Part shown: piece by piece, positions 1 to 64,000 of the stretch
Numbering within the stretch: position 1 is the first letter of the stretch
Layout of the letters: each line of letters starts with the position of its first letter
Assembly (NCBI GenBank): GCA_002685255.1
Contig: NYWU01000016.1
Coordinates: 115,043 to 179,042 of the forward strand
Length of the DNA stretch: 64,000 nt
Direction of reading: 5' to 3'
Origin: Idiomarinaceae bacterium
Lineage (GTDB): Bacteria; Pseudomonadota; Gammaproteobacteria; Enterobacterales; Alteromonadaceae
Translations under genes and position numbers: made by a program
Notes under the pieces: model-generated
The model's database searches: none
What the model saw: only the letters and a program-made list of their open reading frames with translations
Told to the model about the DNA's origin: nothing

Positions 1-1
1 C

Positions 2-853
2 ATGCACCCTATTCACGCATTCGGCAGCGAAAAGCAACGTCAAAAATACCTACCCAAATTGGCAACCGGTGAATGGGTCGGTAGTTTTGGCCTCACTGAA
101 CCCGACGCGGGCTCTGATCCCGCAAGTATGCGAACTAAAGCGATAAAAACCGAGGCCGGTTACCGCATCACGGGTTCAAAGATGTGGATAACTAACTCAC
201 CTATCGCTGATGTGTTTGTTGTCTGGGCTAAATGCGACGGCGATATTGTCGGCTTCATTTTAGAACGCGGCATGAAGGGCTTATCCACGCCCGAAATTGA
301 AGGTAAGTTTTCATTACGCGCATCGATTACCGGTGAGATTGTAATGGATGATGTTGAAGTCAGCGAGGAGCAACGACTCCCCAACGTGAGCGGTCTTAAG
401 GGGCCGTTCAGTTGCCTCAACAAGGCGCGATACGGTATCGCTTGGGGAGCCATGGGTGCTGCCGAGTTTTGTTGGCATGCAGCACGTCAATACACCTTGG
501 ACCGTGAGCAGTTTGGGCGTCCGCTGGCCGCCAATCAGCTGATTCAAAAGAAATTAGCTGACATGCAAACGGAGATAAGCTTGGGCTTACTCGCAGCGCT
601 CCAAGCGGGTCGTCAACTCGATTTAGACGCACTTAATCCAACGGCTATATCGCTTATTAAACGTAATAATTGTGGTAAAGCGCTGGATATCGCTCGTCAA
701 TCGCGTGATATGCACGGCGGCAATGGTATTTCCGATGAGTATCACGTGATAAGGCATGTTATGAACCTCGAGTCAGTTAACACCTACGAGGGTACCCATG
801 ATGTGCATGCGCTGATATTGGGCCGTGGTCAAACAGGCATCAGCGCTTTTTAA
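2..853 (+). CDS. gcdH: Glutaryl-CoA dehydrogenase (acyl-CoA dehydrogenase family), 5'-truncated by window edge
   Basis: [67 protein letters not shown]. Confidence 0.85.
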
Positions 854-877
854 CCACGTAGATAGATTGACGAGGGG

Positions 878-2578
878 TTAATGAACCCCTCGGTCATTCA
901 GATGGGCTTGATAGGCTTTGTCACTGTGCTGAATGTGCTGCAATAGCCAACGCTTCACAAATTCGAGCAACTCACCTACCACTTGGTCGCCCCGCTCGAT
1001 ACGACTCCGAAAATCAACGACTTGCTGCACCAACTGCTGATGCTTGTGTTTATGTGCATCCAGGTCGGGGTAGTCGTGGCGCTCCATCAACAATTCTTCG
1101 TAACTAAAATGAGTCGCAGTGTAGTTAATCAACGAGCTCAACAGCCGTTCGACCGCCTGGCGGTCGCCACCTCGCTGCTGTATTCGGTACAACTCATTAG
1201 CAATGTAAATCAACCGCTGGTGCTGACGGTTAATCTCCTCAATACCAACATCAAACTGTGGTGACCATTCAATGAGCTTTTCTTGCTGCGCCAGACGCGA
1301 CTCGATTATCTGGGCGTCGACTGAATAGCGATCACCTAACGATTGAATCTCACCGCCAAGCGTCGTTAGCTGCGCTGCACTTTCAAGTGCATGTTGTGAA
1401 TAGCTATCAACTTCTTTCGCTGCATCGGTTGCCGTGGTAATCGCTTCTTTAATGGTCGTGGTAGTCATCGCCTGTTGCTCGGTGGCAGAGGCCACTTGAG
1501 TATTAAGGTCAGTAATTTGATGAGTAAAGGTTACGATGGTATCGAGCGCCGCCTCAGCCTCTTCGGCGGAGAGTTTCGCTCGCTCTGCTTGCTGCGCATT
1601 ATTGTTAAGACTACTCACCGCTTGTTGGGTGTTTTGCTCCAAACGTTCCACCACACTTTGGATCTCGCCCGTTGATGTTTGTACTCGATGAGCAAGCTTA
1701 CGCACTTCATCAGCGACTACCGCAAAGCCACGTCCTGTCTCGCCCGCTCGCGCTGCCTCTATGGCCGCGTTAAGCGCAAGTAAATTGGTTTGTTCAGCAA
1801 TGTCATTGATGGTCGTCAAGATAGTGCCAATGGCTTTGCTATCTTCAGACAGACTATTTATCACCGATTGCGAGTGCAAGATCTCCTCACTCAAAGTGAT
1901 GTTGTGTTTTGCTAATTGCTGTACGCGCTCCCGCCCACTACTCGCTGCATTAAGGCTTTCATGAGCGCTGGTAGCCGCTCTTTGAGTCGATTCAGACACT
2001 TCATTGATGGCAGCGGTCATTTGTTCAGCGGCAGAAGAAACTTGATACATCGTATCGGCTTGTTGCTTAGTTTTCTCTGCTAACGCTTTATTGGCATCAT
2101 AATTAGCGGTACCGAGTCGATTCAAACCATCGCTGGCTGTGCGAATTGCGTGAACCGAGTAACTTGTCTCAACAGAGATTGTGTTAAGTCGCTCAGTTAG
2201 CCACGCCAGTTCGTCACTGCCCTTAAGTTGTGCGGTATTATTAAGATCGCCATTGGCCAATGCGCTTGATATTCGGTTAGCCTCGCCCAGCGAGCGTTTA
2301 ATTCCGGTATACATGGCCGTGAAGATAATGAGTTGTACCAAAACCATGCCAGCGAGCATAACCGCATTCCATAAAATAACTTGTGTGGGATCACTCACAT
2401 CGATCGCATGACCATTAAGCGCCGCTTGCTGGCGTTGGTAAGAGTCCCACATCATTAATAAACTGAGCACGATAACAGGCAAAAACAACAAGCTGCCGGT
2501 GACAATAAATTTATTCCTGAAACGCAGGCCATTAAAGAAAAGTTGGATTGGTTTGGTGACTGAAACGAGTGCGTGCAC
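878..2578 (-). CDS. Methyl-accepting chemotaxis protein with C-terminal bacteriohemerythrin domain
   Basis: 2 TM + HAMP + MCP signature ([37 protein letters not shown]); C-terminal [31 protein letters not shown]; GTG start. Confidence 0.9.
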
Positions 2579-2661
2579 AAGCCCTCCGAAAATTGGCTTA
2601 CATAACTACCCTACTGGTAGCATTTCTGAATGCACGTTATCTAATTTATGACGCTAATGAG

Positions 2662-2675
2662 TTGATCAGGATCAA
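2662..2675 (-). promoter_or_regulatory. FNR box upstream of MCP-hemerythrin
   Basis: TTGAT-CAGG-ATCAA, perfect consensus; -10-like TAACGT (minus, 2634-2639) at class II spacing. Confidence 0.7.
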
Positions 2676-2718
2676 GTCTTGCCTAAAGACTTGATCTGCC
2701 CCATGAACCAAAGCGGCA

Positions 2719-4257
2719 TTAGTCAGTGCTCAACTGATACCCGAGCACACTTAAATATTTATTCTCGCGAGCGATATCCGCTTCCAGTATCGCGCTTTTT
2801 GCCAACGGTCCTTGTAGCTTCAATAATAATGTCGAGCCTTTTAACTTGACCGAGTGCAACACGTTATGCGTCTGTCGACTCGCGTTGAGTAATACCGCCA
2901 ATCGAACCACCACAATCATGCGAGCAACGGTAAGGTGGTCAAACTGAGCAAATTCGGACAAGTCATCGACAATAATCTTCTTACGGAAATAGCGACACAA
3001 CAAGGCGAGCACGCGCTGCTCATCTGAGCTAAAGCCTGGCATATAAGCGTTCGAGAGAATATAGCCCGAGTGCTTTTGAATACCGCTTGAGCTTATGTTC
3101 ATGCCCACCTCATGCAAGCCACTCGCGCCAGCGAGCAAAAGTTTGATGTCAGGTGTATTCAGTTGCCAGGCTTTACCGAGTCCCTGCAAAATGCATTCGA
3201 CCGAAGCCCATACTCGTTGCGCTTGAGCATCATCCACTTGATAGCGCGCAGCCATACTTTGAATAGTTTTATAACGAATGTCTTTGTGAAAAACCGCCTG
3301 TTCTGCGAGTTCAAATAACACGCCTTCACGGAGTGCCGCATCCACTGGACTTAAGCGGTCAATATTAAGTTCTTCACACACGGCTATCAGTACCGCTAAC
3401 CCACCGACAATTGACGGTATCCGTTGTGCCTCGACCTCTGTCGGATCGATCTGTGCTACATTTTTTAACGACAGCAACTTGTCGCGCAACTGATGCAACT
3501 GGTGCAGTGTTATCGTTAAATCGCCATCGGCATTTGGGTTAATCCACTTGGCTAGCGCCTTGATGGTACCAGAAGTGCCCAACACTTGTTCTGTGTGAGC
3601 ACGCTTGAGCTGCTTACTAAATGGCTCAAGCTCTTGTTTAACGCTAAGAATCGCTTTGTGAAAGCGCTTTTCAGTAATCTTGCCTTTCGCAAAAAAACGC
3701 TCCGAAACCACTAAACTACCAAAACTTTTTGATAGCAATATCTCGGGTATCTCACCCTGACCGACGGCAAATTCAGTACTACCACCGCCAATATCAATAA
3801 TCAGCCGTACGCCACGAAACGGAACCGCTTGCGCCACGCCCAAATAGATAAGACGGGCTTCTTCACGACCTGAAATGACTTCGATCGGAAACGGCAATAA
3901 CTGTCGTGCAGCATGAATAAACTTTTTACGATTGTTTGCTTCACGTAAGGTGTGAGTCGCCACAACACGCACCCGCTCCGGACTGAAGTCCCTCAAATGC
4001 ATGGCAAATTGAGACAGCGCATCTAAACCACGCTCAAATGCCTCAACGCTAATGCCTTTATTCACTAATCCTTCAGCCAAAGACACACGTTGCTTGAACT
4101 TATGTATCGGTTGTATTTGTCCTTCAATTACCCGACCAATGATCAAGTGAAAGCTGTTAGAGCCCAAATCAAGCGCTGCCAAGTGCTCACGGTTATCTGA
4201 TTTCAACCAATCAGAGTGAGTAGTTTCAGTCATAAGTTCTTCGTTTGAAGTATTCAT
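2719..4257 (-). CDS. ppx: Exopolyphosphatase (start may be ATG at 4233)
   Basis: AALDLGSNSFHL, VVATHTLREA, IISG.EEARLIYLG-like motif, IDIGGGSTE, ALREGVL; overlaps the ppk stop. Confidence 0.92.
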   Translation of the reverse strand: MNTSNEELMTETTHSDWLKSDNREHLAALDLGSNSFHLIIGRVIEGQIQPIHKFKQRVSLAEGLVNKGISVEAFERGLDALSQFAMHLRDFSPERVRVVATHTLREANNRKKFIHAARQLLPFPIEVISGREEARLIYLGVAQAVPFRGVRLIIDIGGGSTEFAVGQGEIPEILLSKSFGSLVVSERFFAKGKITEKRFHKAILSVKQELEPFSKQLKRAHTEQVLGTSGTIKALAKWINPNADGDLTITLHQLHQLRDKLLSLKNVAQIDPTEVEAQRIPSIVGGLAVLIAVCEELNIDRLSPVDAALREGVLFELAEQAVFHKDIRYKTIQSMAARYQVDDAQAQRVWASVECILQGLGKAWQLNTPDIKLLLAGASGLHEVGMNISSSGIQKHSGYILSNAYMPGFSSDEQRVLALLCRYFRKKIIVDDLSEFAQFDHLTVARMIVVVRLAVLLNASRQTHNVLHSVKLKGSTLLLKLQGPLAKSAILEADIARENKYLSVLGYQLSTD

Positions 4258-6292
4258 GTATTTTTAGTTGTGACCTTAACCGCTTACGACGAGGGATCTG
4301 GTCGCGCTCAGACACTGGCGTGACATATTCATTTACTTGTTCGGCATCGATACGACGCGCTTTGATATTGTCGTTCCACTGCATATCCATAATAGCCAGT
4401 ATATCCTGTTGTGCAGCGTGATCGTATATTGGGCATGCGACCTCAACCCGATGATCAACGTTACGTGTCATCAAATCAGCCGACGAAATAAAGACCTTTG
4501 TATCACCATCATTGCCAAAGATATACACACGCGCATGCTCTAAAAACCGATCAATAATACTGATCACTTCGATATTTTCGCTGAGCTGAGGTACATTGGG
4601 TCGTAACGTACACATTCCGCGCACAATGCAACGAATTTTTACGCCTGCACGACTCGCTCGGTATAGTTGTACGATCAGCGCATTATCAACCAGATTGTTC
4701 AGCTTTAGGAAAATTTCCGCAGGTCTACCATTTTTCGCATGATTAATTTCCCGCTCAATGAGTTCATTAATTCGCGTACGCAAATTATTAGGCGCCACTA
4801 GTAACTGATGCCACGGGTAAAAACGATACGGTTGCTCAAGGTAGTTAAACACATTCTCAATATCTGAGCAGATTTCAGGGTGACACGTAAATAAGCTAAA
4901 GTCGGTATAGAGTTTTGCTGTTTTTTCATGAAAATTCCCCGTCCCAATAACACCATAACGACGAATAGCATGCTCCTCCTGCCGATGTATCAACAATAAC
5001 TTCGAATGAACCTTGAGTCCTTGTAGACCGAAAATCACTTTCACACCGGATTCAGTCAGCTCCTTCGCCCATTCTATATTCGCCTCTTCATCAAAGCGCG
5101 CTTGCAACTCCACCATCACGGTGACTTTCTTTCCGTTTTGCACCGCATCCATCAATGAATGAATAATCCGAGAATTAGGCGCGACACGGTAAATACACAT
5201 ATGAATTTTTAATACATGGGGGTCATAACAGGACTGCCGGATCACCTCAGTAAAGTGGGCAAACCGGTGATACGGATAATAGAGCAAAATGTCGTTACGC
5301 TTAATCGCATCAAATACATTATCCGCCAACTCAAAACGAGGATGCTTGAGTGCAGGAATTGGTGGATGCTCGAGCTTTTTACCGCCTAAGTTTTTAAAGC
5401 TTAAAAAGTCTTTCGTATTGCGATAGCGCCCGCCCGCAACCATGGCATCGTACTGATTAAGATGTAGTTTCTTACTCAACAGGTTCAACATGTGAATCGG
5501 CATTGCCCGATCATACACAAGCCTTACCGGGTCGGCTTTTTCCCGCTGTTTTAAGCCTTCTTCCATACGTTCAAGTAAGCTCTGCTCAATATCATCAGAG
5601 GGACGGTACTCTGCATCACGCGTCATTTTGAAAGAAAAGGCAATAATAGACTGAAACGGCACGATACCTTTAAATAGGCTGGCCAAATTGAGTAATACAA
5701 CATCATCAAGGAATAGTACTTTACGTAGCTTGCTATCACGCTTTTTAGGCAAAATAACAAAACGCGATAATTCATGAGAGGGGATTTGCACCGCAGCGTA
5801 CTTACGTTGACCTGACTGTTGCAATTGCGCCAATAAGTAAGTTTTATCTTCGTTTATGACTTTAACCAAATCGGTCGTATCATTGATGAGGATAGGCACA
5901 ATTTGCGGCTTTATTTTGTTATCAAAATATTCCCGTAAGCCTGCCTTTTCGTCTTCTGTAACCTGCTCACCCGAAGCCCAAATAATGTTTTCAGCCCGCA
6001 ACGCTTTTATCACTTTACGGTGAATCAGCTCGAACTGTTCCTGTAACTGCACTACTTTTTGTTGGATGAGATGCAGTAATCGCTCGCTGTCTTTTCGCTG
6101 TGCATCGGTTTGTGCAAAGAAAATTCGTCGGCGCACATCGGCGACACGGACCTGAAAAAACTCGTCCATGTTAGAGGAAAATATACCGAGGAATCTTACT
6201 CGTTCAATAACGGGCACTTCCTCGTCATTGGCTTCTTGAAGCACGCGCTCGTTAAACGAAAGCCAACTCAACTCTTTAAAATAGAACTTCAT
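4226..6292 (-). CDS. ppk1: Polyphosphate kinase 1
   Basis: KELSWLSFNERVLQEA, FSSNMDEFF, LLYYPYH, VELQARFDEEANI, KVHSKL, RFLEHAR, SSADLMTRN. Confidence 0.95.
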   Translation of the reverse strand: MKFYFKELSWLSFNERVLQEANDEEVPVIERVRFLGIFSSNMDEFFQVRVADVRRRIFFAQTDAQRKDSERLLHLIQQKVVQLQEQFELIHRKVIKALRAENIIWASGEQVTEDEKAGLREYFDNKIKPQIVPILINDTTDLVKVINEDKTYLLAQLQQSGQRKYAAVQIPSHELSRFVILPKKRDSKLRKVLFLDDVVLLNLASLFKGIVPFQSIIAFSFKMTRDAEYRPSDDIEQSLLERMEEGLKQREKADPVRLVYDRAMPIHMLNLLSKKLHLNQYDAMVAGGRYRNTKDFLSFKNLGGKKLEHPPIPALKHPRFELADNVFDAIKRNDILLYYPYHRFAHFTEVIRQSCYDPHVLKIHMCIYRVAPNSRIIHSLMDAVQNGKKVTVMVELQARFDEEANIEWAKELTESGVKVIFGLQGLKVHSKLLLIHRQEEHAIRRYGVIGTGNFHEKTAKLYTDFSLFTCHPEICSDIENVFNYLEQPYRFYPWHQLLVAPNNLRTRINELIEREINHAKNGRPAEIFLKLNNLVDNALIVQLYRASRAGVKIRCIVRGMCTLRPNVPQLSENIEVISIIDRFLEHARVYIFGNDGDTKVFISSADLMTRNVDHRVEVACPIYDHAAQQDILAIMDMQWNDNIKARRIDAEQVNEYVTPVSERDQIPRRKRLRSQLKIHEYFKRRTYD

Positions 6293-6354
6293 ACAAAAAC
6301 GCCTGGCCGCTTATCTATTTAATATACAGAATAGCGCGACCAAGCGATTACAGT

Positions 6355-6372
6355 ATGACAGTAAAATGACAA
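6355..6372 (-). promoter_or_regulatory. Pho box upstream of ppk-ppx
   Basis: minus strand TTGTCAT-TTTA-CTGTCAT (11-bp period), about 63 bp upstream of the ppk ATG. Confidence 0.7.
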
Positions 6373-7071
6373 CTAGAAGGTATAACGTAGAGCAATCATC
6401 GCCACGTAGGGGTCAATTGCTACATCCGTCTGCTCAATTGTACTGCCGTTTAAACGAACTGACGCTGTAGTATCAATGTCGATATGGCTCACCATTAACT
6501 GCGCACCCCAACGCTCTGAGATCTGCCAGTTCACACCCGCTTGTATTGCCGCGCCCCAAGAATTGGATAACGCCAAATCTACGGAGTCATCAGCGCTCGC
6601 TACGCCGAGTGTTTGTAACGTTTGGGTTAGCTCGCTCGATGCCTGATCATCGAAAAACGTGGTGTAGTTAACACCTAAGCCAACAAAGGGCTCAAGTCCT
6701 TGAACACCCGTATCCCAATGATATTGAACAAATAACGTTGGCGGTAAATGTTTGGTCTTACCGATAGATAAGCCGCTCAAAGTGCCCGAACCGTAAATAT
6801 CGTGAGAGAACGGCGTCGCTGCCACCAATTCAAGCCCCCAACCATTTTCCCACTGATAGTCAAAAGTGAGACCGAGTTGGGTGTTGGTGTTTACGGCGAC
6901 ACCGGTTGAATTAGCAGGTAGTCCAGCTACTTGCTCTACCGTGTTTAATGAGCTGCTACTATCATCAGGAATCACTGAAATAGCACCCACATTAATTGAG
7001 AAGTCTTGCGCTTGGGCAAACGATGCGGCGAACAGTGTTGCAAGTGCAACGGCGGAAGTTAAACGCTTCAT
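6373..7071 (-). CDS. ompW: Outer membrane protein W
   Basis: signal peptide; VELVAATPFSHD-like motif, KHLPPTL, PFVGLGVNYT.F, terminal YTF. Confidence 0.9.
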   Translation of the reverse strand: MKRLTSAVALATLFAASFAQAQDFSINVGAISVIPDDSSSSLNTVEQVAGLPANSTGVAVNTNTQLGLTFDYQWENGWGLELVAATPFSHDIYGSGTLSGLSIGKTKHLPPTLFVQYHWDTGVQGLEPFVGLGVNYTTFFDDQASSELTQTLQTLGVASADDSVDLALSNSWGAAIQAGVNWQISERWGAQLMVSHIDIDTTASVRLNGSTIEQTDVAIDPYVAMIALRYTF

Positions 7072-7129
7072 GAGTCACTCCTACTTTTAGATGACCCATG
7101 AAGCATAACGAGTTTGAGATCAGCGAGGC

Positions 7130-7143
7130 TTGACCTGTATCAA
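7130..7143 (-). promoter_or_regulatory. FNR box upstream of ompW
   Basis: TTGAC-CTGT-ATCAA (1 mismatch); -10 TATGCT (minus, 7102-7107) at class II spacing. Confidence 0.7.
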
Positions 7144-7152
7144 CAGAGTCTT

Positions 7153-7869
7153 CTATACCTCAGCATTGTGATAGATGTTTTGCACATCATCACAGTCGTT
7201 AAGCATATCCATCAAACGCTCAAACATCGGCATATCATCTTCCGCAATTGCGGTGGTGACATGGGGGACAAATTGAATTTCGTCCGTATCAAAGTCAATA
7301 TCCGCAAAGGCTGCGGTTAATGCCTGCCGCGCAGCTGCATACTCAGTATGCGGAGCGAACACGGTAACAACACCGTCATCAAACTCCACGTCGCCTACAT
7401 CGACATCAGCGTCCATCAATGCCTCGAGTACGTCATCTTCGTTATCATGCTTGAACGCAAAAATCGCACAATGTTCAAACGAGTGCATGACACTGCCCTG
7501 TTCGCCGATCTTACATTTGCTTTTAGTGAAGCAATTGCGCACCTCACCAAACGTGCGGTTCGGATTATCCGTAAGACACTCGACAATAACCATACAGTTA
7601 CTGGGGCCATATCCCTCGTAGCGAGCCGGTGAGAAGTCCTCACCCGCACCACCCTGCGCTTTATCAAGCGCTTTATCAATCACGTGAGACGGGACCTGCT
7701 CCTTTTTGGCGCGATCAATCAAGCTCCGCAATGCCAAATTCGCATCAGGGTCGGGCCCACTTTGTTTTGCACAGACATAAATTTCGCGACCAAAGCGACT
7801 GTATACGCGGCTCTTTGCGGTCGCTGTTTTTGCAATGGATTCTTTTCGGTTTTGATAGGCGCGGCCCAT
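7153..7869 (-). CDS. YebC/PmpR family protein
   Basis: MGRAYQNRK, YEGYGP, VECLTDNPNRT, DDVQNIYHN. Confidence 0.92.
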   Translation of the reverse strand: MGRAYQNRKESIAKTATAKSRVYSRFGREIYVCAKQSGPDPDANLALRSLIDRAKKEQVPSHVIDKALDKAQGGAGEDFSPARYEGYGPSNCMVIVECLTDNPNRTFGEVRNCFTKSKCKIGEQGSVMHSFEHCAIFAFKHDNEDDVLEALMDADVDVGDVEFDDGVVTVFAPHTEYAAARQALTAAFADIDFDTDEIQFVPHVTTAIAEDDMPMFERLMDMLNDCDDVQNIYHNAEV

Positions 7870-7945
7870 AATAGTCTCTCTTACCTTACAAATCAGTTCA
7901 TAAAACGCACCAGATTTTACACAGCCAGAGCTGAACGGTCTATTT

Positions 7946-7985
7946 TATTCACAGATTTGTCATGAGCTATTAAACGGGTTGTCAT
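7946..7985 (+). promoter_or_regulatory. Pho-box-like 11-bp-phased array upstream of the plcP-like gene
   Basis: TATTCAC(7946)-TTGTCAT(7957)-TATTAAA(7968)-TTGTCAT(7979). Confidence 0.55.
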
Positions 7986-8029
7986 CTTTACGGGCTATTT
8001 TTTCAGCGTTCATCATCGGGAGGCTGAAC

Positions 8030-8839
8030 ATGAGCAAACACAAGCCATCGGTCAACACGCTGTTTCTTTCTGATATTCACCTAGGTTCATCCACCAGTCA
8101 TTGTGAGCTGCTGCTCGAGTTTTTAAAGCATGTTCGCTTTAAGAAGCTAGTTTTAGTGGGTGATATTATTGATTTATGGGCGATTCGTAGCAAAGGCCAA
8201 GGATTAGATGAATCGCATATTAAAGTGATTCGCAAACTGCTCAAGCAGGCGCAAGAAGGCGTGCAGGTTGTTTATATTACCGGCAATCACGATGGCGGTT
8301 TACGCCAACTGCTCGATGACTACCCGTTTGATAAGGGCATCGTTAATATCCAACTGACCAATACCTATGATTACTGGGCACTTAACGGTAGCCGCTACAT
8401 TGTAATGCACGGTGATCAGTTTGATAATCAAGTACGAGGCCATCGCCTGCTCAATTGGGTTGGTGATACCATCTATGAGGGCTTGCTTAAAATTAACCGT
8501 CGCTTTAATCGTTGGCGCTCTCGCAAGGGTTACGTCTATTGGAGCTTAGCCAAAGCAGTGAAGTCGCGTTCTTCGCAAGCATTGAAATATGTTCACCGTT
8601 ACCAACTTGCTGCCACCGCCTACGCTGAGCGTAAGGGTTATGACGGTGTCATATGCGGACATATCCATGTACCCGCCGATCGTCATTTTAATAATACGCA
8701 TTATTTAAATACCGGTGACTGGCAAGATTCCTGTAGCGCTATCGTTGAACACGAAAATGGCGACTGGGAGCTATTAGACGTACCTTCATGGCTTAATAGT
8801 CAGGCGAGCATCAAACAACTCAAACCCCGTGTAGCTTAA
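8030..8839 (+). CDS. PlcP-like metallophosphoesterase (usually annotated UDP-2,3-diacylglucosamine diphosphatase family)
   Basis: SDIHLG, GDIIDLW, GNHD, HGDQFD, YWSL, CGHIH, NTGDW..SCSAIVEH; GGGAGG RBS before ATG 8030 (track start 7979 is a TTG inside the Pho box). Confidence 0.75.
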   Translation: MSKHKPSVNTLFLSDIHLGSSTSHCELLLEFLKHVRFKKLVLVGDIIDLWAIRSKGQGLDESHIKVIRKLLKQAQEGVQVVYITGNHDGGLRQLLDDYPFDKGIVNIQLTNTYDYWALNGSRYIVMHGDQFDNQVRGHRLLNWVGDTIYEGLLKINRRFNRWRSRKGYVYWSLAKAVKSRSSQALKYVHRYQLAATAYAERKGYDGVICGHIHVPADRHFNNTHYLNTGDWQDSCSAIVEHENGDWELLDVPSWLNSQASIKQLKPRVA

Positions 8840-10482
8840 CTCATCACACAGTTACGTCCGCAACTTTTAGCGGCGTACAGCGCTTTGTCAGCGTGGCGCA
8901 GTACTTCATTATGCGTCGCGCCGTTGCGATGAATGGCAACGCCAAACGACGCTGTAATTTTAATTTCATTGCCCTCAGATCGAATCACTAACGCCTCTAA
9001 AGCGGCGCGGAATCGCTCAGCCGTATGAGTTGCTTGTTGCAACGTCTGATTGGGTAACAACAGCGAAAACTCCTCACCGCCAGTACGCGCAAAGATATCG
9101 CTTTCTCGTACCAGTCGGCCGAGCGTCTGCACCAGCTCAATTAATACACGGTCACCTGCTTCGTGACCAAAGTTATCATTAATTCGCTTAAAATGATCGA
9201 TATCAAACGTGACGATCGCCAAGGATTCTTCATAGCGCTCACTTCGATACACCAGCGTTTCTAAAGCCTCGGTAAAGAAGCGTCGATTATAAGCGCCGGT
9301 GAGTGGGTCACGTTCTGCTTGTTCTTTCAGTCTCAACTCGAGTTCTTTTTCTTCGGTAATATCCCTTAGTGTGCCTAAAACCATTTCACCGTTAGCTTCC
9401 ATTTCCACGATCTGCCTCACCCACAAATAGTGTCCATCCATGTGTTGAACGCGATGCTGAATATCGACAGTGTGGCCCGGTTTTAATTCACGTTCGGCTA
9501 TTATAATTTGATCGAGGTCATCGGGGTGGGTTCTGTCTCGAAAAAAGTGAAAGTCGCCACTGTCTGGCTTTTCGCGCCAACCTAAGATGGTATAGATCAT
9601 ATCTGACCAGTAGATTGTTCTATTATTCAGGTTGGCTTCCCAGTGACCGAGTTTAGTTAATGCTTGCGCTTGTTTTAAATTACGCCGACTGCGCTCGAGC
9701 TCAAGCTCCATCATTTTGCGCTCAGAAATATCGACAATCATGCCGTACCAGCTAATCGAATCGTTCGTTTTATACACCGGTCGAGCGTGGCCAAATACCC
9801 AACGCTCCTTGCCATTGACAACCACGCGGTATTCACAGACCCAGTCGCTCATATTGGCACGCGATTGTGCGATAGTTTCCATAATGTGAGGCATATCATC
9901 AGGGTGAAGCGTTTCAAACACGGCTGATGCATCCTCGATGACGTGCTCGGGGTCGACACCGTAAATTTCTTTAATGCCTGCGCTGGCGTATGGGAACCGT
10001 GTCCGACCATCTTCGAACTGCTGAAACTCATAAACGACACCTGGAATTAACGAAGCAATCGTCGAAAAGCGATGACGCAACTCAACCAGGTGGGTAATTT
10101 CAATATGGCTTCCTATGACCCACTCAGGCTTACCATCGGCAGTCCACGTTTCACACCGTCCCGAATCACGAACCCAAACCCAATGCCCATCCTTGTGGCG
10201 CATTCGCGCTTCACACTCATAAAATGGCGAGCGACCTGCAAAGTGCTCTTCAAGTCGCTGATTGGATAAAACGAGGTCTTCTGGATGCGAGTGTTGGAGC
10301 CAACTGTCGATACTCGGTGTCAGCTCATCCAGTTGATAACCGATAATCTCTGCCCAACGCTCGTTAAAGCGGCATTCGCCGGTTTGTACGTTCCACTCCC
10401 ACGTGCCAGCCTGCGTCGCTTCAATCATCGACAATAGCTTTTTCACGTACAGCGATTCAGGTGGCTTTGGCGAGGTATACAT
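8836..10482 (-). CDS. Diguanylate cyclase with three PAS (PAS_3) domains
   Basis: PAS repeats (HPED, HPDD x2); DIDHFKRIND.FGH..GD, I-site RESD, ARTGGEEF, ADKALYAAK. Confidence 0.9.
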   Translation of the reverse strand: MYTSPKPPESLYVKKLLSMIEATQAGTWEWNVQTGECRFNERWAEIIGYQLDELTPSIDSWLQHSHPEDLVLSNQRLEEHFAGRSPFYECEARMRHKDGHWVWVRDSGRCETWTADGKPEWVIGSHIEITHLVELRHRFSTIASLIPGVVYEFQQFEDGRTRFPYASAGIKEIYGVDPEHVIEDASAVFETLHPDDMPHIMETIAQSRANMSDWVCEYRVVVNGKERWVFGHARPVYKTNDSISWYGMIVDISERKMMELELERSRRNLKQAQALTKLGHWEANLNNRTIYWSDMIYTILGWREKPDSGDFHFFRDRTHPDDLDQIIIAERELKPGHTVDIQHRVQHMDGHYLWVRQIVEMEANGEMVLGTLRDITEEKELELRLKEQAERDPLTGAYNRRFFTEALETLVYRSERYEESLAIVTFDIDHFKRINDNFGHEAGDRVLIELVQTLGRLVRESDIFARTGGEEFSLLLPNQTLQQATHTAERFRAALEALVIRSEGNEIKITASFGVAIHRNGATHNEVLRHADKALYAAKSCGRNCVMS

Positions 10483-10645
10483 CAGAACGCTCGTTCCTTT
10501 TACTGATAACTATTTTATTTGGTATTCACTTAAGCAGAATATAGCAGCGAATATAGCGTTTCAATCTAATATAGAAACATTCGTTAGTTTATAAAGTATA
10601 CCGTGCGTCATATATTGAGCGTCATCAAGTTTCAGGGAGGCGCTT

Positions 10646-11695
10646 ATGACTGCAGCCACTTTACCTATCATATCAATGACTCAGCTCGAATCTGCAGCCG
10701 GTTTAGCCCAACTCCGGCGCGCGGCAAGCGATGTAGGATTCTTTTATTTAGTTGATCACGGTATCAGTCACGAGAGTCAGCAAAACTATTTGCGGCTAAG
10801 CCGTGAGTTTTTTCAACTCTCTGCGCAACACAAACAGGCAGTCGATATGATTCACTCACCGCATTTTCGTGGCTATAACGCGATGGGCAGTGAGATGACT
10901 GCGGGTCGACTCGATGCGCGTGAGCAGTTTGACTGGATGAACGAAGAACAGGCAATTCCTGAATCTGCATTGTCGCAACCTTGGCAAAAGCTGATTGGGC
11001 CTAATCTATGGCCAACCAGTATGCCGGCGTTAAAACCGACTCTGACAACACTGCAACACCGATTAAGTGATATCACCGTAAACCTGTTGCAGAAATTATG
11101 TTTATCGCTAGGGGTTGATGCTAATGCGTTGGACCATACCATTGGTACGCAACCATACACCCATGCCAAGCTCATACGCTATCCTGGTCAGCAAAATCCG
11201 CAACAAGGTGTGGGAGCGCACAAGGACCCAGGTTACCTAACATTGGTCATGCAAGATGCCCAAAGCGGGCTCAAAGTAGAGCATGACGCTCAGTGGGTTG
11301 ATGTGGCGCCTATTCCCGGTGCCTTCGTGGTTAATATTGGTGAACTACTAGAACTTGCATCTAATGGCTTTTTAAAGGCAACTAATCACAAAGTTGAAAG
11401 TCCAAAGCAAGGTGTCGAGCGTTATTCAATTGCTTTTTTTATGGCCGCTCAGTTATCTGCCACTGTGCCTGTACTATCATTACCTGACGAACTGAAAGCA
11501 CGCGCATCAGGACCATCTGCGGATCCCAACAATCCGTTATTGACCGATGTCGGTAATAATGTACTTAAAGGGCGTTTACGCTCACACACACATGTGACAC
11601 GTCGCTATTACTGCCAACAAACTGCGCGAACATTGCTGGCCAATAGCTTTGCACAACTACCGATCAACGATATTTGTAGTGAATGCACCATTTAA
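10646..11695 (+). CDS. 2-oxoglutarate/Fe(II) oxygenase, isopenicillin N synthase family
   Basis: GFFYLVDHG, HFRGY, GPNLWP, HKDPG (HxD), NIGELLE, HKV, RYSIAFF. Confidence 0.85.
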   Translation: MTAATLPIISMTQLESAAGLAQLRRAASDVGFFYLVDHGISHESQQNYLRLSREFFQLSAQHKQAVDMIHSPHFRGYNAMGSEMTAGRLDAREQFDWMNEEQAIPESALSQPWQKLIGPNLWPTSMPALKPTLTTLQHRLSDITVNLLQKLCLSLGVDANALDHTIGTQPYTHAKLIRYPGQQNPQQGVGAHKDPGYLTLVMQDAQSGLKVEHDAQWVDVAPIPGAFVVNIGELLELASNGFLKATNHKVESPKQGVERYSIAFFMAAQLSATVPVLSLPDELKARASGPSADPNNPLLTDVGNNVLKGRLRSHTHVTRRYYCQQTARTLLANSFAQLPINDICSECTI

Positions 11696-11711
11696 CGTAA
11701 GGAGAATAGAG

Positions 11712-12344
11712 ATGGGTTTACGAATTGGCGATAAAGCTCCAAATTTTGAGATTGAAACCACCCAAGGCAAAATCGATTTTCACGATTGGGCAAAAGGCTC
11801 TTGGGTATTCTTCTTCAGTCATCCGGCGGACTACACTCCAGTGTGTACGACCGAAATGGGTCGCACGTCACAGCTTGCGCCTGAATTTGCCAAGCGCAAC
11901 GTCAAGCCTCTTGGCCTCTCAACCGATACAGTTGAGGCCCATAACGGCTGGATTAACGACGTCAACGATACACAAAACACCTTGTTGGAGTTTCCTATCG
12001 TTGCAGACCAAGAGCGTAAAGTGGCTGAACTTTACGATATGATCCATCCTGGTGAAAGCCAAACAGCAACAGTTCGTTCAGTATTTATTATCGATCCTGA
12101 GCAGAAAATTCGTCTAACCATGACTTACCCGATGACGGTAGGCCGTAATTTTGCGGAAATTCTGCGTGTCATCGACGCATTACAGACCACTGACTCACAA
12201 GAAGTCGCATGCCCCGCTGATTGGGTGCCTGGCGACCGCGTGATTATCCGTCCGACGGTATCGGAAGAAGACGCTCAGAAGAAATTTCCGCAAGGCTATG
12301 AAACACTGCGTCCATATCTACGCTTAACGGATATCAATAAGTAA
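11712..12344 (+). CDS. 1-Cys peroxiredoxin (Prx6/LsfA-like)
   Basis: FSHPADYTPVCTTE, YPMTVGRNFAEILR; AAGGAG RBS supports ATG 11712 rather than 11649. Confidence 0.9.
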   Translation: MGLRIGDKAPNFEIETTQGKIDFHDWAKGSWVFFFSHPADYTPVCTTEMGRTSQLAPEFAKRNVKPLGLSTDTVEAHNGWINDVNDTQNTLLEFPIVADQERKVAELYDMIHPGESQTATVRSVFIIDPEQKIRLTMTYPMTVGRNFAEILRVIDALQTTDSQEVACPADWVPGDRVIIRPTVSEEDAQKKFPQGYETLRPYLRLTDINK

Positions 12345-12364
12345 CTTATTTAAAATATCGAAAC

Positions 12365-12391
12365 AAAGCCGGCACTTTCGCCGGCTTTTTT
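12365..12391 (+). terminator. Rho-independent terminator
   Basis: AAAGCCGGC-actttc-GCCGGCTTTTTT. Confidence 0.85.
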
Positions 12392-12493
12392 GTGTCTTCT
12401 CTCACCACAATCGATCCTTTCACGATCATCCACTGATCCCAGCAAAGACTTGTGCATTAAAAAAGCATATAATACGCGCCCGAACGGCGGTTT

Positions 12494-12526
12494 AAAGTTG
12501 AGTGTTTTACTCGGGTATTTTATAAT
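12494..12526 (+). promoter_or_regulatory. sigma70 promoter of the suf operon overlapped by a type-1 IscR-like site
   Basis: TTGAGT-17-TATAAT; AAAGTTGAGTGTTTTACTCGGGTAT (12494-12518) matches 22/25 of ATASYYGACTRWWWYAGTCRRSTAT. Confidence 0.7.
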
Positions 12527-12558
12527 AAAGGTATCTTAAGTTCAGCAAGGTGGTAAGC

Positions 12559-13995
12559 ATGAGCGAACAAATTGATCAGGCACTCGCACGGAAATACGAT
12601 GCGGGCTTTGTCTCAGAAGTCGAATCAGAAACCTTTCCCGCAGGGTTGGATGAGGACGTCATCCGCCGCCTGTCGGCCATTAAAGGTGAACCTGAGTGGA
12701 TGCTTGAGTGGCGATTAAAAGCCTACCGAACTTGGCTCAAACTAACTGAGCCCGAGTGGGCGCACGTGGATTATCCAAAGATCGACTATCAAGATATTTC
12801 CTATTACTCAGCGCCTAAGTCGATGAAAGACAAACCGAAATCATTGGACGAAGTAGACCCTGAGTTATTGCGTACCTATGAAAAACTCGGGATTCCTTTG
12901 CATGAGCAAGAGATGCTTGCGGGCGTGGCCGTTGATGCTGTGTTTGATTCTGTTTCCGTGGTCACCACCTTCCGCGAGAAACTCGAGGAAGCCGGTGTTA
13001 TCTTCTGCCCAATTTCCGAAGCACTGCACAAGTATCCCGACTTGGTAAAAAAATATCTTGGCACTGTAGTACCGCGTGGCGATAACTACTTCGCTGCACT
13101 CAACAGCGCCGTATTTACCGATGGTTCCTTCGTGTACATCCCGAAAGGCGTTCGTTGCCCGATGGAGCTCTCAACGTATTTCCGCATCAACGAGCAAAAT
13201 ACAGGTCAATTTGAACGTACGTTGATCGTTGCCGAAGAAGGCAGTTATGTGAGCTACCTCGAAGGTTGCACGGCACCGCAACGCGACGAGAATCAGTTGC
13301 ACGCTGCAGTAGTAGAGCTGGTCGCCTTAGACGATGCCGAAATCAAATATTCAACGGTACAAAACTGGTATCCAGGCGATGAAAACGGTAAAGGCGGCAT
13401 CTACAACTTCGTTACCAAGCGTGGTCTGTGCGAGAAAAATGCCAAGATCTCTTGGACGCAAGTTGAAACAGGTTCTGCTGTCACGTGGAAATATCCAAGT
13501 TGTATCCTTAAAGGTGATAACAGTGTCGGTGAATTCTATTCAGTGGCGCTCACTCGCGGCAAACAACAAGCCGATACCGGCACTAAGATGATTCACTTGG
13601 GTAAAAACACCAAGTCGACCATCATCTCTAAGGGTATTTCAGCAGGCTACAGTAACAATGCTTATCGTGGTTTGGTACGGATGGGTCCAGGTGCCGAAGG
13701 CGCACGAAACTTCACTGAATGTGACTCGCTACTCATTGGCGATAAGTGCGGCGCGCATACATTCCCGTATATCGAAAGCAGCAATCCGAGTGCGATTGTT
13801 GAACACGAAGCAACAACATCTAAGGTCAGCGATGACCAACTCTTTTTATGTCAGCAACGAGGCCTTGACCCTGAAAAAGCAGTCTCAATGATTGTGAATG
13901 GCTTCTGTAAAGAAGTATTCCGCGAGCTTCCGATGGAGTTCGCCGTGGAAGCCGGTAAGTTGCTTGAAATCAGTCTTGAAGGTTCAGTGGGGTAA
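12559..13995 (+). CDS. sufB: Fe-S cluster assembly protein SufB
   Basis: [41 protein letters not shown]. Confidence 0.96.
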
Positions 13996-13998
13996 TAA

Positions 13999-14760
13999 AT
14001 GCTTACGATCAAAGATCTACATGCACGCGTCGAAGAAAAAACCATTATCAAAGGGCTTAATTTAGAGATTAAACCAGGTGAAGTGCACGCAATCATGGGC
14101 CCCAACGGTGCTGGTAAAAGTACATTAGGCTACGTATTGTCGGGTCGTGATGGCTATGAAGTGGAACAAGGTGAGGTGACCTTCAAAGGCGCAAACCTGC
14201 TCGAGATGGAAGTCGAAGAACGTGCCCAAGCAGGTCTCTTCTTAGCATTTCAGTACCCTGTCGAGATTCCTGGCGTGAGCAACATGGAGTTCATGAAAGA
14301 GTCTGTTAACGCAATGCGTAAAGCGCGTGGCGAAGACGAACTGAGTTCGGCGGAGTTTTTGAAGAAAGCGAAAGAAGCGTGCAAACAAGTCAACTTGCCG
14401 CTCGATTTCCTCAAGCGTGGTGTCAACGAAGGTTTTTCCGGCGGTGAGAAGAAACGCAATGAAATCATGCAGTTAATCATGCTAGAGCCCAAGTTGGCGA
14501 TTCTCGATGAATCAGACTCGGGACTCGACGTTGACGCATTACAAGTGGTCGCTAACGGCGTCAATAGCCAACGTGACGGCGAACGTAGCTTCATCGTTGT
14601 AACTCACTATCAGCGCCTACTTGATTTCATCGAACCCGACTACGTGCATATTTTGGCACAGGGTAAAATCGTTAAGAGTGGCGGCCCAGAGCTTGCCAAA
14701 GAGGTTGAAGCATCGGGTTACGCTTGGCTCGGTCAAGCAGATGAGGGAGAAGAAGCATGA
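13999..14760 (+). CDS. sufC: Fe-S assembly ATPase SufC
   Basis: GPNGAGKST, LAFQYPVEIPGV, FSGGEKKRNE, ILDESDSGLDVDAL. Confidence 0.96.
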   Translation: MLTIKDLHARVEEKTIIKGLNLEIKPGEVHAIMGPNGAGKSTLGYVLSGRDGYEVEQGEVTFKGANLLEMEVEERAQAGLFLAFQYPVEIPGVSNMEFMKESVNAMRKARGEDELSSAEFLKKAKEACKQVNLPLDFLKRGVNEGFSGGEKKRNEIMQLIMLEPKLAILDESDSGLDVDALQVVANGVNSQRDGERSFIVVTHYQRLLDFIEPDYVHILAQGKIVKSGGPELAKEVEASGYAWLGQADEGEEA

Positions 14761-16004
14761 GTCAATGGTTAGCCCACGTAATTGAACGTGCCGCCGCCGT
14801 TGATGATTGGTTATCACCAGTACGTGCGGAGGCACTGGCCAAGCTGAAAGAACAATCTTGGCCTGGACGTCGCACTGAAGCGTGGCGATACACATCGTTG
14901 CACGCTGTGGAAGACCTGTCGTTGTCTACCGAGAGCAGTGCGCAAGCAGAAGCTCCCGCGATTGCAGGACTCGATGCACTCGATTTAGTATTTGTTGACG
15001 GACGCTTAACCAGCGATTTGGCGACGTTGGACCTACCTGAAGGCTTAGCCATTCGCTCGTTGAGGGATAAGTCGGATACCGCTGAACAAGTCTTTACTCA
15101 GGTAAAACCGAGCCATCATTTATTTGGGCTGGTTAATGACGTACTCGCGACACAGGGAATCGTTATCGACGTAGCGCCTAATGCAACCATTGAGCGCCCT
15201 ATCCGTGTTGTGAACTTTGCAACCGACAACGTTGAGTCGCACACACGTGTACTGGTTCGCTTAGGCGAGAATGCTAAAGCAACGGTAATCGAGCACGGAA
15301 GTGGTACAGGTCATAGCTTGAATACCGCCTTTGCTGAGTATGATATTGCTGATAATGCACGTTTAGAGCATTATCGTTTTGCACTGCATCAGGGTGAAGC
15401 GATTCATGTCGGCGGCAGTCACTTTAAGCTCGCGAACAAAAGCCGTTTAAACAGCACGTTGATTGGCTATGGTTCGCAACTTACGCGCTTAGACGTGGAT
15501 ATTATTCACGCAGGTGAGCATGCGCACGCGAAATTTAATAACGCGTACTTGTTAGCACCGAAAGAGCATTTTGATCTACACAGTACCATTGAGCACGCGA
15601 TGCCTAATGGTACCACTGAAGAAAATGCGCGCGGCATCATCGGCGATAAAGCGAAAGCTGTATTTAACGGTCGTATCCACATTCATCGCGATGCGCAAAA
15701 AACACTAGCAGAGCTGAATAACCGCAACCTACTGCTATCGCGCGGAGCGCAAATTAATACCAAGCCCGAGCTCGAAATCTACGCCGATGACGTGCAATGT
15801 GCTCACGGTGCAACCGTCGCAGAAATAGATGAAGAAGCACTGTACTACTTGTTAACGCGTGGTATTGATAAGCAAAAAGCCTTGGTGATGCTCAACTTTG
15901 GTTTCGTGCAAGAGATGGTTTTCGACATGCCAAATGAAGCGTTAGCCGAATGGTTACAGCCTATTCTGAAGCAGCGCTTTGAAGACATGATGGAGCGCTC
16001 ATGA
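14757..16004 (+). CDS. sufD: Fe-S assembly protein SufD
   Basis: EAWRYT, AVFNGRI, NRNLLLS, TKPELEIYADDVQCAHGATV. Confidence 0.95.
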   Translation: MSQWLAHVIERAAAVDDWLSPVRAEALAKLKEQSWPGRRTEAWRYTSLHAVEDLSLSTESSAQAEAPAIAGLDALDLVFVDGRLTSDLATLDLPEGLAIRSLRDKSDTAEQVFTQVKPSHHLFGLVNDVLATQGIVIDVAPNATIERPIRVVNFATDNVESHTRVLVRLGENAKATVIEHGSGTGHSLNTAFAEYDIADNARLEHYRFALHQGEAIHVGGSHFKLANKSRLNSTLIGYGSQLTRLDVDIIHAGEHAHAKFNNAYLLAPKEHFDLHSTIEHAMPNGTTEENARGIIGDKAKAVFNGRIHIHRDAQKTLAELNNRNLLLSRGAQINTKPELEIYADDVQCAHGATVAEIDEEALYYLLTRGIDKQKALVMLNFGFVQEMVFDMPNEALAEWLQPILKQRFEDMMERS

Positions 16005-17218
16005 GCCTGAATGTGGAGCAAATTCGTGCCCAGTTTCCGGTGCTGCAAGAACAAGCTAATGGTCAGCCGTTAGTGTATCTCGATAACGCAGCGACCACGC
16101 AAAAGCCGCAGGCGGTTATCGATGCATTGGTTGAATACTATTCGACCTATAATTCGAATGTTCACCGTGGCGCGCATTTTTTATCGGATAAAGCGACGCG
16201 TCGTTATGAGGAAGCGCGTCAAGTGGTTGCGCAATATCTCAACGCTTCACGTACCGAAGAGGTCATTTGGACTTCAGGCACCACCGAAGGCATTAATTTG
16301 ATTGCTAACGGCGTTGCACAGCGCTTAAAAGCCGATGATGAAGTGGTGGTGACCGAAATGGAACACCATGCCAACCTTGTCACCTGGCAGCAAGCTTGTA
16401 AAAAGGCAGGAGCCACACTTAAGGTCGCTCCAATTAATGATACAGGCGAACTTGATATCACGGCATTTAAAGGTCTCGTCACTGAGCGCACAGCGTTTGT
16501 GGCGTTCCCGCATATTTCTAATGCGTTGGGCACCATTAATTCTGTTCAAGAGCTGACCCAAATCGCCAAGGCGGTAGACGCATTGGTGTTAGTTGATGGG
16601 GCTCAAGGGGTTGCTCATGGCGCCGTTGACGTGCAGGCAATCGGCTGCGACTTTTACGTATTCTCAGGTCATAAAGTATTTGGTCCAACCGGTGTTGGCG
16701 CGCTGTGGGGCCGTTACGAATTACTACAAGACTGGCCTGTGTGGTTGGTCGGTGGCGAGATGATTGCCACAGTCACCTATCAAGATGCGACCTGGGGTGA
16801 ATTACCCAATCGGTTGGAAGCTGGCACCCCCAATATCGCTGGCGTTATCGGTCTTGCCGCTGCTTTGCGTTGGTTACAGCAGTTCGATGCTGATGTGATT
16901 TTAGCGCATGAGCAAGATTTGCTGACCTACGCCACCGAATGTGCGAGTACCATTGAGGGTATGCGCTTAATCGGTACCGCGAAAAATAAAATTGGCGTGA
17001 TGAGTTTTGTGCTCGAAGGCACTCATCCAGCGGATGTTGGTTTTATCCTCGATAAACAAGGCGTGGCGATCCGTACCGGCGATCACTGTGCACAGCCTTT
17101 GATGAAACGGCTAGGCGTGCCAGGCACCGCGCGGGCATCGTTCTCAATATATAATACGCGAGCTGACATCGATCGCTTGTTTAGTGCAATCAAAAAAGCA
17201 CAAATGATGTTAGCGTAA
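16001..17218 (+). CDS. sufS: Cysteine desulfurase SufS
   Basis: YLDNAATTQKP, NVHRG, EHHAN, SGHKVFGPTGVG, RTGDHCAQPL. Confidence 0.95.
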   Translation: MSLNVEQIRAQFPVLQEQANGQPLVYLDNAATTQKPQAVIDALVEYYSTYNSNVHRGAHFLSDKATRRYEEARQVVAQYLNASRTEEVIWTSGTTEGINLIANGVAQRLKADDEVVVTEMEHHANLVTWQQACKKAGATLKVAPINDTGELDITAFKGLVTERTAFVAFPHISNALGTINSVQELTQIAKAVDALVLVDGAQGVAHGAVDVQAIGCDFYVFSGHKVFGPTGVGALWGRYELLQDWPVWLVGGEMIATVTYQDATWGELPNRLEAGTPNIAGVIGLAAALRWLQQFDADVILAHEQDLLTYATECASTIEGMRLIGTAKNKIGVMSFVLEGTHPADVGFILDKQGVAIRTGDHCAQPLMKRLGVPGTARASFSIYNTRADIDRLFSAIKKAQMMLA

Positions 17219-17234
17219 CGACAGGAGGTAAATT

Positions 17235-17594
17235 ATGTCTGTCGAATCTTTTGTACCTAATCAACAACTCATTAGCATGACCCCAACCGCTATTAAGCAT
17301 TTTGAGGGCAAACTAGCTGATCAACCTGGCGCGATACTGCGCTTGTCGACCAAGATGAGCGGTTGTACTGGCTATGCATACGTGTTGAATGCGGTTCCTG
17401 AAGCTGAGGCTGATGATGAACTGGTGCAAGTTAACGACACACTCACCGTGGCGATTGCTAAAGATGCCGTTGATGTCCTTCGTAATACCGAAATTGATTA
17501 CGTTAAAGAAGGCATTAATGGTGTGGTGAAGTTCAATAATCCCAATGTGGTTAATGAGTGTGGCTGTGGTGAAAGCTTCAGCGTGCAGGAATAG
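17235..17594 (+). CDS. sufA: A-type Fe-S carrier (HesB/IscA/SufA)
   Basis: SGCTGYAY, ECGCGESF; within suf operon. Confidence 0.85.
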   Translation: MSVESFVPNQQLISMTPTAIKHFEGKLADQPGAILRLSTKMSGCTGYAYVLNAVPEAEADDELVQVNDTLTVAIAKDAVDVLRNTEIDYVKEGINGVVKFNNPNVVNECGCGESFSVQE

Positions 17595-17604
17595 GTACTG
17601 ATTC

Positions 17605-18138
17605 ATGCAACAAAAAATGGTCACCACCCAACGCGAAGTCAAATGTCGCAAAGTACCCTCGGGCGAAATTAAGGTTATTCCTAAAGGCGAATTCGTCAAC
17701 ATAACCCAAGACTTGGGTGGCAACTACACCGTGACTTGGATGGGTAACATGTTGCGCATTGACGGCACAGACGCCGATGCGATTGGTCGTAAGCCGCAGA
17801 CGCTTAACTTCGAACCGCCTGCTGATGGCCAGATTAGTGAGTCCCAAGTATGGGAAGCACTCGAGACTATTTTCGATCCAGAGATCCCTATCAATTTAGT
17901 CTCATTAGGGCTGATTTATGCCGTCAACATCGATCAAGATGCGCAACGCATTGATATTGATATGACGCTAACGGCGCCCGGTTGCGGTATGGGCCCAGTG
18001 CTCGTCGGTGATGTCGAGTATCGCCTAAGTTTAGTGCCCCATGTGAAGAAAGTTGAAGTCAATTTGGTATTTGATCCACCGTGGTCGCGCGACATGATGT
18101 CCGAAGAAGCACAGCTTGAAGCAGGCGTATTCTTTTAA
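17605..18138 (+). CDS. sufT: Fe-S assembly protein SufT (DUF59)
   Basis: DPEIPINLVSLGLIY, TLTAPGCGMG, FDPPWS. Confidence 0.88.
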   Translation: MQQKMVTTQREVKCRKVPSGEIKVIPKGEFVNITQDLGGNYTVTWMGNMLRIDGTDADAIGRKPQTLNFEPPADGQISESQVWEALETIFDPEIPINLVSLGLIYAVNIDQDAQRIDIDMTLTAPGCGMGPVLVGDVEYRLSLVPHVKKVEVNLVFDPPWSRDMMSEEAQLEAGVFF

Positions 18139-18169
18139 TTGTTTGCAATCAATAAAGGTCGACTTGAAG

Positions 18170-18577
18170 ATGAATCTACCCAGCACTGACGAAATCATTG
18201 AAGATCTCGAGTTTTTAGATGATTGGGAGCAACGCTACCAGTATATTATCGACCTCGGTAAGGGCTTGCCGGGTCTCCCAGAGGCGCTTCGTAAAGACGA
18301 GTTTATCGTGCGGGGTTGTCAAAGTAACGTGTGGCTCATTGCTGAGCAAAAAGACGGCCGTTTACTGTTTCAAGTGGACAGTGACGCAGTCATCGTACAA
18401 GGCTTACTGACACTCGTATTAGCGGCATTTCACAATAAGACACCTGAGCAAATTTTAGCGTTTGATATTGATGGTTACTTCAAAGAACTGGATTTAGAAA
18501 ATCACATTACGCCGACCCGTGGTAATGGGCTTAAAGCGATTGTCGCTAAGATTCAGTCAATAGCACAGAACGCTTAG
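18170..18577 (+). CDS. sufE: Sulfur acceptor SufE
   Basis: DDWEQRYQYIIDLG, VRGCQSNVW, DSDAVIVQGL, TPTRGNGL; ATG 18170 preferred. Confidence 0.9.
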   Translation: MNLPSTDEIIEDLEFLDDWEQRYQYIIDLGKGLPGLPEALRKDEFIVRGCQSNVWLIAEQKDGRLLFQVDSDAVIVQGLLTLVLAAFHNKTPEQILAFDIDGYFKELDLENHITPTRGNGLKAIVAKIQSIAQNA

Positions 18578-19080
18578 TCGCGCCGACCTGTGATCATTGG
18601 GCGTATTAATTGAATGCGCCCCCACCATTGTATAAAGATAACAGCAACGACGTGCAAACAGACTAAAGCAAACAAAGTGTGCGCACCCAGCTCGTGTAAA
18701 TACTCTAGCGCACTACTACCATAAAAAGCGTCCACTTCCTCAAGCATAAATCCTGTCGTCGCTTGATACGCCAATAACACCATCATCAGAAAGATAACGA
18801 CTCCACCTAGAGGATTGTGCCCGGCGTCTCGAGGTAACTGACGTTGTTTTAAATGTGTGAAGTGAGTTTTAATGCGCGAGGGCGTTGGAAGAAAGTCACT
18901 AAACCTCGCTCGTTGAGGCCCTAAAAAGCCCCAGACAACGCGGAAAATAAGCCAAGCAAATGCGTAATAACCAGCTATTTGATGGGCTGTTTCACCCGGC
19001 TCGAGTAAGAAATAGTTCAGTACAAAAACGAGCGCTATGCTCCAATGAAACAAACGAATACCGATGTCCCAAATTTGCAT
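18574..19080 (-). CDS. Cytochrome b (b561/Ni-hydrogenase-type) membrane protein
   Basis: WD..IRLFHW, GHNPLGG, His-bearing TM helices. Confidence 0.8.
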   Translation of the reverse strand: MQIWDIGIRLFHWSIALVFVLNYFLLEPGETAHQIAGYYAFAWLIFRVVWGFLGPQRARFSDFLPTPSRIKTHFTHLKQRQLPRDAGHNPLGGVVIFLMMVLLAYQATTGFMLEEVDAFYGSSALEYLHELGAHTLFALVCLHVVAVIFIQWWGRIQLIRPMITGRRD

Positions 19081-19095
19081 AACGCTCTCTGTACC

Positions 19096-19383
19096 TTATT
19101 CCATTTCTTGTTTAACGATGCTGCCATCAACCGGATTAAAGTAAATTTCTACTTTTTGGTCGTCAGCGTTAAAGCCATAGATCTCATAACACTGACCTTC
19201 GGTGACTTTAAACTCGTTAATTTTATAACCTTGCTCTTCCAGGCCTTGCTGAAACTGAGCTTGGTCCATCCATTCGCTCTGTGGCGCAGAAGTACACTGA
19301 GTATGTGACTCTTCTGCACTACAGGCACTTAATAATAAAGCGCCTGATGCGATAGCGATTGAAGCTAACAATGTTGCTCTCAT
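19096..19383 (-). CDS. PepSY-domain lipoprotein
   Basis: lipobox LLSAC; CYEIYG...KVEIYFNPVDG. Confidence 0.8.
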   Translation of the reverse strand: MRATLLASIAIASGALLLSACSAEESHTQCTSAPQSEWMDQAQFQQGLEEQGYKINEFKVTEGQCYEIYGFNADDQKVEIYFNPVDGSIVKQEME

Positions 19384-19391
19384 TACGCCTC

Positions 19392-21569
19392 CTATTCGTT
19401 TGGTAGCGACTGATAACCCATGTGGTATAGGGTAAAGCCGAAAATATCCGAATACTGCTCAATGGTCTTCGATACAGGCGTGCCTGCACCATGTCCCGCG
19501 TTTGTTTCGATACGGATCAGCTGCGGTGCATTACCACCTGCTTTATCCTGCAACTCTGCGGCAAACTTAAATGAGTGCGCAGGTACCACACGGTCATCGT
19601 GATCACCTGTAGTAATCAATGTTGCTGGATACTCCACACCTTGTTCTACGTTATGAACGGGCGAGTAGTTCAGCAGGTATTGGAACATCTCTTTGCTGTC
19701 CTCTGCTGTACCATAGTCGTAGGCCCAACCTGCGCCAGCAGTGAAGGTATGATAACGCAACATATCCAAAACGCCGACGGCAGGTAGAGCAACCGCAAAC
19801 AAGTCAGGACGTTGTGTCATCGTTGCCCCAACCAACAAGCCACCATTGGAACCGCCACGGATAGCAAGCTTTTCTTTTGACGTGTAATCTTCATCAATCA
19901 AGTACTCTGCGGCAGCAATAAAGTCGTCAAAAACGTTCTGCTTTTGCATCTTCGTACCGGCGTCGTGCCAAGCCTTACCATACTCACCACCACCGCGCAG
20001 GTTAGCAACGGCATAAACACCGCCCATTTCTAACCACGCCGCATTTGCGATGCTGAACGAAGGCGTTAAGCTGATATTAAAGCCACCATAGCCATATAGA
20101 ATCGTTGGATTACTACCGTCGAGTTCCGTACCTTTTTTATAGGTAATGATCATGGGCACCTGAGTACCGTCTTTAGACGTGTAGAACACCTGCTTCGACT
20201 CATAGTTACTGGAGTCGAAATCCGCGCCGGACTCTTCGTAAACGGTTGATTCGCCCGTATCTGGATTCAAAGCATAAATGGTTTGTGGCGTGCTGTAATT
20301 AGTGAATGAGTAGTACAACGTTTCAGCGTCGTCTTTACCGCCAAAACCACCTGCACTCCCGACACCCGGTAAGTCAATTTGACGAATTTCTTTACCTTGG
20401 TAGTCAAATTGCTTCACTTGCGAGACCGCGTCCACCATGTATTCCGCGAAAATGTAGCCTGCCCCGGTGGTTGGGTTGAGTACGTGCTCAGTCTCAGGGA
20501 TCAAGTCGCTCCAATTCGCTTCTTGTGGCGCTCCAGCATCAACGACTACGACACGGCCGTTAGGCGCCTCACGATTGGTCTCGATAAAGAGTTTACCTTC
20601 TTCACTGTCTAACACCGACACATCTGAGTCATAGTCGTCAACCACAGTGACCAGAGGCGCATCCTCTTTGCTCAAGTCTTTGATAAAGAGTTTATTGCCT
20701 GATGTTGAGTTAGCGGCAGAGATCACCAAAAACTGATTGTCGTCTGTCACATAGCCACCTACATAGCGGTGCTTCTGCGCGTCCGTACCACCAAATACCA
20801 ATTCGTCATCGCTCTGTGATGTGCCTAACTCGTGGTAATACAGCTTATGTTGGTCAGTTTTTGCCGAGAGCTCACTACCCTCCGGCTTATCATAGCTTGA
20901 ATAGTAGAACCCTTCGTTACCTTTCCAAGAGATACCACTGAACTTCACATCAACCAATGGATCCTCAAGACGCTCTTTCGTTTCAGCATCAATGACAATA
21001 ATCTTACGCCAGTCACTCCCGCCCTCAGAAATCGAATAAGCTGCTAGTTTTCCATCTTCACTAAAGGTCAGTTGTGCTAATGACGTTGTTCCATCCTCGC
21101 TGAAAGTATTGGGATCGAGGAACACTTCTTCTTCATCGCTATCGTTCTTCTTACGATAGACCACGTATTGGTTCTGCAAACCATCGTTCTTGTAGTAGTA
21201 GGTGTAGTCACCCTCCTTAAATGGTGCACTGACTTTCTCGTAATTCCACAACTCCGTCAGGCGCTTTTCAATTTTCTCGCGGAACGGGATTTTTTCTAAA
21301 TGATTGAAGGTAACCTCATTTTGCGCTTCTACCCACGCTTCGGTTTCGGCACTTCGATCATCTTCTAACCAACGATACGGGTCTTTCACTTTCGTATCGA
21401 AATAAGTATCGACGGTATCCCCTTTGCGTGTTTCTGGGTACTTCACTTGCATCGACTCCGCTTGTTGCTTTTCCACTTGCTGAGTTTCAGCTGTTTGCGA
21501 CGAATCGTTTTGTGCTGGAGAGCACGCGACAAGTACGCTAACAGCGACAGCACTGAGTACGTATTTCAT
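19392..21569 (-). CDS. Prolyl oligopeptidase (S9A), lipoprotein
   Basis: lipobox LVAC; [22 protein letters not shown]. Confidence 0.95.
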
Positions 21570-21684
21570 AGATAGTTCCTTTGTTGTTATTTTGTAACTA
21601 TTAAGTTAACAGACTGTCCTGAATTGCGAAACTTTGATAGAACAGTATTTCGACCGAATATGCCTAACTTGAGATAAAGCCAAA

Positions 21685-23586
21685 ATGCAGAATGAATCGA
21701 CCTTAAAAGACTTACCGCAATTACTCTGCGGCCCCTTAGTTCGGCATGTTGAGTCTGATCATTTTTATTTATGGCTAGTCACGAAAAGTGACCATGTTCC
21801 TCAGGTGGAATGTAGTATCGATGAGACGCCGGTCGATATCAAACAAACAGACCGAGTCATTGCTATTGGCAAGCATGCTTATGTGATATTGATAAGGGTC
21901 GAGCCTACTCAGCCGCTTGCCCACAACCAACGAATCGGTTACGACCTAGTTTGGCCCACCGAAAACGAGCGTTTATCAGACCAACACGACTTCTTGCTTT
22001 ATTCAGGGCAAACATGTCCGCAGTTTGTTTATAAAGAGACGATTGACCAGCTGCTTCATGGTTCATGCCGGCGACCTCATCACCCCGCCCGTGATGGGCT
22101 ATCGCGTGCTGATAAAGAGATTGAGGCACACCTCGATCGCCCCTCGAAACGCGCGGGCATTCTTCTGCACACAGGGGATCAAGTCTACGTTGATGATGTC
22201 GCAGGCCCAATGTTGGCATCCATACACGCGTTAATTGATGTACTAAAGCTATCTGATGAGACCTTGCCCGATGATCAACTGAATCAACTGGATGACTTAA
22301 TTCAACACCCAAATGGCTATTATAGCCGCCAATCTTTGCTACCGGATACGAAAGCCAACGAACCCCTGACTGAGAAATTTTTTGGTGGCGTGAAAAAACC
22401 GATTTTTACCTCAGCACATGCGGGTAACCATCTGATCACGGCCGCTGAAGTTTTCGCCATGTATATCCTCTGTTGGTCACCCACGCCGTGGCGTGTAATC
22501 AAAGTGCAACAGCCGTCGCAGTTAAACCAAGAACAACAAAAACGCTTTACCGATGAACAGGCAGCCATTGATGAATTCGTTAAAACATTGCCACAAGCAG
22601 CGCGTGCCATGGCCCACAGCATCAATTACATGATGTTTGACGATCACGACGTAACCGACGACTGGAATCTATCCGCCGCCTGGGAGCTTACGGCCTATCA
22701 CCATCCTTTTTCAAAACGTATTGTCGGCAACGCGCTGTGGGGCTATTTAATTTTTCAAGGTTGGGGCAACCAGCCCGAAGTGGTAACCCCCCTTATGGAT
22801 GCCACTGCACAATTACTTGAAAAGCCATTAACTGAGCAACCAGAAGAGCACGATCAACTTATCGAGCAACTGCTGGACTGGGAGCAGTGGCAGTTCAGCC
22901 TTAATACGCGACCCAAAATTCTTGTGCTCGATACCCGCACCCGTCGCTGGCGAAGTGAGCGTAGTATCCGCAAACCATCGGGATTAATGGATTGGGAATC
23001 TTTAATGGAGATGCAGCACCAAATTATGGATGAAGAGGCTGTGATTTTAGTGTCCCCTGCACCGATATTTGGCGTGAAACTAATAGAAGCGATCCAAACG
23101 GTGTTTACCGCGTTGGGTAAACCGCTGGTTGTTGATGCTGAAAACTGGATGGCGCACAACGGTGCTGCCAATACCCTACTCAATATCTTTTCCCATAAAC
23201 GCACACCGCAAAAGTTCACGATTCTGTCGGGTGACGTGCACTATTCATTTGTATACGACGTGCAGTTACGGCGCGAAAAAGCCGAATCATCGATATGGCA
23301 AATTACCAGTAGTGGCGTTAAAAACGAGTTCCCGAATACATTATTAGAGTGGCTCGACCGTATGAATCGGTGGCTTTACTCCCCGCGTTCACCTCTCAAC
23401 TGGCTAACTAAACGACGCCGTTTCGCCGTGTCGCCACGGCTGCCGACCGGCCGTGATGCCGGTGAGCGACTCTGGAATCACTCCGGTATCGGCTGGGTCA
23501 GTTTTGATCAGGACGGTGCTCCGTCGCGTATCCGACAATTAAATGCAGACGGTAACGAAACCGAGTTTCTAAAGGAGGAGTCATGA
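21685..23586 (+). CDS. PhoD-like (alkaline phosphatase D family) metallophosphatase without signal peptide
   Basis: HGSCRRPH, GDQVYVDD, FDDHDVTDDWN, LDTRT, SGDVHYS. Confidence 0.8.
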   Translation: MQNESTLKDLPQLLCGPLVRHVESDHFYLWLVTKSDHVPQVECSIDETPVDIKQTDRVIAIGKHAYVILIRVEPTQPLAHNQRIGYDLVWPTENERLSDQHDFLLYSGQTCPQFVYKETIDQLLHGSCRRPHHPARDGLSRADKEIEAHLDRPSKRAGILLHTGDQVYVDDVAGPMLASIHALIDVLKLSDETLPDDQLNQLDDLIQHPNGYYSRQSLLPDTKANEPLTEKFFGGVKKPIFTSAHAGNHLITAAEVFAMYILCWSPTPWRVIKVQQPSQLNQEQQKRFTDEQAAIDEFVKTLPQAARAMAHSINYMMFDDHDVTDDWNLSAAWELTAYHHPFSKRIVGNALWGYLIFQGWGNQPEVVTPLMDATAQLLEKPLTEQPEEHDQLIEQLLDWEQWQFSLNTRPKILVLDTRTRRWRSERSIRKPSGLMDWESLMEMQHQIMDEEAVILVSPAPIFGVKLIEAIQTVFTALGKPLVVDAENWMAHNGAANTLLNIFSHKRTPQKFTILSGDVHYSFVYDVQLRREKAESSIWQITSSGVKNEFPNTLLEWLDRMNRWLYSPRSPLNWLTKRRRFAVSPRLPTGRDAGERLWNHSGIGWVSFDQDGAPSRIRQLNADGNETEFLKEES

Positions 23587-24548
23587 GTCAACCTAAGGCC
23601 GCAGAATGGCAACGTTTCGAACGATACAGCGATAAGCAGACTCATTATCAAGTTGCAATTATTACCGATGAGGACCAATCGTCTAAAATTCAATTAGAAG
23701 ATGGGCAATCGGCTTGGCACTCACGTTTACGGATTGATGAAGTGGCTCGTCAAGTCGACTCAGCTACAGGTGATGTGCAATATCATTTCCATGACCTTCC
23801 TCCAGACGATACCCATGAATATTCTTTAGTTTCACTGATCGCTGAAGGTGATCGGGGGGCGGAGTTCTCTGAACTCGTTCAGTTTGGTAAGCACTTACTT
23901 ACTTTTGATGATCGAACGGGACTTGTATGTGAGGTCCGCAACTTTAGTCAGTTAGTTCCTCGTCAGATATTGATGACTGGCAGTGGAGACGAAGAGTTCA
24001 AGGGCTTTAAAAGCGAGTGGGCTACCTTAAAAGACAATCACCTCTACATCGGAAGTCATGGTAAACGTCCACAAGAAGAGTGGATTAAGGTGATTGGTCG
24101 TCACTACGGTTTGCAAAGTGTCAACTGGCACGAAAACTATCAAAAAATACGCGAAGCAGCAGGAGTCTCTGGCGAAGGTTATATTATTCACGAGGCGGCG
24201 GAGTGGCACCCCGTTCTAAAAAAATGGCTATTTTTTCCACGTAAGTTATCCAACCAACCGTTTGACCCCGAACATGATGAGCGTGAATGTGGTAACAACC
24301 GATTGTTCATTTGCAGTGAGGACTTTTCCCATATTCAAGTCATTGAGGTCGGTCAACGTCATCCTGAGCGCGGCGTATCTTCTATCAAACTTGTTCCCGG
24401 CCGACAGAACGAGTGTATCGGGCTAAAAAGCGTGGAAATTGGCGACCGTACCGAAACCTATTTTTTCGCGTTTGATCTAACTGGCCGCGTGCTGCAACAA
24501 GACACGTTAATTGGCCACTACAAATGCGAAGGTATAGAGATTCTATAG
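23583..24548 (+). CDS. Calcium-activated nucleotidase / Cimex-type apyrase (CANT1 family)
   Basis: AIITDED, AEGDRGAEFSEL, FDDRTG, GFKSEW, YIIHEA, FFPRK, GVSSIK, LKSVE resemble CANT1 motifs (recalled); ATGA overlap with the PhoD-like gene. Confidence 0.8.
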   Translation: MSQPKAAEWQRFERYSDKQTHYQVAIITDEDQSSKIQLEDGQSAWHSRLRIDEVARQVDSATGDVQYHFHDLPPDDTHEYSLVSLIAEGDRGAEFSELVQFGKHLLTFDDRTGLVCEVRNFSQLVPRQILMTGSGDEEFKGFKSEWATLKDNHLYIGSHGKRPQEEWIKVIGRHYGLQSVNWHENYQKIREAAGVSGEGYIIHEAAEWHPVLKKWLFFPRKLSNQPFDPEHDERECGNNRLFICSEDFSHIQVIEVGQRHPERGVSSIKLVPGRQNECIGLKSVEIGDRTETYFFAFDLTGRVLQQDTLIGHYKCEGIEIL

Positions 24549-24558
24549 TATTTTATCG

Positions 24559-26787
24559 TTAGTCGCGCTTATCCTTATTATTGAATCGCGCTAAAGTTTC
24601 GCCGTAAACACACTCAACATGGCGAGTAAACGCCTCTACAGAGTAATCCGCAGCAAACTTAAGCGCCTGTTTACCGAGTCGCTCACGCAGCTCATCGTCA
24701 TTGATGAGCTTAACCACTTGCTCACTCCAACGGTCTTGTTTTGCAGGCGTTTTATAGCCGTTAATATCATCTTCGACGACATCTTCTATACCGCTCGAGC
24801 GCACAGCAACAACCGGCATACCCGCAGCCATCGCCTCAAGGATAACCATGCCTTGGGTTTCAGACTGCGAGGCAAACACAAATAAGTCACCCAACGCATA
24901 CCATTCCGGCATATCCTTAGGTGGAACGGCACCCACTAATTGAACACAATCAGTCAGTCCATTGTCATCAATCCGCTGTTGCAGATAGTCGCGCTGATGC
25001 CCTTCACCGATTTGCAGCAAGCGCACAGGCTTATTAGCACGCTTACGGATATCGACCATCGCGTCTATCATGAAGTCGATATTTTTCTCATCAGAGAGAC
25101 GCGCCACACTCACCAAAATACATTCGTCGTCACTCATGGACTGTGATGTTTTGATTGAATCAATCTTATCGCGGCTGACTTTTTGGAAGCGCTGATACTC
25201 AATGCCTGTTGGTTGCACATAGATAGGTCGCGTTACACCAATCATTCGTAAATACTCTTCAACCGACTGGGTCGGCACAATGACACTATCGCATTTGTTG
25301 GCAAAGCGGCGCACCATAATATGCGCGATGATATTCCGAAATAAGTTACCCGGCAGCATGACATAATGAGCATAGTGTTCTAGCCGTGTGTGGTAGGTAT
25401 AAACCACGGGCACTTTCAAACGCTTGGCCATGTAAACACCGAGCGAGCCTATCCAAAACGGATGATGCACATGAATAATATCAGGCTTGAGTGCTTTTAC
25501 CTTTTGTCTAACTACACGTGAAAATAAATGCGCGAACTGGAATTCACTGTTTTCACCAAATGAGAACCAATTAGGCATACGAATAACATGCGCTTCATCG
25601 GTACGGGCATTCGCGTATTTGGGTGCCACGATCGAGATTTTATGTCCGAGATGCTTCAGGCCCACCCTTAAGCGCTCGATAGAAATAGGTACACCGCCGA
25701 TAAACGGTAAATAGTTGTTGGTGAACATCACGATGTTCAGTGGCTTACTTAACCATGGTTTTGGATCGATATCATAATCAGGATAATAAGACTTACCCAC
25801 GAACACCATTTGATACAGCTTTACGCTCACAAGTAGCAGTGCGCTTACGATAAGAATAAAGTTGATGTAGCCTGCGTAGAGCAACGAGTAAATAAAGAAC
25901 CAGAGGCTTTCGAGTATTTTGAGCACCGGATGTTGACCGACTTCAAGCTCATTCACATTCACCTCGATGCCGGCATCTGTTACATGCACCATCAAATAGT
26001 GATAGAAGCTATTATCGTGATTGAGCACTAAGCCACCTGCGCCACCTGTAATATAAAATGGCGTGCCTTTGTACATCACCTTATCGTAAATCGATAGATG
26101 ACTGGAAAATACCGCGTCAACCGAGTGCTGCTCAACCAGTTGCAATAGCCCCGAGCGAAAGCCCAGCGGCTGTAAAAAGTCATCATCCGTCGCAAACAAG
26201 GTCTCGCTCTTAGGCTGCACAGGCGGGTGAGATACAAAAATAAAGCGGTGCTTTGACTCATCCGCGCGTAAAATATCCGTCAGCCAACGCAGTTGCCACT
26301 GCCATGGCGTTTTACCTGTGCTATCCAAAAAGATAAAACGCGTGCTGTCTGCTACAAAGCTAAAAAAGTGAGGGCCGAAATGTTCGTAGTAGCGAAAGCT
26401 ACCAAATTCGTCGTATTCATTATCACCAAAAGTGAGCAAATAGGGTTTATTCAAATGCGACAGACTGCCATACAAGGCACGATATTTATCTTCGCCACCA
26501 CCACTCACCGCATTACCAGCGGATACAACAAAGTCGATATCAGCTTGGTTTAATTCAGGAATGATCCGCTGCTCAAAGATACCAATCGAATTGTTAATAT
26601 TGCCCAGTACCGCAAACTGATAGTCTGAATCACCTTGCAAACGACTACTGATACTCGCCACCTGATCGCTATGCACCACTTCAAATTCAGGCTGGCTAAA
26701 ATTCAAATAAATCTTATAGCCAATAACCAACGCTACAATGGCGACATTGACGTAAAACAGTAACTTCAGCCATTTATTTTTATTCAT
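24559..26787 (-). CDS. Fusion: TM - degenerate calcineurin-like phosphoesterase domain - TM - GT4 glycosyltransferase (DAG glycosyltransferase-like)
   Basis: GT4 motifs FTNNYLPFIGGV, HVHHPF, YTYHT, SETQGMVILEAMAAG; N-terminal domain GNINN / GNAV / GDNE / SHPP / SSH. Confidence 0.8.
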   Translation of the reverse strand: MNKNKWLKLLFYVNVAIVALVIGYKIYLNFSQPEFEVVHSDQVASISSRLQGDSDYQFAVLGNINNSIGIFEQRIIPELNQADIDFVVSAGNAVSGGGEDKYRALYGSLSHLNKPYLLTFGDNEYDEFGSFRYYEHFGPHFFSFVADSTRFIFLDSTGKTPWQWQLRWLTDILRADESKHRFIFVSHPPVQPKSETLFATDDDFLQPLGFRSGLLQLVEQHSVDAVFSSHLSIYDKVMYKGTPFYITGGAGGLVLNHDNSFYHYLMVHVTDAGIEVNVNELEVGQHPVLKILESLWFFIYSLLYAGYINFILIVSALLLVSVKLYQMVFVGKSYYPDYDIDPKPWLSKPLNIVMFTNNYLPFIGGVPISIERLRVGLKHLGHKISIVAPKYANARTDEAHVIRMPNWFSFGENSEFQFAHLFSRVVRQKVKALKPDIIHVHHPFWIGSLGVYMAKRLKVPVVYTYHTRLEHYAHYVMLPGNLFRNIIAHIMVRRFANKCDSVIVPTQSVEEYLRMIGVTRPIYVQPTGIEYQRFQKVSRDKIDSIKTSQSMSDDECILVSVARLSDEKNIDFMIDAMVDIRKRANKPVRLLQIGEGHQRDYLQQRIDDNGLTDCVQLVGAVPPKDMPEWYALGDLFVFASQSETQGMVILEAMAAGMPVVAVRSSGIEDVVEDDINGYKTPAKQDRWSEQVVKLINDDELRERLGKQALKFAADYSVEAFTRHVECVYGETLARFNNKDKRD

Positions 26788-27833
26788 GCGTCCTTCCTGC
26801 GACTTGCCAACATCTCATACTGCAACGTCACCATGCCAATCAGCATGCCCAAATAAATCGTGATAAAGCGCCAGCTAAAGATAATTAATAATAAATGATT
26901 ACTTTGCACAAACTGCGCAAAAAATGAACCGAAAACCCCCTCAGAAACACCTGATGCTCCCGGGGTTGGTGCAAAATACATGACAAAGGTGGTCACCACC
27001 AAAAGACCAACGGACTGCCAATAAGGCACCGTATAGTCGAGTCCCCATAATAAAATAGCGGGGAAACTGAAGAGGCTTAATAAAAAGACAACCGTGAAAA
27101 ACACAGAACCCCATACATAGAGCGGCTTGCCCTTACAATAATCTCGAAAACTGTCGGCAAAGCGGAGCATTTCACGTTTGCTCCAAAAGCCAAGCACACG
27201 ACATTTATGTGCACTCATTAAATTGACTGTCGTGAGCAATCTAAGCACGCCATTGATCGGCGCAATCAGCCAATGGGTTTTGAACAGCACCATCGCAAAA
27301 AATGCTAAGTAAGCGGTGACCAATACAGCAAGCGAGCCGCCAATGCCTTTAGATAGCGTTGAGTCAGAGAGCGCAGGCAGTGTCAGCAATAACACCGGCG
27401 TGAATGTGAAGATAAAAATCACCGCCAACACAGTCCGAATAGTGGTTGCTGCCGTCGCACGTCCCACCGGCACACCCTGCTTCGCCAAATACCACACTTG
27501 CGCAAAGCCTCCACCGGTCGCCATCGGTGTGACATTGGAAAAAAACATATTAATAAAAATCAGTCGCGTCATTGGCGCTGCCGGCACCCGATACCCCAGT
27601 GCTCTTAAAGTAAAGTAGAGGCGCAATCCGTCACTGGCGAAATAGACAATAAGTAACGCCAGTAAACTGAGCAGCACCGTAGGTTGCAGCAACTGACTAT
27701 CAAATTGAAGCTCAGCACCTTGGAAAAACTGCTGAATGCTGTAAAAACCGAGCGCCGTTAATACAACAAAGAGGCCACTGAAAATCAGCAGCCTCTTCCA
27801 CGCGATAGGTTGTTTCTCTGTATTGATAGGCAT
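26784..27833 (-). CDS. LPG-synthase transmembrane-domain (UPF0104) flippase-like protein
   Basis: multi-TM; TPMATGGG, PTPGASGVSE, WRFITIY; overlaps the GT start by 4 nt. Confidence 0.8.
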   Translation of the reverse strand: MPINTEKQPIAWKRLLIFSGLFVVLTALGFYSIQQFFQGAELQFDSQLLQPTVLLSLLALLIVYFASDGLRLYFTLRALGYRVPAAPMTRLIFINMFFSNVTPMATGGGFAQVWYLAKQGVPVGRATAATTIRTVLAVIFIFTFTPVLLLTLPALSDSTLSKGIGGSLAVLVTAYLAFFAMVLFKTHWLIAPINGVLRLLTTVNLMSAHKCRVLGFWSKREMLRFADSFRDYCKGKPLYVWGSVFFTVVFLLSLFSFPAILLWGLDYTVPYWQSVGLLVVTTFVMYFAPTPGASGVSEGVFGSFFAQFVQSNHLLLIIFSWRFITIYLGMLIGMVTLQYEMLASRRKDA

Positions 27834-28507
27834 TAGTACCCGGGCATTAAAAACACTTCGCGAACACAGTTCCGCGGATGCGCATTAAGCGCATGTAAGA
27901 CCGCGTCGGCCACATCTTGAGGGTCTAATTTATCCGGCTTTGGCTCATCAAAGAACGGGGTGTTGACCATACCTGGTGCGATAACAGTACAGCGTCCGCT
28001 CCATTCGCGCATTTCTTCCGCTAAATTCTGGGCGAAGCCATGCACAAACCACTTGCTTGCCCCGTAAACAGAGCCTTTAATCGCGGTGCGCCCTGCTGCC
28101 GAACCGGTCATAATAAAGTGACCCGTGGATTTCTTTAAGTGCGGCAAAGTAAGTTTGGCGGTATAGAGTAAAGCATTGATATTAAGATCAATCATTTCGC
28201 GCCACTCGTTAGGGTCGCCATTTTCAGTGCCTGCAGCATTCAATCCCTTACCCGCATTAGCAAATACGGCATCCAGTTGGCCAAACTGATCAACGGTTTG
28301 CTGTACCACACGCTCCAGTTGCTGATAGTCCGTTACATCGGCCGCAATAGGTAATACGTGCTCAGCGCCCAACTCATTTGCCAATGCTTGCAGCTTATCC
28401 TCACTGCGAGCGGTTGCCACAACCTTGTAACCTTGCTTTACCGCCTCTTTAACGGTGGCTTCGCCAATCCCCGAGGAGGCGCCTGTAATCAACAACACTT
28501 TGGCCAT
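27833..28507 (-). CDS. Short-chain dehydrogenase/reductase (NADP-dependent type)
   Basis: TGASSGIG, NAG, YGASK. Confidence 0.9.
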   Translation of the reverse strand: MAKVLLITGASSGIGEATVKEAVKQGYKVVATARSEDKLQALANELGAEHVLPIAADVTDYQQLERVVQQTVDQFGQLDAVFANAGKGLNAAGTENGDPNEWREMIDLNINALLYTAKLTLPHLKKSTGHFIMTGSAAGRTAIKGSVYGASKWFVHGFAQNLAEEMREWSGRCTVIAPGMVNTPFFDEPKPDKLDPQDVADAVLHALNAHPRNCVREVFLMPGY

Positions 28508-28565
28508 GGAAACTACTCCTTTCGGTTTGTTAAAGTCGTTCTTACGATAAATTCGATTAAACGGT

Positions 28566-28934
28566 TTAGGTCGGGGCTAAAAACAAGATACTCACCCACG
28601 TAATTAACATCAGTAGAATCGAAATAAAAACCGCTGCTGAGGCAATATCCTTTGCTTTCCCGCTCAGCTCATGGAAGTCAGGACCAATACGATCAACAAC
28701 CGCTTCAATGGCGGAGTTAAGTAGCTCTGTAATAAGCACGATGCCGTAAGTAATAATAAGTAATAGCTTGGCTATCAGTCCGCTTGGCACAAATAATAGT
28801 GTTGGAATGATAATAATAAGTAATGCACACTCTTGCCTAAATGCAGCTTCACTTCTCAACGCCGCGACCAAACCGCGAAACGAATATCGGTTCGCATTAA
28901 TGATTCTGCGTAGACCTTTTTGACTTGGTTTCAC
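28566..28934 (-). CDS. dgkA: Diacylglycerol kinase
   Basis: SEAAFRQE, ELLNSAIEAVVDRI, GKAKDIASAAV; GTG start. Confidence 0.92.
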   Translation of the reverse strand: MKPSQKGLRRIINANRYSFRGLVAALRSEAAFRQECALLIIIIPTLLFVPSGLIAKLLLIITYGIVLITELLNSAIEAVVDRIGPDFHELSGKAKDIASAAVFISILLMLITWVSILFLAPT

Positions 28935-28950
28935 TTAACCTTTCCTTGTT

Positions 28951-29655
28951 TTACCCTAGTAACTGATTACCTACTAAACCAATAATAAATCCAAATACGG
29001 CACCTAGCGGGGGCGTCCAATAACGTGGCATGGTCGATTGCGGCGCAATATCTTGAAAGATCAGATACAAAATACCACCTGAAGCCGTTGCCATGATAAC
29101 GGCTGTCGCCTCGGTATAGTCAGAAAGAACCCAATGCCCAGTCAGTGCTGCGATAGGACCGATAAACGCTACAAGGAAAAAGCCCGTTAAGCGCTTTTTC
29201 TCTGACAACTTAGAACCTTGGAGTTCCCTAAAGGCATTAAAACCTTCAGGAAGATTTTGTAAGCCGATAAATAGCGCCAGTAACATGCCAAACTCGGGTT
29301 TGATTGCAAACATCGCCCCCAAACTCAGTGCCTCTGGGATAAAGTCGAGTAACATTGCCAGTAGTTGAGACGCTTGGCTTGCCTGCTTCGCTAGCCACTG
29401 GTCGACCCAGCAAAACAATATCCCGCCTGCCATGAAGGCAGTCGCAACTGCCCAGACGGGCAAGTTCTTGTTGGCTTCAGGCAGCAGCGCAAACATAACG
29501 GCGGAAAGAAGTATCCCACCACCTATGGCGACAACGCCGTGAACTAACTTTTGCTTATTAGCAGACTCAGCCGAGCCTTCCCACTTGGCTAACAGAGCCC
29601 CTAAAAAAGCTGTAAAGCCAGCAACCCATGTTAGAACAAGCATCTTTATAATCAT
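28951..29655 (-). CDS. ZIP/ZupT (GufA-like) divalent metal transporter
   Basis: DFIPE, QNLPEG, multi-TM. Confidence 0.75.
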   Translation of the reverse strand: MIIKMLVLTWVAGFTAFLGALLAKWEGSAESANKQKLVHGVVAIGGGILLSAVMFALLPEANKNLPVWAVATAFMAGGILFCWVDQWLAKQASQASQLLAMLLDFIPEALSLGAMFAIKPEFGMLLALFIGLQNLPEGFNAFRELQGSKLSEKKRLTGFFLVAFIGPIAALTGHWVLSDYTEATAVIMATASGGILYLIFQDIAPQSTMPRYWTPPLGAVFGFIIGLVGNQLLG

Positions 29656-29733
29656 ATAGCGCTCCGTGCTTATCGTACTTATGTAACAGTTAGTGATCTA
29701 TCACGCGTTAAATCTAGCACCTAGAGAACTCAG

Positions 29734-29946
29734 TTACCGACTGTCATCAAACCAAAACACATCTTCAAGGCGCTGCCCAAAAACGCGCGCTATCAGAAAT
29801 GCTGTTTCGAGTGAGGGTGAATAACGTCGTTGTTCAATTGCCGCAATGGTCTGACGCGTTAAATTGACCTTGTCGCCAAGTTCGGCCTGGGTCATTCCAC
29901 CGTGTTGTTCGCGCAAAGCACGCACACAGTTATCGATGGGCAACAT
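29734..29946 (-). CDS. XRE-family HTH regulator
   Basis: MTQAELG..V.LTRQTI.AIE...YSPSLE.AF.IA..F...EDVF. Confidence 0.88.
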   Translation of the reverse strand: MLPIDNCVRALREQHGGMTQAELGDKVNLTRQTIAAIEQRRYSPSLETAFLIARVFGQRLEDVFWFDDSR

Positions 29947-29947
29947 A

Positions 29948-30367
29948 TTAATAACCCCGTCGATAGCCGATAATTTCTACAAGGTACTCCGCAGCTTGCG
30001 CCACCACTAAACTCAACAATGCCATCAAAAACAGAAGATCGCCGTGTTGATGCACCAAATACGTCATTAAACTAGAAACAATGAGTACGCCTAATAAGAT
30101 ACCAGAATAGGCATCCGCACGTTGTTGAATCGTTTTTTCGCGTTCATCTGCGGGGCGATTCGCCGACTTACGATCAACAAGCGCTAACGCGATCTGACCG
30201 ATAATACTCAACACAATGAGCCCCATCGTTAACTGTGTAAAGACCGAAACCGCTGGCGGCCACTGGCTTGTTGAATTAAAGCCCTGCACAACCTCAAAAG
30301 TAAGACCGCCACCGACCAATAACGTAATGATTAACATCAGCCATGCTGATTTTTCACGAAATGCCAT
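29948..30367 (-). CDS. 4-TM membrane protein (DUF2178-like) paired with the XRE regulator
   Basis: MAFREKSAW, DEREK motif between TM pairs. Confidence 0.65.
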   Translation of the reverse strand: MAFREKSAWLMLIITLLVGGGLTFEVVQGFNSTSQWPPAVSVFTQLTMGLIVLSIIGQIALALVDRKSANRPADEREKTIQQRADAYSGILLGVLIVSSLMTYLVHQHGDLLFLMALLSLVVAQAAEYLVEIIGYRRGY

Positions 30368-30380
30368 AACCCACCCATCA

Positions 30381-30444
30381 TGTTAAAAATAGTTAACACT
30401 CGAAGATTAGATTCATCGCCTTATTATGTCAAATATTTTTAACA
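30381..30444. promoter_or_regulatory. Two palindromic operators TGTYAA-N6-TTAACA
   Basis: TGTTAA-AAATAG-TTAACA (30381-30398) and TGTCAA-ATATTT-TTAACA (30427-30444). Confidence 0.6.
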
Positions 30445-30548
30445 TCGCAGGAAAAATGAAAAATAATATAATTAGCAATCAAAGTGAGCCATATATTATG
30501 TTTTTTGCGTAATTGACTTAGTCCCGTTAGTCAGTCGGCAGAGTCATT

Positions 30549-31196
30549 GTGTTAAATTTAGATTTTCAGCAACGTGTTGTCATTAATACTTCAGAACAAG
30601 ATTGGATCGATAGCCCCTCAGCAGGCGTGAAGCGTAAACTACTCGAACGAGAAGAGGCTGAGCGAGGTCGCGCAACCAGTATCGTTGAATATAAACCCGG
30701 CGCATCGTTTAATACCCACTCACACCCACTGGGTGAAGAAATACTGGTGCTGTCAGGTGTATTTTCTGACGAATATGGTGACTATCCAGCGGGTACCTAT
30801 CTCAGAAACCCGCCCGGCAGTAGCCATGCCCCTTTTAGTAAAGAGGGTTGCGTACTATTGGTAAAACTCCACCAGTTCCAACAGGATGATACCGCCACAG
30901 TCAGAGTTAATACTCAGCAGACGGACTGGCTAGCCGGTCAAGGCCGACTCAAGGTGATGCCGTTGCATAGTCACGGCACCGAACACGTCGCACTCGTAAA
31001 ATGGCCACACAATGAGAGATTCAAGCCTCATAGGCACCTCGGTGGCGAAGAAATATTTGTGTTGTCCGGCGAGTTTTGTGATGAACACGGTCGCTATCCG
31101 AAAGAAACCTGGCTCCGTAACCCACATATGAGCGTTCACCACCCGTTCGTGGATGAAGAAACCGTTATCTGGGTCAAGACTGGGCATTTGGGTTAG
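30549..31196 (+). CDS. ChrR-like double cupin protein
   Basis: H.HPLGEEILVLSG and HRHLGGEEIFVLSG, YLRNP/WLRNP repeats; GTG start. Confidence 0.85.
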   Translation: MLNLDFQQRVVINTSEQDWIDSPSAGVKRKLLEREEAERGRATSIVEYKPGASFNTHSHPLGEEILVLSGVFSDEYGDYPAGTYLRNPPGSSHAPFSKEGCVLLVKLHQFQQDDTATVRVNTQQTDWLAGQGRLKVMPLHSHGTEHVALVKWPHNERFKPHRHLGGEEIFVLSGEFCDEHGRYPKETWLRNPHMSVHHPFVDEETVIWVKTGHLG

Positions 31197-31219
31197 TCAC
31201 CCTAAATGCCCTTTGCTCG

Positions 31220-33151
31220 TTATAAATGCTTGTCTAGGAACGTCTCAATTTCTGAGAACGCTTTAATACGATTAGGTTCGCGGTCTAAAAAGTGCGAGCC
31301 GAAATCGAGCTCAACATACTTAACCTCTTTACCGGCATTGTCTAACGCCGAGTACAGCGTCTCAGATTGGGCAATCCGAACGCGTGTATCAAGCGCTCCA
31401 TGAATCAGCAAAATAGGTCGTTTTACTTTCTCAACATGGTTAATGATAGAGTTTTCACGCATGCGCGTCGCATCCGCTTCGTCTTTGTAATCGCCAATAG
31501 TTTCAGAGCGCACGGCACTTAGAAACTCAAATGCACCATCATATTCGACCATTCGATTTAAGTCGCTGATTCCGGCAATACTGACAAAACAATTAAATCG
31601 CTCTGGGGTCTTGTGCGCTGCCGTCAATGCGACATATCCACCATAACTCATACCCACAACACACATGTTATCGCCATCAATGCCAGGCTGGTTAACTGCC
31701 CAATCAACCGCAGTCATGACGTCGTCCTGCATCTTTAAGCCCCACTGCTCGTAACCTGCAACCTCAAAGCGGCTTCCATAGCCCGATGAGCCTCTGAAGT
31801 TTGGTTGCAGAACGGCATATCCTCGACTAGTAAAGAATTGAACCGCATAGTTAAAATATTTGTAATCACGTGCATCAGGACCACCATGAGGGAAAACGAT
31901 CAATGGCGCTTCCGTAGACGAATCAATTGGCTTCGTTAAATAGCCATGAATAGTCAGCCCGTCATCGGTCTTAAGTGAGAAATTTTCGACTTTCGCGTTT
32001 TGCTTTTCGACAAGGTATGGATACTCGCTATACCACGGCGTCGCTTTACCTTGGGCTAAATCAACTAAATAGTAACGTCCTGGCTTATCATCCGTTACGC
32101 CGTATACCAGTAGCTTGGTTTTATCATCACTGCGAGAAACAATGTAGGTTTCAAGTTGGCTAAAGGTATTACTAATAAGCTGACTTTGTTTATCGTCTTG
32201 CCCGCCAAAGTAGTGCTTCTGCAGGAAGTCATCAAAATAAGTCACGCCAATAATTTTGTCGTCTCGCTCAATTACAGACGCCACATCGTACTCTGGGTGG
32301 GTATACAATAGCTCTTTATATTCATTGGTCTCGATATCGAATGAGTACAGCGACAGTCTGCCCGTTTTATAGTCAGACAGCACGTAGGCGAGCTGGTTTT
32401 CTGCATCAAACCCTACCGGATTAAACACAGCGTCTTTAATAACCTCAAATGATTTCAGTTTTTTCCACTCTTGGTCCTCATCGGGGCGGTACCAAAAGGT
32501 ACGCAATAGTGGATTATTTTCGTCATACGCGAGACCGAGTTTAACTTTTCCCTCAGAGTCGGTGTACCACGAAGATACCTGGTATCTATTAATAAATAGC
32601 TTTTCGAAGGCATTCTCGTAAATATTAACCTTGTAGGCCACTGGGTAGTTTTCGCGATCGTTATAACCCTGCAAAATAATGTGTTTGGGGTCTTCTTCTA
32701 AGTAGCTAAGCACATTCGCGTTATCTCTAAACCGAGATAAAGAGTCATCTTTAGAGGCGCGTTGCTTAATCTCAACCAGATCACTGCCATCGTAGTTTAC
32801 AGCGTATAAGCGACCTATTTTGAAGCGTCTACCCGCAATCAACTCAACATAACTCGCAGATACCAACAACCTTTCATTATTTGCCCACTCTATCCAGTCA
32901 ATTCGAGCCTCTCCCTCTTTAAGTTCAACGACGGTAACCAAGTCACTTTTACCGAATTGGCTTACGGCTACATTGTAGCCGTCGCCATTAGCGACCAGCA
33001 CAGCAACATGTTTACCATCAGGTGAAATAGAAGGTTGCGCGACCATCGGTAAATGAGCGTAATGTTCAACGGGAGGGGTTTCGGCGATTGCGGTGCTCGG
33101 TACTAAACCCAACACAGTGCCTATAAGAACTAAAGGTAATAATATTTTCAT
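31220..33151 (-). CDS. Secreted S9 family peptidase
   Basis: signal peptide; HGGP, QPNFRGSSGYG, GMSYGG, HG.LD.RV, GSHF. Confidence 0.9.
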   Translation of the reverse strand: MKILLPLVLIGTVLGLVPSTAIAETPPVEHYAHLPMVAQPSISPDGKHVAVLVANGDGYNVAVSQFGKSDLVTVVELKEGEARIDWIEWANNERLLVSASYVELIAGRRFKIGRLYAVNYDGSDLVEIKQRASKDDSLSRFRDNANVLSYLEEDPKHIILQGYNDRENYPVAYKVNIYENAFEKLFINRYQVSSWYTDSEGKVKLGLAYDENNPLLRTFWYRPDEDQEWKKLKSFEVIKDAVFNPVGFDAENQLAYVLSDYKTGRLSLYSFDIETNEYKELLYTHPEYDVASVIERDDKIIGVTYFDDFLQKHYFGGQDDKQSQLISNTFSQLETYIVSRSDDKTKLLVYGVTDDKPGRYYLVDLAQGKATPWYSEYPYLVEKQNAKVENFSLKTDDGLTIHGYLTKPIDSSTEAPLIVFPHGGPDARDYKYFNYAVQFFTSRGYAVLQPNFRGSSGYGSRFEVAGYEQWGLKMQDDVMTAVDWAVNQPGIDGDNMCVVGMSYGGYVALTAAHKTPERFNCFVSIAGISDLNRMVEYDGAFEFLSAVRSETIGDYKDEADATRMRENSIINHVEKVKRPILLIHGALDTRVRIAQSETLYSALDNAGKEVKYVELDFGSHFLDREPNRIKAFSEIETFLDKHL

Positions 33152-33333
33152 AATGCGTCGATTTTTTATTGTTTAGGCAACAATATAAAATAAATGTTAT
33201 TTTTACAATCGCTCTGTAACTTTTTTATACGATCTATATACTAGTCGTGATTACTCGAACAACAGCGCTTTACCCAGCGCGCGTTGAGTGATTTACTAGA
33301 GCCTGTCATCTTCATCGCATCCGTTATTTAACC

Positions 33334-34254
33334 ATGTCCAAACTCGCATCTCCGCTCGCAAACATTCATGCGCGCGTCGACTTACTGCTTAATCAAGTCG
33401 CTCAAGGCACGGAGTTTCATTTTCAATCAGGACTCTGTGGTGATTGGACATTAATGGCCAATAAACCCACTAAAGCGGCATTGCACCTAGTCACTGAAGG
33501 TCATTGCTGGTTTGGCTTGTCGCCCCAGCAGCCCAGCGTATTAGAGCTTAACGCCGGTGACATTATTTTTGTGAATCAAGGAGTGTCTCACTTTCTTAGC
33601 TATAGCCCAGTTCCGAATGATATCGCTGAACACGAGCTCGCTTCCTTTTGTGAACCCGAACACCAGCAAGACGGTGTCGTGTGCTATGACATTGACAGCC
33701 CCTCTCAGACAACCGATACCGTGTTTCGTTTGCTACCACCATGGCTGGTGCTAAGCCACGAACGTCAGGCACATGAAATGAAGGCGATCATTGACATGAT
33801 TCGCGCCGAGGCCAAGCGCAATGAACCCGGCGGTTCGGCGATTGTACAGCGCTTGAGTGATGTGCTGGCTATTCACTTATTGCGAGCCGTGATTGACGGA
33901 CACCAAGAGCTTACAGGTCCATTAGCGGCCCTTCAGGATAAATATCTGCGCGATTTAGTGTTCACCATTATCGAACACCCCGCAGCGAACTGGTCCGTAG
34001 AATCTATGGCAAAGCAGGTGTTTTTGTCGCCGAGTGCGTTTGCGGAGCGTTGTCATAAACAAACGGGATTGTCGCCAAAGAAGCTCGTTGATCAGCTTCG
34101 TATGCAACGGGCCCGTATGTTGCTCAACAATACCGCGTTGCCATTAACTGCCATAGCACAACAAGTCGGCTATCAATCAGTCGCTGCATTCAGCCGATTT
34201 TTTAAACGCTACGCAGGTATCGCTGCAAGTGATTACAGGGAAACCGGCAGATGA
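33334..34254 (+). CDS. AraC-family regulator with cupin sensor (RclR-like)
   Basis: N-terminal LCGDW/GHCW/VVCYD; C-terminal WSVESMA..SPSAF, VGYQSVAAFSRFFKR. Confidence 0.85.
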   Translation: MSKLASPLANIHARVDLLLNQVAQGTEFHFQSGLCGDWTLMANKPTKAALHLVTEGHCWFGLSPQQPSVLELNAGDIIFVNQGVSHFLSYSPVPNDIAEHELASFCEPEHQQDGVVCYDIDSPSQTTDTVFRLLPPWLVLSHERQAHEMKAIIDMIRAEAKRNEPGGSAIVQRLSDVLAIHLLRAVIDGHQELTGPLAALQDKYLRDLVFTIIEHPAANWSVESMAKQVFLSPSAFAERCHKQTGLSPKKLVDQLRMQRARMLLNNTALPLTAIAQQVGYQSVAAFSRFFKRYAGIAASDYRETGR

Positions 34255-34271
34255 TGCGACCGGTTGTTGTT

Positions 34272-34303
34272 CAAAACAACTGTTTTCACAACCAAAACGA
34301 CTG
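34272..34303 (+). promoter_or_regulatory. AraC-type tandem direct repeat
   Basis: CAAAACAACTG (34272) and CAAAACGACTG (34293), 21-bp period. Confidence 0.55.
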
Positions 34304-34389
34304 ACCCACCTGAACATTCTTTCCTAAGCTCTGGTTTAGCGCCTAAGATGCATAGACACGCTTAATCACAACACAGTTGGAGAGAGAAT

Positions 34390-34929
34390 ATGGCAGAGTT
34401 TAAATTACACGATGCATCGTCAGCTCCTGAAGAGAGTAAACCACTCATTAAAAATTCAGAGAAAGCATTTGGCATGCTACCTAACTTACATGCGGTCATG
34501 GCAGAAGCGCCTGGATTACTAAAAGCCTACCAAGACAGCCATGAATTGTTCATGAACAGTAGCTTTGACAAAAATGAGCTCACGGTCGTTTGGCAAACAA
34601 TTAATGTTTACCATGAGTGCCACTATTGCGTACCCGCACATACCGCTATCGCCAAACAAATGGGTGCTGACGACGCAATCACCGACAATATTCGTGCAGG
34701 AAAAGCGCTCGACGATAGCAAATTACGAGCTCTGCGCGACTTCACACTTGTGATGCTCGAGAAACGTGGACAAGCGACAGAAGATGACCTTGCCACGTTC
34801 TTTAACGCAGGTTACAGCCAACGTCATGCACTCGATGTGGTGCTTGGCCTCGCTCAGAAAACCATGAGTAACTACACCAATGCTATTGCTGGCACGCCTA
34901 TCGACGGGCCTTTTAAAAAGTTTGAGTAA
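34390..34929 (+). CDS. AhpD/carboxymuconolactone decarboxylase family peroxidase
   Basis: FGMLPNL, HECHYCVPAH (CxxC), KTMSNYTN. Confidence 0.85.
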   Translation: MAEFKLHDASSAPEESKPLIKNSEKAFGMLPNLHAVMAEAPGLLKAYQDSHELFMNSSFDKNELTVVWQTINVYHECHYCVPAHTAIAKQMGADDAITDNIRAGKALDDSKLRALRDFTLVMLEKRGQATEDDLATFFNAGYSQRHALDVVLGLAQKTMSNYTNAIAGTPIDGPFKKFE

Positions 34930-35000
34930 CTCGCACCTAAAGTTGCTTATCGAACACCACCCTCTCGTGCCCGTTGGGCACGAGTTTTGGAGAAGCAAAA

Positions 35001-35399
35001 ATGACGCAATCACTCGAGCAAAAACTACAATGGGCACTACTCACCCTGCGTGCCGGTATTTTTATCGTGATGTTTATTTGGGCAGTTGATAAGCTGGTAA
35101 ACCCAAGTCACTCGGTCGCCGTGTTCGAAGGCTTTTACGGCATTAGCGGATTATCGACAACCCTTGCCAACGTCATGGGTGTCTTACAAATTGTGTTAAC
35201 ACTGGCGTTTTTGGCAGGACTTTGGAAAACACTCACATATGGTGTGATTCTGGTAATGCATGGCATGTCGACATTTTCTTCGTTTGCACAATACCTCGAC
35301 GCCTTTAATAACTTGTTGTTCTTTGCCGCATGGCCAATGTTAGCGGCGTGTATCGCGCTATTTATGTTGCGCGAATACGATACGAAGCTGTCGTTTTGA
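35001..35399 (+). CDS. DoxX-family membrane protein
   Basis: LR.G...M..WA.DK, FFAAWPMLA; ATG 35001 with GGAG RBS. Confidence 0.7.
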   Translation: MTQSLEQKLQWALLTLRAGIFIVMFIWAVDKLVNPSHSVAVFEGFYGISGLSTTLANVMGVLQIVLTLAFLAGLWKTLTYGVILVMHGMSTFSSFAQYLDAFNNLLFFAAWPMLAACIALFMLREYDTKLSF

Positions 35400-35406
35400 T
35401 ACTATT

Positions 35407-35435
35407 AAAGGTCGCACAAAACGCGCGACCTTTTT
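35407..35435 (+). terminator. Terminator whose stem is an 18/20 match to the local REP-like palindrome
   Basis: AAAG-GTCGCACAAAACGCGCGACC-TTTTT. Confidence 0.65.
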
Positions 35436-35534
35436 ATTCTGTATTATTTGTACGCCTTGTAACGCAATCTTCCTTTGTCATTTGCGGCCAAAACGCGTAG
35501 ATTACGCGCCTATTTTTTATTCAGGTGCGTAAAC

Positions 35535-37127
35535 GTGATTTCTGCTTCAAACATCACCATGCAATTTGGTGCAAAACCTTTATTCGAAAACATTTCAGTG
35601 AAATTTGGCGAAGGTAACCGCTACGGTCTGATCGGCGCCAACGGCTGTGGTAAATCTACGTTTATGCGCATCCTCAGCGGCGACCAAGAGCCCTCGTCTG
35701 GCAATGTATCTACTGACCCAAATATGCGCGTCGGTAAATTGAGGCAGGATCAGTTCGCTTATGAGCAATTCAGTGTCGTTGATACCGTTATCATGGGTCA
35801 CGAGGAGCTTTGGCAAGTAAAAGCGGAACGCGATCGTATTTATAGCTTACCTGAGATGAGCGAAGAGGATGGCATGCGTGTTGCTGATCTCGAAGTCGCG
35901 TTTGCCGAAATGGACGGTTACACAGCAGAGTCACGCGCAGGCGAACTGTTACTCGGTGTCGGTATTCCGCTTGAGGCGCATTTTGGCTTGATGAGCGAAC
36001 TTGCACCGGGTCTTAAGTTGCGGGTTTTGCTCGCACAGGTGTTGTTTTCAGAACCTGATATTATGTTACTGGACGAACCGACCAACAACTTGGACATCAA
36101 CACGATTCGTTGGCTAGAAACGGTACTCAATGAGCGCCAAGCGACGATGATCATTATTTCGCACGATCGGCACTTCCTTAACAGCGTGTGTACCCACATG
36201 GCCGACATCGATTACGGCGAGTTACGCGTGTATCCAGGTAACTACGATCAGTACATGTTCGCAGCGACACAAGCACGCGAGCAACTACTGAATGAGAATG
36301 CGCGTAAAAAGGATAAAATCGCCGAACTGCAACAGTTTGTCAGCCGATTCTCTGCTAACGCATCAAAAGCCAAACAAGCGACCTCGCGAGCCAAACAGAT
36401 CGAGAAGATCCAGTTAGCCGAAGTCAAAGCATCGAGCCGAGTGAGTCCATACATTCGTTTCGAACAAGAGAAGAAACTGTATCGCTTAGCCCTCGAGATC
36501 GAGGGACTTAATAAATCCTTTGGTGACTTACACGTATTAAAAGATTTGAACGCCATGGTCGAAGTCGGCGAAAAGGTCGCGATACTCGGCGCTAACGGTA
36601 TCGGCAAAACCACGCTGCTGAAGTGTTTGGTCGATCAATACGCCGCTGACGATGGCATCATTAAGTGGTCTGAGAACGTTAATATAGGTTATTATGCACA
36701 AGACCATGCCGACTGGTTCAAACAGGACATGACTGTATTTGATTGGATGAGCCAGTGGAAGCAACCACACCATGATGAGCAAGCCATTCGCGGCGTGTTG
36801 GGTCGCATGTTGTTCTCTCAGGACGATATCAAAAAGCCAGTGTCGATTTTATCGGGTGGAGAAAAAGGTCGCATGATCTTTGGCAAGCTCATTATGCAGC
36901 GTCCCAACGTATTAGTGATGGATGAGCCGACCAACCACTTGGATATGGAATCAATTGAAGCACTCAACCTAGCACTCGAAAACTACGATGGCACAGTACT
37001 TTTCGTCAGTCATGACCGCGAGTTTGTATCGTCACTGGCATCTCGTATTATTGAATTAACCGACAAAGGCATGCGTGACTTCTCGGGAAGTTACGACGAC
37101 TATTTGAAACAACTTCAATCCGCTTAA
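35535..37127 (+). CDS. ybiT: ABC-F family ATPase (YbiT-like)
   Basis: two ABC domains ([18 protein letters not shown]), [19 protein letters not shown]; GTG 35535. Confidence 0.9.
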
Positions 37128-37150
37128 GTTAATTAATCAAAAAATGGTAC

Positions 37151-37173
37151 GTCGCGCAAAATGCGCGACCTAC
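37151..37173 (-). repeat. REP-like palindrome GTAG-GTCGCGCA-TTT-TGCGCGAC
   Basis: identical 23-mer also at 42271-42293 and 44734-44756. Confidence 0.7.
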
Positions 37174-37265
37174 CGAGTAATAGGCTGAACCTCCGTACCC
37201 GACCTCATATTTTTGCTACCATCAACAAAATTTTAATAATTCTAACTAAAATAGGTAGTTGAACT

Positions 37266-40200
37266 ATGAAACGACTGGTAACTAGCCTGCTTGTTTCTGC
37301 GGCCTTTGGCGCCTCTGCGTCAAACGGAGCTCCAGAACGACCGCTAATCATGCAACCCGAAATCAGCCCCGATGGCACCCAAATCGCCTTCAGTTATCAA
37401 GGTGATATCTGGACCATGTCAACGTCGGGTACTCATCCCAACCGTTTAACCATCCACGAGGGCTATGAGAGCTCACCAAAGTGGTCAAAAGACGGTAAAA
37501 CCATCGCGTTTAGTAGCGACCGATTTGGTAATGACGATGTGTTCGTGATGCCTAGCCAAGGCGGTCGTCCCGATCGTTTGACCTACCATAGTGCGCCTGA
37601 TCGTGTGCTTGGGTTTGGTAATGATAACCAAGTACTATTTAATACGCGTCGCTTATACGCTGAAGTTGAGCGTGAATGGGAAGTTTACGGCGTTGCGCCG
37701 AGTGGCGATGCGACCGAAGCCCGCTTTATGGATGCGCTCGGTTTTGACGCGGTGGTATCGCCTGACGGCAAAAAAATTGCTTTTGTTCGAGGCACATGCC
37801 GCATTTCACGCGAAGATTATCGCGGTCCGGCAAACCGCAATATCTGGATTTACGATACCGAAACGGGTGAATACGAGCAATTGACCGACTTTGATGGCAA
37901 CGACTTTATGCCACAATGGTCTAGTAACAACGAGTTGTATTTTATTTCATCGCGCGCGGGTAAATACAACGTATTTAAGCAGAAGCTGGGGTCAAACCGC
38001 GCCGAGCAAATTACTGATGAGCGCGAGTTTGGCGTCGAGCACTTCAGCATCGATAAGCAGGCCAATCACCTTGTTTATCAAGCTGCCGATAAAGTGCAAT
38101 TAATAGCCGGTAGCAAGCGTCAATCACTCGACCTATCGATTCCTACAGACTTTCGTTTTGACCCGGTCACTAACAAATCGACCACCGATGCTTTGGATGA
38201 GTACAGTGTCTCACCCAACGGTAAGTTGATTTCTTATGTCGTGCGCGGCGACGTATTTGTTAAGCGCAACGATAAAGAAGATAAGCGCTCAGTCAGACTC
38301 ACCACGGGTGCCGCACGCGACAGAGATGTTGCTTGGTTAGACGACAACACCGTGTTGTTTGTTTCTGACCGCGATGGTCAAAATGATATTTTTGCAGTGA
38401 CATCAGCGGATTCTGAAGAGCCAAACCTTTTTAGGTCGTTAAAGCATTCCGTTGAACCGGTAACGCGCACAGATGCCGAAGAACATGAGCCTTTGGTGTC
38501 GCCAGATGGTAAAAAAGTGGCTTACCGTGAAGGTCGTGGAAAACTCATTGTCGCAGATGTAGCCGATGATCAGTCACTGACCAACCCCGTGGTGCTATTA
38601 GACGGCTGGGCAACACCGAGCGGTGTCAGCTGGTCGCCAGACAGCCAGTGGCTAGCCTACGCTAAATCTGACTTATCATTTAACAGCGAAATCTTTATTC
38701 ATGCGGCGGATAACTCTCAAGAACCCGTTAACGTCAGCATGCATCCAAAAGGCGATTACAGCCCAGTCTGGTCTCCGAATGGCAGCAAGTTAGGCTTTAG
38801 TTCCATGCGGAACAATGGCGATTACGACATTTGGTTTGCATGGCTAAAAGAAAGCGATTGGCAACGTTCGCAAGAGGAGTGGAAACGCGACGAGTTTGTT
38901 GAGGAAACCGCGGATGCCAAAGAATCTGAAGACGATTCGGACGCTACGGAAGAAGCCGTTGAACCCATGCAGATTGATTTGGATGGTATCTATAAACGGC
39001 TTGTTCAAGTAACACGTTTTGCAGGTAACGAATCTGGTTTAGCGTTCGACAAAGAAGGCGAGCACGTTTATTACACCATCGGTGGTGCCGGTCGCCAGAA
39101 CTTCGAGATGGACCAAGACCTGTTCAAAATTAAGTGGAATGGCGAAGACAAAGAGCACATCATTAAAGGTGACCAAAGCCCTCGCAGCTTATCGCTGAGT
39201 ACCGATGGCAAAAGCCTTTTTGCACTTGTCGAGCGCGGCACTTTAGTGAAGGTCGATACCAAAAAGGACGAACCAGAAACCCTATCGACGGTATCTCAAC
39301 AAACCATCGAGCATATGGCCGAACGGGCGCAGATCTTTGATGAGGCGTGGCAAGCGCTGAACGCAGGCTTCTATGATCCTGAATTTCACGGCAACGACTG
39401 GCAAGCGCTGAAAGAAAAATATCGTCCACTGGCGTTGAAAGCATCAACGAAAGAAGACTTTCAGTACATCTTTAACTTGATGCTTGGTCAAGTGAACGCA
39501 AGTCACATGGGTCTGTATCGTGGTGAAAACCCGAAAGACACCCAAGAAACCCGCACCGGTTTGCTGGGTGTCGAAGTCGTGCCCACTGCCGATGGCTTAA
39601 AAGTGACCTCTGTCTTGGATAAAAGCCCTGCCGCTCGTGATGAGAGCCGCCTGCAAGTCGGCGATGTCATCACACAGGTCAACCAACAGTCGGTTAAAAG
39701 TGCAAACTTTTATCAGCTGCTGAACGGCTATGCTAACCAACGCGTATTGCTCGATATTAATCGAGCCGACCAGCCAACCGAAGTGGTACTTTGGCCAACC
39801 ACAAGTTTAAGTGACGAGAAGTACGACAACTGGGTCGAAACACGTCGCAAGCTGACCGAAGAATATTCCAACGGTCGCCTAGGCTACTTGCATATTCGCG
39901 GTATGAACTGGACCAGCTTCGAACGTTTTGAGCGTGAACTAATGGCCGCCGGTTACGGCAAAGACGGTATCGTCATTGACGTACGCTACAACGGTGGTGG
40001 CTGGACAACCGACTACCTCATGGCGGTATTAAACGTCGAGCAACACGCTTACACGATCCCGCGCGGTGCGACTGACAATCTGGACAAAGACCAGAAGAAA
40101 TTCAGAGATAAATACCCCTACTCTGAACGTTTACCTTTGTCAGCATGGACCAAACCATCGATCGCCATGAGCAACGAAAACAGCTACTCAAACGCTGAAA

Positions 40201-40472
40201 TTTTTGCTCATGCGTATAAGTCATTAGATATTGGTAAACTCGTTGGCCGCCCGACCTTTGGCGCGGTTATCAGTACCGGTGCTGAGCGCTTAGTCGATGG
40301 CTCCATTATCAGAATGCCGTTTAGAGGCTGGTGGGTGAAAGAATCGGACGCCAACATGGACTTTACCCCAGCACAACCTGATATTGAGGTCTTTAATCCA
40401 CCGGCATATAAAGCCAAGAACGTGGATCCGCAATTAGAACGTGCCGTTGAAGAGTTGTTGAAGACGCTTTAA
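37266..40472 (+). CDS. Tricorn-like S41 peptidase (WD40/PD40 repeats, PDZ)
   Basis: signal peptide; repeated SPDG/WSP.G; DVRYNGGG, NENSYSNAE, T.GAVI, P.RGW. Confidence 0.92.
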   Translation: MKRLVTSLLVSAAFGASASNGAPERPLIMQPEISPDGTQIAFSYQGDIWTMSTSGTHPNRLTIHEGYESSPKWSKDGKTIAFSSDRFGNDDVFVMPSQGGRPDRLTYHSAPDRVLGFGNDNQVLFNTRRLYAEVEREWEVYGVAPSGDATEARFMDALGFDAVVSPDGKKIAFVRGTCRISREDYRGPANRNIWIYDTETGEYEQLTDFDGNDFMPQWSSNNELYFISSRAGKYNVFKQKLGSNRAEQITDEREFGVEHFSIDKQANHLVYQAADKVQLIAGSKRQSLDLSIPTDFRFDPVTNKSTTDALDEYSVSPNGKLISYVVRGDVFVKRNDKEDKRSVRLTTGAARDRDVAWLDDNTVLFVSDRDGQNDIFAVTSADSEEPNLFRSLKHSVEPVTRTDAEEHEPLVSPDGKKVAYREGRGKLIVADVADDQSLTNPVVLLDGWATPSGVSWSPDSQWLAYAKSDLSFNSEIFIHAADNSQEPVNVSMHPKGDYSPVWSPNGSKLGFSSMRNNGDYDIWFAWLKESDWQRSQEEWKRDEFVEETADAKESEDDSDATEEAVEPMQIDLDGIYKRLVQVTRFAGNESGLAFDKEGEHVYYTIGGAGRQNFEMDQDLFKIKWNGEDKEHIIKGDQSPRSLSLSTDGKSLFALVERGTLVKVDTKKDEPETLSTVSQQTIEHMAERAQIFDEAWQALNAGFYDPEFHGNDWQALKEKYRPLALKASTKEDFQYIFNLMLGQVNASHMGLYRGENPKDTQETRTGLLGVEVVPTADGLKVTSVLDKSPAARDESRLQVGDVITQVNQQSVKSANFYQLLNGYANQRVLLDINRADQPTEVVLWPTTSLSDEKYDNWVETRRKLTEEYSNGRLGYLHIRGMNWTSFERFERELMAAGYGKDGIVIDVRYNGGGWTTDYLMAVLNVEQHAYTIPRGATDNLDKDQKKFRDKYPYSERLPLSAWTKPSIAMSNENSYSNAEIFAHAYKSLDIGKLVGRPTFGAVISTGAERLVDGSIIRMPFRGWWVKESDANMDFTPAQPDIEVFNPPAYKAKNVDPQLERAVEELLKTL

Positions 40473-40495
40473 GCCGTTTTAAGGGTGGTTTAATG

Positions 40496-40528
40496 AAAGG
40501 CGGGCTCTGTTTAGGGCTCGCTTTTTTT
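40496..40528 (+). terminator. Rho-independent terminator
   Basis: GCGGGCTCT-gttt-AGGGCTCGC-TTTTTTT. Confidence 0.7.
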
Positions 40529-40568
40529 GTGGGGTCTCAAAAACTTCTAAAGAACTGTAATGCCTGCT

Positions 40569-40644
40569 TTTATACAGATATATGTATAAACTTGCTTTAT
40601 GCAAATTACGGTATAAAATTATTTTATTCACAATTCTGCATAAA
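40569..40644. promoter_or_regulatory. Three HipB-type operators at 27-bp period
   Basis: TATAC-N8-GTATA (40571), TATGC-N8-GTATA (40598), TATTC-N8-GCATA (40625), each flanked TT..AA. Confidence 0.75.
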
Positions 40645-40652
40645 AAACTGAC

Positions 40653-40919
40653 ATGAAAATTAATACGCCAAAAGATCTAAGTGCCGTCATCAGGGACAGT
40701 CGAAAGCTCAAAGGCTGGACCCAAGCCGATTTGGCCAAACGTATCGGAGTATATCAAAGAGATATTTCTAACTGTGAAACCAAACCTGAAAAAATCTCTG
40801 TCGATATGCTCATCAAACTGTGTGCGGTACTCGAATTGGAGTTTAAGATCGTCAACCTGCCCAAGAATGAAGTGTCCACGCCGACTAATTCACTTGCGAA
40901 AAAATCATTGAGATTCTAA
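40653..40919 (+). CDS. hipB: HipB-like HTH antitoxin
   Basis: INTPKDLS..IR..RK..GWTQADLA..IG...IS..E; 1-nt overlap with hipA. Confidence 0.85.
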   Translation: MKINTPKDLSAVIRDSRKLKGWTQADLAKRIGVYQRDISNCETKPEKISVDMLIKLCAVLELEFKIVNLPKNEVSTPTNSLAKKSLRF

Positions 40920-42232
40920 TGGGACGAAAATCGCATACCCGAACGCTTTATTGCTCTATGAACGGGTTTCCGGTAGGTGAGTTGTACTTAAAAAAAGGCC
41001 GTATGAGCTTTAAGTACGCCACAGAGTGGTTAGAAGTAGATGGCGGTCGTGCTATATCCCTAAGCCTACCGATGCAAAAAGCGGAGATAACGGACGACTC
41101 TGTGCATGCTTATTTTGACAACTTATTGCCGGATGCAAACGCTACCAGAGAGCATATAAGAGACCGTCTAGGTGCAGGTAGCGCCAAACCTTTCGACTTA
41201 CTCGCCGAAATTGGAAAAGATTGCGTGGGTGCGCTGACATTCACCGAAAAACCTGCCACAGGAGAAATGCCCGCGCTGTCGCTCACGCAGTTGTCTGAGA
41301 GTGAAGTCGCACAAGTTATCAGAGAAACTCGTCTTGAAAAAATGTTGGGTATGAACTCAGATGATGACTTCAGAATTTCTCTTGCTGGTGCTCAGGAAAA
41401 AACAGCGCTCACCCGATGGAAAGAAAAATGGTGTCGACCACATGGCTCGACGCCAACCACGCATATATTTAAGCCACCCATTCTCCACCATGAGAGCTTG
41501 GGAATAGACTTATCTTCGAGTGTAGACAACGAATGGTTCTGTCAGACGTTTATGAAAAACCTCGGTCTGAATGTCGCAAATTGTGAAATTGCGCAGTTTG
41601 AAGATCAGAAAGTACTGGTGGTTGAACGCTTTGATCGGAAAATCGACGAAGACACTATTTTTCGCCTTCCCCAAGAGGATATCTGCCAAGCATTAGGAAA
41701 AGCCAGTGGGTCAAAGTATGAGGAAAGGGGTGGTCCAGGCTCCCAGCAGGTTATGGAACTGCTGTCTGGCTCAACAAACGCGTACCAAGATAGACTCGAG
41801 TTTATACGTGTCCAAATCGTATTTTGGTTACTTGCTGCAATTGATGGACACGGCAAAAACTTTAGCATTGCGCTAAATCAGAATGGTTACCAGCTAACGC
41901 CCTTTTATGATGTGTTAAGTGCTTACCCCTACTTCGGGCAAGGAAATATTCAGCCGAAGAAAATAAGGATGGCAATGAAAGTCCATAGTAAAAATACACA
42001 CTACAAGTGGAACGAAATTATGGCGAGGCACTGGCTTGAGCACGGTAAGAAACTTGGGCTAGAGGAGGCTCAAACACTCGGCATATTGACCTTTTTAGAC
42101 GAAAAGATAGAGGACGCGCTAACTTCTACCCTCGGGCAGGCAAATGCACATTTTGATATAAGGGTCGGGGAGATAATAACCGAGCAAACACTCGCTTGCC
42201 TGCGCAAAATAACGACGATCCTTAGAGGATAA
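40919..42232 (+). CDS. hipA: HipA Ser/Thr kinase toxin
   Basis: N-terminal YFDNLLPD; ISLAGAQEKTAL, HIFK, RLPQEDICQ, DGHGKNFS, LTPFYD. Confidence 0.92.
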   Translation: MGRKSHTRTLYCSMNGFPVGELYLKKGRMSFKYATEWLEVDGGRAISLSLPMQKAEITDDSVHAYFDNLLPDANATREHIRDRLGAGSAKPFDLLAEIGKDCVGALTFTEKPATGEMPALSLTQLSESEVAQVIRETRLEKMLGMNSDDDFRISLAGAQEKTALTRWKEKWCRPHGSTPTTHIFKPPILHHESLGIDLSSSVDNEWFCQTFMKNLGLNVANCEIAQFEDQKVLVVERFDRKIDEDTIFRLPQEDICQALGKASGSKYEERGGPGSQQVMELLSGSTNAYQDRLEFIRVQIVFWLLAAIDGHGKNFSIALNQNGYQLTPFYDVLSAYPYFGQGNIQPKKIRMAMKVHSKNTHYKWNEIMARHWLEHGKKLGLEEAQTLGILTFLDEKIEDALTSTLGQANAHFDIRVGEIITEQTLACLRKITTILRG

Positions 42233-42262
42233 AGGGCGCAATTCAGGATTTTGATGACTGAA

Positions 42263-42332
42263 AACATATTGTCGCGCAAAATGCGCGACCTACGAATGGC
42301 GCACCCTATAGGAGTCGAACCTATGACCTTTG
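42263..42332 (-). repeat. att-like 70-bp direct repeat (tRNA-Arg 3' 36 nt plus 34 nt downstream), distal copy
   Basis: identical to 44726-44795. Confidence 0.9.
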
Positions 42333-42333
42333 G

Positions 42334-42666
42334 CCTGCAATTAAATCGTGGTTTACGCAAGACGCGGATCACCCACCTGATACAGAGCAAATTATAAAAG
42401 GAATGAACTACACGGATGAAGTCTATTCTAATGCTCCTGATAGAGCAGGTGTTTCTGACTCTTGCGACCCAACTAATGGATTAATTAAAGGTGATGGTGA
42501 CTCCGGAGGCTCCACCGGAGGGGGAGGTAAGCCTCCTGGCGGAGGTTCAGGAGGAGGCTCTGGCACTATAATGGTATATGGTTGCGAGCTATGGAAATTC
42601 CCTGATGGAAATGGAGGGCATTACTATATGAATCGAAACTGTCAATATTATTATATGCCTAGGTGA
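42334..42666 (+). pseudogene. Probable 3' remnant of a larger gene with a Gly-rich linker and short Cys-containing tail (track ORF 42403-42666)
   Basis: frame stays open upstream of ATG 42403 through the att junction (first stop at 42259-42261); AAGGA sits too close to the ATG to be a normal RBS. Confidence 0.45.
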
Positions 42667-42677
42667 TCTACGACTGG

Positions 42678-42705
42678 TTAGAGTAGCCGAAGTCGGCTAC
42701 TCTAA
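42678..42705 (+). terminator. Perfect 13-bp hairpin followed by T-rich tract
   Basis: TTAGAGTAGCCGA-ag-TCGGCTACTCTAA-TTTTC. Confidence 0.6.
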
Positions 42706-42747
42706 TTTTCTTTAATAGAGCTTAATGTTAATAAAATATTTTGGTGA

Positions 42748-43314
42748 ATGACGATGTTTAAAACTTTTACGTGTTTAGCCACAATGTTTTTCACGTTGCT
42801 AGTTTCTGTAGGTTGCACTGATATTGGGTGTTCTCGAAATGTAAAAGACGAGTTAACCGTTAAAGAAGTTGAGCAATTTGTTGGCTTTATGAAAACCAAC
42901 AGCCTTTATAAACTAGGTTTGATTGAAGACGGTGTTTATGTGCTTAATAGATTGGTTTTTAGCACCAATGACAAAGTATATGCAACTATCCCAGAAAACA
43001 GCTTTATCAGCGATTACAAGCGCTTTTTATTGGACAATCAAGAGGATGATTGGTCCGAAATAGAGGAGGTGCTTCCTGCTGATCTTAACCTAGAACTTTT
43101 CGAAGCTAAAACAAAACAACTTGCTGACCTTGGTGTAACGAGCGTATATAGAACTAATAATGACTCTCTTTATATTTTTCAGTGGGGCTCTTCCGTAATG
43201 CGGGGGTTTTGTGGATTGATACTTGGTCCTAAAAGTGAGGCCGAAGAATATGCAAAAAAGTTTACCTATACAGAAGAAGTAACTAAAGACGTTTTCTACT
43301 TTGAGTATCGCTAA
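42748..43314 (+). CDS. Hypothetical lipoprotein
   Basis: hydrophobic leader with lipobox VSVGC; 188 aa; no family recognised. Confidence 0.6.
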   Translation: MTMFKTFTCLATMFFTLLVSVGCTDIGCSRNVKDELTVKEVEQFVGFMKTNSLYKLGLIEDGVYVLNRLVFSTNDKVYATIPENSFISDYKRFLLDNQEDDWSEIEEVLPADLNLELFEAKTKQLADLGVTSVYRTNNDSLYIFQWGSSVMRGFCGLILGPKSEAEEYAKKFTYTEEVTKDVFYFEYR

Positions 43315-43481
43315 GCAGTAGAAATTAAAAGGCTAACTACTTTTTGGTCAGCCATTAATGTACTAGCTCAATGTAGGATAATTGATTTCCTTTATGTAAG
43401 CTCTCATTTAAAGGACTACAACTTGCTTTCTATTTTTAATTTCTTTCGTTAGGCTTTAGCTTTTCAACAGGGATAGTCGAT

Positions 43482-43520
43482 ATGTTAATTCTCACTCGCC
43501 GAAATGGTGAAACGTGGTAA
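43482..43520 (+). pseudogene. 12-codon csrA-like 5' fragment (MLILTRRNGETW*)
   Basis: 10 of the first 11 residues match the CsrA N-terminus MLILTRRVGET; GGGA RBS upstream. Confidence 0.7.
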
Positions 43521-43610
43521 GGCCTGAGACTTCTCCTCAATTTAAAGAGGAAAAAAATACGCCTTCGTATTTTTATCAGCTCGCGCTGATACTTAGCAGT
43601 CAGTATTTCA

Positions 43611-44306
43611 TTACATCGAGTTTCTTCTAACGCCTTTAGCAAAAATACAATCTTTAATCTGACTCTCACTCTCCAGCGGGTGTAAGATTACGATATCTAC
43701 TTTTCCCGAAAAATCTGTTTGAGTTTCAAATTCAACCTTATAATAAAAATTTAGCCCGGTACTATTTTTACTGAGATTTACGTATGGCATCTCATTAATT
43801 TTCCACACTCCAGTCAATTGCTCGCTATTTGTATATACAATAGAGAACTTGGAGTCGCTGTAGAGAGTAAGAGACTTCATTGACGCGCAGCTTTCAGCTA
43901 TATACTTACCAGCAATCTTGTCCGTGAGATTACGCCTATATCCTTTATCGAAAAGATAAAGTCCAATGTTTCCGTCTCGATACCAATGATTGCCAGTTTC
44001 TATATATGCTACTTCAATATCGTCGTACCCTAAATCATTCAAAATAGGCATAAACTGATCAAAAGAGCCTTTAATAATCGCTTTCGAACCACTAACAACT
44101 GTTGATGTGTTAAAAGTATTTGGTGGCCGAACAGATATAACTTTTACCTTATACCCCTCCCTCTCCAGAGAAGTTCTTACTTTTTCAGTATTATGCTCTT
44201 TTAAATTATAATCATTTAAGTAGATAGTTGATGTCGAACAGCTACTAATAAAGGCTACAGCTAAAGAGTTAAAAAATAAACTAATAAATATTTTACTTGA
44301 AATCAT
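43611..44306 (-). CDS. Hypothetical lipoprotein
   Basis: hydrophobic leader with lipobox FISSC; 231 aa; no family recognised. Confidence 0.6.
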   Translation of the reverse strand: MISSKIFISLFFNSLAVAFISSCSTSTIYLNDYNLKEHNTEKVRTSLEREGYKVKVISVRPPNTFNTSTVVSGSKAIIKGSFDQFMPILNDLGYDDIEVAYIETGNHWYRDGNIGLYLFDKGYRRNLTDKIAGKYIAESCASMKSLTLYSDSKFSIVYTNSEQLTGVWKINEMPYVNLSKNSTGLNFYYKVEFETQTDFSGKVDIVILHPLESESQIKDCIFAKGVRRNSM

Positions 44307-44518
44307 TAAATAAAACCCTCAACCAATGAGACATTATTTTTTAACTTAGGAAAATAATTCCTAAATTCTATAGATCATATGTTTATTAAACTTGCACTAT
44401 CATAAGTTTTTCGCTCTTCGAGATAAATGATAGGTAAAAAGCATTGTACTTGATTCGATTGAGGCAAAGGTCAAACTCAATGCTTTTTAGTACGGTTGTA
44501 AAATCTCAGGCCACAACC

Positions 44519-44538
44519 TGGACACAGAATGGACACAG
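44519..44538. repeat. Tandem 9-bp direct repeat resembling tyrosine-integrase arm-type sites
   Basis: TGGACACAG-AA-TGGACACAG (11-bp period), about 115 bp inside the att scar. Confidence 0.5.
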
Positions 44539-44651
44539 CCCTGAGCCAACGCAAAATCAGCCACAGCAGCTAGCGTTCAAACCGAAAAGACATCAAAAAG
44601 GAGAATTAAGAGTAGATACGAAGAAGAGAAAATCGCTGCAGACCAGGGAAA

Positions 44652-44685
44652 TGGCCCGCCCGATAGGATTCGAACCTATGACCTC
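44652..44685 (-). repeat. Variant tRNA 3'-end fragment (second att scar)
   Basis: GAGGTCATAGGTTCGAATCCTATCGGGCGGGCCA, 29/34 identical to the resident tRNA 3' end. Confidence 0.8.
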
Positions 44686-44725
44686 AGCAATTAAAAGAAA
44701 GCAATCACGTCAAAGGAGCGATGGG

Positions 44726-44795
44726 AACATATTGTCGCGCAAAATGCGCGACCTACGAATGGCGCACCCTATAGGAGTCGAACCTATGACCTTTG
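44726..44795 (-). repeat. att-like 70-bp direct repeat, tRNA-proximal copy
   Basis: identical to 42263-42332. Confidence 0.9.
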
Positions 44796-44836
44796 CCTCC
44801 GGAGGGCAACGCTCTATCCAGCTGAGCTAAGGGTGC
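44760..44836 (-). tRNA. tRNA-Arg(CCG), 77 nt
   Basis: GCACCCT/AGGGTGC acceptor, TAGCTCAGCTGGATAGAGC D arm, TTGCC-CTCCGGA-GGCAA anticodon arm, GGTTCGACTCC, encoded CCA. Confidence 0.97.
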
Positions 44837-44859
44837 GCATGCGATAGAAAAGCGAGGGC

Positions 44860-44888
44860 ATTATATGGATTTGGCCGCGCGCTGTCCA
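44860..44888 (-). promoter_or_regulatory. tRNA promoter
   Basis: TGGACA-17-TATAAT followed by GC-rich discriminator GCCCTCGC. Confidence 0.7.
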
Positions 44889-45052
44889 GCGTTGACCTTC
44901 GGTTCAAACTCCCACGCTTTTATTAATAGTTATTTTAGAACCTCTTAAACACGTCGCTTTTTTTAGATGGTTGGTCTTATACATGTTGTTGGCAGGGCCG
45001 GTCGAGATATAGTGCAGGTAGAACAATCTGTCTTTTAATAAAAGGAACTACT

Positions 45053-46588
45053 ATGTCTCTACAACGAGCGATATCAACGCTTGCTATCTCCGCGGCGTTG
45101 GCTTTGCCGGCGGCGGCAAGCGATTATTTATCCACCAACGTGCGTTTTACAAGTGATAACGCGTCGGCTTCAACGCGGGTTGTCTTTGTGCCTGAAAATC
45201 AATCGATTGCTATTGAGGGCTGGACTGCTGAGCAGAATCAAGCGGTCGCGCGCGCAGCCGGCATTGAGGCGTTTACCGGTGCGGCGTCGCAGCACGTCAC
45301 TTTGATTGCGCCAGAGGGTACGCAGGCGGATCACCTGATGCTGGCGGGCGTGGGAAATCCTGCTGAATTATCACGGTTTAATGCTGAAAAGTTAGGCGCG
45401 GCGATTGCGGCTGCATTAAAGCCTGAGCTAACGGATGTTGTTTTTGATACTCGGTTAATTTCTAACCCGGGTGTCGCAGCCGAAATCAGCGCACAGGTGG
45501 CGCATGGTATCGACCTGCGCAATTATCGCTTTGACCGTTACCAGTCAGAGCCCAAAGCGCGTCCTGAGACCACTTATCACTGGGTGACACAGTCACCGCA
45601 GGTGGCTGAACGACACTATGATGATTACCGTGCTATCGCCGAGGGCGTGTTTGTGGCGCGTGATATTACCGCATTACCAGGCAGCGATGGCTACCCTGAG
45701 GCGATCGTTGAGCTGGCTAAGCAAGCCATGAGCGATTTAGATATTGAGCTCACCATTATCACGCCTGAGCAAGTCAAAGAAATGGGAATGGGCTTGCTTG
45801 AGAGTGTGAGTGCGGGCAGCCAACACGGTTCTTACCTGTTAGCGGCGCATTACAAAGGCAGTGATGAGGCGCCGATTGCACTGGTGGGCAAAGGTAACAC
45901 CTTTGATACCGGCGGCTACAACCTTAAAACCAGCTCATCGTCGATTCTTCGCATGCAAACCGACAAAGCCGGTGCAGGTGCTGTCATTGGTGCGGTCATG
46001 GCACTTGCCAAGCAACAGGCGCCTGTTAACGTGGTCGCGATTGCCCCGCTTTCACACAACCTAATTTCGGGTTCAGCAACATTACCGGGAGACGTGGTTA
46101 AAGCCGGTGACGGTACGCTGGTTGAAATCGCCAATACCGATGCGGAAGGTCGCTTAATTTTAGGTGATGCGAACTGGTATGCGAACGATGCGTTCAAACC
46201 ACGCGCTATCGCCAATATTGCAACGTTAACAGGCTCTAAAGTCGGTGCGTTGGGCACGGGCTATGCGGCGATGTTTGCCTCAGCGGATGATCTTCGTGCC
46301 GCTATTATTGAGGCCGGCAAGGTCACGGATGAAAAGGTATGGGAACTCCCGTTAGAGGGTTACCCCGGCATTATCGACAGCCCGTTAGCCGATATCCGTA
46401 ATATTGGTTCGCCAGGCACCCAAGCGGGTGCAGCGTTCTTAAAACACTTTGCGGGCGATACGCCGTGGATCCACATTGATATGGCCGCTGATGCAATGGT
46501 CAGCAGCCCAACCGGTATTCACCCGGCAGGTCCTACAGGCTTTGGTGTTCGCTTACTAACCGAGTGGGTACACCAACTGAATAAATAG
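45053..46588 (+). CDS. Secreted M17 leucyl aminopeptidase
   Basis: signal peptide; VGKGNTFDTGG, NTDAEGRLIL, ATLTG, WIHIDMA. Confidence 0.92.
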   Translation: MSLQRAISTLAISAALALPAAASDYLSTNVRFTSDNASASTRVVFVPENQSIAIEGWTAEQNQAVARAAGIEAFTGAASQHVTLIAPEGTQADHLMLAGVGNPAELSRFNAEKLGAAIAAALKPELTDVVFDTRLISNPGVAAEISAQVAHGIDLRNYRFDRYQSEPKARPETTYHWVTQSPQVAERHYDDYRAIAEGVFVARDITALPGSDGYPEAIVELAKQAMSDLDIELTIITPEQVKEMGMGLLESVSAGSQHGSYLLAAHYKGSDEAPIALVGKGNTFDTGGYNLKTSSSSILRMQTDKAGAGAVIGAVMALAKQQAPVNVVAIAPLSHNLISGSATLPGDVVKAGDGTLVEIANTDAEGRLILGDANWYANDAFKPRAIANIATLTGSKVGALGTGYAAMFASADDLRAAIIEAGKVTDEKVWELPLEGYPGIIDSPLADIRNIGSPGTQAGAAFLKHFAGDTPWIHIDMAADAMVSSPTGIHPAGPTGFGVRLLTEWVHQLNK

Positions 46589-46595
46589 CGCCCAT

Positions 46596-46627
46596 AAAAA
46601 AGCACGGCCTCAGTGCCGTGCTTTTTT
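46596..46627. terminator. Bidirectional terminator
   Basis: AAAAAAGCACGGC-ctcagt-GCCGTGCTTTTTT between convergent genes. Confidence 0.9.
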
Positions 46628-46645
46628 CATCTACTGCCTGTCACA

Positions 46646-48235
46646 CTACTGACGCACCAGCGTCAGGTTATGAAAATCAAAACTGAAGTCGGTAAATGGC
46701 GCAACCGCTTTCATGGTTGCCTGTTTTATTGAGTCGTCCTCGTTCAATTCAAAACGCACATAGGCATCGGCTTCCAGCAAGGGTTCATCCCAATGTACGA
46801 TAAACGTATCACCGTTGTAATGTTCTAAGGTGCCTTTGAGCATCGGGGTATGAGTGAAGTCCAAGCGTAACTCATCGCCCTGCATACGAATATCGATATC
46901 ACCATACCACGCATCGGTATAAGTACCGGCGTATGCTTGCTTAGCTAACGTGGCGTCTTCTTCAGTGTCGGGTTTGGGTATTTTAAAGTCCGTTTTGCGT
47001 TGCATAAACTGGCGATAGTTCTCTGACTGCTCAGCAACCCAATCTTGGTCAGGTAGATTAAGTACTTGTTCAAGCGCTTCTTGCGTAATTGCTGTCAGAC
47101 CGCCAAAAGCTTGTTGGTTACTCACCACGGTAATCCCAAAATTTTCTTCTGGGATGAGTGTGGTTAATGACAACATGCCCAAGATACCGCCACTATGATA
47201 AACCTGTTTAACACCGTGGTAGTCTTTTACGAACCAACCTAAGCCATAGCCTTGGAAGAACGTACCCTGCTCAGCGGCTTTATCCGAAACGCCAATGGGG
47301 GTGGTTAATTGCCACATTTGATGCTGTGACTCGGGCGAAAAGACTTGCTCGCCCGATGGGCTTTTACCATGCTGTAACTGTGTAATTAACCAGTTGCCCA
47401 TGTCATCAACACTCGCGGCCGTTGCCCCCGCGCCACCAAAGTCCTCAAGAAAATCGAGTGGAAAACGGTGTAATTCGCCGTCCTTCTCGATGGTACCGAC
47501 CGCGACATTGTCGTTGGCTGCCGGAATGTTAGAGAAGCCAACAACGCTCTCGTCCATATTAAGCGGTTCGAAGAACGTCTGCTCAATGTAGTCAGAGTAA
47601 GGTATACCGGTTACCTGATGAATGAGTTCGCCTGCTGTTAAAAACATCAAGTTATTATAGGCAAATTGCGTTCTAAACCCGTGGTCCATCGGCACGTTAG
47701 CGAGGCCAGCAATAATCTCATCGACCGATTTATCGGTATTCGGCCAGATCATTAAATCGCCGGCGCCTAAACCCAAGCCAGAACGGTGGCTTAGTAAATC
47801 ACGAATGGTCAGGCGATGGGTCAGCTCCGGATCGGATAACTTAAATTCCGGCAGATAATCAGTGACTTTGTCATCCCAATGCAGTTTACCTTGGTCGACA
47901 AGGTGAGCAATCGCGGCAGCCGTAAACGCCTTGGTATGCGAGGCGATACCAAACAAGGTATTTTTGGTGACCGGTTCTTGGCTTTCGATATCACGGACGC
48001 CGAAGCCTTCGGCTAAAATCACTTTGCCATCTTTTACAGCGACAACGGCAAGTCCGGGAATGTTAAATGCCTTAAGCGTTTGCTGCGCTGTAGTGCGGAT
48101 CTTTTCATCCAGTGCAACAGTTTGCTGTTGGCTTTGGCTTGTCGCTTCTTTTTTTGTCGTTGTTTGTGGTTCTGAGCAACCTGCAAGCAGCGCCACACTA
48201 ATGACGGCACTTAACAAACTGATGCGTGTTTTCAT
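46646..48235 (-). CDS. Serine hydrolase (beta-lactamase/AmpC fold, DUF3471-like C-terminus), lipoprotein
   Basis: lipobox LLAGC from ATG 48235; SHTK (SxxK), YNN, HSGG. Confidence 0.88.
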   Translation of the reverse strand: MKTRISLLSAVISVALLAGCSEPQTTTKKEATSQSQQQTVALDEKIRTTAQQTLKAFNIPGLAVVAVKDGKVILAEGFGVRDIESQEPVTKNTLFGIASHTKAFTAAAIAHLVDQGKLHWDDKVTDYLPEFKLSDPELTHRLTIRDLLSHRSGLGLGAGDLMIWPNTDKSVDEIIAGLANVPMDHGFRTQFAYNNLMFLTAGELIHQVTGIPYSDYIEQTFFEPLNMDESVVGFSNIPAANDNVAVGTIEKDGELHRFPLDFLEDFGGAGATAASVDDMGNWLITQLQHGKSPSGEQVFSPESQHQMWQLTTPIGVSDKAAEQGTFFQGYGLGWFVKDYHGVKQVYHSGGILGMLSLTTLIPEENFGITVVSNQQAFGGLTAITQEALEQVLNLPDQDWVAEQSENYRQFMQRKTDFKIPKPDTEEDATLAKQAYAGTYTDAWYGDIDIRMQGDELRLDFTHTPMLKGTLEHYNGDTFIVHWDEPLLEADAYVRFELNEDDSIKQATMKAVAPFTDFSFDFHNLTLVRQ

Positions 48236-48388
48236 ATCTCGTTTCTCTCTCGGCTCAACGGAAATGTAAAGAACCCTATTAATTACCATAATGCCGAGAA
48301 AACTTCTATTTCAGCCCTGTATGTCTGCCGTACAACAAATTGAACGATAGCCGATACGTTTTTCTTAAAAGAAAATTAAAATAAGTAG

Positions 48389-48416
48389 TTGACTATGTAA
48401 TGAGAACAATTATCAT
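48389..48416 (+). promoter_or_regulatory. Fur box overlapping a sigma70 promoter
   Basis: TTGACT-16-TATCAT with GTAATGAGAACAATTATCA (48397-48415). Confidence 0.75.
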
Positions 48417-48449
48417 CTGCGCCACTTATAGAAAATGATAAGGATTCTC

Positions 48450-50552
48450 ATGTCCAAGAAGCTGCTATCTCTTTTAATTGCATCCATTGTATCCGGTCAG
48501 GCATTGGCCCAAGACGAAGTTAACCGTACAGGTGTCGATGAGACCATCGAAATTACCGCAACACGGACTAAAATCCCTCAAAGCGCGATTCCAGCTACGG
48601 TGACCGTCATTGATGGAGAGCAATTGCGCCAGCAAATGATGGTTGCAGAGTCGCTTTCTGATGTCCTCGGCAAGTTGATTCCTGCATTTTCTCCCTCGCG
48701 TCAAAAGTTAACCTCATCGGGCGAGACATTACGCGGCCGCCAGCCACTTTACTTAATTGATGGCGTGCCTCAGTCCAACCCATTACGGGATGGTTCACGC
48801 GCGGCGTATACCATTGACCCGTTCATGATTGAACGTGTAGAAGTCATCCATGGCGCCAGCGCTATTCAAGGTTTAGGCGCAAGCGGCGGTATTATTAATA
48901 TCGTGACTAAGCAGGCACAAGAAGGCACCACGCAAGAAGTAAACGCCGGTTTTACAGCACCCGATAGCGAAATCTCAGAAGGGCTCAGCTACGAAGCGGG
49001 CTATTTAGTACGTCACGCCGAGGGCGATTGGAAGTTTGTTGCTGGTGCACAATACCGCGATACAGGTATGTACGTGGATGGTAAGGGGCAGTTAATTGGT
49101 GTCGATACCACACAAGGCGACACCATGGACTCGAAGAGCTACGACGTGTTTTTCAAAGGTGAATACCGCATTGATAGCACTCAGTCACTGGCGTTAATGG
49201 TCAATCACTTTGATATGGCGGGTAATGGTGATTACTTTGCTACTGTAGGTAACCGCGAACTGGGCGTTCCTGCCCTATCGGTCGAAGGTGAATACCCAGG
49301 CGATGCACCAGAAAACGAAGTCACCACCAGTAGTTTAACCTATAAAAACACCGATATTTTAGGTGCTGACCTCAACTGGCAGCTGTTCTTGCAAGACTTC
49401 TCCGCGCTTTATGGTGGCGGCAACTATGCTACCTTCCAAGATCCGCAGTACGGCGATGATATCTTTGACCAGTCTCGCAATGACTCGCGTAAGTATGGTT
49501 CTCGCATTACCATGAACTGGGCAAAAGTTGCTGACCTGCCTGTTGATGTAACAGCAGGTGTCGACTTCATGAACGATAAGACGTTCCAAGAGCTCGCACA
49601 AACCGGTCGTAAGTGGGTACCGGAGACTGAATTTGAAAACTGGGCGCCATACGCACAGTTGAGCTATCAAGCCAACGGACTCACACTGAGTGGTGGTTTA
49701 CGTTACGAATACGGCAAGCTCAAAGCGGATAGCTTCACCACCCTCGCTTCTTACGGCAGTGTGTTTGTCGAAGGCGGCGAACCGAGCTTCAATGAATTGC
49801 TCACCAACTTAGGCGCAGTTTATGCGTTGAACGATAACTGGCGTGTATTCGCGAGTTACTCTGAAGGCTTTAGCATGCCAGACGTAGGGCGTGTTTTGCG
49901 CGGTATCTCAACACCGGGTTTAAGTGTGAGCAGCTTCTTAGACTTACAGCCAGTACTTGCTGATAACGAGGAAATCGGCGTCGAGTTCAACAACAACGCA
50001 TGGCGTGCTTCAATCAGCTACTATCGTTCTGAATCGGATTTAGGCGCTCGTTTGCAAGCGGATGCTGATGGCATTTACTCGGTTAAACGTGAACGCACTG
50101 AAATCGACGGTATAGAGGCCAGCGCAGAATATGCGTTCTCGAACGATACGGCATTTGGTTTGAACTACGCTGATACTGACGGGGAGTTTGACAGTGATGG
50201 CGATAACCAAGTCGATACGCAGCTTGGTGGTCGTAATATCGCCCCGAAACGCGCGAACCTGTACTGGTCACAACAATGGACTGGACAAGTTTCGAGCCGG
50301 GTACAGTGGAACAAGTTCTTTGACCGCGACATCTACTCAGGTGCCGAAGCCGTTAATAACTTTGATGGCTATAACACCGTCGATGCATCGGTCTTGCTTG
50401 AAACTCGCGACTATGGTCAATTTGCGCTCGGTATCGAGAACTTATTCGATGAGTACTACTTCACCTACTATGCACAAACGGTCGGTGGTGATAACCGTAA
50501 CTTTACCGGTCGCGGACGTACTATCAGCTTAAACTGGAACTACGCTTGGTAA
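48450..50552 (+). CDS. TonB-dependent siderophore receptor (IutA-like)
   Basis: signal peptide; plug YLIDGVPQ, IERVEVIHGASAIQG.GASGGIINIVTK; ENLFDEYY, GRGRT; terminal aromatic W. Confidence 0.88.
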   Translation: MSKKLLSLLIASIVSGQALAQDEVNRTGVDETIEITATRTKIPQSAIPATVTVIDGEQLRQQMMVAESLSDVLGKLIPAFSPSRQKLTSSGETLRGRQPLYLIDGVPQSNPLRDGSRAAYTIDPFMIERVEVIHGASAIQGLGASGGIINIVTKQAQEGTTQEVNAGFTAPDSEISEGLSYEAGYLVRHAEGDWKFVAGAQYRDTGMYVDGKGQLIGVDTTQGDTMDSKSYDVFFKGEYRIDSTQSLALMVNHFDMAGNGDYFATVGNRELGVPALSVEGEYPGDAPENEVTTSSLTYKNTDILGADLNWQLFLQDFSALYGGGNYATFQDPQYGDDIFDQSRNDSRKYGSRITMNWAKVADLPVDVTAGVDFMNDKTFQELAQTGRKWVPETEFENWAPYAQLSYQANGLTLSGGLRYEYGKLKADSFTTLASYGSVFVEGGEPSFNELLTNLGAVYALNDNWRVFASYSEGFSMPDVGRVLRGISTPGLSVSSFLDLQPVLADNEEIGVEFNNNAWRASISYYRSESDLGARLQADADGIYSVKRERTEIDGIEASAEYAFSNDTAFGLNYADTDGEFDSDGDNQVDTQLGGRNIAPKRANLYWSQQWTGQVSSRVQWNKFFDRDIYSGAEAVNNFDGYNTVDASVLLETRDYGQFALGIENLFDEYYFTYYAQTVGGDNRNFTGRGRTISLNWNYAW

Positions 50553-50559
50553 GTCATAC

Positions 50560-51594
50560 GTGAAGCGCATTAAGCTACCGTCACTGACACAGTGGCATCG
50601 CTGGCTTGGCCTTGTGCTGAGTGGCTGGGTACTGCTCATGGCAGTGACGGGCTCAATGCTGTTATTCAAAAATCAGTGGCTGATGTGGCAATACCCCAGT
50701 CTGCGACTCAACAATCCCGTGTCGCAAGCGACATCAGCAACTATTGCCGATCACTATACGGCAGGGTACGCGTATCTTCCTACTGACGACCGCCCCTGGT
50801 TTGAGCTGGTTGATGGTGACGGTAACCATCATTATTTTGGCCCTCAAGGTGAGCAACTGCTTACTCGAGCGCCCTACGCTGACACGGTGAGCTGGTTTGT
50901 CGAACTGCACCATCATCTTGCGCTTGATGAGTTCGGCAAGGACATCCTCGGAGTATTGTCGCTACTTGCCTTGGTATTGATTACCACCGGCTTAGTACGC
51001 TGGTGGCCTAAACGACAATGGCGCTGGAAAAACCTCGCCGTACGCTTTTATAACCCGTTCTCGGCTAAAGGCATGCAAACCTTATGGCAATTGCACCGCA
51101 GCACCGGTGCTATCGTCTTTATCCCGGTGGCATTACTGATGCTTACTGGTAGTGCGATTATGTATGCGAGCACGGTCAAAGGCGGTTTAACCACCCTATT
51201 ACCGATGACCGATTCACGGATACACCACTCAGTACCCGAACGCTCAGCAACACACTGGAAGGAACGCTTTGAAGTCGCCCGTACCGTCCTACCTAACGCC
51301 GATATTCGCTTAATTTATTTAGACTCAGGGCGCATGCGCTTAAAATGGCCTGATGAATGGCATCCGAATGGTCGTAATTACATTGCGTTTGATGAAACTG
51401 GGACACTTTCCAGCATAACGGATGTGCGGACACGCCCCTTAGGTGAGCAAGTGTCCCATATGATCTATCCGCTACATGTGGCGGCTATTGGTGGCACCGC
51501 CATGACCCTGGTTATTTTGGCAGGGGGGATTGCGCTATTACTACTACCTATGACCGGTGTTTGGTTTTACCTAAAACGTCGCAACAAACGTTAG
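50560..51594 (+). CDS. PepSY-associated TM helix protein
   Basis: HRWLGL, ELHHHL, TGLVRWW, LHRSTG, YPLHV. Confidence 0.85.
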   Translation: MKRIKLPSLTQWHRWLGLVLSGWVLLMAVTGSMLLFKNQWLMWQYPSLRLNNPVSQATSATIADHYTAGYAYLPTDDRPWFELVDGDGNHHYFGPQGEQLLTRAPYADTVSWFVELHHHLALDEFGKDILGVLSLLALVLITTGLVRWWPKRQWRWKNLAVRFYNPFSAKGMQTLWQLHRSTGAIVFIPVALLMLTGSAIMYASTVKGGLTTLLPMTDSRIHHSVPERSATHWKERFEVARTVLPNADIRLIYLDSGRMRLKWPDEWHPNGRNYIAFDETGTLSSITDVRTRPLGEQVSHMIYPLHVAAIGGTAMTLVILAGGIALLLLPMTGVWFYLKRRNKR

Positions 51595-52703
51595 TCTGCA
51601 TAAACGCGTGGCACGCGACGTGTCACTTGAGCAAATAGCTCGTAAGTGATTGTCCGCGCTTGATCGGCAATCACTTGTATCGGTAGACGCTCACCCCAGA
51701 GTTCAACATTATCGCCGAGCTCAATACCCTCAATATCGGTCACATCGACCGTAATCATATCCATCGAAATACGACCGACTAAACAGCCTACTTGATCATT
51801 AATAATCATCGGTGTGCCATCGGGTAAGCTACGCGGGTAGCCATCGGCGTAACCTATTGCCACCGTCGCGATACGGCTCTCTCGTTGTGCTCGCCAGCGA
51901 CTCCCATAACCTACGGTTTCACCTGGCTGAATTGTGCGTAACGCGATCACGGGCGCTTCAAGCACCATGGTTGGTTTGAGTAGTTCAGCGTCGCTTAATT
52001 CAGCCTGAGAGGGGTTTTGCCCATACAGCGCAATCCCTGCCCGAAACCATTTAGTCAGGCCCATCGCGTCCAGTACATCGTCACCCAACATAAAGGCACT
52101 GTTTGCCACGCTAACACCATCTATTTTATCACGCACCGCATGGAGTACCGCGTAAAAGCGTTCTAACTGCATCGCGGTCAACGGGCTCTCAGGATTATCC
52201 GCCTCAGCAAAGTGAGTCATCAGCACAATGTGGTTGATCTGCGCATGCGCGCGAAGCTGTCCTACCGCCTCTTCGACGTCATCGGCAAAAAAGCCTAATC
52301 GGTGCATACCTGAGTCTTGCTTCAGCCAAACGTTAACCCAATTGGTTTCCGAAGTAATTTCGCTCAGAAACTCAATTTGCTGCGCGTTGTGTATCACGGG
52401 TTCAAAGTGCTGCTCAGCGCATATCAACCAGTCTTCAGTGCTGTATACCCCCTGCAAAATGACGATGGGCTTGTCGATACCTGAGTCGCGTAACGCAATC
52501 GCTTCATCAATAAAAGCAACGGCGTATTTTTCGACGTAATCCGCGATGGCATGCGCCACTTCTGTCGCGCCATGACCGTATCCGTCCGCTTTTATAACGC
52601 CTAGCATCGGCTGCTGGTCGATATACGACTTTAATTGTTTGGCATTGTCCCGTAAATTTGTCAGTAAGATACGAGCGCGGGTTTGTCGATGCGGCTGAGA
52701 CAT
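51591..52703 (-). CDS. alr: Alanine racemase
   Basis: VIKADGYGHG, DSGMHRLG, THFAEAD, GYADG, GRISMD. Confidence 0.95.
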   Translation of the reverse strand: MSQPHRQTRARILLTNLRDNAKQLKSYIDQQPMLGVIKADGYGHGATEVAHAIADYVEKYAVAFIDEAIALRDSGIDKPIVILQGVYSTEDWLICAEQHFEPVIHNAQQIEFLSEITSETNWVNVWLKQDSGMHRLGFFADDVEEAVGQLRAHAQINHIVLMTHFAEADNPESPLTAMQLERFYAVLHAVRDKIDGVSVANSAFMLGDDVLDAMGLTKWFRAGIALYGQNPSQAELSDAELLKPTMVLEAPVIALRTIQPGETVGYGSRWRAQRESRIATVAIGYADGYPRSLPDGTPMIINDQVGCLVGRISMDMITVDVTDIEGIELGDNVELWGERLPIQVIADQARTITYELFAQVTRRVPRVYAD

Positions 52704-52850
52704 GCAGGCGATCCAAAGCTCAAATAGGTAAATGATAGCGAACATTTAATCATGTTCGTGACTTGGCTTCGAGCGTTTTAGCGCGGTTTCAATGATGATT
52801 TTTCGAAGCGTTTACAGAACACCCGTTAGAATAAAAATTAAGGACGCATT

Positions 52851-54890
52851 ATGTGGTTAAAAACATCCGCTCTGGTAATTGGGCTTGCAACGTTATCACC
52901 GTCTATTAACGCACAAACCAATGACTATTTTGCTATCGACGATATCTTTCAGCTCGAGTATGCGAATGATGTAAGCATCTCGCCTAATGGACGCTATATC
53001 GCCTACATTCGTAATCGCTTTAACGATATGAAGGACAACACCGAGCGTTCGGTCTGGATCCTTGATACGGCATCAAATCAACACTATCCACTCTTTGATG
53101 AGGGCGACGCCTACGGCAACTTAACGTGGTCACCTGACAGTCAACGGCTAGCATTAACATCCAATCGCAAGGACAGTTATCAGGTTCATGTGTATTGGCT
53201 CAACCAAGACAAGCACGCAGAGATTACCCATGTACATGAATCGCCGAGTCAATTGGCTTGGTCACCTGATGGTGAGTCGATCGCGTTCTTAATGGATGTA
53301 GCGGCAGAAAAAACGGTCTTTGAAAAGAAAGTAAAACGTCCCACTAAACCGGAGGGCGCCGACTGGGGTGGGCAACCGATTGTTGTGCAAGAAGCTTATT
53401 ATCAAAGCGATGGCCAAGGTGTGCTAAAACCCGCACATGCACAAATTTTTACTGTTCCAGCGACCGGTGGCAGTGTACAGCAATTAACCACGGGGGCGTT
53501 CCGCCATTCTGGGCCACTGACTTGGAGTCATGATGGCGCGTCGATCGTGTTTTCCGCTAACCGCGACAAAGACTGGGCCTATGAGGTTAATGACAGTGAC
53601 CTTTATGCCGTTAATGTGAAAACTCAGCAGCTCACGCGCATCACTCAGGCGCCGGGTCAGGAATACGCACCACAGTTTTCACCCGATGGTGAGCATTTGG
53701 TTTATTTACACAGTAGCGATGAGCCGGTTCCTTATCACAAAGGTGAACTGTGGGTCATGGACTGGGCCTCGAAACAAAAACGCGAGCTGCAAAGCGAATT
53801 AGATCGCTCGTTTGCCAACCCACAGTGGAATGGCGAGGACGCGATTGCGGTGCAATTTGCAGACCGCGGTAAAACCGTGATTGCCAACGTCAGTCTAGAC
53901 GATGAATTAACCCGCCGTGTTGATGATGTGTCAGGTACCTATGTCAGTCGCCCGTATACGATGGGCAGTTTCAGCGCATCGAACAATGGCGCTATCGCTT
54001 ATACGCAAGGTACTCCTTACCGTCCTGCCGATGTCGGTTATCAAGCGTCTGGGGATGAAACACACACGTTGACTCAGCTTAACGAAGACTTATTGGGCAA
54101 CAAAAAGCTCGGCAAGGTACACGAAATCACATACAACTCGAGCTACGATGATCAACCGATTCAGGGTTGGTATATCACCCCCCCGGACTTTGACGAAGAT
54201 AAAGAGTATCCGCTGATCGTTGAAATTCATGGCGGTCCGCATCTTTCTTACGGTCCTCATTTTGCCGCCGAGCATCAGCGCTACGCAGCTGAAGGCTACG
54301 TCGTTCTGTACGTAAACTACCGTGGTAGCACCTCTTACGGAAAAGACTTCGCGATGCTACTCGATGGCAACTACGCTTCAGAGTATGACTTTGCTGATCA
54401 TATGAGTGGTGTTGATGCGATGATTGATAAGGGCTTTGTTGATGCAGACAACTTATTTATTGCCGGCGGCTCGGCAGGCGGCATCGCCACAGCTTACGCG
54501 GTAGGCTTAACCGACCGATTTAATGCAGCAGCGGCCACCAACCCTGTGATTAACTGGGTCAGTAAAGTACTCACGGCGGATAGTTCTATTGGGCAGATTA
54601 CCAATCAGTTTCCAGCGATGCCATGGGAGGATTTAGACCATTATTGGAAACGCTCACCATTGTCACTTGTAGGAAACGTCTCGACGCCTGTATTGTTATT
54701 TACTGGTGAAAATGATCGTCGCACGCCTATCTCAGAGACTGAACAGTTCTACCAAGCGCTGAAGTTGCGCCACGTCGATACTGCCATGGTCCGAGTGCCT
54801 GGCGCGTCTCACGGCGTAACCTACCGTCCTTCACATATGATTGCCAAGATCGAACACGCGTTAGCCTGGTTCGAACACTATAAGAAGTAA
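52851..54890 (+). CDS. Secreted S9C dipeptidyl/acylaminoacyl peptidase
   Basis: signal peptide; PD40 repeats; EIHGGPH, GGSAGG, D.RTP, GASHG. Confidence 0.92.
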   Translation: MWLKTSALVIGLATLSPSINAQTNDYFAIDDIFQLEYANDVSISPNGRYIAYIRNRFNDMKDNTERSVWILDTASNQHYPLFDEGDAYGNLTWSPDSQRLALTSNRKDSYQVHVYWLNQDKHAEITHVHESPSQLAWSPDGESIAFLMDVAAEKTVFEKKVKRPTKPEGADWGGQPIVVQEAYYQSDGQGVLKPAHAQIFTVPATGGSVQQLTTGAFRHSGPLTWSHDGASIVFSANRDKDWAYEVNDSDLYAVNVKTQQLTRITQAPGQEYAPQFSPDGEHLVYLHSSDEPVPYHKGELWVMDWASKQKRELQSELDRSFANPQWNGEDAIAVQFADRGKTVIANVSLDDELTRRVDDVSGTYVSRPYTMGSFSASNNGAIAYTQGTPYRPADVGYQASGDETHTLTQLNEDLLGNKKLGKVHEITYNSSYDDQPIQGWYITPPDFDEDKEYPLIVEIHGGPHLSYGPHFAAEHQRYAAEGYVVLYVNYRGSTSYGKDFAMLLDGNYASEYDFADHMSGVDAMIDKGFVDADNLFIAGGSAGGIATAYAVGLTDRFNAAAATNPVINWVSKVLTADSSIGQITNQFPAMPWEDLDHYWKRSPLSLVGNVSTPVLLFTGENDRRTPISETEQFYQALKLRHVDTAMVRVPGASHGVTYRPSHMIAKIEHALAWFEHYKK

Positions 54891-54897
54891 TGGTTTT

Positions 54898-55716
54898 ATG
54901 ATTGAACAGTTAGTGACGCTTGGTCCTGCCGGCACGTTCTCGGAGCGTGCCGCGCAGCACTTTCAGCAACAGTTAGGCGACTCAGTGCCCATTGTGTTTA
55001 AAAGCACGTTGCCAGATGTCCTACACAGCGTAAATGACACACAACTTGCGGTCGTTCCTATCGAGAACCTAATTGATGGTTTCGTGTCGCCCGTTGTCGA
55101 CCATTTTGCACACCATCCATTGTATATTCACGCAGAATATCGACTGCCCATTCAGTATCATTTGCTCGCTAACAGTCAGCATCCAGAGCAAGTATGGGCG
55201 CAATTTGTGGCTGCCGGGCAGTGTCATCACGCGTTAAATACCCTGTCATTACCGATTGTGCATACCGCAAGCAACACCGCTTCGTTGAATGAGTTAGTCG
55301 CTGCAGATAAACCGTCGGCCGCCGTTGTCCCGAGCCATATACCCTGCCCAGAACAGTTGCATTGTATTCAGCGTACTATCGCCGATAGCCACAAAAACCA
55401 AACCCGCTTTGTGTTACTATCCGCGCACGCCGAGCCCTTGCTGGCACTGCAAGATAGCCGTTGGAAAAGTAGCGTGATGCTGATCGACGATAATGACCAC
55501 CCGGGCTTACTCGTTGATAGTTTAAAAGCGTTTGCCGAGCAAGGCATTAACTTAACCTCGATTGTTTCACGTCCGACCGGGGATGGTTTTGGCCAGTATC
55601 ACTTTTTCATCGATTTTGATGGTCATGAACAGGATCTTTCGGTACAGAAGGCGCTCAAAAAGCTCGCTGAGTTGAATCAAATTCGCTGGTTGGGTTCGTA
55701 TCCAGCCTTTAATTAG
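54898..55716 (+). CDS. pheA: Monofunctional prephenate dehydratase (PDT+ACT, no chorismate mutase)
   Basis: LGPAGTFS, PIEN, NQTRF, ACT domain PG.L...L..F...GINLT.I.SRP. Confidence 0.75.
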   Translation: MIEQLVTLGPAGTFSERAAQHFQQQLGDSVPIVFKSTLPDVLHSVNDTQLAVVPIENLIDGFVSPVVDHFAHHPLYIHAEYRLPIQYHLLANSQHPEQVWAQFVAAGQCHHALNTLSLPIVHTASNTASLNELVAADKPSAAVVPSHIPCPEQLHCIQRTIADSHKNQTRFVLLSAHAEPLLALQDSRWKSSVMLIDDNDHPGLLVDSLKAFAEQGINLTSIVSRPTGDGFGQYHFFIDFDGHEQDLSVQKALKKLAELNQIRWLGSYPAFN

Positions 55717-55724
55717 GAGATTTT

Positions 55725-56375
55725 ATGCAGTTAGAAGTAATCAAACACGATCCAAGCGAACCCGCCGATGCGGTCATTATCTGGTTGCACGGACTGGGCG
55801 CCTCGGGAAACGACTTCGTCCCCATGGTTGAACACTTAAATTTAGCCCCGGCCCGCGTACGTTTCTTATTCCCTCACGCGCCACGTCTTCCGGTCACCAT
55901 TAATCAAGGTATGGTGATGCCCGCTTGGTATGACATCACAGCGATGACCATTGATCGTGAGATTGATGCGACCCAATTACGCGCTTCTGCTGCCGCGATT
56001 CATCAAATGATCGATGAGCAAATAGAGCAAGGCATTGATAGCAAACGCATTATTATTGCTGGCTTTTCACAAGGCGGTGCAGTCGGCTATGAGGCCGCGT
56101 TAACCTACCCCAAACCCTTGGGTGGTTTGATGGCACACTCGACTTATTTCGCAACGCAAGGTGACATAAAACCTGCCGAGGCAAATCGTTCACTGCCGAT
56201 TTTAGTACAACACGGTACGCAAGACCCCGTTGTTCCTGAAACGCTCGGTCAACGGGCTGTGGCGCAGTTAAAAGAGATGGGTTACGAAGTGACTTATCAA
56301 ACCTACCCCATGCCGCATTCACTATGCATGGAGCAGGTTGAGGATATGCAGAAGTGGTTACTCGAGCGCCTTTAA
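55725..56375 (+). CDS. Carboxylesterase/phospholipase (alpha/beta hydrolase)
   Basis: WLHGLGA, MPAWYDI, GFSQG, HGTQD, PHS. Confidence 0.9.
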   Translation: MQLEVIKHDPSEPADAVIIWLHGLGASGNDFVPMVEHLNLAPARVRFLFPHAPRLPVTINQGMVMPAWYDITAMTIDREIDATQLRASAAAIHQMIDEQIEQGIDSKRIIIAGFSQGGAVGYEAALTYPKPLGGLMAHSTYFATQGDIKPAEANRSLPILVQHGTQDPVVPETLGQRAVAQLKEMGYEVTYQTYPMPHSLCMEQVEDMQKWLLERL

Positions 56376-57463
56376 GCGTCTTTTAACACTTGTAGCTCGT
56401 CGCACCATTGGTCGGCGAGCTTATGAGCACGCTCAGCACTGTCGACCATTAGGTTGACGTGGCCCACTTTACGACCGGGGCGCGCGTCTTTGCCGTACCA
56501 ATGACAATCAGCGGCACCGGCTTCCCATAACACTTCCGGAAAACCGTCAATGCCAATGGCATTTAGCATCAATGTGGGAGCAACGAGTAAATCTGGTGTG
56601 GGTAACCCCGTAATTGCGCGCATGTGCAGATTAAACTGGTCACAATTTGAACCACTCATCGTCCAGTGACCCGAGTTATGAACACGCGGCGCAATTTCGT
56701 TGACCAATAATTGTTGGTCGTCACCCTCGCCCACCACAAAAAACTCGATAGCTAACACACCAATATAATCGAGTTCATCGGTCAGTTTTTGGTGATACGC
56801 CTGCGCCTGACGCTCCAGTGCTTCGGAAAAACTCTGTGCACCGGCAATGCTATAAGCCAGAATGCCTTTGCGATGGACATTTAACGTTAATGGATAGCCA
56901 CGCTGTTCACCATGATGATCGCGTGCTGCGACAACTGAGACTTCATCGCTGAAGTCGATCATATCCTCGACGATCCCTGGACGTTGTCCCGCCTCGGCGA
57001 TGATGTCATCTTTTGCCTGACCGGGCTTCCAGCGCCACTGACCTTTACCATCATAACCGCCCTTCGCTGATTTAATAACAACCGCGCGGTCACAGTCAGC
57101 CAAAATGCTCTCGAGCTCAGCAGCGTCATTAAAAGGTTGCCATTCAGACGTTGGAATTTCTAGCGTGTCACAAAGGGCTTTTTGCGTGCGACGGTCGGTT
57201 AGTTGGCGGAATAGACTGGCTTTTAATAACCACTTATCTGCCGTCGCATCAATCAGATCATCGGCAAGGTGTTCATGTTCCCAAGTGACAACGTCAGCCC
57301 ACTCTTTTGCTTCTTCCAAGGTTAAAGCCAGTGCTTGCTGGCTACCCAGTGCCTTCACTTGATGGTCGCGGTCGCTGTACAAAATACATTCATGGCCTTG
57401 CTGGATAGCCGCTTTACCCAGCATCTGCCCCAACTGTCCGTTACCTAAAATCAGTACTTTCAT
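56372..57463 (-). CDS. purK: N5-CAIR synthetase
   Basis: [36 protein letters not shown]. Confidence 0.95.
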
Positions 57464-57951
57464 TCTGGTAACTCCAAGTCTGCATTCGCCATTACTTTAT
57501 CGCGCTGTTGGTTGCGAAACTCGGTCACACGCTGACGCACGGTCGGGTCGAATGAGCCGACAATTTGTGCTGCGAGTAAACCGGCATTAGCCGCACCTGC
57601 GTCACCGATCGCCAACGTACCTACCGCTACGCCTTTGGGCATTTGCACAATAGAAAGCAAACTATCAAGTCCTTTAAGCTGTTTGCTCGATACCGGTACA
57701 CCCAGCACAGGAATCGACGTGTGTGCAGCGAGCATACCGGGCAAATGAGCGGCGCCACCGGCACCTGCGATGACTACCTTTACGTCATCCTTTTCTGCTT
57801 GCTCCATAGACGATTTGAGCAAATCGGGCGTACGGTGCGCTGAAACCACTTTTGCTTCCCAGCTTACGCCCAAGTCTTTGAGCATATAGGCTGCTTTCTG
57901 CATGGTTGGCCAGTCAGATTGCGAACCCATTAAGATCAGTACGGTAGCCAT
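57460..57951 (-). CDS. purE: N5-CAIR mutase
   Basis: [31 protein letters not shown]. Confidence 0.97.
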
Positions 57952-58131
57952 GTATCACCTTTTGAAAGAGAGGGGGCTGAAAAGGGCGAAATTGTAGCGA
58001 TCAGGGGACAAAACTGCAAATATTCTGCGGTTTTTTTGACCGTTAACGAGCCCCGTTGCGACCAAAGCACTATGTACATAATACGCCTTTTCGGTAGTAT
58101 GGTTATAAACGCTTAATTTAAGGTCAGACCT

Positions 58132-58677
58132 ATGTTGTTAAAACGCGATGAATCCATCATTTTGATTGTGGATGCACAAGAGCGTATTACGCCAGCCATT
58201 CATCAACGCGACATTGTTACCTCACGTATGCGTTGGCTCGGTGAAATAGCACTGCAGCTCGATGTACCGGTGCTTATAACGGAGCAGTACCCTAAAGGGT
58301 TGGGTTATACCGTTTCAGCGCTACAAGAAATTATTGAAGCTGCTCGTGTTGTTGAAAAAACCCATTTTAGCGCTTGGCGTGAGTCGACGTTCCAAGAGGT
58401 TGTTAAAGAATATGATAAAAAGCAAATCGTCATCATGGGCATGGAAACCCATGTGTGCGTGATGCAAACAGCGCTCGACCTTGTTGCGCAGGGGTATCAA
58501 GTGTTTTTGCCAACAGATACGGTTGGCTCTCGCCGCCCGAATGACAAAGACACGGCCGTTGCACGTATGCGCGAAGCCGGTGTGCAAATTGTAACGTCGG
58601 AAATGGTCGCTTTTGAGTGGCTTGAAAAGTCAGGTACTGACACGTTTCGGCACATTAGCAAAAACTGGTTAAAATAA
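58132..58677 (+). CDS. Isochorismatase-family hydrolase (YcaC-like)
   Basis: IVDAQE, TEQYPKGLG, EKTHFS, GMETHVCV. Confidence 0.88.
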   Translation: MLLKRDESIILIVDAQERITPAIHQRDIVTSRMRWLGEIALQLDVPVLITEQYPKGLGYTVSALQEIIEAARVVEKTHFSAWRESTFQEVVKEYDKKQIVIMGMETHVCVMQTALDLVAQGYQVFLPTDTVGSRRPNDKDTAVARMREAGVQIVTSEMVAFEWLEKSGTDTFRHISKNWLK

Positions 58678-58689
58678 GTCCGAGTTTAA

Positions 58690-58717
58690 TTGACAGACCT
58701 AAACAAGGGTATATACT
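58690..58717 (+). promoter_or_regulatory. csp promoter with ~130-nt 5' UTR
   Basis: TTGACA-16-TATACT; long leader typical of cold-inducible csp mRNAs. Confidence 0.7.
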
Positions 58718-58854
58718 GATGATCGCTGATGAAATTCGGCTATTGTTTTGAGATTTGTGTACGAAGTCCTTCTTTGCTGTACCTCGTTTTGTAAGTCCAA
58801 GTAATACCAATTTCTGAGCATTTTTAATTCACATGCATTACGAGGAATATCAGC

Positions 58855-59061
58855 ATGTCTACTACTACTGGTAAAGTTAAGTTTTTCAACGAAGCTAAAG
58901 GCTTTGGTTTCATCGAACAAGAAAACGGCGCAGACGTTTTCGTTCACTTCAGTGCAATCCAAGCTGACGGTTTCAAAACTTTAGCTGAAGGCCAACAAGT
59001 TTCTTTCACTGTTGCTCAAGGTCCTAAAGGTCCTCAAGCAGAAAACGTAGTTCCTATGTAA
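58855..59061 (+). CDS. Cold-shock protein (CspA family)
   Basis: KGFGFI (RNP1), VFVHF (RNP2), GPKGPQA. Confidence 0.96.
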
Positions 59062-59082
59062 TCTACGTTTAAAAAGAATTCT

Positions 59083-59109
59083 AAACGCCGCTTTTTAGCG
59101 GCGTTTTTT
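59083..59109 (+). terminator. Rho-independent terminator
   Basis: AAACGCCGCT-tttt-AGCGGCGTTTTTT. Confidence 0.88.
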
Positions 59110-59154
59110 ATTTCTATTCAAGAATTTGGGGACACTGACGATATTCATATATCC

Positions 59155-59168
59155 TTGATATAAATCAA
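59155..59168 (+). promoter_or_regulatory. FNR box 15 bp upstream of the aer start
   Basis: TTGAT-ATAA-ATCAA, perfect consensus. Confidence 0.65.
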
Positions 59169-59183
59169 GAAGAGAAGGATAGT

Positions 59184-60755
59184 ATGAAAGATAACGGACC
59201 CATCACCCAAAAAGAACGCAACATTCCCGATAACTATCGGCTGATCTCATCAACGGATCGCAAAGGCATTATTACTCACTGTAATGATGATTTCGTTGAA
59301 GTCAGTGGATATGATCGTAAAGAGCTTATTGGCTCACCACATAATATTCTGCGTCATCCAGATATGCCAGCCGCCGTATTTGAAGATATGTGGCGCACCA
59401 TTAAACGTGGTCACCCCTGGATGGGCTTAGTTAAAAACCGTTGTAAAAATGGCGACCATTACTGGGTTAGTGCATATGTCACCCCCATTATGCATGATGG
59501 TAAGCCAGCCGGTTTTGAATCTGTTCGTGTAAAGACGTCGGATGAACGCAAAGCTCGTGCCTTTGCTATTTATCAACGAATGAACCAAGGCCGCAGTCCA
59601 GTCTCCTTCTCTAAGCGTGCTTTTTATTCCGCTCGTGACCTAACACCGGTATTGATACCTGGTCTTTCTGCTACAGCAGCCGCTGCGTTTTTGGGGTCAA
59701 TAGAGGCTAGTTTAGCGGTGCTAGCAGGTACGGCTATTAGTTGCGTTTGGTACGGCCGCTATATTTCTACTATGCTACAACGCATGCTACAAATACGACC
59801 CGAAGCTTTTGACAGCGAGTTGATCGGTAGCACCTACTTCAATGCTCAGGGTAGAGAAGCCCAATTATCTTTGATGTTGTTGAGCGAGGGGGCGCGCAAT
59901 CGCACTGCGTTGGCTCGTATCAAGGATGCCGTGGGTGGCTTACTGCGCGTCGCCGATGACACGAGTCAACAGGCTAAAACGTCAAATGAGCAGGTACAAC
60001 GTCAAACACAAGCTACTGACCAAACAGCGGCGGCGATGAATCAGATGTCTACTACCATACAAGAAGTCGCGGCAACCGTTGAGCAAAATGCAGAGCAAGC
60101 TGATAACGCCAAGCAAAACACCGATGAAAGTGTCAAGCTCGCACGTCAGGCGAGCGAAGTCATTGTTGAGTTGCACGAAGCCGTTAAACAAATCGCTCAA
60201 ACGGTCGAGGCGCTTGACTCTTCAACAGCAGAAATCGGTGAAGCGGCTGATTTGATATCCTCCATTGCAGAGCAAACCAACCTGCTCGCGCTCAATGCCG
60301 CGATTGAAGCAGCGCGCGCCGGTGAGCATGGACGGGGATTCTCAGTCGTTGCCGACGAGGTGAGAAATCTTGCGCGTAGGACTTCCGAATCAACTGACAG
60401 TATTCATAATGTGATTAATCAGCTACGGGGCCGTGCCAAGGAAGCAGTTACAGTTTCGCAACAAGGTGAAAAATCGGCAGCCGAGGGGGTCGACAAAGTT
60501 AAACGTGCCGACAGTGCGTTGTCTCAAATCTCCGATGCGATTGAACAGATTGCTGACATGTCTACGCAAATGGCGTCGGCTGTTGAGCAACAGTCGGGCG
60601 TAGCCGAGCATATTAATCAACAGCTATCTGAGATTGCGGAAATTGCCCGTCAGACCGAACAAACCTCTGACAATACGCAGAAGTCGAGTGATGAATTGAA
60701 GCGCACATCGTATGAATTATACGAGCTTATTGAGCGCTTCAACCTGAAAGGCTAA
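59184..60755 (+). CDS. aer: Aerotaxis receptor (PAS-MCP)
   Basis: [25 protein letters not shown]; MCP signalling domain. Confidence 0.9.
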
Positions 60756-61567
60756 TCGGCTTCGTGCTTACTTTCGTGCTGCGCTTCGCGCTGTTGTGCA
60801 GCACGTTGTTTCTCTTCAAGGAATGCGACGTCGTCCATCTCGACTTCGGGTAGTTCACTACAGACATCTCCGCCTAACCGATTCACGGCTTGACATAAAT
60901 CCGAGACTTTTTGATCCAATACGTGAACATGATCAAGCATTCGACCAATGGCTGTTGCAACAGGATCAGGATTATCGGCTGAAATCGCATACGCATCAAA
61001 GCCATAGGCTTTAGCCATTCTGGCACGGCGCTCCGATGTTTCTTTGTCTTGGCCTGACTTCGCCACTCGCGCGGGAATTCCAACCATCGTGGCACCATCA
61101 GGCACATCACGCACCACAACTGCGTTAGACCCAATGCGTGCTTCAGTACCTACAGTCAATGGACCCAGTACTTTCGCTCCTGCTCCAATCACTACGCCGT
61201 CCTTGAGCGTTGGGTGCCGTTTGCCTTTATTCCATGAGGTTCCACCGAGGGTAACGCCGTGATATAGGGTCACATCATCGCCGATCTCAGCGGTCTCGCC
61301 TATCACGACACCCATACCATGATCGATAAAAAATCGGCGTCCAATCTTAGCGCCCGGATGTATCTCGACACCGGTTAACCATCGGCCAATATTTGAAACG
61401 AAACGCGCTAACCAATACAGCTTAAGCTTCCAAAGACGATGACTAAAGCGATGGAGCCAAATCGCGTGTAAACCTGGATAGTTAAAGAGTATTTCAAAGG
61501 CGTTGCGGGCCGCAGGGTCACGGCTATAGACGCTTTTTATATCTTCTCGAATGCCTTTAAATAACAT
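60752..61567 (-). CDS. cysE: Serine O-acetyltransferase
   Basis: [46 protein letters not shown]. Confidence 0.93.
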
Positions 61568-61579
61568 CGGCGCTTCCTT

Positions 61580-62038
61580 TTACCGAGTGGGAAACTCACG
61601 CAATAACTTGTCGACGTCAGCTAAAATAACGTCTTTTAATTCAGCCTCGTAACCTTCACGCTCTTTATCGAGTTCTTTGATCTTCTGCTTTGGAAACTTC
61701 TTACGGTTTTCGTGCGTCGGCATGTGTTTAATGCGTTCGTACATGTCGTGCATTGCAGGATAATCTTTCGAGTAGTCATACTCCGTCGATTCAGGACGAT
61801 GATCCAGCAGCACCACAATGCGCAAACATCCTTCAGATAATGGACACTGATCTTGCTGCATGCCTTTAGCAATGGTAATAATGCTTTCGTCGATACGGTC
61901 AACACGCTTTTGCACCGCTTGTTGACGTAACTGATTTTGATAGCGTAGGCGTTTAAGTAGTGTCATAGCATAAACCGCTAAACCTACGATAACGACGACG
62001 CCCAGAATGTATAAAACTATCGCTAATGTAGACATCAA
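61580..62038 (-). CDS. DUF2489-family protein
   Basis: N-terminal TM; SI..IA....Q.QC.LSEG..RI; adjacent to yihI. Confidence 0.8.
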   Translation of the reverse strand: MMSTLAIVLYILGVVVIVGLAVYAMTLLKRLRYQNQLRQQAVQKRVDRIDESIITIAKGMQQDQCPLSEGCLRIVVLLDHRPESTEYDYSKDYPAMHDMYERIKHMPTHENRKKFPKQKIKELDKEREGYEAELKDVILADVDKLLREFPTR

Positions 62039-62490
62039 TACTCCTCGTCATCCCATTCATCGTCATCATCGTCAAGATCGAGACCTAACTGGCTTGCCAG
62101 CTTTTCGTAACGTTCAGATTGCTCGTCGAGATAACGCTGATCATCATTAGACAACACTTCACCCTGCTCAAAGCGCTCAACCAAATCCTGCAATTTTTCA
62201 TCATTTTGCAACTGCTCGAGCGCTTGTTGCGGAGTCAGTGCCGCGACGGCTGCTGTTGAAACAACAGGGCCTAGGTCGATCTTACGCTTACTGCCCTTGC
62301 GTGGATCCGTTTGGGTGTCATTGTTTTGTCCCGTCTGCTGATCACGTTTAGGCTCACTATGGCGTTTACCGGCAGGTTGGCCTTTACCTTTTTTCTTTCC
62401 ACGGGTTAGGTTTTCTACTTGGCGTTTATCTTTTGGCGCTTTCGACGGCGCAAGAGGCCCCGTCTTACGTGTTTTTTTCTTACGAGTCAT
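62035..62490 (-). CDS. yihI: Der GTPase-activating protein YihI
   Basis: basic N-terminus, DPRKGSKRKI.L, L..L.ND..L..L, acidic tail. Confidence 0.85.
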   Translation of the reverse strand: MTRKKKTRKTGPLAPSKAPKDKRQVENLTRGKKKGKGQPAGKRHSEPKRDQQTGQNNDTQTDPRKGSKRKIDLGPVVSTAAVAALTPQQALEQLQNDEKLQDLVERFEQGEVLSNDDQRYLDEQSERYEKLASQLGLDLDDDDDEWDDEEY

Positions 62491-62545
62491 GTGGACTCCT
62501 TATTTCATAGAGTTAGTCCTATTGTAACGCATACACGCATTGTAA

Positions 62546-63193
62546 TCAGCAGGATTTAACACAACGAAAGAAGGTTACTTGGTCGCTCACTCTGTCGACG
62601 TTGAAACCAAACCGTTGCGCAATATAACGATAGGTCTGGTCAGTAAAAAACGAAACATGGGTTAAGTCGTTTTTGTAATGCCAATTGGGAAATACGTCAG
62701 CCGATACATAGGGTTTTGTCATCGTCGCCAACGTACCGCCTGGCTTAACGAGCCGACGTAACTGTATAAACTCTCGTTGCGGATAATAAAAGTGCTCTAT
62801 GACTTCAGTACAGGTCACTACATCGTAGGATTCACTCAGTACCGTTTCATCGGGCGAGTAAATAGGATCATAATGGTTGGCGTCGATCCCCGATTCTTGC
62901 ATCATTAGATGCAACGTGGGGCCAGGTCCTGAACCAAAGTCGAGCGCTGTTTGGTAGTCCAACCTCTGACAAATCGTGTTTAGAGGCTGCCAAAGGCGAT
63001 TTAAGAAGTCTCGGTAGTGTGGATCATGGGGATCGTTTTCGTGTGTTTCGTAAAGACGCTTTTCCTCGTCACGGTCAACGTGCGTAGCGGGATCAGCAAA
63101 AACCAACTGACAATGACAACACTGATGGAAGGAACGTCTTCTATCACGCGCATAAAACTGACTTGGTGAATCACAAAGAGGACATAACAACAT
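62546..63193 (-). CDS. Class I SAM-dependent methyltransferase with N-terminal Zn ribbon
   Basis: CPLC...CCHC, LDFGSGPG, CTEVIEHF, W.YKND.THVSFF; ATG 63193 preferred because the track start 63232 lies inside a terminator stem. Confidence 0.82.
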   Translation of the reverse strand: MLLCPLCDSPSQFYARDRRRSFHQCCHCQLVFADPATHVDRDEEKRLYETHENDPHDPHYRDFLNRLWQPLNTICQRLDYQTALDFGSGPGPTLHLMMQESGIDANHYDPIYSPDETVLSESYDVVTCTEVIEHFYYPQREFIQLRRLVKPGGTLATMTKPYVSADVFPNWHYKNDLTHVSFFTDQTYRYIAQRFGFNVDRVSDQVTFFRCVKSC

Positions 63194-63212
63194 AAAGGGC
63201 TCAATAGAAAAG

Positions 63213-63237
63213 AAAAAAGGCGATGTTTCCATCGCCT
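63213..63237 (-). terminator. Terminator closing the candidate sRNA
   Basis: AGGCGATG-GAAA-CATCGCCT-TTTTT. Confidence 0.85.
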
Positions 63238-63521
63238 CTGTTTCTCATATTCGGCAGCGCACTGCAACTATGAGAATGGTTGTCACTGCTTCCGAGTTTT
63301 TATCTCGGTCTTCCGTAACCTAATTTTCTAGTTGTTGTTATTATAGAAAGGAGCAACCAATACTACTTTTACTCCCTGGATCTCTATTCTATTATTATTG
63401 GTTTTGTGAACCGAAATCCAGAATCGATTTATTGTTATTTTTATGTATCGATTTTATTCGCTGCTTTAGGCAGTCTTATTATTGTTTTGATGCCTCAGGA
63501 GAGGTCATCTCCCTCGGACGC
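63213..63521 (-). ncRNA. Candidate ~310-nt structured sRNA with A-rich (AAN)n loops (CrcZ-like Hfq sponge); 5' end approximate
   Basis: TTGAAC-17-TAGTCT promoter (63555-63527); series of hairpins with loops ACAUAAAAAUAACAAUAA, UAAUAACAACAAC, AUAAAAA plus AAAACAAUAAUAA, AAUAAUAAUA; own terminator; no credible ORF. Confidence 0.6.
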
Positions 63522-63639
63522 TTTAAAGACTACGTATTAATGCGGATGAGTTCAATGATTTTATCGCTCTAAAAATCCATTTTTTTATAACATTTTTGTT
63601 TATAAGACGTAAAAAACGCATAAATCTATAACATATGAT

Positions 63640-63668
63640 AAAAAAAGGGTGGCATTTGAGCCACCCTT
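63640..63668 (-). terminator. Terminator of the cytochrome c4 gene
   Basis: AAGGGTGGC-tcaaat-GCCACCCTTTTTTT. Confidence 0.88.
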
Positions 63669-63686
63669 CATGAATAAACTTTTTTC

Positions 63687-64000
63687 TTAATAAAGACCGT
63701 GCAGGTACTCAGCAAGTAATTTCATCTCTTCATCGGTCATTTTTGCAGCAACACCGCGCATCATACCGTTAGGGTCGTTTGCACGTTTACCACTACGAAA
63801 ATTCTCAAGCTGAGAAATTATGTACGCAGGGTGTTGTCCTGAAATGTCAGGGAACGCTGCGAGGCCCATTCCGTTACCGCGTGGTCCGTGACAACCTGCA
63901 CACGAGGGAATCTTAGTATCAGGGTTGCCGCGGCGATAAAAATCCGCACCTTTCGCGATTAAGTCCTCGGGCGTGTCGCCTTTCGCAGGATCTTGAGCTG
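63687..64000 (-). CDS. Cytochrome c4 (diheme), C-terminal domain; truncated by window edge
   Basis: IPSCAGCHGPRGNG, FPDISGQH..Y...QL..FR...R.ND...MM. Confidence 0.88.
   Translation of the reverse strand, partial: AQDPAKGDTPEDLIAKGADFYRRGNPDTKIPSCAGCHGPRGNGMGLAAFPDISGQHPAYIISQLENFRSGKRANDPNGMMRGVAAKMTDEEMKLLAEYLHGLY

Follow-up and report, generated by a model that had tools for sequence, protein, structure and literature searches.

CANT1-type apyrases have been studied as UDPases of the Golgi and ER (Desbuquois dysplasia) and as salivary anti-clotting enzymes. The Cimex-type salivary apyrases are Ca2+-dependent, ATP/ADP-hydrolysing propellers, and the Ca2+ need of the characterised CANT1 enzymes is far above the free Ca2+ of the bacterial cytoplasm. 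One eukaryote-type apyrase in a bacterium, the ecto-NTPDase Lpg1905 of Legionella pneumophila, has been attributed to horizontal transfer; its fold is the unrelated GDA1/CD39 one, and it is a secreted protein with a role in virulence. CANT1 prefers UDP and was assayed with 4 mM CaCl2 (PMC7487677). The Cimex-type family is named in PMC1434747 and PMC3358328. The characterised PhoD phosphatase, from a second family of interest here, binds Fe3+ plus two Ca2+ and is Tat-exported (PMC4223295). In the library searched we found no literature on bacterial members of the CANT1 family (PF06079), and most of them are annotated by NCBI as hypothetical proteins.

We report here a bacterial CANT1-type apyrase encoded in a marine Idiomarina. 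It is an accessory gene, gained and lost by natural strains, and recurs beside a gene for a leaderless PhoD-like protein. The window is the whole stretch of 64,000 nt that was analysed, and all coordinates, including those in Table 1, follow its numbering.

Table 1. Features of the apyrase locus and its flanks in the 64,000-nt window
Feature	Coordinates	Strand	Description
Prolyl oligopeptidase (S9) gene	19392..21569	-	Context; left flank of the insertion site
Intergenic region, 115 bp	21570..21684	.	Between the divergent prolyl oligopeptidase and PhoD-like genes; presumed promoter region of the pair
PhoD-like gene	21685..23586	+	633 aa, leaderless, putative metallophosphoesterase; N-terminal Ig-like/DUF7800 domain, then a catalytic domain with large helical inserts
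Shine-Dalgarno AGGAGGAG of the apyrase gene	23573..23580	+	Within the final codons of the PhoD-like gene
Apyrase gene	23583..24548	+	321 aa, leaderless, CANT1/Cimex-type; five-bladed beta-propeller nucleotidase by profile and model
Spacer, 10 bp	24549..24558	.	From the apyrase stop to the convergent GT4 stop; right edge of a natural apyrase presence/absence polymorphism
GT4 fusion gene	24559..26787	-	Context; membrane protein of 742 aa: calcineurin-like domain at the N-terminus, transmembrane segments, GT4 glycolipid-synthase-like domain

The original prediction recognised the 321-aa protein as a CANT1/Cimex-type apyrase by a series of eight motifs, and all eight are present in its translation in the order claimed (AIITDED, RGAEFSEL, DDRTG, GFKSEW, YIIHEA, FFPRK, GVSSIK, LKSVE). 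The Pfam Apyrase profile PF06079 matches the protein with 270 bits against a cut-off of 27 (E 3.2e-80) over profile positions 2-290 of 291, and hence the match is far beyond chance. A sequence search against the human CANT1 structures 1s18/2h2n gave E 6e-51. The AF2 model (pLDDT 90, pTM 0.90) has the human SCAN structures 2h2u and 1s18 as its top four Foldseek matches, with TM 0.82-0.84 and E 4e-30, the next match being at E 1e-5. Superposed on these two structures, the model shows TM 0.83 and an rmsd of 2.6 A over 313 columns, with 36% identity to the human protein. Profile, fold and residues kept across kingdoms all bear out the proposed identity.

Residues D29, D31, R91, E94, S96, D109-D110, K143, E145, H203-E204, P219-R220, S266, E285, K314 and E316 are found in at least 95% of the bacterial rows of the alignment and in at least 85% of the rows of mostly eukaryotic representatives, and 37 positions are conserved in both sets. 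The residue-by-residue alignment with 1s18 also covers the central Ca2+/nucleotide site, whose Ca2+ ligands in the human enzyme are S in RGxExS, E in GFKxEW, E in IHE, S in GxSS and E in EGIE. The genome search found a single copy of the apyrase in the whole genome.

The label 'PhoD-like phosphatase' for the upstream product stands in part. More than 5000 homologues carry the name 'alkaline phosphatase D family protein', and the precomputed tables give PF09423 for the homologues, marked 'faint'. However, Pfam PhoD (PF09423) scores 25.4 bits on the 633-aa protein, under the cut-off of 27, and aligns to residues 481-573 only; DUF7800 matches at E 7e-4. The metal ligands of the Bacillus subtilis PhoD are C180, D207, D265, D266, N271, N272 and D436 (PMC4223295). 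The invariant residues of our protein (C128, D165/Y168, D319-D320, D325-D326, D517/H519) come in the same order, and the DD to N/D pair distance is six residues in both, a likeness of motif order and not of a direct alignment. The AF2 model (pLDDT 80) places the motifs on strands, and a language-model search puts the protein among PhoD clusters in the ESM Atlas. Foldseek against the PDB found Ig-like matches only, for residues about 12-100, and neither the single protein nor the family profile found anything relevant among the PDB sequences. No NCBIfam model exists for the apyrase or for this protein. Membership of the PhoD family is thus putative, resting on a sub-threshold HMM match and the motif order, and is weaker than the earlier title implied.

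The two genes are translationally coupled in the present Idiomarina. The predicted ATGA overlap is seen at 23583-23586, where the apyrase ATG (23583-23585) runs into the TGA of the PhoD-like gene. Both reading frames are already maximal: each opens at the first start codon that follows a stop in the same frame. The region upstream of the pair (21570-21684) contains short sequence blocks common to I. fontislapidosi and I. aquatica, but the sigma-70 consensus has no match there on the + strand, and Rfam families are absent from positions 19000-27000. Inspection by eye revealed no convincing Pho box upstream of the pair or in the divergent intergenic regions of the Marinobacter-like loci. Complex prediction for the two proteins gave ipSAE 0.00 in three runs with no interface, which is neither support nor counter-evidence. 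Pieces of both genes were also seen in contigs from marine RNA libraries, a weak evidence of expression.

As originally predicted, neither protein has a Sec, Tat or lipoprotein leader. We inspected the N-terminus of the apyrase and found no hydrophobic or twin-arginine stretch, and no leader of these three types was found among about 120 homologues, which have in common a hydrophilic N-terminus of the type ..RLERY.. A crude test for a hydrophobic N-terminal segment was positive in 0 of 34 bacterial apyrases versus 60 of 102 mostly eukaryotic representatives, and most of the latter have an N-terminal extension with such a segment. The signal for entry into the secretory pathway seen in characterised apyrases is absent from the bacterial copies, which bears on their location and not on their fold family. 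The PhoD-like protein likewise shows no twin arginine and no hydrophobic region, and its family consensus has no leader either. In its AF2 model residues 13-20 belong to a strand of the N-terminal domain (pLDDT 96), and the family consensus does not keep the Cys at position 15.

These data suggest that the apyrase would be a soluble nucleoside di/triphosphatase that remains cytoplasmic. It may remove terminal phosphates from NDPs, and possibly from NTPs, to give NMP and Pi, and where the genes are linked the PhoD-like enzyme may take the remaining phosphoester, an NMP or another mono- or diester. The two genes could then make up a small nucleotide-to-phosphate salvage module, of use to marine or haline bacteria under phosphorus stress. 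We put at about even chances this reading, in which the apyrase is an accessory cytoplasmic nucleotide phosphohydrolase that serves the salvage of phosphate or nucleotides, often together with a PhoD-like phosphoesterase. The activities, substrates, metals and location of both proteins are predictions. Since both families are normally Ca2+-dependent and extracytoplasmic, a cytoplasmic role would need a different metal affinity or some regulation, and an unregulated NDPase/NTPase in the cytoplasm would be costly to the cell. The salvage reading is also weakened because we found no Pho box or other regulatory signal, because the partnership is optional and because the place of the partner in the PhoD family is putative.

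An alternative hypothesis is that the pair leaves the cytoplasm (through vesicles, lysis, hitch-hiking or an export route not recognised so far) and harvests phosphate from dissolved nucleotides and phosphoesters in the Ca2+-rich sea water. It would then be the bacterial equivalent of the ecto-apyrase / 5'-nucleotidase cascade. Every characterised member of both families is Ca2+-dependent and extracytoplasmic (PMC4223295, PMC7487677), and nearly every host is marine or halophilic, both points in favour of this hypothesis. However, the lack of leaders across about 120 apyrases and in the PhoD-like consensus speaks against it. The apyrase also ends in the last propeller strand of the model, which would leave no room for a C-terminal signal, and secretion genes are not recurrent in the neighbourhoods. 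We consider export of the pair unlikely.

The bacterial apyrases form one tight clade with 47-98% identity to the copy in the window, and the members in named genomes have 314-321 aa, all leaderless. The clade is rare, being present in 3 of 400 other sampled Gammaproteobacteria and in two halophilic cyanobacteria. The hosts, nearly all marine or halophilic, include Idiomarina, Marinobacter, Halomonas, Halopseudomonas, Aquisalimonas and Halothece. Contig matches in Bacteroidetes and Clostridia (L012-L014) cover about 30 residues only and were rejected as spurious.

The original prediction had asked for a phylogeny to tell a bacterial clade from a recent eukaryotic transfer, and the tree gave a tight bacterial clan (SH-aLRT 100) with protist neighbours across a long stem of 1.29 changes per site. 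The nearest named relatives by both score and tree are the apyrases of Entamoeba, Arcella, Pygsuia, Anaeramoeba and Vermistella, with about 40-42% identity. As the nearest relatives of the one bacterial clade are protist apyrases, the tree fits a single eukaryote-to-bacterium transfer followed by spread among saline bacteria. A protist origin is most likely, with subsequent movement between Gammaproteobacteria and halophilic cyanobacteria.

The patchy distribution and the natural strains that lost either gene might indicate that the apyrase is a functionless passenger of horizontal transfer in neutral decay. However, the apyrase gene has a dN/dS of 0.016-0.16 and the PhoD-like gene one of 0.046. 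An alignment of 33 sequences from two phyla keeps 91 invariant columns, and no frameshifts or stops were found in the matches of the genome searches. By these measures the apyrase gene is intact and under strong purifying selection. We regard the passenger hypothesis as largely refuted by the selection data, with hardly any probability left to it.

Linkage of the two genes is real but facultative. A PhoD-like gene lies within 8 kb of the apyrase in 17 of the 59 loci, in at least four arrangements: upstream with an overlap in Idiomarina, downstream in Halopseudomonas and Cellvibrio, divergent with a gap of 127-276 bp in the Marinobacter-like contigs, and 3-5 kb apart in the fourth. In the apyrase tree these arrangements fall on different starred branches. 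A PhoD-like homologue is missing from five genomes that have the apyrase, so the two genes are not an obligate unit, and with most loci also unlinked the partnership is optional. The PhoD-like gene by itself has variable neighbours, none of them conserved. Within the genus both genes are jointly present or jointly absent, and the PhoD-like copies of Idiomarina nest with those of Marinobacter, Cellvibrio and Halopseudomonas (99*), not with those of their own GTDB family; the pair was probably acquired together in the present Idiomarina. At 14 loci the apyrase is followed by a BOF/DUF5666 protein; almost all of these loci belong to a single Marinobacter-like branch of the apyrase tree.

The presence of conserved Ca2+ ligand positions in a leaderless protein led us to consider an emergency enzyme gated by Ca2+. 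Such an enzyme would be silent at resting Ca2+, be turned on upon influx through envelope damage, phage lysis or osmotic shock, and degrade the nucleotide pools as a stress or abortive-infection response. The gene is accessory, strain-variable, horizontally mobile and located at a variable site, in keeping with this idea. A known anti-phage defence system was tried as a candidate and rejected, as PADLOC gave no match at E <= 0.01 for the apyrase, the PhoD-like protein or the GT4 fusion. The missing PADLOC matches of the first two count against the emergency role, as do the neighbours, which are housekeeping, transport or iron genes and not defence islands. The locus has no sensor or regulator partner, and the idea is purely inferential; we judge it very unlikely. 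In its widest form, a eukaryote-derived CANT1 apyrase and a PhoD-like enzyme, both leaderless and brought together repeatedly in marine bacteria, would make a latent cytoplasmic module that Ca2+ influx switches on, collapsing nucleotide pools or freeing phosphate. That module is an equally long shot; if it exists, bacteria would have a so far undescribed kind of system for nucleotide depletion triggered by Ca2+.

The original prediction had drawn a further function from the neighbouring GT4 gene, which does lie 10 bp away in convergent orientation (stops at 24548 and 24559). The apyrase would remove the UDP of the adjacent GT4 glycolipid synthase as in the Golgi, and the PhoD-like enzyme would recycle the phosphate. 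Pfam finds GT4/GT1 domains in the product of the neighbour, the last gene of a ZIP-DgkA-SDR-LPG_synthase_TM-GT4 operon that resembles a glycolipid module for phosphorus stress, and UDP is the preferred substrate of CANT1 (PMC7487677). The convergent layout is found at all Idiomarina loci and in two Pseudidiomarina-like contigs; the apyrase of one (L051) sits on a different branch with Cellvibrio-type copies, and the copy of the other (L061) is partial.

However, the apyrase and GT4 genes are on opposite strands, and the GT4 neighbour is present at 10 of the 59 apyrase loci, all in Idiomarinaceae, and absent at the other 49. Gene-neighbourhood co-occurrence was borne out for the PhoD-like gene and not for GT4; across the 59 loci no conserved linkage to the GT operon was found outside Idiomarinaceae, the loci of Marinobacter, Halomonas, Stutzerimonas and the cyanobacteria having no such neighbour. 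Homologues of the GT4 fusion number more than 1000; in the Marinobacter and Halomonas genomes that carry both it and the apyrase, the two lie at a great distance from each other or on separate contigs.

The interval from the oligopeptidase gene to the GT4 gene itself varies. It is 60 bp in the Idiomarina genome G519, where the two genes directly adjoin, and in G478 it holds unrelated genes (DUF3429, two photolyases and an aromatic amino-acid lyase). Contigs from three runs (X1, X2, X4) join 23573 or 23581 straight to 24558 with 12-20 other letters between. Strains of the same species without the apyrase keep the GT4 stop region intact, and natural strains without one gene or the other of the pair exist. 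We found no meaningful direct or inverted repeats flanking 21570-24558, and the GC content is not anomalous. The best explanation of the GT4 adjacency is that the prolyl oligopeptidase and GT4 genes border a variable insertion site, and synteny places the GT4 gene outside the module.

In the cytoplasm nucleoside-diphosphate kinase re-phosphorylates UDP, and the antiporter argument made for the Golgi therefore has no hold there. UDP clearance for the neighbouring GT4 enzyme is highly improbable, and as a practical correction the story of a 'bacterial Golgi-UDPase' is not supported.

This work delineates a compact, leaderless bacterial clade of CANT1-type apyrases, which would make a clean case of enzyme transfer from eukaryote to bacterium. 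A small soluble propeller of about 320 aa with no anchor could be useful for studying the chemistry of the family. The recurrent PhoD-like pairing raises the questions of how two normally Ca2+-dependent extracytoplasmic families work inside a bacterial cell, and whether they contribute to the phosphorus economy in the sea.

Among the known systems, human CANT1/SCAN-1 (PDB 1S18, 1S1D, 2H2N, 2H2U) has the same Pfam family and five-bladed propeller as the Idiomarina protein, and every motif block aligns, including the P-R of FxPR. The human enzyme carries a membrane anchor or signal at its N-terminus and acts in the ER, in the Golgi or outside the cell. The bacterial one is leaderless and begins, about 20 residues ahead of the first blade, with a conserved ..RLERY.. 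helix of its own. It also differs at seven positions otherwise conserved in the mostly eukaryotic representatives. The salivary apyrases of Cimex and sand flies belong to the same family, but they are secreted anti-haemostatics of blood feeders, whose ecology and context have nothing in common with those of a marine bacterium. The protist apyrases are the nearest relatives, yet the long stem separates them from the bacterial clan. The PhoD-like partner follows the metal-ligand motif order of B. subtilis PhoD (PDB 2YEQ; PMC4223295), namely Cys, GDxxY, DD, D/N-D/N six residues later and GDxH, but has no Tat signal and carries about 130 extra residues of helical inserts. In contrast to Lpg1905, the present apyrase is leaderless and found in free-living marine bacteria.

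The 321-aa protein is a member of the known CANT1 family by every structural test. The Pfam Apyrase profile (PF06079) is covered in full at 270 bits (E 3.2e-80), and the only sequence matches in the PDB are chains of human CANT1/SCAN (E 6e-51). The AlphaFold2 model, built with 33 homologues as input (mean pLDDT 90), superposes on 2H2U/1S18 (TM 0.83; 313 columns at an rmsd of 2.6 A), and any other fold match in the PDB is weaker by at least 25 orders of magnitude. The original prediction had named this family from eight motifs, all of which are found in the order it stated, and both profile and fold bear the identification out. Our alignment combines 34 bacterial rows and 107 representatives taken from a wider search; all representatives with a readable source record are eukaryotes. 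Thirty-seven positions are conserved in both sets, including D29, D31, R91, E94, S96, D109-D110, K143, E145, H203-E204, P219-R220, S266, E285, K314 and E316. Five of them, S96, E145, E204, S266 and E316, are presumably the blade positions that hold the central Ca2+ in SCAN. Purifying selection on the gene is strong, with dN/dS values of 0.016 in the comparison with I. fontislapidosi and 0.16 in that with a metagenome contig of 98% identity. For human CANT1, UDP is the preferred substrate, ahead of GDP and UTP, and assays of the enzyme contain 4 mM CaCl2 (PMC7487677). Two distant relatives differ in layout: P0250 (778 aa) has four matched apyrase stretches in a tandem or multi-domain form, and P0327 (2160 aa) carries the domain at its C-terminus.

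The bacterial apyrases form a rare family. Of the 311 relatives that a word-indexed search gave, the best 120 share 60-70% identity, the window's own copy excepted, and those from named genomes are 314-321 aa long. Hosts among these 120 are Marinobacter, Idiomarina, Halomonas, Halopseudomonas/Stutzerimonas, Hydrocarboniclastica and Aquisalimonas. A search of genome contigs adds Cellvibrio and the halophilic cyanobacteria Halothece and Geitlerinema at 53-56% identity. The gene occurs in 3 of 400 other sampled Gammaproteobacteria, in one of 120 further genomes from the window's GTDB family and in none of 300 other cyanobacterial genomes. Across 1.84 billion cluster representatives searched exhaustively, the bacterial clade has a single representative of full length (409 bits), the rest being a few short fragments. 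Beyond it the score falls to 210 bits and identity to 42% or less. The next matches, where named, are protists (Pygsuia, Anaeramoeba, MMETSP transcripts, Entamoeba, Arcella, Vermistella), and the nearest unnamed ones come from short metagenome contigs of uncertain origin.

A single transfer into bacteria could account for this distribution. In a 141-row maximum-likelihood tree (a quick search with SH-aLRT support only, as for all our trees) the 34 bacterial rows lie on one side of a branch with support 100, with a stem of 1.29 changes per site, and the nearest group is Entamoeba with support of just 82. Eukaryotes carry the family widely, whereas in bacteria it is confined to a few scattered groups, so that the most parsimonious reading would be one eukaryote-to-bacterium transfer followed by spread among bacteria of saline habitats, a direction inferred rather than demonstrated because the tree is unrooted.

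The apyrase overlaps the end of a PhoD-like gene. The window comes from contig C8 of a 2.77-Mb genome that is 98.5% complete; the PhoD-like protein is 97% identical to that of Idiomarina baltica and the apyrase 91% to that of I. fontislapidosi. The stop of the first gene and the start of the second share ATGA, and 10 bp separate the apyrase stop from that of a convergent gene encoding a GT4 fusion, both as predicted. A prolyl oligopeptidase gene lies upstream of the pair and is divergent.

Features of the locus, and of a gene found beside the apyrase elsewhere
Feature	Position	Strand	Length
PhoD-like ORF	21685-23586	+	633 aa
AGGAGGAG (Shine-Dalgarno of apyrase)	23573-23580
Apyrase ORF	23583-24548	+	321 aa
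Calcineurin-like + membrane segments + GT4 gene	24559-26787	-	742 aa
BOF/DUF5666 gene	L015:9166-9828; L032:4988-5632; 12 further loci

The pairing recurs in differing arrangements. We compared 59 apyrase loci, drawn from the window, from genome and metagenome contigs and from two assemblies; 17 of them have a PhoD-like gene within 8 kb, a lower bound because many contigs are short. In Idiomarina the PhoD-like gene precedes the apyrase, overlapping or nearly so; in Halopseudomonas and Cellvibrio the order is reversed; in Marinobacter-like contigs the two are divergent across a common region of 127-276 bp; and in two further contigs they are 3-5 kb apart. These arrangements fall on separate, well-supported branches of the apyrase tree. 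The PhoD-like gene alone has no conserved neighbour among the loci compared. That the two genes would come together by chance in at least four independent arrangements is very unlikely, and we take the association to be functional. It is also facultative: the loci of Marinobacter subterrani, Stutzerimonas and P. profundi are unlinked, the latter two genomes having a PhoD-like gene elsewhere, and five apyrase genomes have no PhoD-like homologue at all. The predicted pair thus stands as a neighbourhood linkage but not as an obligate one. Complex prediction with the two proteins gave no interface. Three sampled Idiomarina genomes have both genes or neither, and the Idiomarina PhoD-like proteins nest with copies of Marinobacter, Cellvibrio and Halopseudomonas (support 99) rather than with those of other members of their own family, which suggests that the pair was acquired together.

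Other elements lie near the pair in some loci. In L032, L056, L059, L064 and L066 the region between the divergent genes holds a well-conserved block, ..GTTTCCA.AA.GA.CAC..AATCC.TTACCCTTTT.., which could be a shared operator in these Marinobacter-like contigs and has no resemblance to the Pho box. In 13 loci a protein of about 215 aa with BOF (YgiW-like OB fold) and DUF5666 matches is encoded about 200 bp downstream of the apyrase and in the same direction; in P. profundi its gene is upstream and divergent. Almost all of the loci concerned belong to one Marinobacter-like branch of the apyrase tree.

By its synteny, the GT4 neighbour is not part of this module. The original prediction had the apyrase clear UDP for the adjoining GT4 enzyme, like the Golgi UDPase; five grounds speak against this coupling, namely the variable gap, the homologues, the linkage and two natural variants that lack one gene of the pair or the other. 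The GT4 domain is closest to monoglucosyl-diacylglycerol synthases, the N-terminal domain has a weak Metallophos score (E 2.6e-5), and the gene is the last of an operon of ZIP, DgkA, SDR, LPG_synthase_TM and GT4. Between the oligopeptidase and GT4 genes, Idiomarina has a cargo site with variable content. In the window (21570-24558) this gap is filled by the PhoD-like/apyrase pair, and in genome G478 (L022) by a 5-kb cargo of DUF3429, two photolyase-family genes and an aromatic amino-acid lyase; in G519 (L023) it is empty, the flanking genes being 60 bp apart. No repeats or integrase were found at its boundaries. Homologues of the fusion number more than 1000 at E <= 1e-50 and come from Halomonas, Marinobacter, Marinimicrobium, Alteromonas, Haliea and some Desulfobacterota. 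In Marinobacter and Halomonas genomes with both genes, the two are far apart (e.g. RE428_13730 and RE428_37360 in M. nanhaiticus) or on different contigs, and GT4 adjoins the apyrase in 10 of the 59 loci, all Idiomarina or Pseudidiomarina-like.

The two variants are seen in metatranscriptome and metagenome contigs. In contigs of three marine RNA-library runs (X1, X2 and X4) both flanks are 100% identical to the window, but precisely the apyrase ORF is missing: 12-20 other letters stand between 23573 or 23581 and 24558, and they provide a TAG stop for the PhoD-like gene. The contigs represent conspecific strains that keep the PhoD-like gene and the GT4 stop region but lack the apyrase, a presence/absence polymorphism between strains; in X1 the form without apyrase has the higher assembler depth. 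A 455-kb metagenome contig (L027) encodes an apyrase identical to that of I. aquatica SN-14; comparison of L027:7625-8000 with L003:6097-7944 shows that about 1.68 kb has been cleanly deleted from inside the PhoD-like gene, so that only some 110 bp at the 5' end and some 70 bp at the 3' end are left. One observation favours the original prediction. In the Pseudidiomarina-like metagenome contig L051 the apyrase is of the Cellvibrio-type branch and yet again convergent to the fusion, which makes two separate arrivals at this spot. We interpret it as an insertion hot spot where the GT4 operon ends (3' side), within one bacterial family, though a weak functional link between apyrase and GT4 might still exist. 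The L051 GT4 protein matches a record under the name Rheinheimera soli at 100% identity but Pseudidiomarina proteins at 85%; the name may stem from an assembly that is contaminated or wrongly assigned.

The 633-aa partner is called PhoD-like, a possible member of the PhoD family, because direct support for membership is thin. Pfam PhoD scores 25.4 bits, under the 27-bit cut-off, DUF7800 matches the N-terminal domain weakly, and NCBIfam has no model for the protein. It has more than 5000 relatives, mostly of 620-660 aa and labelled 'alkaline phosphatase D family protein', and is present in 72 of 120 further genomes from the window's GTDB family. The family profile has no match among PDB sequences, and with the model (pLDDT 80) Foldseek matches solely the N-terminal Ig-like domain. 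A language-model search places the protein among PhoD clusters. Its invariant residues C128, D165 (with Y168), D319, D320, D325, D326 and D517 (with H519) have the same order, mapped by motif order and not by alignment, as the metal ligands C180, D207, D265, D266, N271, N272 and D436 of B. subtilis PhoD (PMC4223295), and the DD pair is spaced six residues from the second pair in both.

Judged by eye and with a crude test of hydrophobicity, neither protein has a recognizable leader, as predicted. Bacterial apyrase N-termini are all short and hydrophilic, with ..RLERY.. about 10 residues ahead of AIITDED, and no signal or anchor is present in any compared. No Tat or Sec leader is seen on the PhoD-like protein in the sequence, family consensus or model, whereas characterised PhoD enzymes are Tat-exported and bind Fe3+ and two Ca2+ (PMC4223295).

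Our leading interpretation is that this accessory, leaderless propeller, catalytically intact, kept by purifying selection and recurrently linked to a PhoD-like gene, would act as a soluble cytoplasmic NDP/NTP phosphohydrolase, and that the PhoD-like enzyme would take off the remaining phosphoester. Together they would form a small nucleotide-to-phosphate salvage module suited to saline waters poor in phosphorus. Against this stands, above all, that the characterised members of both families require Ca2+ and are extracytoplasmic. The bacterial enzymes may have altered metal affinity, may be exported through a pathway not recognised here, or may stay inactive until there is an influx of Ca2+. 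Marine RNA-library contigs contain pieces of both genes at low depth, weak evidence of expression because DNA carry-over is possible.

NCBI labels most of the bacterial apyrases 'hypothetical protein', and UniRef/JGI use 'soluble calcium-activated nucleotidase 1'. Databases already auto-label some members; our literature search found no paper on bacterial CANT1-type apyrases. Compared with the known CANT1 family, what differs here is the bacterial host, the lost secretory leader, the conserved bacterial N-terminal helix and the partnership with a PhoD-like protein.

What the first reader, a model, noticed from the sequence alone, without database searches (positions are those of the whole stretch)
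24559..26787. Receptor-like glycosyltransferase: periplasmic degenerate phosphoesterase domain fused across the membrane to GT4
Seen: TM1 (about aa 8-28), then a ~260-aa calcineurin-like domain with systematically altered metal ligands (GNINN for GDxH, GNAV for GDxV, GDNE for GNHE, SSHLS for GHxH, HPP retained), then a long hydrophobic segment, then an intact GT4 (FTNNYLPFIGGV, SETQGMVILEAMAAG). Established: this GT4 subtype resembles DAG glucosyl/galactosyltransferases. Inference: if the second segment spans once, the pseudo-phosphoesterase faces the periplasm and could sense phosphate or a phosphoester and switch glycolipid synthesis on directly. I do not recall this architecture being characterised.
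Basis: partly seen in the sequence, partly recalled or inferred. Interest (0 to 1): 0.7.

Follow-up and report, generated by a model that had tools for sequence, protein, structure and literature searches.

The report
Glycolipid synthase with dead periplasmic phosphoesterase
An Idiomarina inner-membrane enzyme joins a cytoplasmic lipid sugar-transferase to a periplasmic phosphoesterase-fold domain that has lost its metal-binding residues yet is strongly conserved, and it almost always sits beside a putative lipid flippase gene; nobody has studied this design.

Summary
Window 24559-26787 (minus strand) encodes a 742-aa protein with five parts:
- TM1.
- A roughly 250-aa metallophosphoesterase (MPE) fold with 5-6 of its 7 metal ligands replaced.
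- One long TM helix.
- A conserved linker.
- An intact GT4 with the EX7E motif.

The ligand swaps are not local decay. They recur across Idiomarina, Marinobacter and more distant fusions, and the domain is under strong purifying selection (dN/dS about 0.02, like the GT4). Positive-inside charges and the AlphaFold model put the dead domain in the periplasm and the GT4 in the cytoplasm.

The fusion is directly preceded by an MprF-type flippase-like gene in 78 of 80 loci. In three lineages without that gene, a DedA/VTT gene is adjacent instead. So the product is most likely a glycolipid that gets flipped, as proposed for HexSDF and GpgSDF.

The domain derives from uncharacterised stand-alone TM-MPE-TM proteins that keep canonical ligands. 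It is unrelated to PlcP.

Sensing of phosphate is untested. I found no Pho box, and the only sensor-kinase fusion of this cassette is a singleton.

The ZIP and dgkA neighbours are specific to the I. baltica group. The SDR neighbour is found in most but not all Idiomarina and Pseudidiomarina loci.

The scan has noted this architecture before on other genomes (e1-2692589, e1-3245071, e1-3829397), with the same reading.

The parts
24559..26787 (-). Whole ORF, 742 aa: TM1, pseudo-MPE, TM2, linker, GT4
26695..26781 (-). TM1 (aa 3-31). Three Lys precede it and an acidic stretch follows, so the N-terminus is predicted inside. A conserved GYKxYLN motif sits at its periplasmic end.
25930..26676 (-). 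Periplasmic metallophosphoesterase-fold domain (aa 38-286) with the metal ligands replaced: N63, N65, N92, D122/N123 and S232. H187 and H230 remain.
25804..25929 (-). One long helix (aa 287-328). Its hydrophobic core, about W296-L324, forms TM2. N309 in mid-membrane is invariant.
25738..25803 (-). Juxtamembrane linker (aa 329-350, motif YYPDYDxDPxPWL). It is the most conserved segment between Idiomarina and Marinobacter (70-80% identity) and has low pLDDT.
24562..25737 (-). Cytoplasmic GT4 (GT-B) glycosyltransferase domain (aa 351-742), with the EX7E motif at E643 and E651
26784..27833 (-). MprF-type flippase-like membrane protein (PF03706). Its stop overlaps the fusion's start (ATGA). It is the conserved partner gene.
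27833..28507 (-). Classical SDR oxidoreductase, overlapping the flippase start by 1 nt. It is found upstream in most but not all Idiomarina and Pseudidiomarina loci and in no other lineage.
28566..28934 (-). Diacylglycerol kinase DgkA (PF01219). It is a neighbour only in the I. baltica group, and separately near the fusion in one distant lineage (L015).

Best explanation
The protein is a bitopic inner-membrane glycolipid synthase.

The cytoplasmic GT4 domain is of the Mgs / 1,2-diacylglycerol alpha-glucosyltransferase type and its EX7E motif is intact. It transfers a sugar from a nucleotide sugar to diacylglycerol, or to another glycerolipid, in the inner leaflet. The translationally coupled MprF-type flippase-like protein then moves the product to the periplasmic leaflet. 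In other lineages a DedA/VTT protein appears to take that role.

The N-terminal TM1-domain-TM2 cassette places a metallophosphoesterase fold in the periplasm. This fold can no longer build the binuclear metal centre, so it is not a phosphoesterase. It is nevertheless kept under strong selection. It descends from a family of stand-alone TM-MPE-TM ecto-enzymes.

My reading of its role is a non-catalytic binding module. It reads something at the periplasmic face, either the flipped glycolipid or another phospho- or glyco-headgroup. It passes this to the GT4 through TM2 and the highly conserved juxtamembrane linker.

Shown: the architecture, the ligand loss, the conservation and the gene pairing. 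Inferred: the topology, the lipid acceptor, the flipping and any signalling.

Sub-odds for the ectodomain's role:
- Ligand-binding or regulatory: about 0.35-0.4.
- Passive anchor or scaffold: about 0.25.
- Product hand-off with the flippase: about 0.2.
- Residual catalysis: about 0.1.
For: Architecture and topology. TM1 is helix 3-31, the second hydrophobic segment is a single helix at 287-328, and the charges follow the positive-inside rule.

MPE fold.

Ligand loss is conserved:
- GNINNS, SAGNAVSGGGEDKYRA, TFGxNE and FSxNLS recur in 15 Idiomarina, Pseudidiomarina and Marinobacter proteins.
- every fusion of 700 aa or more among the 150 best representatives lacks the GD, GNH and GHxH motifs. 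Stand-alone relatives of 280-360 aa keep GDN/GDL/GNH[DE]/SHIH.

Selection:
- the ectodomain is 59-66% identical, against 57-67% for the GT4.
- dN/dS is 0.016-0.022 for the ectodomain and 0.038 for the GT4.

Lipid GT:
- the best NCBIfam matches are the alpha-monoglucosyl-DAG synthase Mgs and GlcNAc-PG synthase.
- JGI labels the more distant relatives as 1,2-diacylglycerol 3-alpha-glucosyltransferase.

Flippase pairing:
- PF03706 lies directly upstream here.
- It is also directly upstream in Marinobacter and a lineage at 37% identity, in G500, G131 and G220, in Nitrincola, and in 78 of 80 Idiomarina and Marinobacter loci.
- Lineages without it (G409, G226, Vreelandella) have a PF09335 VTT/DedA gene adjacent.

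Precedent for GT plus MprF-like flippase modules: HexSDF (PMC10128005) and GpgSDF (PMC12713373).

The cassette is modular:
- A stand-alone degenerate form, P0139.
- A stand-alone canonical form, P0154.
- A hybrid histidine kinase, P0159, with the cassette as its only extracytoplasmic domain.
Against: - No experiment exists for any member, and the searched literature holds none.
- The topology is only predicted.
- The acceptor and the sugar are unknown. The Mgs and GpgS scores are far below their curated cut-offs.
- Flippase activity has not been demonstrated even for HexF or GpgF (PMC10128005, PMC12713373).
- The histidine-kinase analogue is a single metagenomic protein.
- Two loci keep an intact fusion with no adjacent flippase (L077, L096).
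- Structure prediction of the N-terminal cassette with the flippase gave no interface, which is uninformative.
- No GT-B enzyme is known, to my knowledge, to be gated across a membrane.
Confidence: 0.6

Rival explanations
1. The ectodomain is only a structural anchor or scaffold and binds no small ligand. This would parallel the purple-acid-phosphatase-like pseudoenzyme GAP50 or Vps29. It would hold the GT4 at the membrane and perhaps organise a complex with the flippase or other envelope proteins.
For: - GAP50 (3tgh) and Vps29 appear among the structural neighbours.
- The flippase gene is adjacent in nearly all loci.
- The metal-ligand positions vary among distant fusions, as expected if the pocket no longer matters.
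Against: - Two TM helices alone would anchor the enzyme, so a 250-aa domain at dN/dS about 0.02 implies more than tethering.
- The fusion stays intact where the MprF-like gene is missing or replaced by DedA/VTT. That argues against a specific dock on one flippase family.
- Complex prediction gave no support, though that result is uninformative.
Confidence: 0.25
2. The ectodomain is still an enzyme with altered chemistry, for example a one-metal or metal-free lipid phosphodiesterase. It would release diacylglycerol in the outer leaflet for the fused GT4, making the protein a fused analogue of the PlcP-Agt phosphate-starvation pathway.
For: - The canonical stand-alone relatives are membrane-anchored MPEs, and two of them have an alpha/beta-hydrolase neighbour, which hints at lipid metabolism.
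- K101 and R103 after motif II are shared with the canonical relatives.
- DgkA is nearby in two separate lineages.
- A PlcP/LpxH-like gene elsewhere in the window shows that the genome probably remodels lipids.
Against: - The bridging Asp, both motif-I ligands, the GNH His and the second His of GHxH are replaced.
- The replacing residues are not even constant across the clade: N/E/S/D/G at position 63, and H/R/K/S at position 187.
- The domain shows no similarity to the PlcP-like protein (E 0.32).
- There is no Pho box upstream here or in orthologous loci.
Confidence: 0.1
3. The GT4 does not act on a membrane lipid. It glycosylates a polysaccharide, a polyprenol-linked intermediate or a protein, and the PF03706 partner has a non-flippase role.
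For: - GT4 is a very broad family.
- All specific NCBIfam scores are below their cut-offs.
- The nearest solved structures are BshA, MshA and WaaG-type enzymes.
Against: - The two best-scoring curated models are both glycerolipid glycosyltransferases, and the Mgs model aligns end to end (351-738 against 2-394 of 398).
- No polysaccharide genes (Wzx, Wzy, Wza, initiating transferase) lie in the conserved neighbourhood.
- The only constant neighbours belong to two unrelated families implicated in lipid translocation.
Confidence: 0.1

Closest known systems
HexSDF of Clostridioides difficile (PMC10128005) and GpgSDF of Pseudomonas aeruginosa (PMC12713373)
   Same: An operon pairs a cytoplasmic lipid glycosyltransferase with a stand-alone MprF-type flippase-like protein (PF03706). 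The product is a glycosylated membrane lipid proposed to be flipped outward.
   Different: Those systems include a deacetylase and make amino-sugar lipids, and their synthases have no periplasmic domain. Here there is no deacetylase; many Idiomarina loci have an SDR instead. The synthase is fused through two TM helices to a dead MPE fold. The flippase scores only 32 bits against the GpgF model, whose cut-off is 320.
alpha-Monoglucosyldiacylglycerol synthase Mgs (NCBIfam NF049988) and the Agt/Agt1/Agt2 enzymes of the PlcP-Agt pathway (PMC4796936, PMC8528852)
   Same: A GT4 fold and full-length alignment to the Mgs model. Diacylglycerol is the likely acceptor.
   Different: The score is 220 bits against a cut-off of 400. 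Those enzymes are peripheral, soluble-type proteins without TM helices or ectodomains. Agt genes sit beside plcP under a Pho box, which is not the case here.
Class III phosphodiesterase-type metallophosphoesterases: Rv0805 (2hy1) and GpdQ (3d03); also purple acid phosphatases
   Same: They are the nearest structures to the ectodomain (Foldseek E 3e-14 to 1e-10, TM about 0.66-0.7). The order of the five motif-bearing loops is the same.
   Different: Those enzymes have all seven metal ligands and a binuclear centre. Here 5-6 of 7 are replaced, including the bridging Asp. Sequence identity is only 17-19%.
MPE-fold pseudoenzymes used as scaffolds: Plasmodium GAP50 (3tgh) and Vps29
   Same: A metallophosphoesterase fold retained without a working metal site, for a non-catalytic role. 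GAP50 is also membrane-anchored. Both appear in the Foldseek list.
   Different: They are eukaryotic, unrelated in sequence and not fused to an enzyme on the other side of a membrane.
MprF (lysyl-phosphatidylglycerol synthase/flippase)
   Same: It couples a cytoplasmic lipid-modifying domain with a PF03706 flippase module.
   Different: In MprF the two are one polypeptide and the chemistry is aminoacylation. Here they are two genes, the chemistry is glycosylation, and the synthase carries an extra periplasmic domain.

Membership tests
Calcineurin-like metallophosphoesterase superfamily (PF00149) | Four-layer alpha/beta-beta/alpha MPE fold | tested here: met
   Pfam 25.2 bits against a cut-off of 21.5. 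AlphaFold model pLDDT 92.8. Foldseek to Rv0805, PAPs and GpdQ at probability 1.00.
Calcineurin-like metallophosphoesterase superfamily (PF00149) | Motif I D-x-H and motif II G-D (bridging Asp) metal ligands | tested here: not met
   G-N63-I-N65 and G-N92, and Asn in all 15 close orthologues. Position 63 is N/E/S/D/G and position 92 is N/D in distant fusions.
Calcineurin-like metallophosphoesterase superfamily (PF00149) | Motif III G-N-H-[DE] | tested here: not met
   G-D122-N123-E124. The first position is variable and the second is N, H or K. Only G121 and E124 are invariant.
Calcineurin-like metallophosphoesterase superfamily (PF00149) | Motif IV His and motif V G-H-x-H | tested here: inconclusive
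   H187 aligns with the GpdQ motif-IV His but is R, K or S in distant fusions. In motif V (S-H230-L-S232) the second His is lost, and the first is Asn in most orthologues.
Glycosyltransferase family 4 (retaining GT-B) | Both Rossmann halves (PF13439 and PF00534) and the EX7E motif | tested here: met
   E-values 2.5e-30 and 2e-37. E643 and E651 are invariant.
alpha-Monoglucosyldiacylglycerol synthase Mgs (NF049988, equivalog) | Score at or above the curated cut-off of 400 bits | tested here: not met
   219.7 bits, full-length alignment. The protein works like this family, but membership is not shown.
GpgS GlcNAc-PG synthase (NF053787) and GpgF flippase (NF053789) | Scores at or above the cut-offs of 480 and 320 bits, and an adjacent deacetylase | tested here: not met
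   136.1 and 32.2 bits. No deacetylase in the operon.
PlcP-Agt phosphate-starvation lipid remodelling | A PlcP (LpxH-like MPE) partner or domain, and a Pho box upstream | tested here: not met
   The ectodomain is unrelated to the window's LpxH/PlcP-like ORF at 7979-8839 (E 0.32). No Pho box here and none enriched in 78 orthologous loci.
Synthase plus MprF-type flippase lipid modules | A PF03706 flippase-like gene co-transcribed with the lipid-modifying enzyme | tested here: met
   PF03706 at 112.9 bits, with its stop overlapping the fusion's start. The adjacency is conserved.
Transmembrane receptor-like one-component sensor | Ligand binding by the ectodomain changes the activity of the cytoplasmic domain | not testable with these tools
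   The support is only indirect: the conserved TM2 and linker, and one hybrid kinase with the same cassette.

The most novel reading that the evidence does not exclude
The TM1-pseudoMPE-TM2 cassette is a genuine periplasmic sensor. It binds a headgroup in the outer leaflet or a periplasmic phosphoester, most plausibly the enzyme's own flipped product. It then gates the fused cytoplasmic GT4 through TM2 and the YYPDYD linker. That would make this a single-polypeptide transmembrane feedback receptor for membrane-lipid composition, a way of controlling a GT-B enzyme that I know of no precedent for.
Probability: 0.2. Interest if true: 0.8.

Novelty: new variant of a known kind. Interest (0 to 1): 0.55.

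Why it matters
How bacteria measure and adjust the lipid make-up of the outer leaflet of the inner membrane is largely unknown. This protein places a strongly selected, catalytically dead phosphoesterase fold on the periplasmic side of a glycolipid synthase. Across lineages it is paired with one of two unrelated putative lipid translocators.

If the ectodomain binds a lipid headgroup or a periplasmic solute, the system would directly link the state of the periplasmic leaflet to cytoplasmic lipid synthesis. It would also add a bacterial case of pseudoenzyme reuse.

The system further gives a genetic handle on the still unproven flippase activity of stand-alone MprF-like and DedA proteins. Relatives occur in 362 of about 185,600 species genomes, mostly marine and halophilic Gammaproteobacteria, including genetically tractable Marinobacter.

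Tried and rejected
1. PlcP-Agt fusion idea: rejected. The ectodomain has no similarity to the window's LpxH/PlcP-like ORF, and its relatives are a different MPE group.

2. Pho regulation: no Pho box within 3 mismatches upstream of the operon. In 78 orthologous loci there were 4 weak hits in 23 kb, at about the background rate.

3. Sensor-kinase family: the hybrid kinase P0159 has the cassette as its N-terminal sensor. A word-based search found no further kinases, so this is anecdotal.

4. Complex prediction of residues 1-350 with the flippase scored 0.00. The tool states that this is evidence neither for nor against binding.

5. Apparent stand-alone GT4 relatives in Vreelandella and Nitrincola turned out to be the same fusion split into two ORFs. 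I found no close GT4 without the cassette.

6. ZIP-dgkA as part of a conserved operon: rejected. That arrangement occurs only in the I. baltica group (3 of 80 loci).

7. Promoter and terminator scans were at chance level.

8. Literature searches for this architecture found nothing.

9. Metatranscriptome contigs contain parts of the gene, but DNA carry-over cannot be excluded.

Full report
**What is there**

The finding's coordinates hold one ORF on the minus strand, 24559-26787, encoding 742 aa. Its parts are as follows.
- Pfam finds a weak but above-threshold Metallophos match at aa 74-231 (25.2 bits; cut-off 21.5).
- Pfam also finds both halves of a GT4 enzyme, Glyco_transf_4 at 363-532 and Glycos_transf_1 at 546-710.
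- Hydropathy gives two hydrophobic segments, aa 5-28 and 295-331. Three Lys precede the first and an acidic stretch follows it.
- An AlphaFold2 model built on 26 full-length homologues has mean pLDDT 84.5. It shows helix 3-31, a compact domain at 38-280 (mostly above 90), one continuous helix at 287-328, a low-confidence linker, and the GT-B fold from 351.

A GT4 needs cytoplasmic nucleotide sugars and the N-terminus obeys the positive-inside rule. The simplest topology is therefore N-in, ectodomain in the periplasm, GT4 in the cytoplasm. This is a prediction, not a measurement.

By its best hits the organism is Idiomarina of the I. baltica group. The ectodomain is 99% identical to that of I. 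baltica OS145.

**The ectodomain is a metallophosphoesterase fold without its metal site**

Modelled alone it has pLDDT 92.8. Its nearest solved structures are Rv0805 (E 3e-14), purple acid phosphatases and GpdQ. The pseudo-phosphatase GAP50 and Vps29 appear further down the list.

The HMMER alignment to GpdQ puts G-N92 on the bridging G-D, D122-N123 on N-H of GNH, and H187 on the motif-IV His. Read against the seven canonical ligands, the protein has N63, N65, N92, D122, H187, H230 and S232.

**The swaps are conserved, not local decay**

In 15 proteins from Idiomarina, Pseudidiomarina, Marinobacter and an Alteromonadaceae MAG, the following motifs are invariant or nearly so:
- GNINNS
- SAGNAVSGGGEDKYRA
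- TFGxNE
- HP[PL]
- FS[AS][NH]L
- TGGAGG

An exhaustive HMMER search with the domain alone found 1712 relatives. I aligned the best 150 to a domain profile, and they split into two groups.
- Every protein of 700 aa or more lacks the GD, GNH and GHxH ligands. These are all GT4 fusions, except one two-domain MPE protein (P0171) that keeps its ligands. The residues at those positions even vary among them: N/E/S/D/G at position 63 and H/R/K/S at position 187.
- Most stand-alone proteins of 280-360 aa keep GDN.., GDL, GNH[DE], SHIH and GGAGA.

The stand-alone proteins have the same TM1-domain-TM2 layout with short basic tails. So the cassette is an old unit of membrane-anchored ecto-phosphoesterases, themselves uncharacterised. 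The GT4 fusions carry a derived, ligand-less version of it.

**The dead domain is under strong selection**

Between Idiomarina and Marinobacter the ectodomain is 59-66% identical and the GT4 is 57-67% identical. TM2 plus the linker at 331-350 are the most conserved parts, at up to 80%.

Against I. baltica OS145 and Idiomarina sp. MD25a, Nei-Gojobori dN/dS is 0.016-0.022 for the ectodomain. For the GT4 it is 0.038 against Idiomarina sp. MD25a; the OS145 GT4 had no non-synonymous change.

**What the GT4 probably does**

- The EX7E glutamates (E643, E651) are invariant.
- The best curated models are the alpha-monoglucosyl-diacylglycerol synthase Mgs (219.7 bits, end-to-end alignment) and the GlcNAc-phosphatidylglycerol synthase GpgS (136 bits). 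Both act on glycerolipids and both scores are well below their cut-offs.
- More distant stand-alone relatives carry a JGI label of 1,2-diacylglycerol 3-alpha-glucosyltransferase.

So the protein works like a lipid glycosyltransferase. Membership of a specific family is not shown, and the sugar and acceptor are unknown.

**The conserved partner is a lipid translocator**

The gene upstream (26784-27833) is an MprF-type flippase-like protein (PF03706, 112.9 bits). Its stop overlaps the fusion's start. The same gene sits directly upstream in:
- Marinobacter
- a lineage only 37% identical
- three other gammaproteobacterial genomes
- Nitrincola
- 78 of 80 loci from species genomes; these are mostly Idiomarina and Marinobacter and so are not independent

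In three lineages with no such neighbour, a VTT/DedA-family gene (PF09335) lies next to the fusion instead. These are G409, G226 and Vreelandella boliviensis. Whole-genome searches of G409 and G226 found no PF03706 at all. The DedA gene is co-directional with a 3-nt gap in one lineage and convergent in the other two.

DedA/VTT proteins are, from established knowledge, implicated in lipid and polyprenyl-phosphate translocation. Replacement of one putative translocator family by another, around a constant synthase, is good comparative evidence that the product must cross the membrane. That would bring it to the leaflet where the ectodomain sits.

Two exceptions keep an intact fusion without either neighbour:
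- A Marinobacter MAG in which the flippase gene has been lost from an otherwise identical context.
- A Pseudomonas isolate in which the fusion lies beside an integrase.

**Other neighbours**

- The SDR (27833-28507) lies upstream in 14 of the 80 loci. All 14 are among the roughly 20 Idiomarina and Pseudidiomarina loci, and several of those lack it.
- The ZIP and dgkA genes precede the cluster only in the I. baltica group, 3 of 80 loci.
- In G226 the fusion is flanked by two LtaS/OpgB-like sulfatase-family genes and a dgkA. This resembles the logic of lipoteichoic-acid synthesis: glycolipid anchor, flippase, periplasmic phosphoglycerol transfer, DAG recycling. It is a lead for the product's fate, nothing more.

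**Phosphate link**

- The window holds an LpxH/PlcP-like MPE at 7979-8839, scoring 54 bits against the LpxH cut-off of 134. It is unrelated to the ectodomain, so the protein is not a PlcP-Agt fusion.
- No Pho box lies upstream of the operon.
- In 78 orthologous loci, Pho-box-like sites upstream are at about background frequency.
- The PhoD-like and apyrase genes are convergent neighbours and not part of the unit. The apyrase is strain-variable.

Nothing here supports phosphate as the signal, and nothing excludes it.

**What the ectodomain is for**

Four observations bear on this.
- It is too well conserved to be a mere tether.
- It is kept with either type of flippase neighbour and with none. 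This argues against a dock specific to the MprF-like protein.
- The cassette is modular. It exists alone in both canonical and degenerate forms. It is fused to GT4. Once, it forms the sole extracytoplasmic part of a hybrid histidine kinase, with TM at 13-41, the domain at 52-285, TM at 306-336, then PAS-HisKA-HATPase-REC. A follow-up search found no more such kinases.
- TM2, its invariant mid-membrane Asn309 and the YYPDYD linker are the best-conserved parts.

I therefore favour a non-catalytic binding module coupled to the GT4, at about 0.35-0.4. The alternatives are a passive scaffold (about 0.25), product hand-off (about 0.2) and residual catalysis (about 0.1). Prediction of a complex between residues 1-350 and the flippase gave no interface, which the tool says is uninformative.

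**Distribution and novelty**

- Relatives of the ectodomain were confirmed in 362 of about 185,600 species genomes.
- They were found in 4 of 399 sampled other genomes of its class (taken as Gammaproteobacteria), in all 3 other sampled genomes of the window's genus, and in 2 of about 58 other genera of the family.
- Parts of the gene occur in marine metatranscriptome assemblies.
- I found no paper on this architecture.
- The closest studied systems are HexSDF (PMC10128005) and GpgSDF (PMC12713373). Both share the synthase-plus-MprF-like-flippase logic but have no ectodomain.
- Earlier notes of this scan describe the same fusion on other genomes and reached the same reading.

I class it as a new variant of a known kind.

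Noticed in passing
window 23583-24548 (+): The Cimex/CANT1-type apyrase gene (PF06079) is strain-variable. I. baltica OS145 and Idiomarina sp. MD25a have the PhoD-like gene directly after the GT4 gene. Contigs from two metatranscriptome runs of one sample join 23573 to 24558 with 20 other bases between them.
   Followed up: partly
window 7979-8839 (+): An LpxH-like metallophosphoesterase with canonical ligands. It scores 54 bits against the LpxH cut-off of 134, which is compatible with a PlcP-type phospholipase C. It is unrelated in sequence to the ectodomain studied here.
   Followed up: partly
window 6355-6372 (-): The best Pho-box-like site in the window (TTGTCATTTTACTGTCAT, 1 mismatch). 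It lies between ompW (6373-7071) and polyphosphate kinase ppk1 (4226-6292), upstream of ppk1.
   Followed up: no
L007:5001-8435: A metagenomic hybrid histidine kinase (1144 aa). Its only extracytoplasmic part is a degenerate TM-MPE-TM cassette (GNENNR / GDL / GEKE / ASHIE), followed by PAS, HisKA, HATPase and REC, with cheW and an MCP gene downstream. It is a singleton in the searches made.
   Followed up: partly
L015:5150-13680 (genome G226): Here the fusion is flanked by two LtaS/OpgB-like sulfatase-family membrane proteins and a dgkA on one side and a convergent DedA/VTT gene on the other. The gene set is reminiscent of lipoteichoic-acid-type glycolipid decoration.
   Followed up: partly
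L017:4219-6500 and L018:2996-5235: In Vreelandella boliviensis and Nitrincola sp. A-D6 the fusion is split into two ORFs, within or just after the TGGAGG motif. This is either a frameshift or an assembly error, and it is why the GT4 part is annotated as a stand-alone protein there.
   Followed up: partly
L019 against window 24559-26787: Synonymous divergence from I. baltica OS145 is mosaic along the gene: dS 0.43 in the ectodomain, 0 in TM2 and the linker, and 0.04 in the GT4. This suggests recent recombination inside the gene between strains.
   Followed up: no
L096:2160-5693: In Pseudomonas sp. SJZ079 the fusion lies next to a tyrosine-recombinase (phage integrase) gene and has no flippase neighbour. 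This suggests horizontal acquisition of the fusion alone.
   Followed up: no
L008:3-1795 and L009:37-1420: Both a degenerate stand-alone cassette (P0139) and a canonical stand-alone cassette (P0154) overlap or abut an alpha/beta-hydrolase gene. This is a possible hint that the ancestral ecto-MPE family acts on lipids.
   Followed up: no

Follow-up and report, generated by a model that had tools for sequence, protein, structure and literature searches.

The gap between the genes for cytochrome c4 and a methyltransferase in a genome of the Idiomarina clade raises two questions: whether it encodes an RNA of its own, and with what partner such an RNA would act. The gap (493 bp, read on the minus strand, c4 stop at 63687) belongs to a window of 64,000 nucleotides, the whole stretch of DNA that was analysed. 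A preliminary description had placed in it an RNA of about 310 nt, unannotated and apparently transcribed on its own, that was taken for a CrcZ-type sponge of Hfq. The listed start of the methyltransferase gene (63232) falls within a terminator, and its conserved start is the ATG at 63193.

An independent RNA gene upstream of yihI

The RNA (Table 1) is single copy in its own genome and occurs in all 24 of the Idiomarina genomes searched as well as in two sister genera, which is also the reach of an nhmmer profile of the genus RNA; that profile retrieved nothing from other families. Its fold has a minimum free energy of -92.4 kcal/mol (z = -6.9 against shuffles), and the G-U wobbles of the conserved stems fit the minus strand only, being C-A mismatches on the other strand. 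The longest ATG-initiated ORF on the RNA sense strand has 9 codons' worth of product (9 aa), and a conserved ORF was sought across relatives and is absent, the 44-, 46- and 32-aa ORFs of the window being broken or unconserved, in agreement with the earlier view that no credible ORF is present. A permissive Rfam scan at the locus gave no credible family.

The terminators previously noted on the two sides of the RNA were both recovered by a scan (63669-63644 and 63239-63216), and that of cytochrome c4 is predicted to shield the RNA gene from upstream read-through. The TTGAAC-17-TAGTCT promoter put forward at the same time is present and conserved in the genus; it was not called by the consensus scan because it matches the consensus at 7 of 12 positions, which is below the threshold. 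Across the genus only the three middle positions of the -10 element vary (TAGTCT, TATTGT, TAGTGT, TAGGCT), and the -35 element stays TTGAA/TTGAT-like. The inverted repeat farther upstream (genus consensus TAAAAAA-GTTG-TTTTTTA, centre near -58) is a candidate site for a regulator or UP element and is distinct from the TGTAAG..CTTACA box of UvrY/GacA. Sites for sigma-E, FNR, ArcA and CRP were sought by eye in the promoter, and none fits the conserved pattern. Conservation, fold, promoter and terminator uphold the earlier proposal, and the locus appears to be an independent, structured, non-coding RNA gene with its own conserved promoter and terminator, from which the RNA is presumably transcribed.

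The RNA shares its orientation with the flanking genes, as would a leader acting in cis on cytochrome c4, the methyltransferase or yihI, or a product of read-through from them. Such an origin is hardly credible, however, as two strong terminators bracket the RNA, yihI in relatives has its own conserved promoter-like block (..GTTACAAT..) past the terminator of the RNA, and the RNA is unchanged in those species where the methyltransferase gene lies between it and yihI.

Table 1. Predicted features of the RNA locus and its proposed partner (window coordinates unless stated)
Feature	Position	Strand	Remarks
Intrinsic terminator of cytochrome c4	63644..63669	-	Hairpin and U-run found by scan; kept with stem changes in all relatives
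AT-rich inverted repeat upstream of promoter	63569..63590	-	Conserved block in genus alignment
Sigma-70-type promoter	63527..63555	-	-35 TTGAAC (63550-63555), 17-nt spacer, -10 TAGTCT (63527-63532)
Predicted non-coding RNA, ~309 nt	63213..63521	-	Inferred transcription start to end of U-tract
A-rich tract 1, AAAACAAUAAUAA, single-stranded	63476..63488	-	(AAN)4-5 tract kept in genus
Small hairpin H2 (CUGC/GCAG)	63461..63473	-	Covarying: both sides changed at one pair in 6 sequences
Hairpin H3, 18-nt A-rich loop with near-invariant AAAAAUAACAA core	63422..63453	-	Stem covaries
Hairpin H4	63376..63421	-	Per-sequence folds of 21 orthologues
Invariant block AUCCAGGGAG, first conserved GGA	63372..63381	-	Complementary to UUCCCUGGAUU block of sRNA-X
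A-rich tract AUAAUAACAACAAC, (AAN)4-7 in genus	63331..63344	-	AA invariant, every third base free
Hairpin H6, GGUU-ACGGAA-GACC	63307..63320	-	Second conserved GGA in six-base ANGGAN-type loop
Invariant block GGAAGCAGUGACAACCAUUCUC, third conserved GGA	63272..63293	-	Pairs with 5' hairpin-loop region of sRNA-X
Stretch GACAACCA	63277-63284	-	Part of block 63272..63293
3' hairpin H7 (UUCUCAUA...UAUGAGAA, inner GCAG/CUGC stem)	63242..63276	-	Conservation only: nearly invariant
Intrinsic terminator GGCGAUG-GAAA-CAUCGCC + U6	63213..63239	-	Found by scan (63239-63216, then U-run); invariant in genus
sRNA-X, ~105-145 nt	G000:C5:5808-5947, outside window	+	Between ruvB and ybgC

Hairpins and A-rich tracts

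Two of the four stems originally drawn for the RNA persist among Idiomarina orthologues, one by covariation (63422-63453, AAUCGAU/AUCGAUU in the window) and the other by near-invariance (63242-63276); the UUUCUA/UAGAAA stem and the 5-bp CCGAG/CUCGG stem are confined to the closest relatives of the window. The H3 stem occurs as AUCGAU, CUCGAC-GUCGAG or GCGAC-GUCGC around a nearly invariant loop. That of H4 differs in sequence by lineage with its pairing always kept, as if rebuilt, and its loop in the window holds AAUAAUAAUA (63390-63399). In H6 the closing pair alternates between U-G and U-A while the loop is invariant.

The exposed A-rich tracts that had drawn attention to the RNA are conserved, each genus member carrying 3-6 tracts of (AAN)n with n of at least 3. 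In the tract at 63331..63344, A7, A9, A10, A13, A15 and A16 are invariant and positions 8, 11, 14 and 17 variable. The window RNA contains 8-9 overlapping AANAANAA motifs, and the locus, with 9 hits where the genome averages 0.21 (sd 0.55), ranks top in AANAANAA density among 330-nt segments of the 2.77-Mb genome.

The CrcZ family and Hfq

Membership in the CrcZ family was rejected. The Rfam model RF01675 scores 13.8 bits at the locus against a gathering score of 95 (15.7 bits for its best match anywhere in the genome), the promoter is sigma-70-like and not of the CbrB/sigma-54 type, and the genomic context is c4-yihI and not cbrB-pcnB. A Crc-like protein was sought in the genome and is absent: the sole EEP protein that is XthA-like and of Crc size, at 269 aa, is a true exonuclease III (486 bits), and two larger hits to the EEP domain do not resemble Crc. 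The CrcZ-type identity given in the preliminary description thus fails, and no link between the RNA and catabolite repression, the role envisaged for it, was found. The absence of Crc does match the possibly Crc-independent action suggested there, and Hfq is available as that suggestion supposed, since the genome encodes it with the distal-face residues Y25, I30 and K31 intact (SIYLVNGIKLQG).

The model first advanced for this RNA can accordingly be stated as a CrcZ-like sponge whose exposed (AAN)n tracts titrate the distal face of Hfq without Crc and so relieve Hfq-dependent translational repression. It draws on the AANAANAA density and recurrent tracts, on the three-base period of conservation in which AA is invariant and the third base free, on the presence of one tract in a covarying hairpin loop and on the intact Hfq residues. 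This is nevertheless an unlikely primary function. Besides the dissimilarity to CrcZ in score and promoter type and the missing Crc, the GGA-rich Csr-type relatives described below carry the same tracts, which are therefore not special to this RNA; ARN tracts are also borne by ordinary targets and decoys of Hfq-dependent sRNAs; and the blocks conserved most strongly are not A-rich and are accounted for by pairing with a second RNA, sRNA-X.

The csrC position and a probable kinship with Csr-type RNAs

The RNA had been said to lie near the syntenic position of csrC. It lies exactly there: in most Idiomarina it is directly upstream of yihI and in the same orientation, as is E. coli csrC, and published csrC homologues always adjoin yihI/yihA (PMC1488887). 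The same gap in about 12 other genera of the family and in two other families is occupied by RNAs that contain 6-20 GGA motifs together with AAUAAUAA tracts. A covariance model built on the 3' domain of the RNA (R1) matches the yihI-upstream RNAs of two genomes, G095 (E = 8e-5) and the GGA-rich G184 (E = 1.3e-4). The module common to the RNA and its Csr-type relatives consists of GUYA-GGA-WGACC, an A-rich stretch and then GGAAG, and both E. coli CsrC and Csr-type RNAs from other genera have a GUCA-GGA-WGAC hairpin that resembles H6. In the RNA of the Idiomarina clade, three invariant GGA motifs are kept, one of them in a hairpin loop, and (AAN)n tracts dominate. The RNA is proposed to be the Idiomarina-clade descendant of a Csr-type sRNA held upstream of yihI in related bacteria. 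This probable kinship, the three invariant GGA motifs and the complementarity to sRNA-X had all escaped the preliminary description.

A descendant at this address could still be a functional CsrC orthologue, sequestering CsrA dimers at its GGA sites (the ACGGAA loop, UCGGAAG and CCAGGGAG). In its favour are the exact csrC position (PMC1488887), the apparent kinship with GGA-rich RNAs at the same site, the two CsrA genes of a genome that has no match to RF00018, and the one GGA in a textbook six-base hairpin loop. The genome also offers no other GGA-dense intergenic region: when a classical CsrB was sought by genome ranking of GGA/ANGGA density, the top intergenic hits, and sole candidates, were antisense to tRNA genes. 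The GGA content of the genus RNAs points the other way, at 3-8 per 310-354 nt (a density of 0.8-2.3 per 100 nt, close to the base-composition expectation, with only three motifs invariant) versus 14 in the 246 nt of E. coli CsrC, which has no AANAANAA motifs. At E <= 10 the Rfam CsrB/CsrC models do not match the locus, where the Rfam check proposed earlier for CrcZ, CsrB and CsrC returned no family. RF00018 was searched through the genome, and RF00084 at the locus alone, as part of the scan against all families; 30 yihI loci of other families, scanned at the gathering score, likewise gave no CsrB/CsrC.

The region upstream of the RNA also differs from that of its relatives. The UvrY/GacA-like TGTAAG..CTTACA box is absent upstream of the RNA, whereas the GGA-rich relatives carry an upstream box, TGTAAGACATTG.CCATTA, and the one perfect TGTAAGN6CTTACA of the genome (C22:12098) lies between two ORFs with no adjacent sRNA-like region. 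The UvrY of the clade scores 129 bits against a family cut-off of 280 and has lost the acidic pocket DD and the phospho-acceptor D54. Finally, the covarying helices with sRNA-X take in two of the three invariant GGA motifs, and the GGAAG in the hairpin loop matches the CUUCC of the sRNA-X 3' seed. A retained CsrC function is, on balance, doubtful.

Complementarity to sRNA-X

sRNA-X, a second conserved, putative sRNA with a promoter (TTGATG-16-TATAAT) and a terminator (GCCCG..CGGGC-U8), is present in 25 of 25 Idiomarina genomes and in 54 of 59 genera of the family. No credible family emerged from permissive Rfam scans of sRNA-X and the polA-engB region. The 5' block of sRNA-X is specific to the clade that has the window RNA and lies in the loop of a hairpin with a covarying stem (A-U in 13 cases, U-A in 7).

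Two predicted intermolecular helices between the RNAs, of about 22 and 12 bp, are maintained from species to species and between genera by several compensatory substitutions, and an unbiased duplex search returned the same two sites in 29 of 29 genomes. The duplex of block 63272-63293 with sRNA-X has an energy of -25 to -31 kcal/mol in every genome. Among 12 distinct combinations of this 5' helix, position 17 is A-U six times, G-U once, U-A once and G-C four times, window base 63277 pairing as A-U, G-U, U-A or G-C depending on lineage; position 15 is C-G in 11 and U-A in one, and positions 10-16 are canonical in 12 of 12. Among 14 distinct combinations of the middle helix, positions -5, -4 and -3 are changed on both sides in genus g53 and still paired, and block 63372-63381 keeps 12 of 12 intermolecular pairs there. 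These compensatory changes amount to few independent events (roughly G017, G021, g69 and g53), because the lineages are related. The AUCCAGGGAG block is also complementary to CUCCCUGGAUU of an sRNA next to polA. A third pairing block, the sRNA-X 3' seed, is no more than suggestive: the tract AUAAUAACAACAAC contains a perfect 8-nt complement to its UUGUUGUU, but the sites chosen are inconsistent from genome to genome. Both main blocks partly overlap intramolecular stems (H4/H5 and H7), which would need to open.

The perfect Watson-Crick blocks measure 11, 9 and 8 nt. In dinucleotide shuffles for a single genome, blocks of at least 11 and at least 9 nt arose with P = 0.011, a value of about 0.01 that is partly post hoc because sRNA-X was noticed while A-rich loci and 11-mer matches were examined, and the genome contains 16 further matches of 11-12 nt. 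Whole-molecule duplex energy was equalled by 3 of 300 shuffles, in which short G-U-tolerant blocks were common; both measures discriminate poorly, because A-rich and U-rich sequences pair easily, and Watson-Crick block statistics and cross-genome covariation were used in their place. Long mRNA complements to the invariant 31-nt block were also sought, and apart from the sRNA-X match only chance-expected matches of 11-12 nt were found.

Shared blocks might instead stem from common descent or gene conversion, had the functional gene been a paralogue of sRNA-X on the plus strand. The sRNA-X covariance model (R2) does match the plus strand of the locus weakly (C8:178301-178412, E = 8e-4). That strand, however, lacks both a promoter and a proper terminator near the blocks, block order differs between the two loci and their flanks are unrelated, the G-U pairs of the conserved stems exist on the minus strand only, and the canonical, invariant terminator is on the minus strand; a paralogue is very improbable. 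As in sponge RNAs as a class, complementarity to single-stranded and seed regions of an sRNA is conserved here and upheld by compensatory change. Judged from sequence, pairing with sRNA-X explains the most strongly conserved blocks better than titration of a protein.

Proposed mode of action

The window RNA is probably a Csr-type descendant that acts by base pairing with sRNA-X, most likely as a decoy or sponge. Block 63272-63293 would pair with the loop and flanks of the sRNA-X 5' hairpin and block 63372-63381 with its UUCCCUGGAUU block, and the AAYAAYAA tracts and GGAAG motifs would match the CUUCC...UUGUUGUU 3' seed. sRNA-X, predicted to be of the Hfq type, may thereby be sequestered or its decay triggered. 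The distal face of Hfq could bind the (AAN)n tracts and its proximal face the U-tail of sRNA-X, the tracts serving both as distal-face sites and as extra decoy sites; titration of Hfq is compatible with this decoy model as a secondary role. Pairing would also mask the three GGA sites of the RNA.

A broader scenario is offered tentatively and is less probable than the decoy model itself. A Csr-type protein sponge may have been re-purposed in the Idiomarina clade as a multi-site sponge for a family-wide Hfq-type sRNA, and possibly also for the sRNA at the Spot 42 position, which shares the seed, alongside the decay of BarA-UvrY. Competition among CsrA, Hfq and sRNA-X for overlapping GGA/AAN sites on one molecule would then couple the Csr and Hfq-sRNA networks directly.

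If correct, the decoy model would document the switch of a regulatory RNA from titrating a protein (CsrA) to titrating an RNA with its chromosomal address kept, and would bear on post-transcriptional control in small-genome marine heterotrophs that have no canonical UvrY. It would also give two unannotated sRNA families, neither of them in Rfam, namely the Alteromonadaceae csrC-position RNAs with GGA and AAN motifs and sRNA-X, the latter in 54 of 59 sampled genera. The RNA-RNA pair would be testable, its covarying positions being already mapped.

Comparison with known regulatory RNAs

SroC, the GcvB sponge of Salmonella and E. coli, is processed from an mRNA, and like other sRNA decoys it presents a G/U-rich sRNA seed with C/A-rich sites that resemble its targets. 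The Idiomarina RNA differs in that it has a promoter of its own and a pair of long dedicated helices. CrcZ and CrcY of Pseudomonas resemble it in length (about 300-400 nt), in having their own promoter and terminator and in carrying several exposed AANAANAA tracts, but there is no similarity of sequence or structure, genomic context and promoter type are other, and the Idiomarina-clade genome is without Crc and its RNA has additional invariant blocks that are not A-rich.

QrrX of Vibrio cholerae has been shown experimentally to be a stand-alone sponge RNA for the Qrr1-4 sRNAs (PMC9732341). Both it and the Idiomarina RNA are separately transcribed non-coding RNAs, the latter by prediction, for which pairing with and inactivation of one or more Hfq-dependent sRNAs is proposed. 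They are unrelated in sequence and locus; the Idiomarina RNA, whose pairing is deduced from covariation only, is much longer, has multiple types of site and apparently comes from a protein-sponge family.

A further counterpart is CsrC, found in E. coli and Salmonella and predicted in some Vibrionaceae and Pseudoalteromonas. Like the Idiomarina RNA, it is encoded by a separate sRNA gene that directly precedes yihI and shares its orientation (PMC1488887), has a GUCA-GGA-AGAC-type hairpin, ends (in E. coli) in a terminator of the GGCGA..UCGCC-U6-CUUU type, and has GGA-rich relatives at the same site in sister genera. The Idiomarina RNA differs from it in its 3-8 GGA motifs, three of them invariant, as opposed to 14 in 246 nt; in its 4-13 AANAANAA motifs, as opposed to none; in having neither an Rfam match nor a UvrY-type box, in a clade with a degenerate UvrY; and in conserved blocks that pair with another sRNA.

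A predicted RNA gene between cytochrome c4 and yihI

The gap downstream of cytochrome c4 carries an RNA gene, predicted on the minus strand from promoter and terminator signals (table). Its promoter, TTGAAC-17-TAGTCT, is found where the preliminary description had placed it, and was missed by the promoter scan because only 7 of 12 positions match the consensus. Across 24 orthologous gaps, variation in the -10 element is confined to the three middle positions, and the -35 element stays TTGAA/TTGAT-like. The predicted transcript folds at -92.4 kcal/mol (z = -6.9) and no conserved ORF is present in the segment, which together with the flanking signals bears out the earlier observation of an insulated gene of about 310 nt lacking a credible ORF. 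In most Idiomarina species c4 and yihI directly flank this gap, and yihI comes straight after the RNA. The methyltransferase, with its conserved ATG start at 63193, is an insertion restricted to a few species, namely the closest relatives of the window and one more.

Coordinates of the main features (window positions unless a contig, C, or extracted locus, L, is named)
Feature	Position	Strand	Remarks
Cytochrome c4, end	63687	minus	
First intrinsic terminator	63669-63644	minus	after cytochrome c4
Window RNA, predicted	63521 to 63213	minus	about 309 nt; from promoter and terminator signals
Second helix, AAUCCAGGGAG	around 63381-63372		with UUCCCUGGAUU of sRNA-X; -17 to -25 kcal/mol
First helix, GGAAGCAGUGACAACCAUUCUC	63293-63272		with sRNA-X 5' region; -25 to -31 kcal/mol
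Second terminator	63239-63216	minus	after 493-bp gap
SAM-methyltransferase (Methyltransf_23, Cys-rich N-terminus)	62546-63193	minus	between RNA and yihI
sRNA-X, predicted	C5:5808-5947 = L144:408-549 / L181:1501-1640	plus	about 105-145 nt
Response regulator P0001 at UvrY/GacA position	C28:188707-189357 = L106:1063-1713	plus	directly upstream of uvrC
CsrA paralogues (63 and 59 aa)	C4:245449-245604; C34:28530-28685	minus; plus	
GGA-rich csrC-position RNAs, same family (examples)	L067/L099, L076, L085, L091, L092, L096, L097, L101, L122		
GGA-rich csrC-position RNAs, other families (examples)	L048, L066, L071, L072		

The gene is single-copy. Gap DNA is matched in 24 of 24 Idiomarina genomes and in none of the 16 other families sampled; the neighbouring YihI is 99% identical to that of Idiomarina sp. 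MD25a and 87-93% identical to those of I. baltica and I. fontislapidosi. A sequence profile of the RNA reaches two sister genera only, g69 (E = 1e-18) and g53 (E = 1e-3). An alignment of 21 orthologues comprises a variable 5' stem-loop, a covarying hairpin (H2), a hairpin with a covarying stem and an almost invariant A-rich loop (H3), a hairpin whose stem is rebuilt with differing sequences between lineages (H4), a GGUU-ACGGAA-GACC hairpin, a nearly invariant 3' hairpin and the terminator. Many of the conserved stem pairs alternate with G-U, which fits the minus strand only. Four A-rich tracts are conserved, the best-aligned one keeping AA invariant with every third base free, and the segment is the top 330-nt stretch for AANAANAA in the 2.77-Mb genome (9 hits; mean 0.21, sd 0.55).

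Predicted pairing with a second small RNA

A second predicted small RNA, the unannotated sRNA-X, came up beyond the window while other A-rich loci were being checked, and was found partly by eye. The minus strand of the ruvB-ybgC spacer holds two invariant motifs of the window RNA; judging from sequence, it is evidently the plus strand that is transcribed there, which would make sRNA-X complementary to the window RNA. Its promoter is TTGATG-16-TATAAT, with the TATAAT kept in all species, and it has a GCCCG..CGGGC-U8 terminator, conserved blocks UUCCCUGGAUU and CUUCCUUCUUGUUGUU, and no Rfam match. It occurs in 25 of 25 Idiomarina genomes and in 54 of the 59 family genera sampled. Conservation in other genera is limited to the UUCCCUGG and CUUCC..UUGUUG blocks; the 5' block is confined to the clade that owns the window RNA, where it sits in a hairpin loop above a covarying stem.

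In their own genome the two RNAs are joined by three perfectly Watson-Crick-complementary blocks, 11, 9 and 8 nt long (P = 0.011 in dinucleotide shuffles for one block of 11 nt or more plus one of 9 nt or more). When three sRNA-X segments were searched without bias against the whole window RNA in 29 genomes, the same two sites were always found. The predicted pair at base 63277 is A-U in most Idiomarina, G-U in one relative (G017), and U-A in another (G021); the three g69 genomes all have G-C there. The g53 sequences have changed on both sides at three more pairs of this first helix, and also at three pairs of the second helix, where a perfect 12-bp duplex is left. The predicted pairing survives these sequence changes. 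Independent compensatory events are few, and both pairing blocks overlap intramolecular stems. Each AAYAAYAA tract could pair over 8 bp with sRNA-X, at UUGUUGUU, if G-U is allowed; this third contact is inconsistent between genomes and is therefore treated as suggestive only.

On this evidence the window RNA is best read as a stand-alone partner that base-pairs with sRNA-X, probably as its decoy. This direction of regulation is suggested by its greater length, by several types of site that jointly leave essentially no unpaired part of sRNA-X uncovered, by its ARN tracts, and by the far greater age and wider distribution of sRNA-X, which must therefore have other targets. ARN tracts are typical of RNAs held on the distal face of Hfq, with a U-tailed sRNA presented from the proximal face. 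Hfq, and perhaps CsrA, would be involved in such a scheme.

A further terminator-ended, sRNA-like element lies about 2 kb past the window end (C8:~181105-181230 = L189:~2105-2230, minus strand), right after polA, in the Spot 42/ErsA position. Its sequence includes GAGAGGUAAG and a seed, CUCCCUGGAUU, complementary to a block of the window RNA with which sRNA-X would also pair (AUCCAGGGAG; in the own genome, 10 bp and one G-U pair). The sRNA-X model matches the element weakly (E = 0.002), Rfam gives only a sub-threshold anti-hemB hit, and g69 genomes have similar sRNA-X-model hits about 3 kb from their counterpart of the window RNA.

The csrC position and CsrA

The csrC gene of E. coli is oriented like yihI and sits immediately upstream of it. 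Kulkarni et al. (PMC1488887) observed that csrC homologues always adjoin yihI/yihA, and predicted one in Pseudoalteromonas. A survey of yihI loci across the order and family found terminator-ended RNAs in the c4-yihI gap of about a dozen other family genera, where most have 6-16 GGA motifs alongside several AAUAAUAA tracts, and like RNAs with up to 20 GGA motifs in two other families. In several of them a TGTAAGACATTG.CCATTA box, similar to the UvrY/GacA site, lies upstream. As none reaches the Rfam CsrB/CsrC gathering scores, these RNAs with AAUAAUAA-type tracts appear to be an unmodelled family. The Idiomarina RNA shares with them a module (GUYA-GGA-WGACC, an A-rich stretch, then GGAAG) and a GGCGA..UCGCC terminator type, and a covariance model of its 3' domain matches the GGA-rich RNA upstream of yihI in one genome of this group (G184; E = 1.3e-4).

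UvrY shows a correlated change. Among the LuxR-type regulators of the genome, none attains the UvrY/SirA/GacA cut-off of 280 bits; the best (129 bits) occupies the usual uvrY position and has a well-conserved DNA-binding (HTH) half, but its receiver is degenerate, with the acidic pair DD changed to NN and the phospho-acceptor aspartate D54 lost. Canonical UvrY is present in 55 of 61 family genomes, the exceptions being both sampled Idiomarina genomes, the single g53 and the single g69 genome sampled, one genome with a split gene and one fragmented assembly. The same deficit is limited to Idiomarina, g53 and g69 among 57 genera sampled; these three are probably one clade, so the loss counts as a single event. 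No sRNA-linked UvrY box was found in the genome, whose sole perfect TGTAAGN6CTTACA palindrome (C22:12098-12115) sits in the 54 nt that separate two ORFs on the same strand, with no sRNA-like region associated.

Residual titration of CsrA by the window RNA is a possible secondary or alternative role, but it leaves the covariation with sRNA-X unexplained. Conservation of GGA would also be explained without CsrA: of the three invariant GGA motifs, two fall within the covarying helices with sRNA-X, and the GGAAG of the hairpin loop has its match in CUUCC of the sRNA-X 3' seed. Pairing with sRNA-X allows for competition with CsrA at these sites. The 2.77-Mb genome has two CsrA genes, and a classical CsrB-type RNA is not recognisable in it. 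No further intergenic region dense in GGA was found; the genome's most GGA-dense unmasked stretch (window ~42233-42747, plus strand = C8:157275-157789) looks like a short glycine-rich coding region (GGA/GGC/GGT runs) and no RNA sponge.

Comparison with CrcZ and CsrC

The preliminary description had proposed a CrcZ-type Hfq sponge, possibly Crc-independent. Searched against Rfam, the window RNA is claimed by no known family: CrcZ reaches 13.8 bits where the cut-off is 95, and CsrB and CsrC give no match. The genome encodes no Crc. Just one of its EEP proteins is Crc-sized and XthA-like, and that one is a genuine exonuclease III; the two larger hits to the EEP domain do not resemble Crc. The window RNA is therefore not a member of the CrcZ family, although its A-rich anatomy resembles it. 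The genome has one Hfq, whose distal-face residues are intact. Hfq titration is possible as a secondary or alternative role, but it too fails to account for the covariation with sRNA-X. E. coli CsrC has both the hairpin of the shared GGA module and the terminator type of the Idiomarina RNA; it differs in GGA density (5.7 per 100 nt against 0.8-2.3) and in having no AANAANAA motifs, whereas the Idiomarina RNAs carry 4-13.
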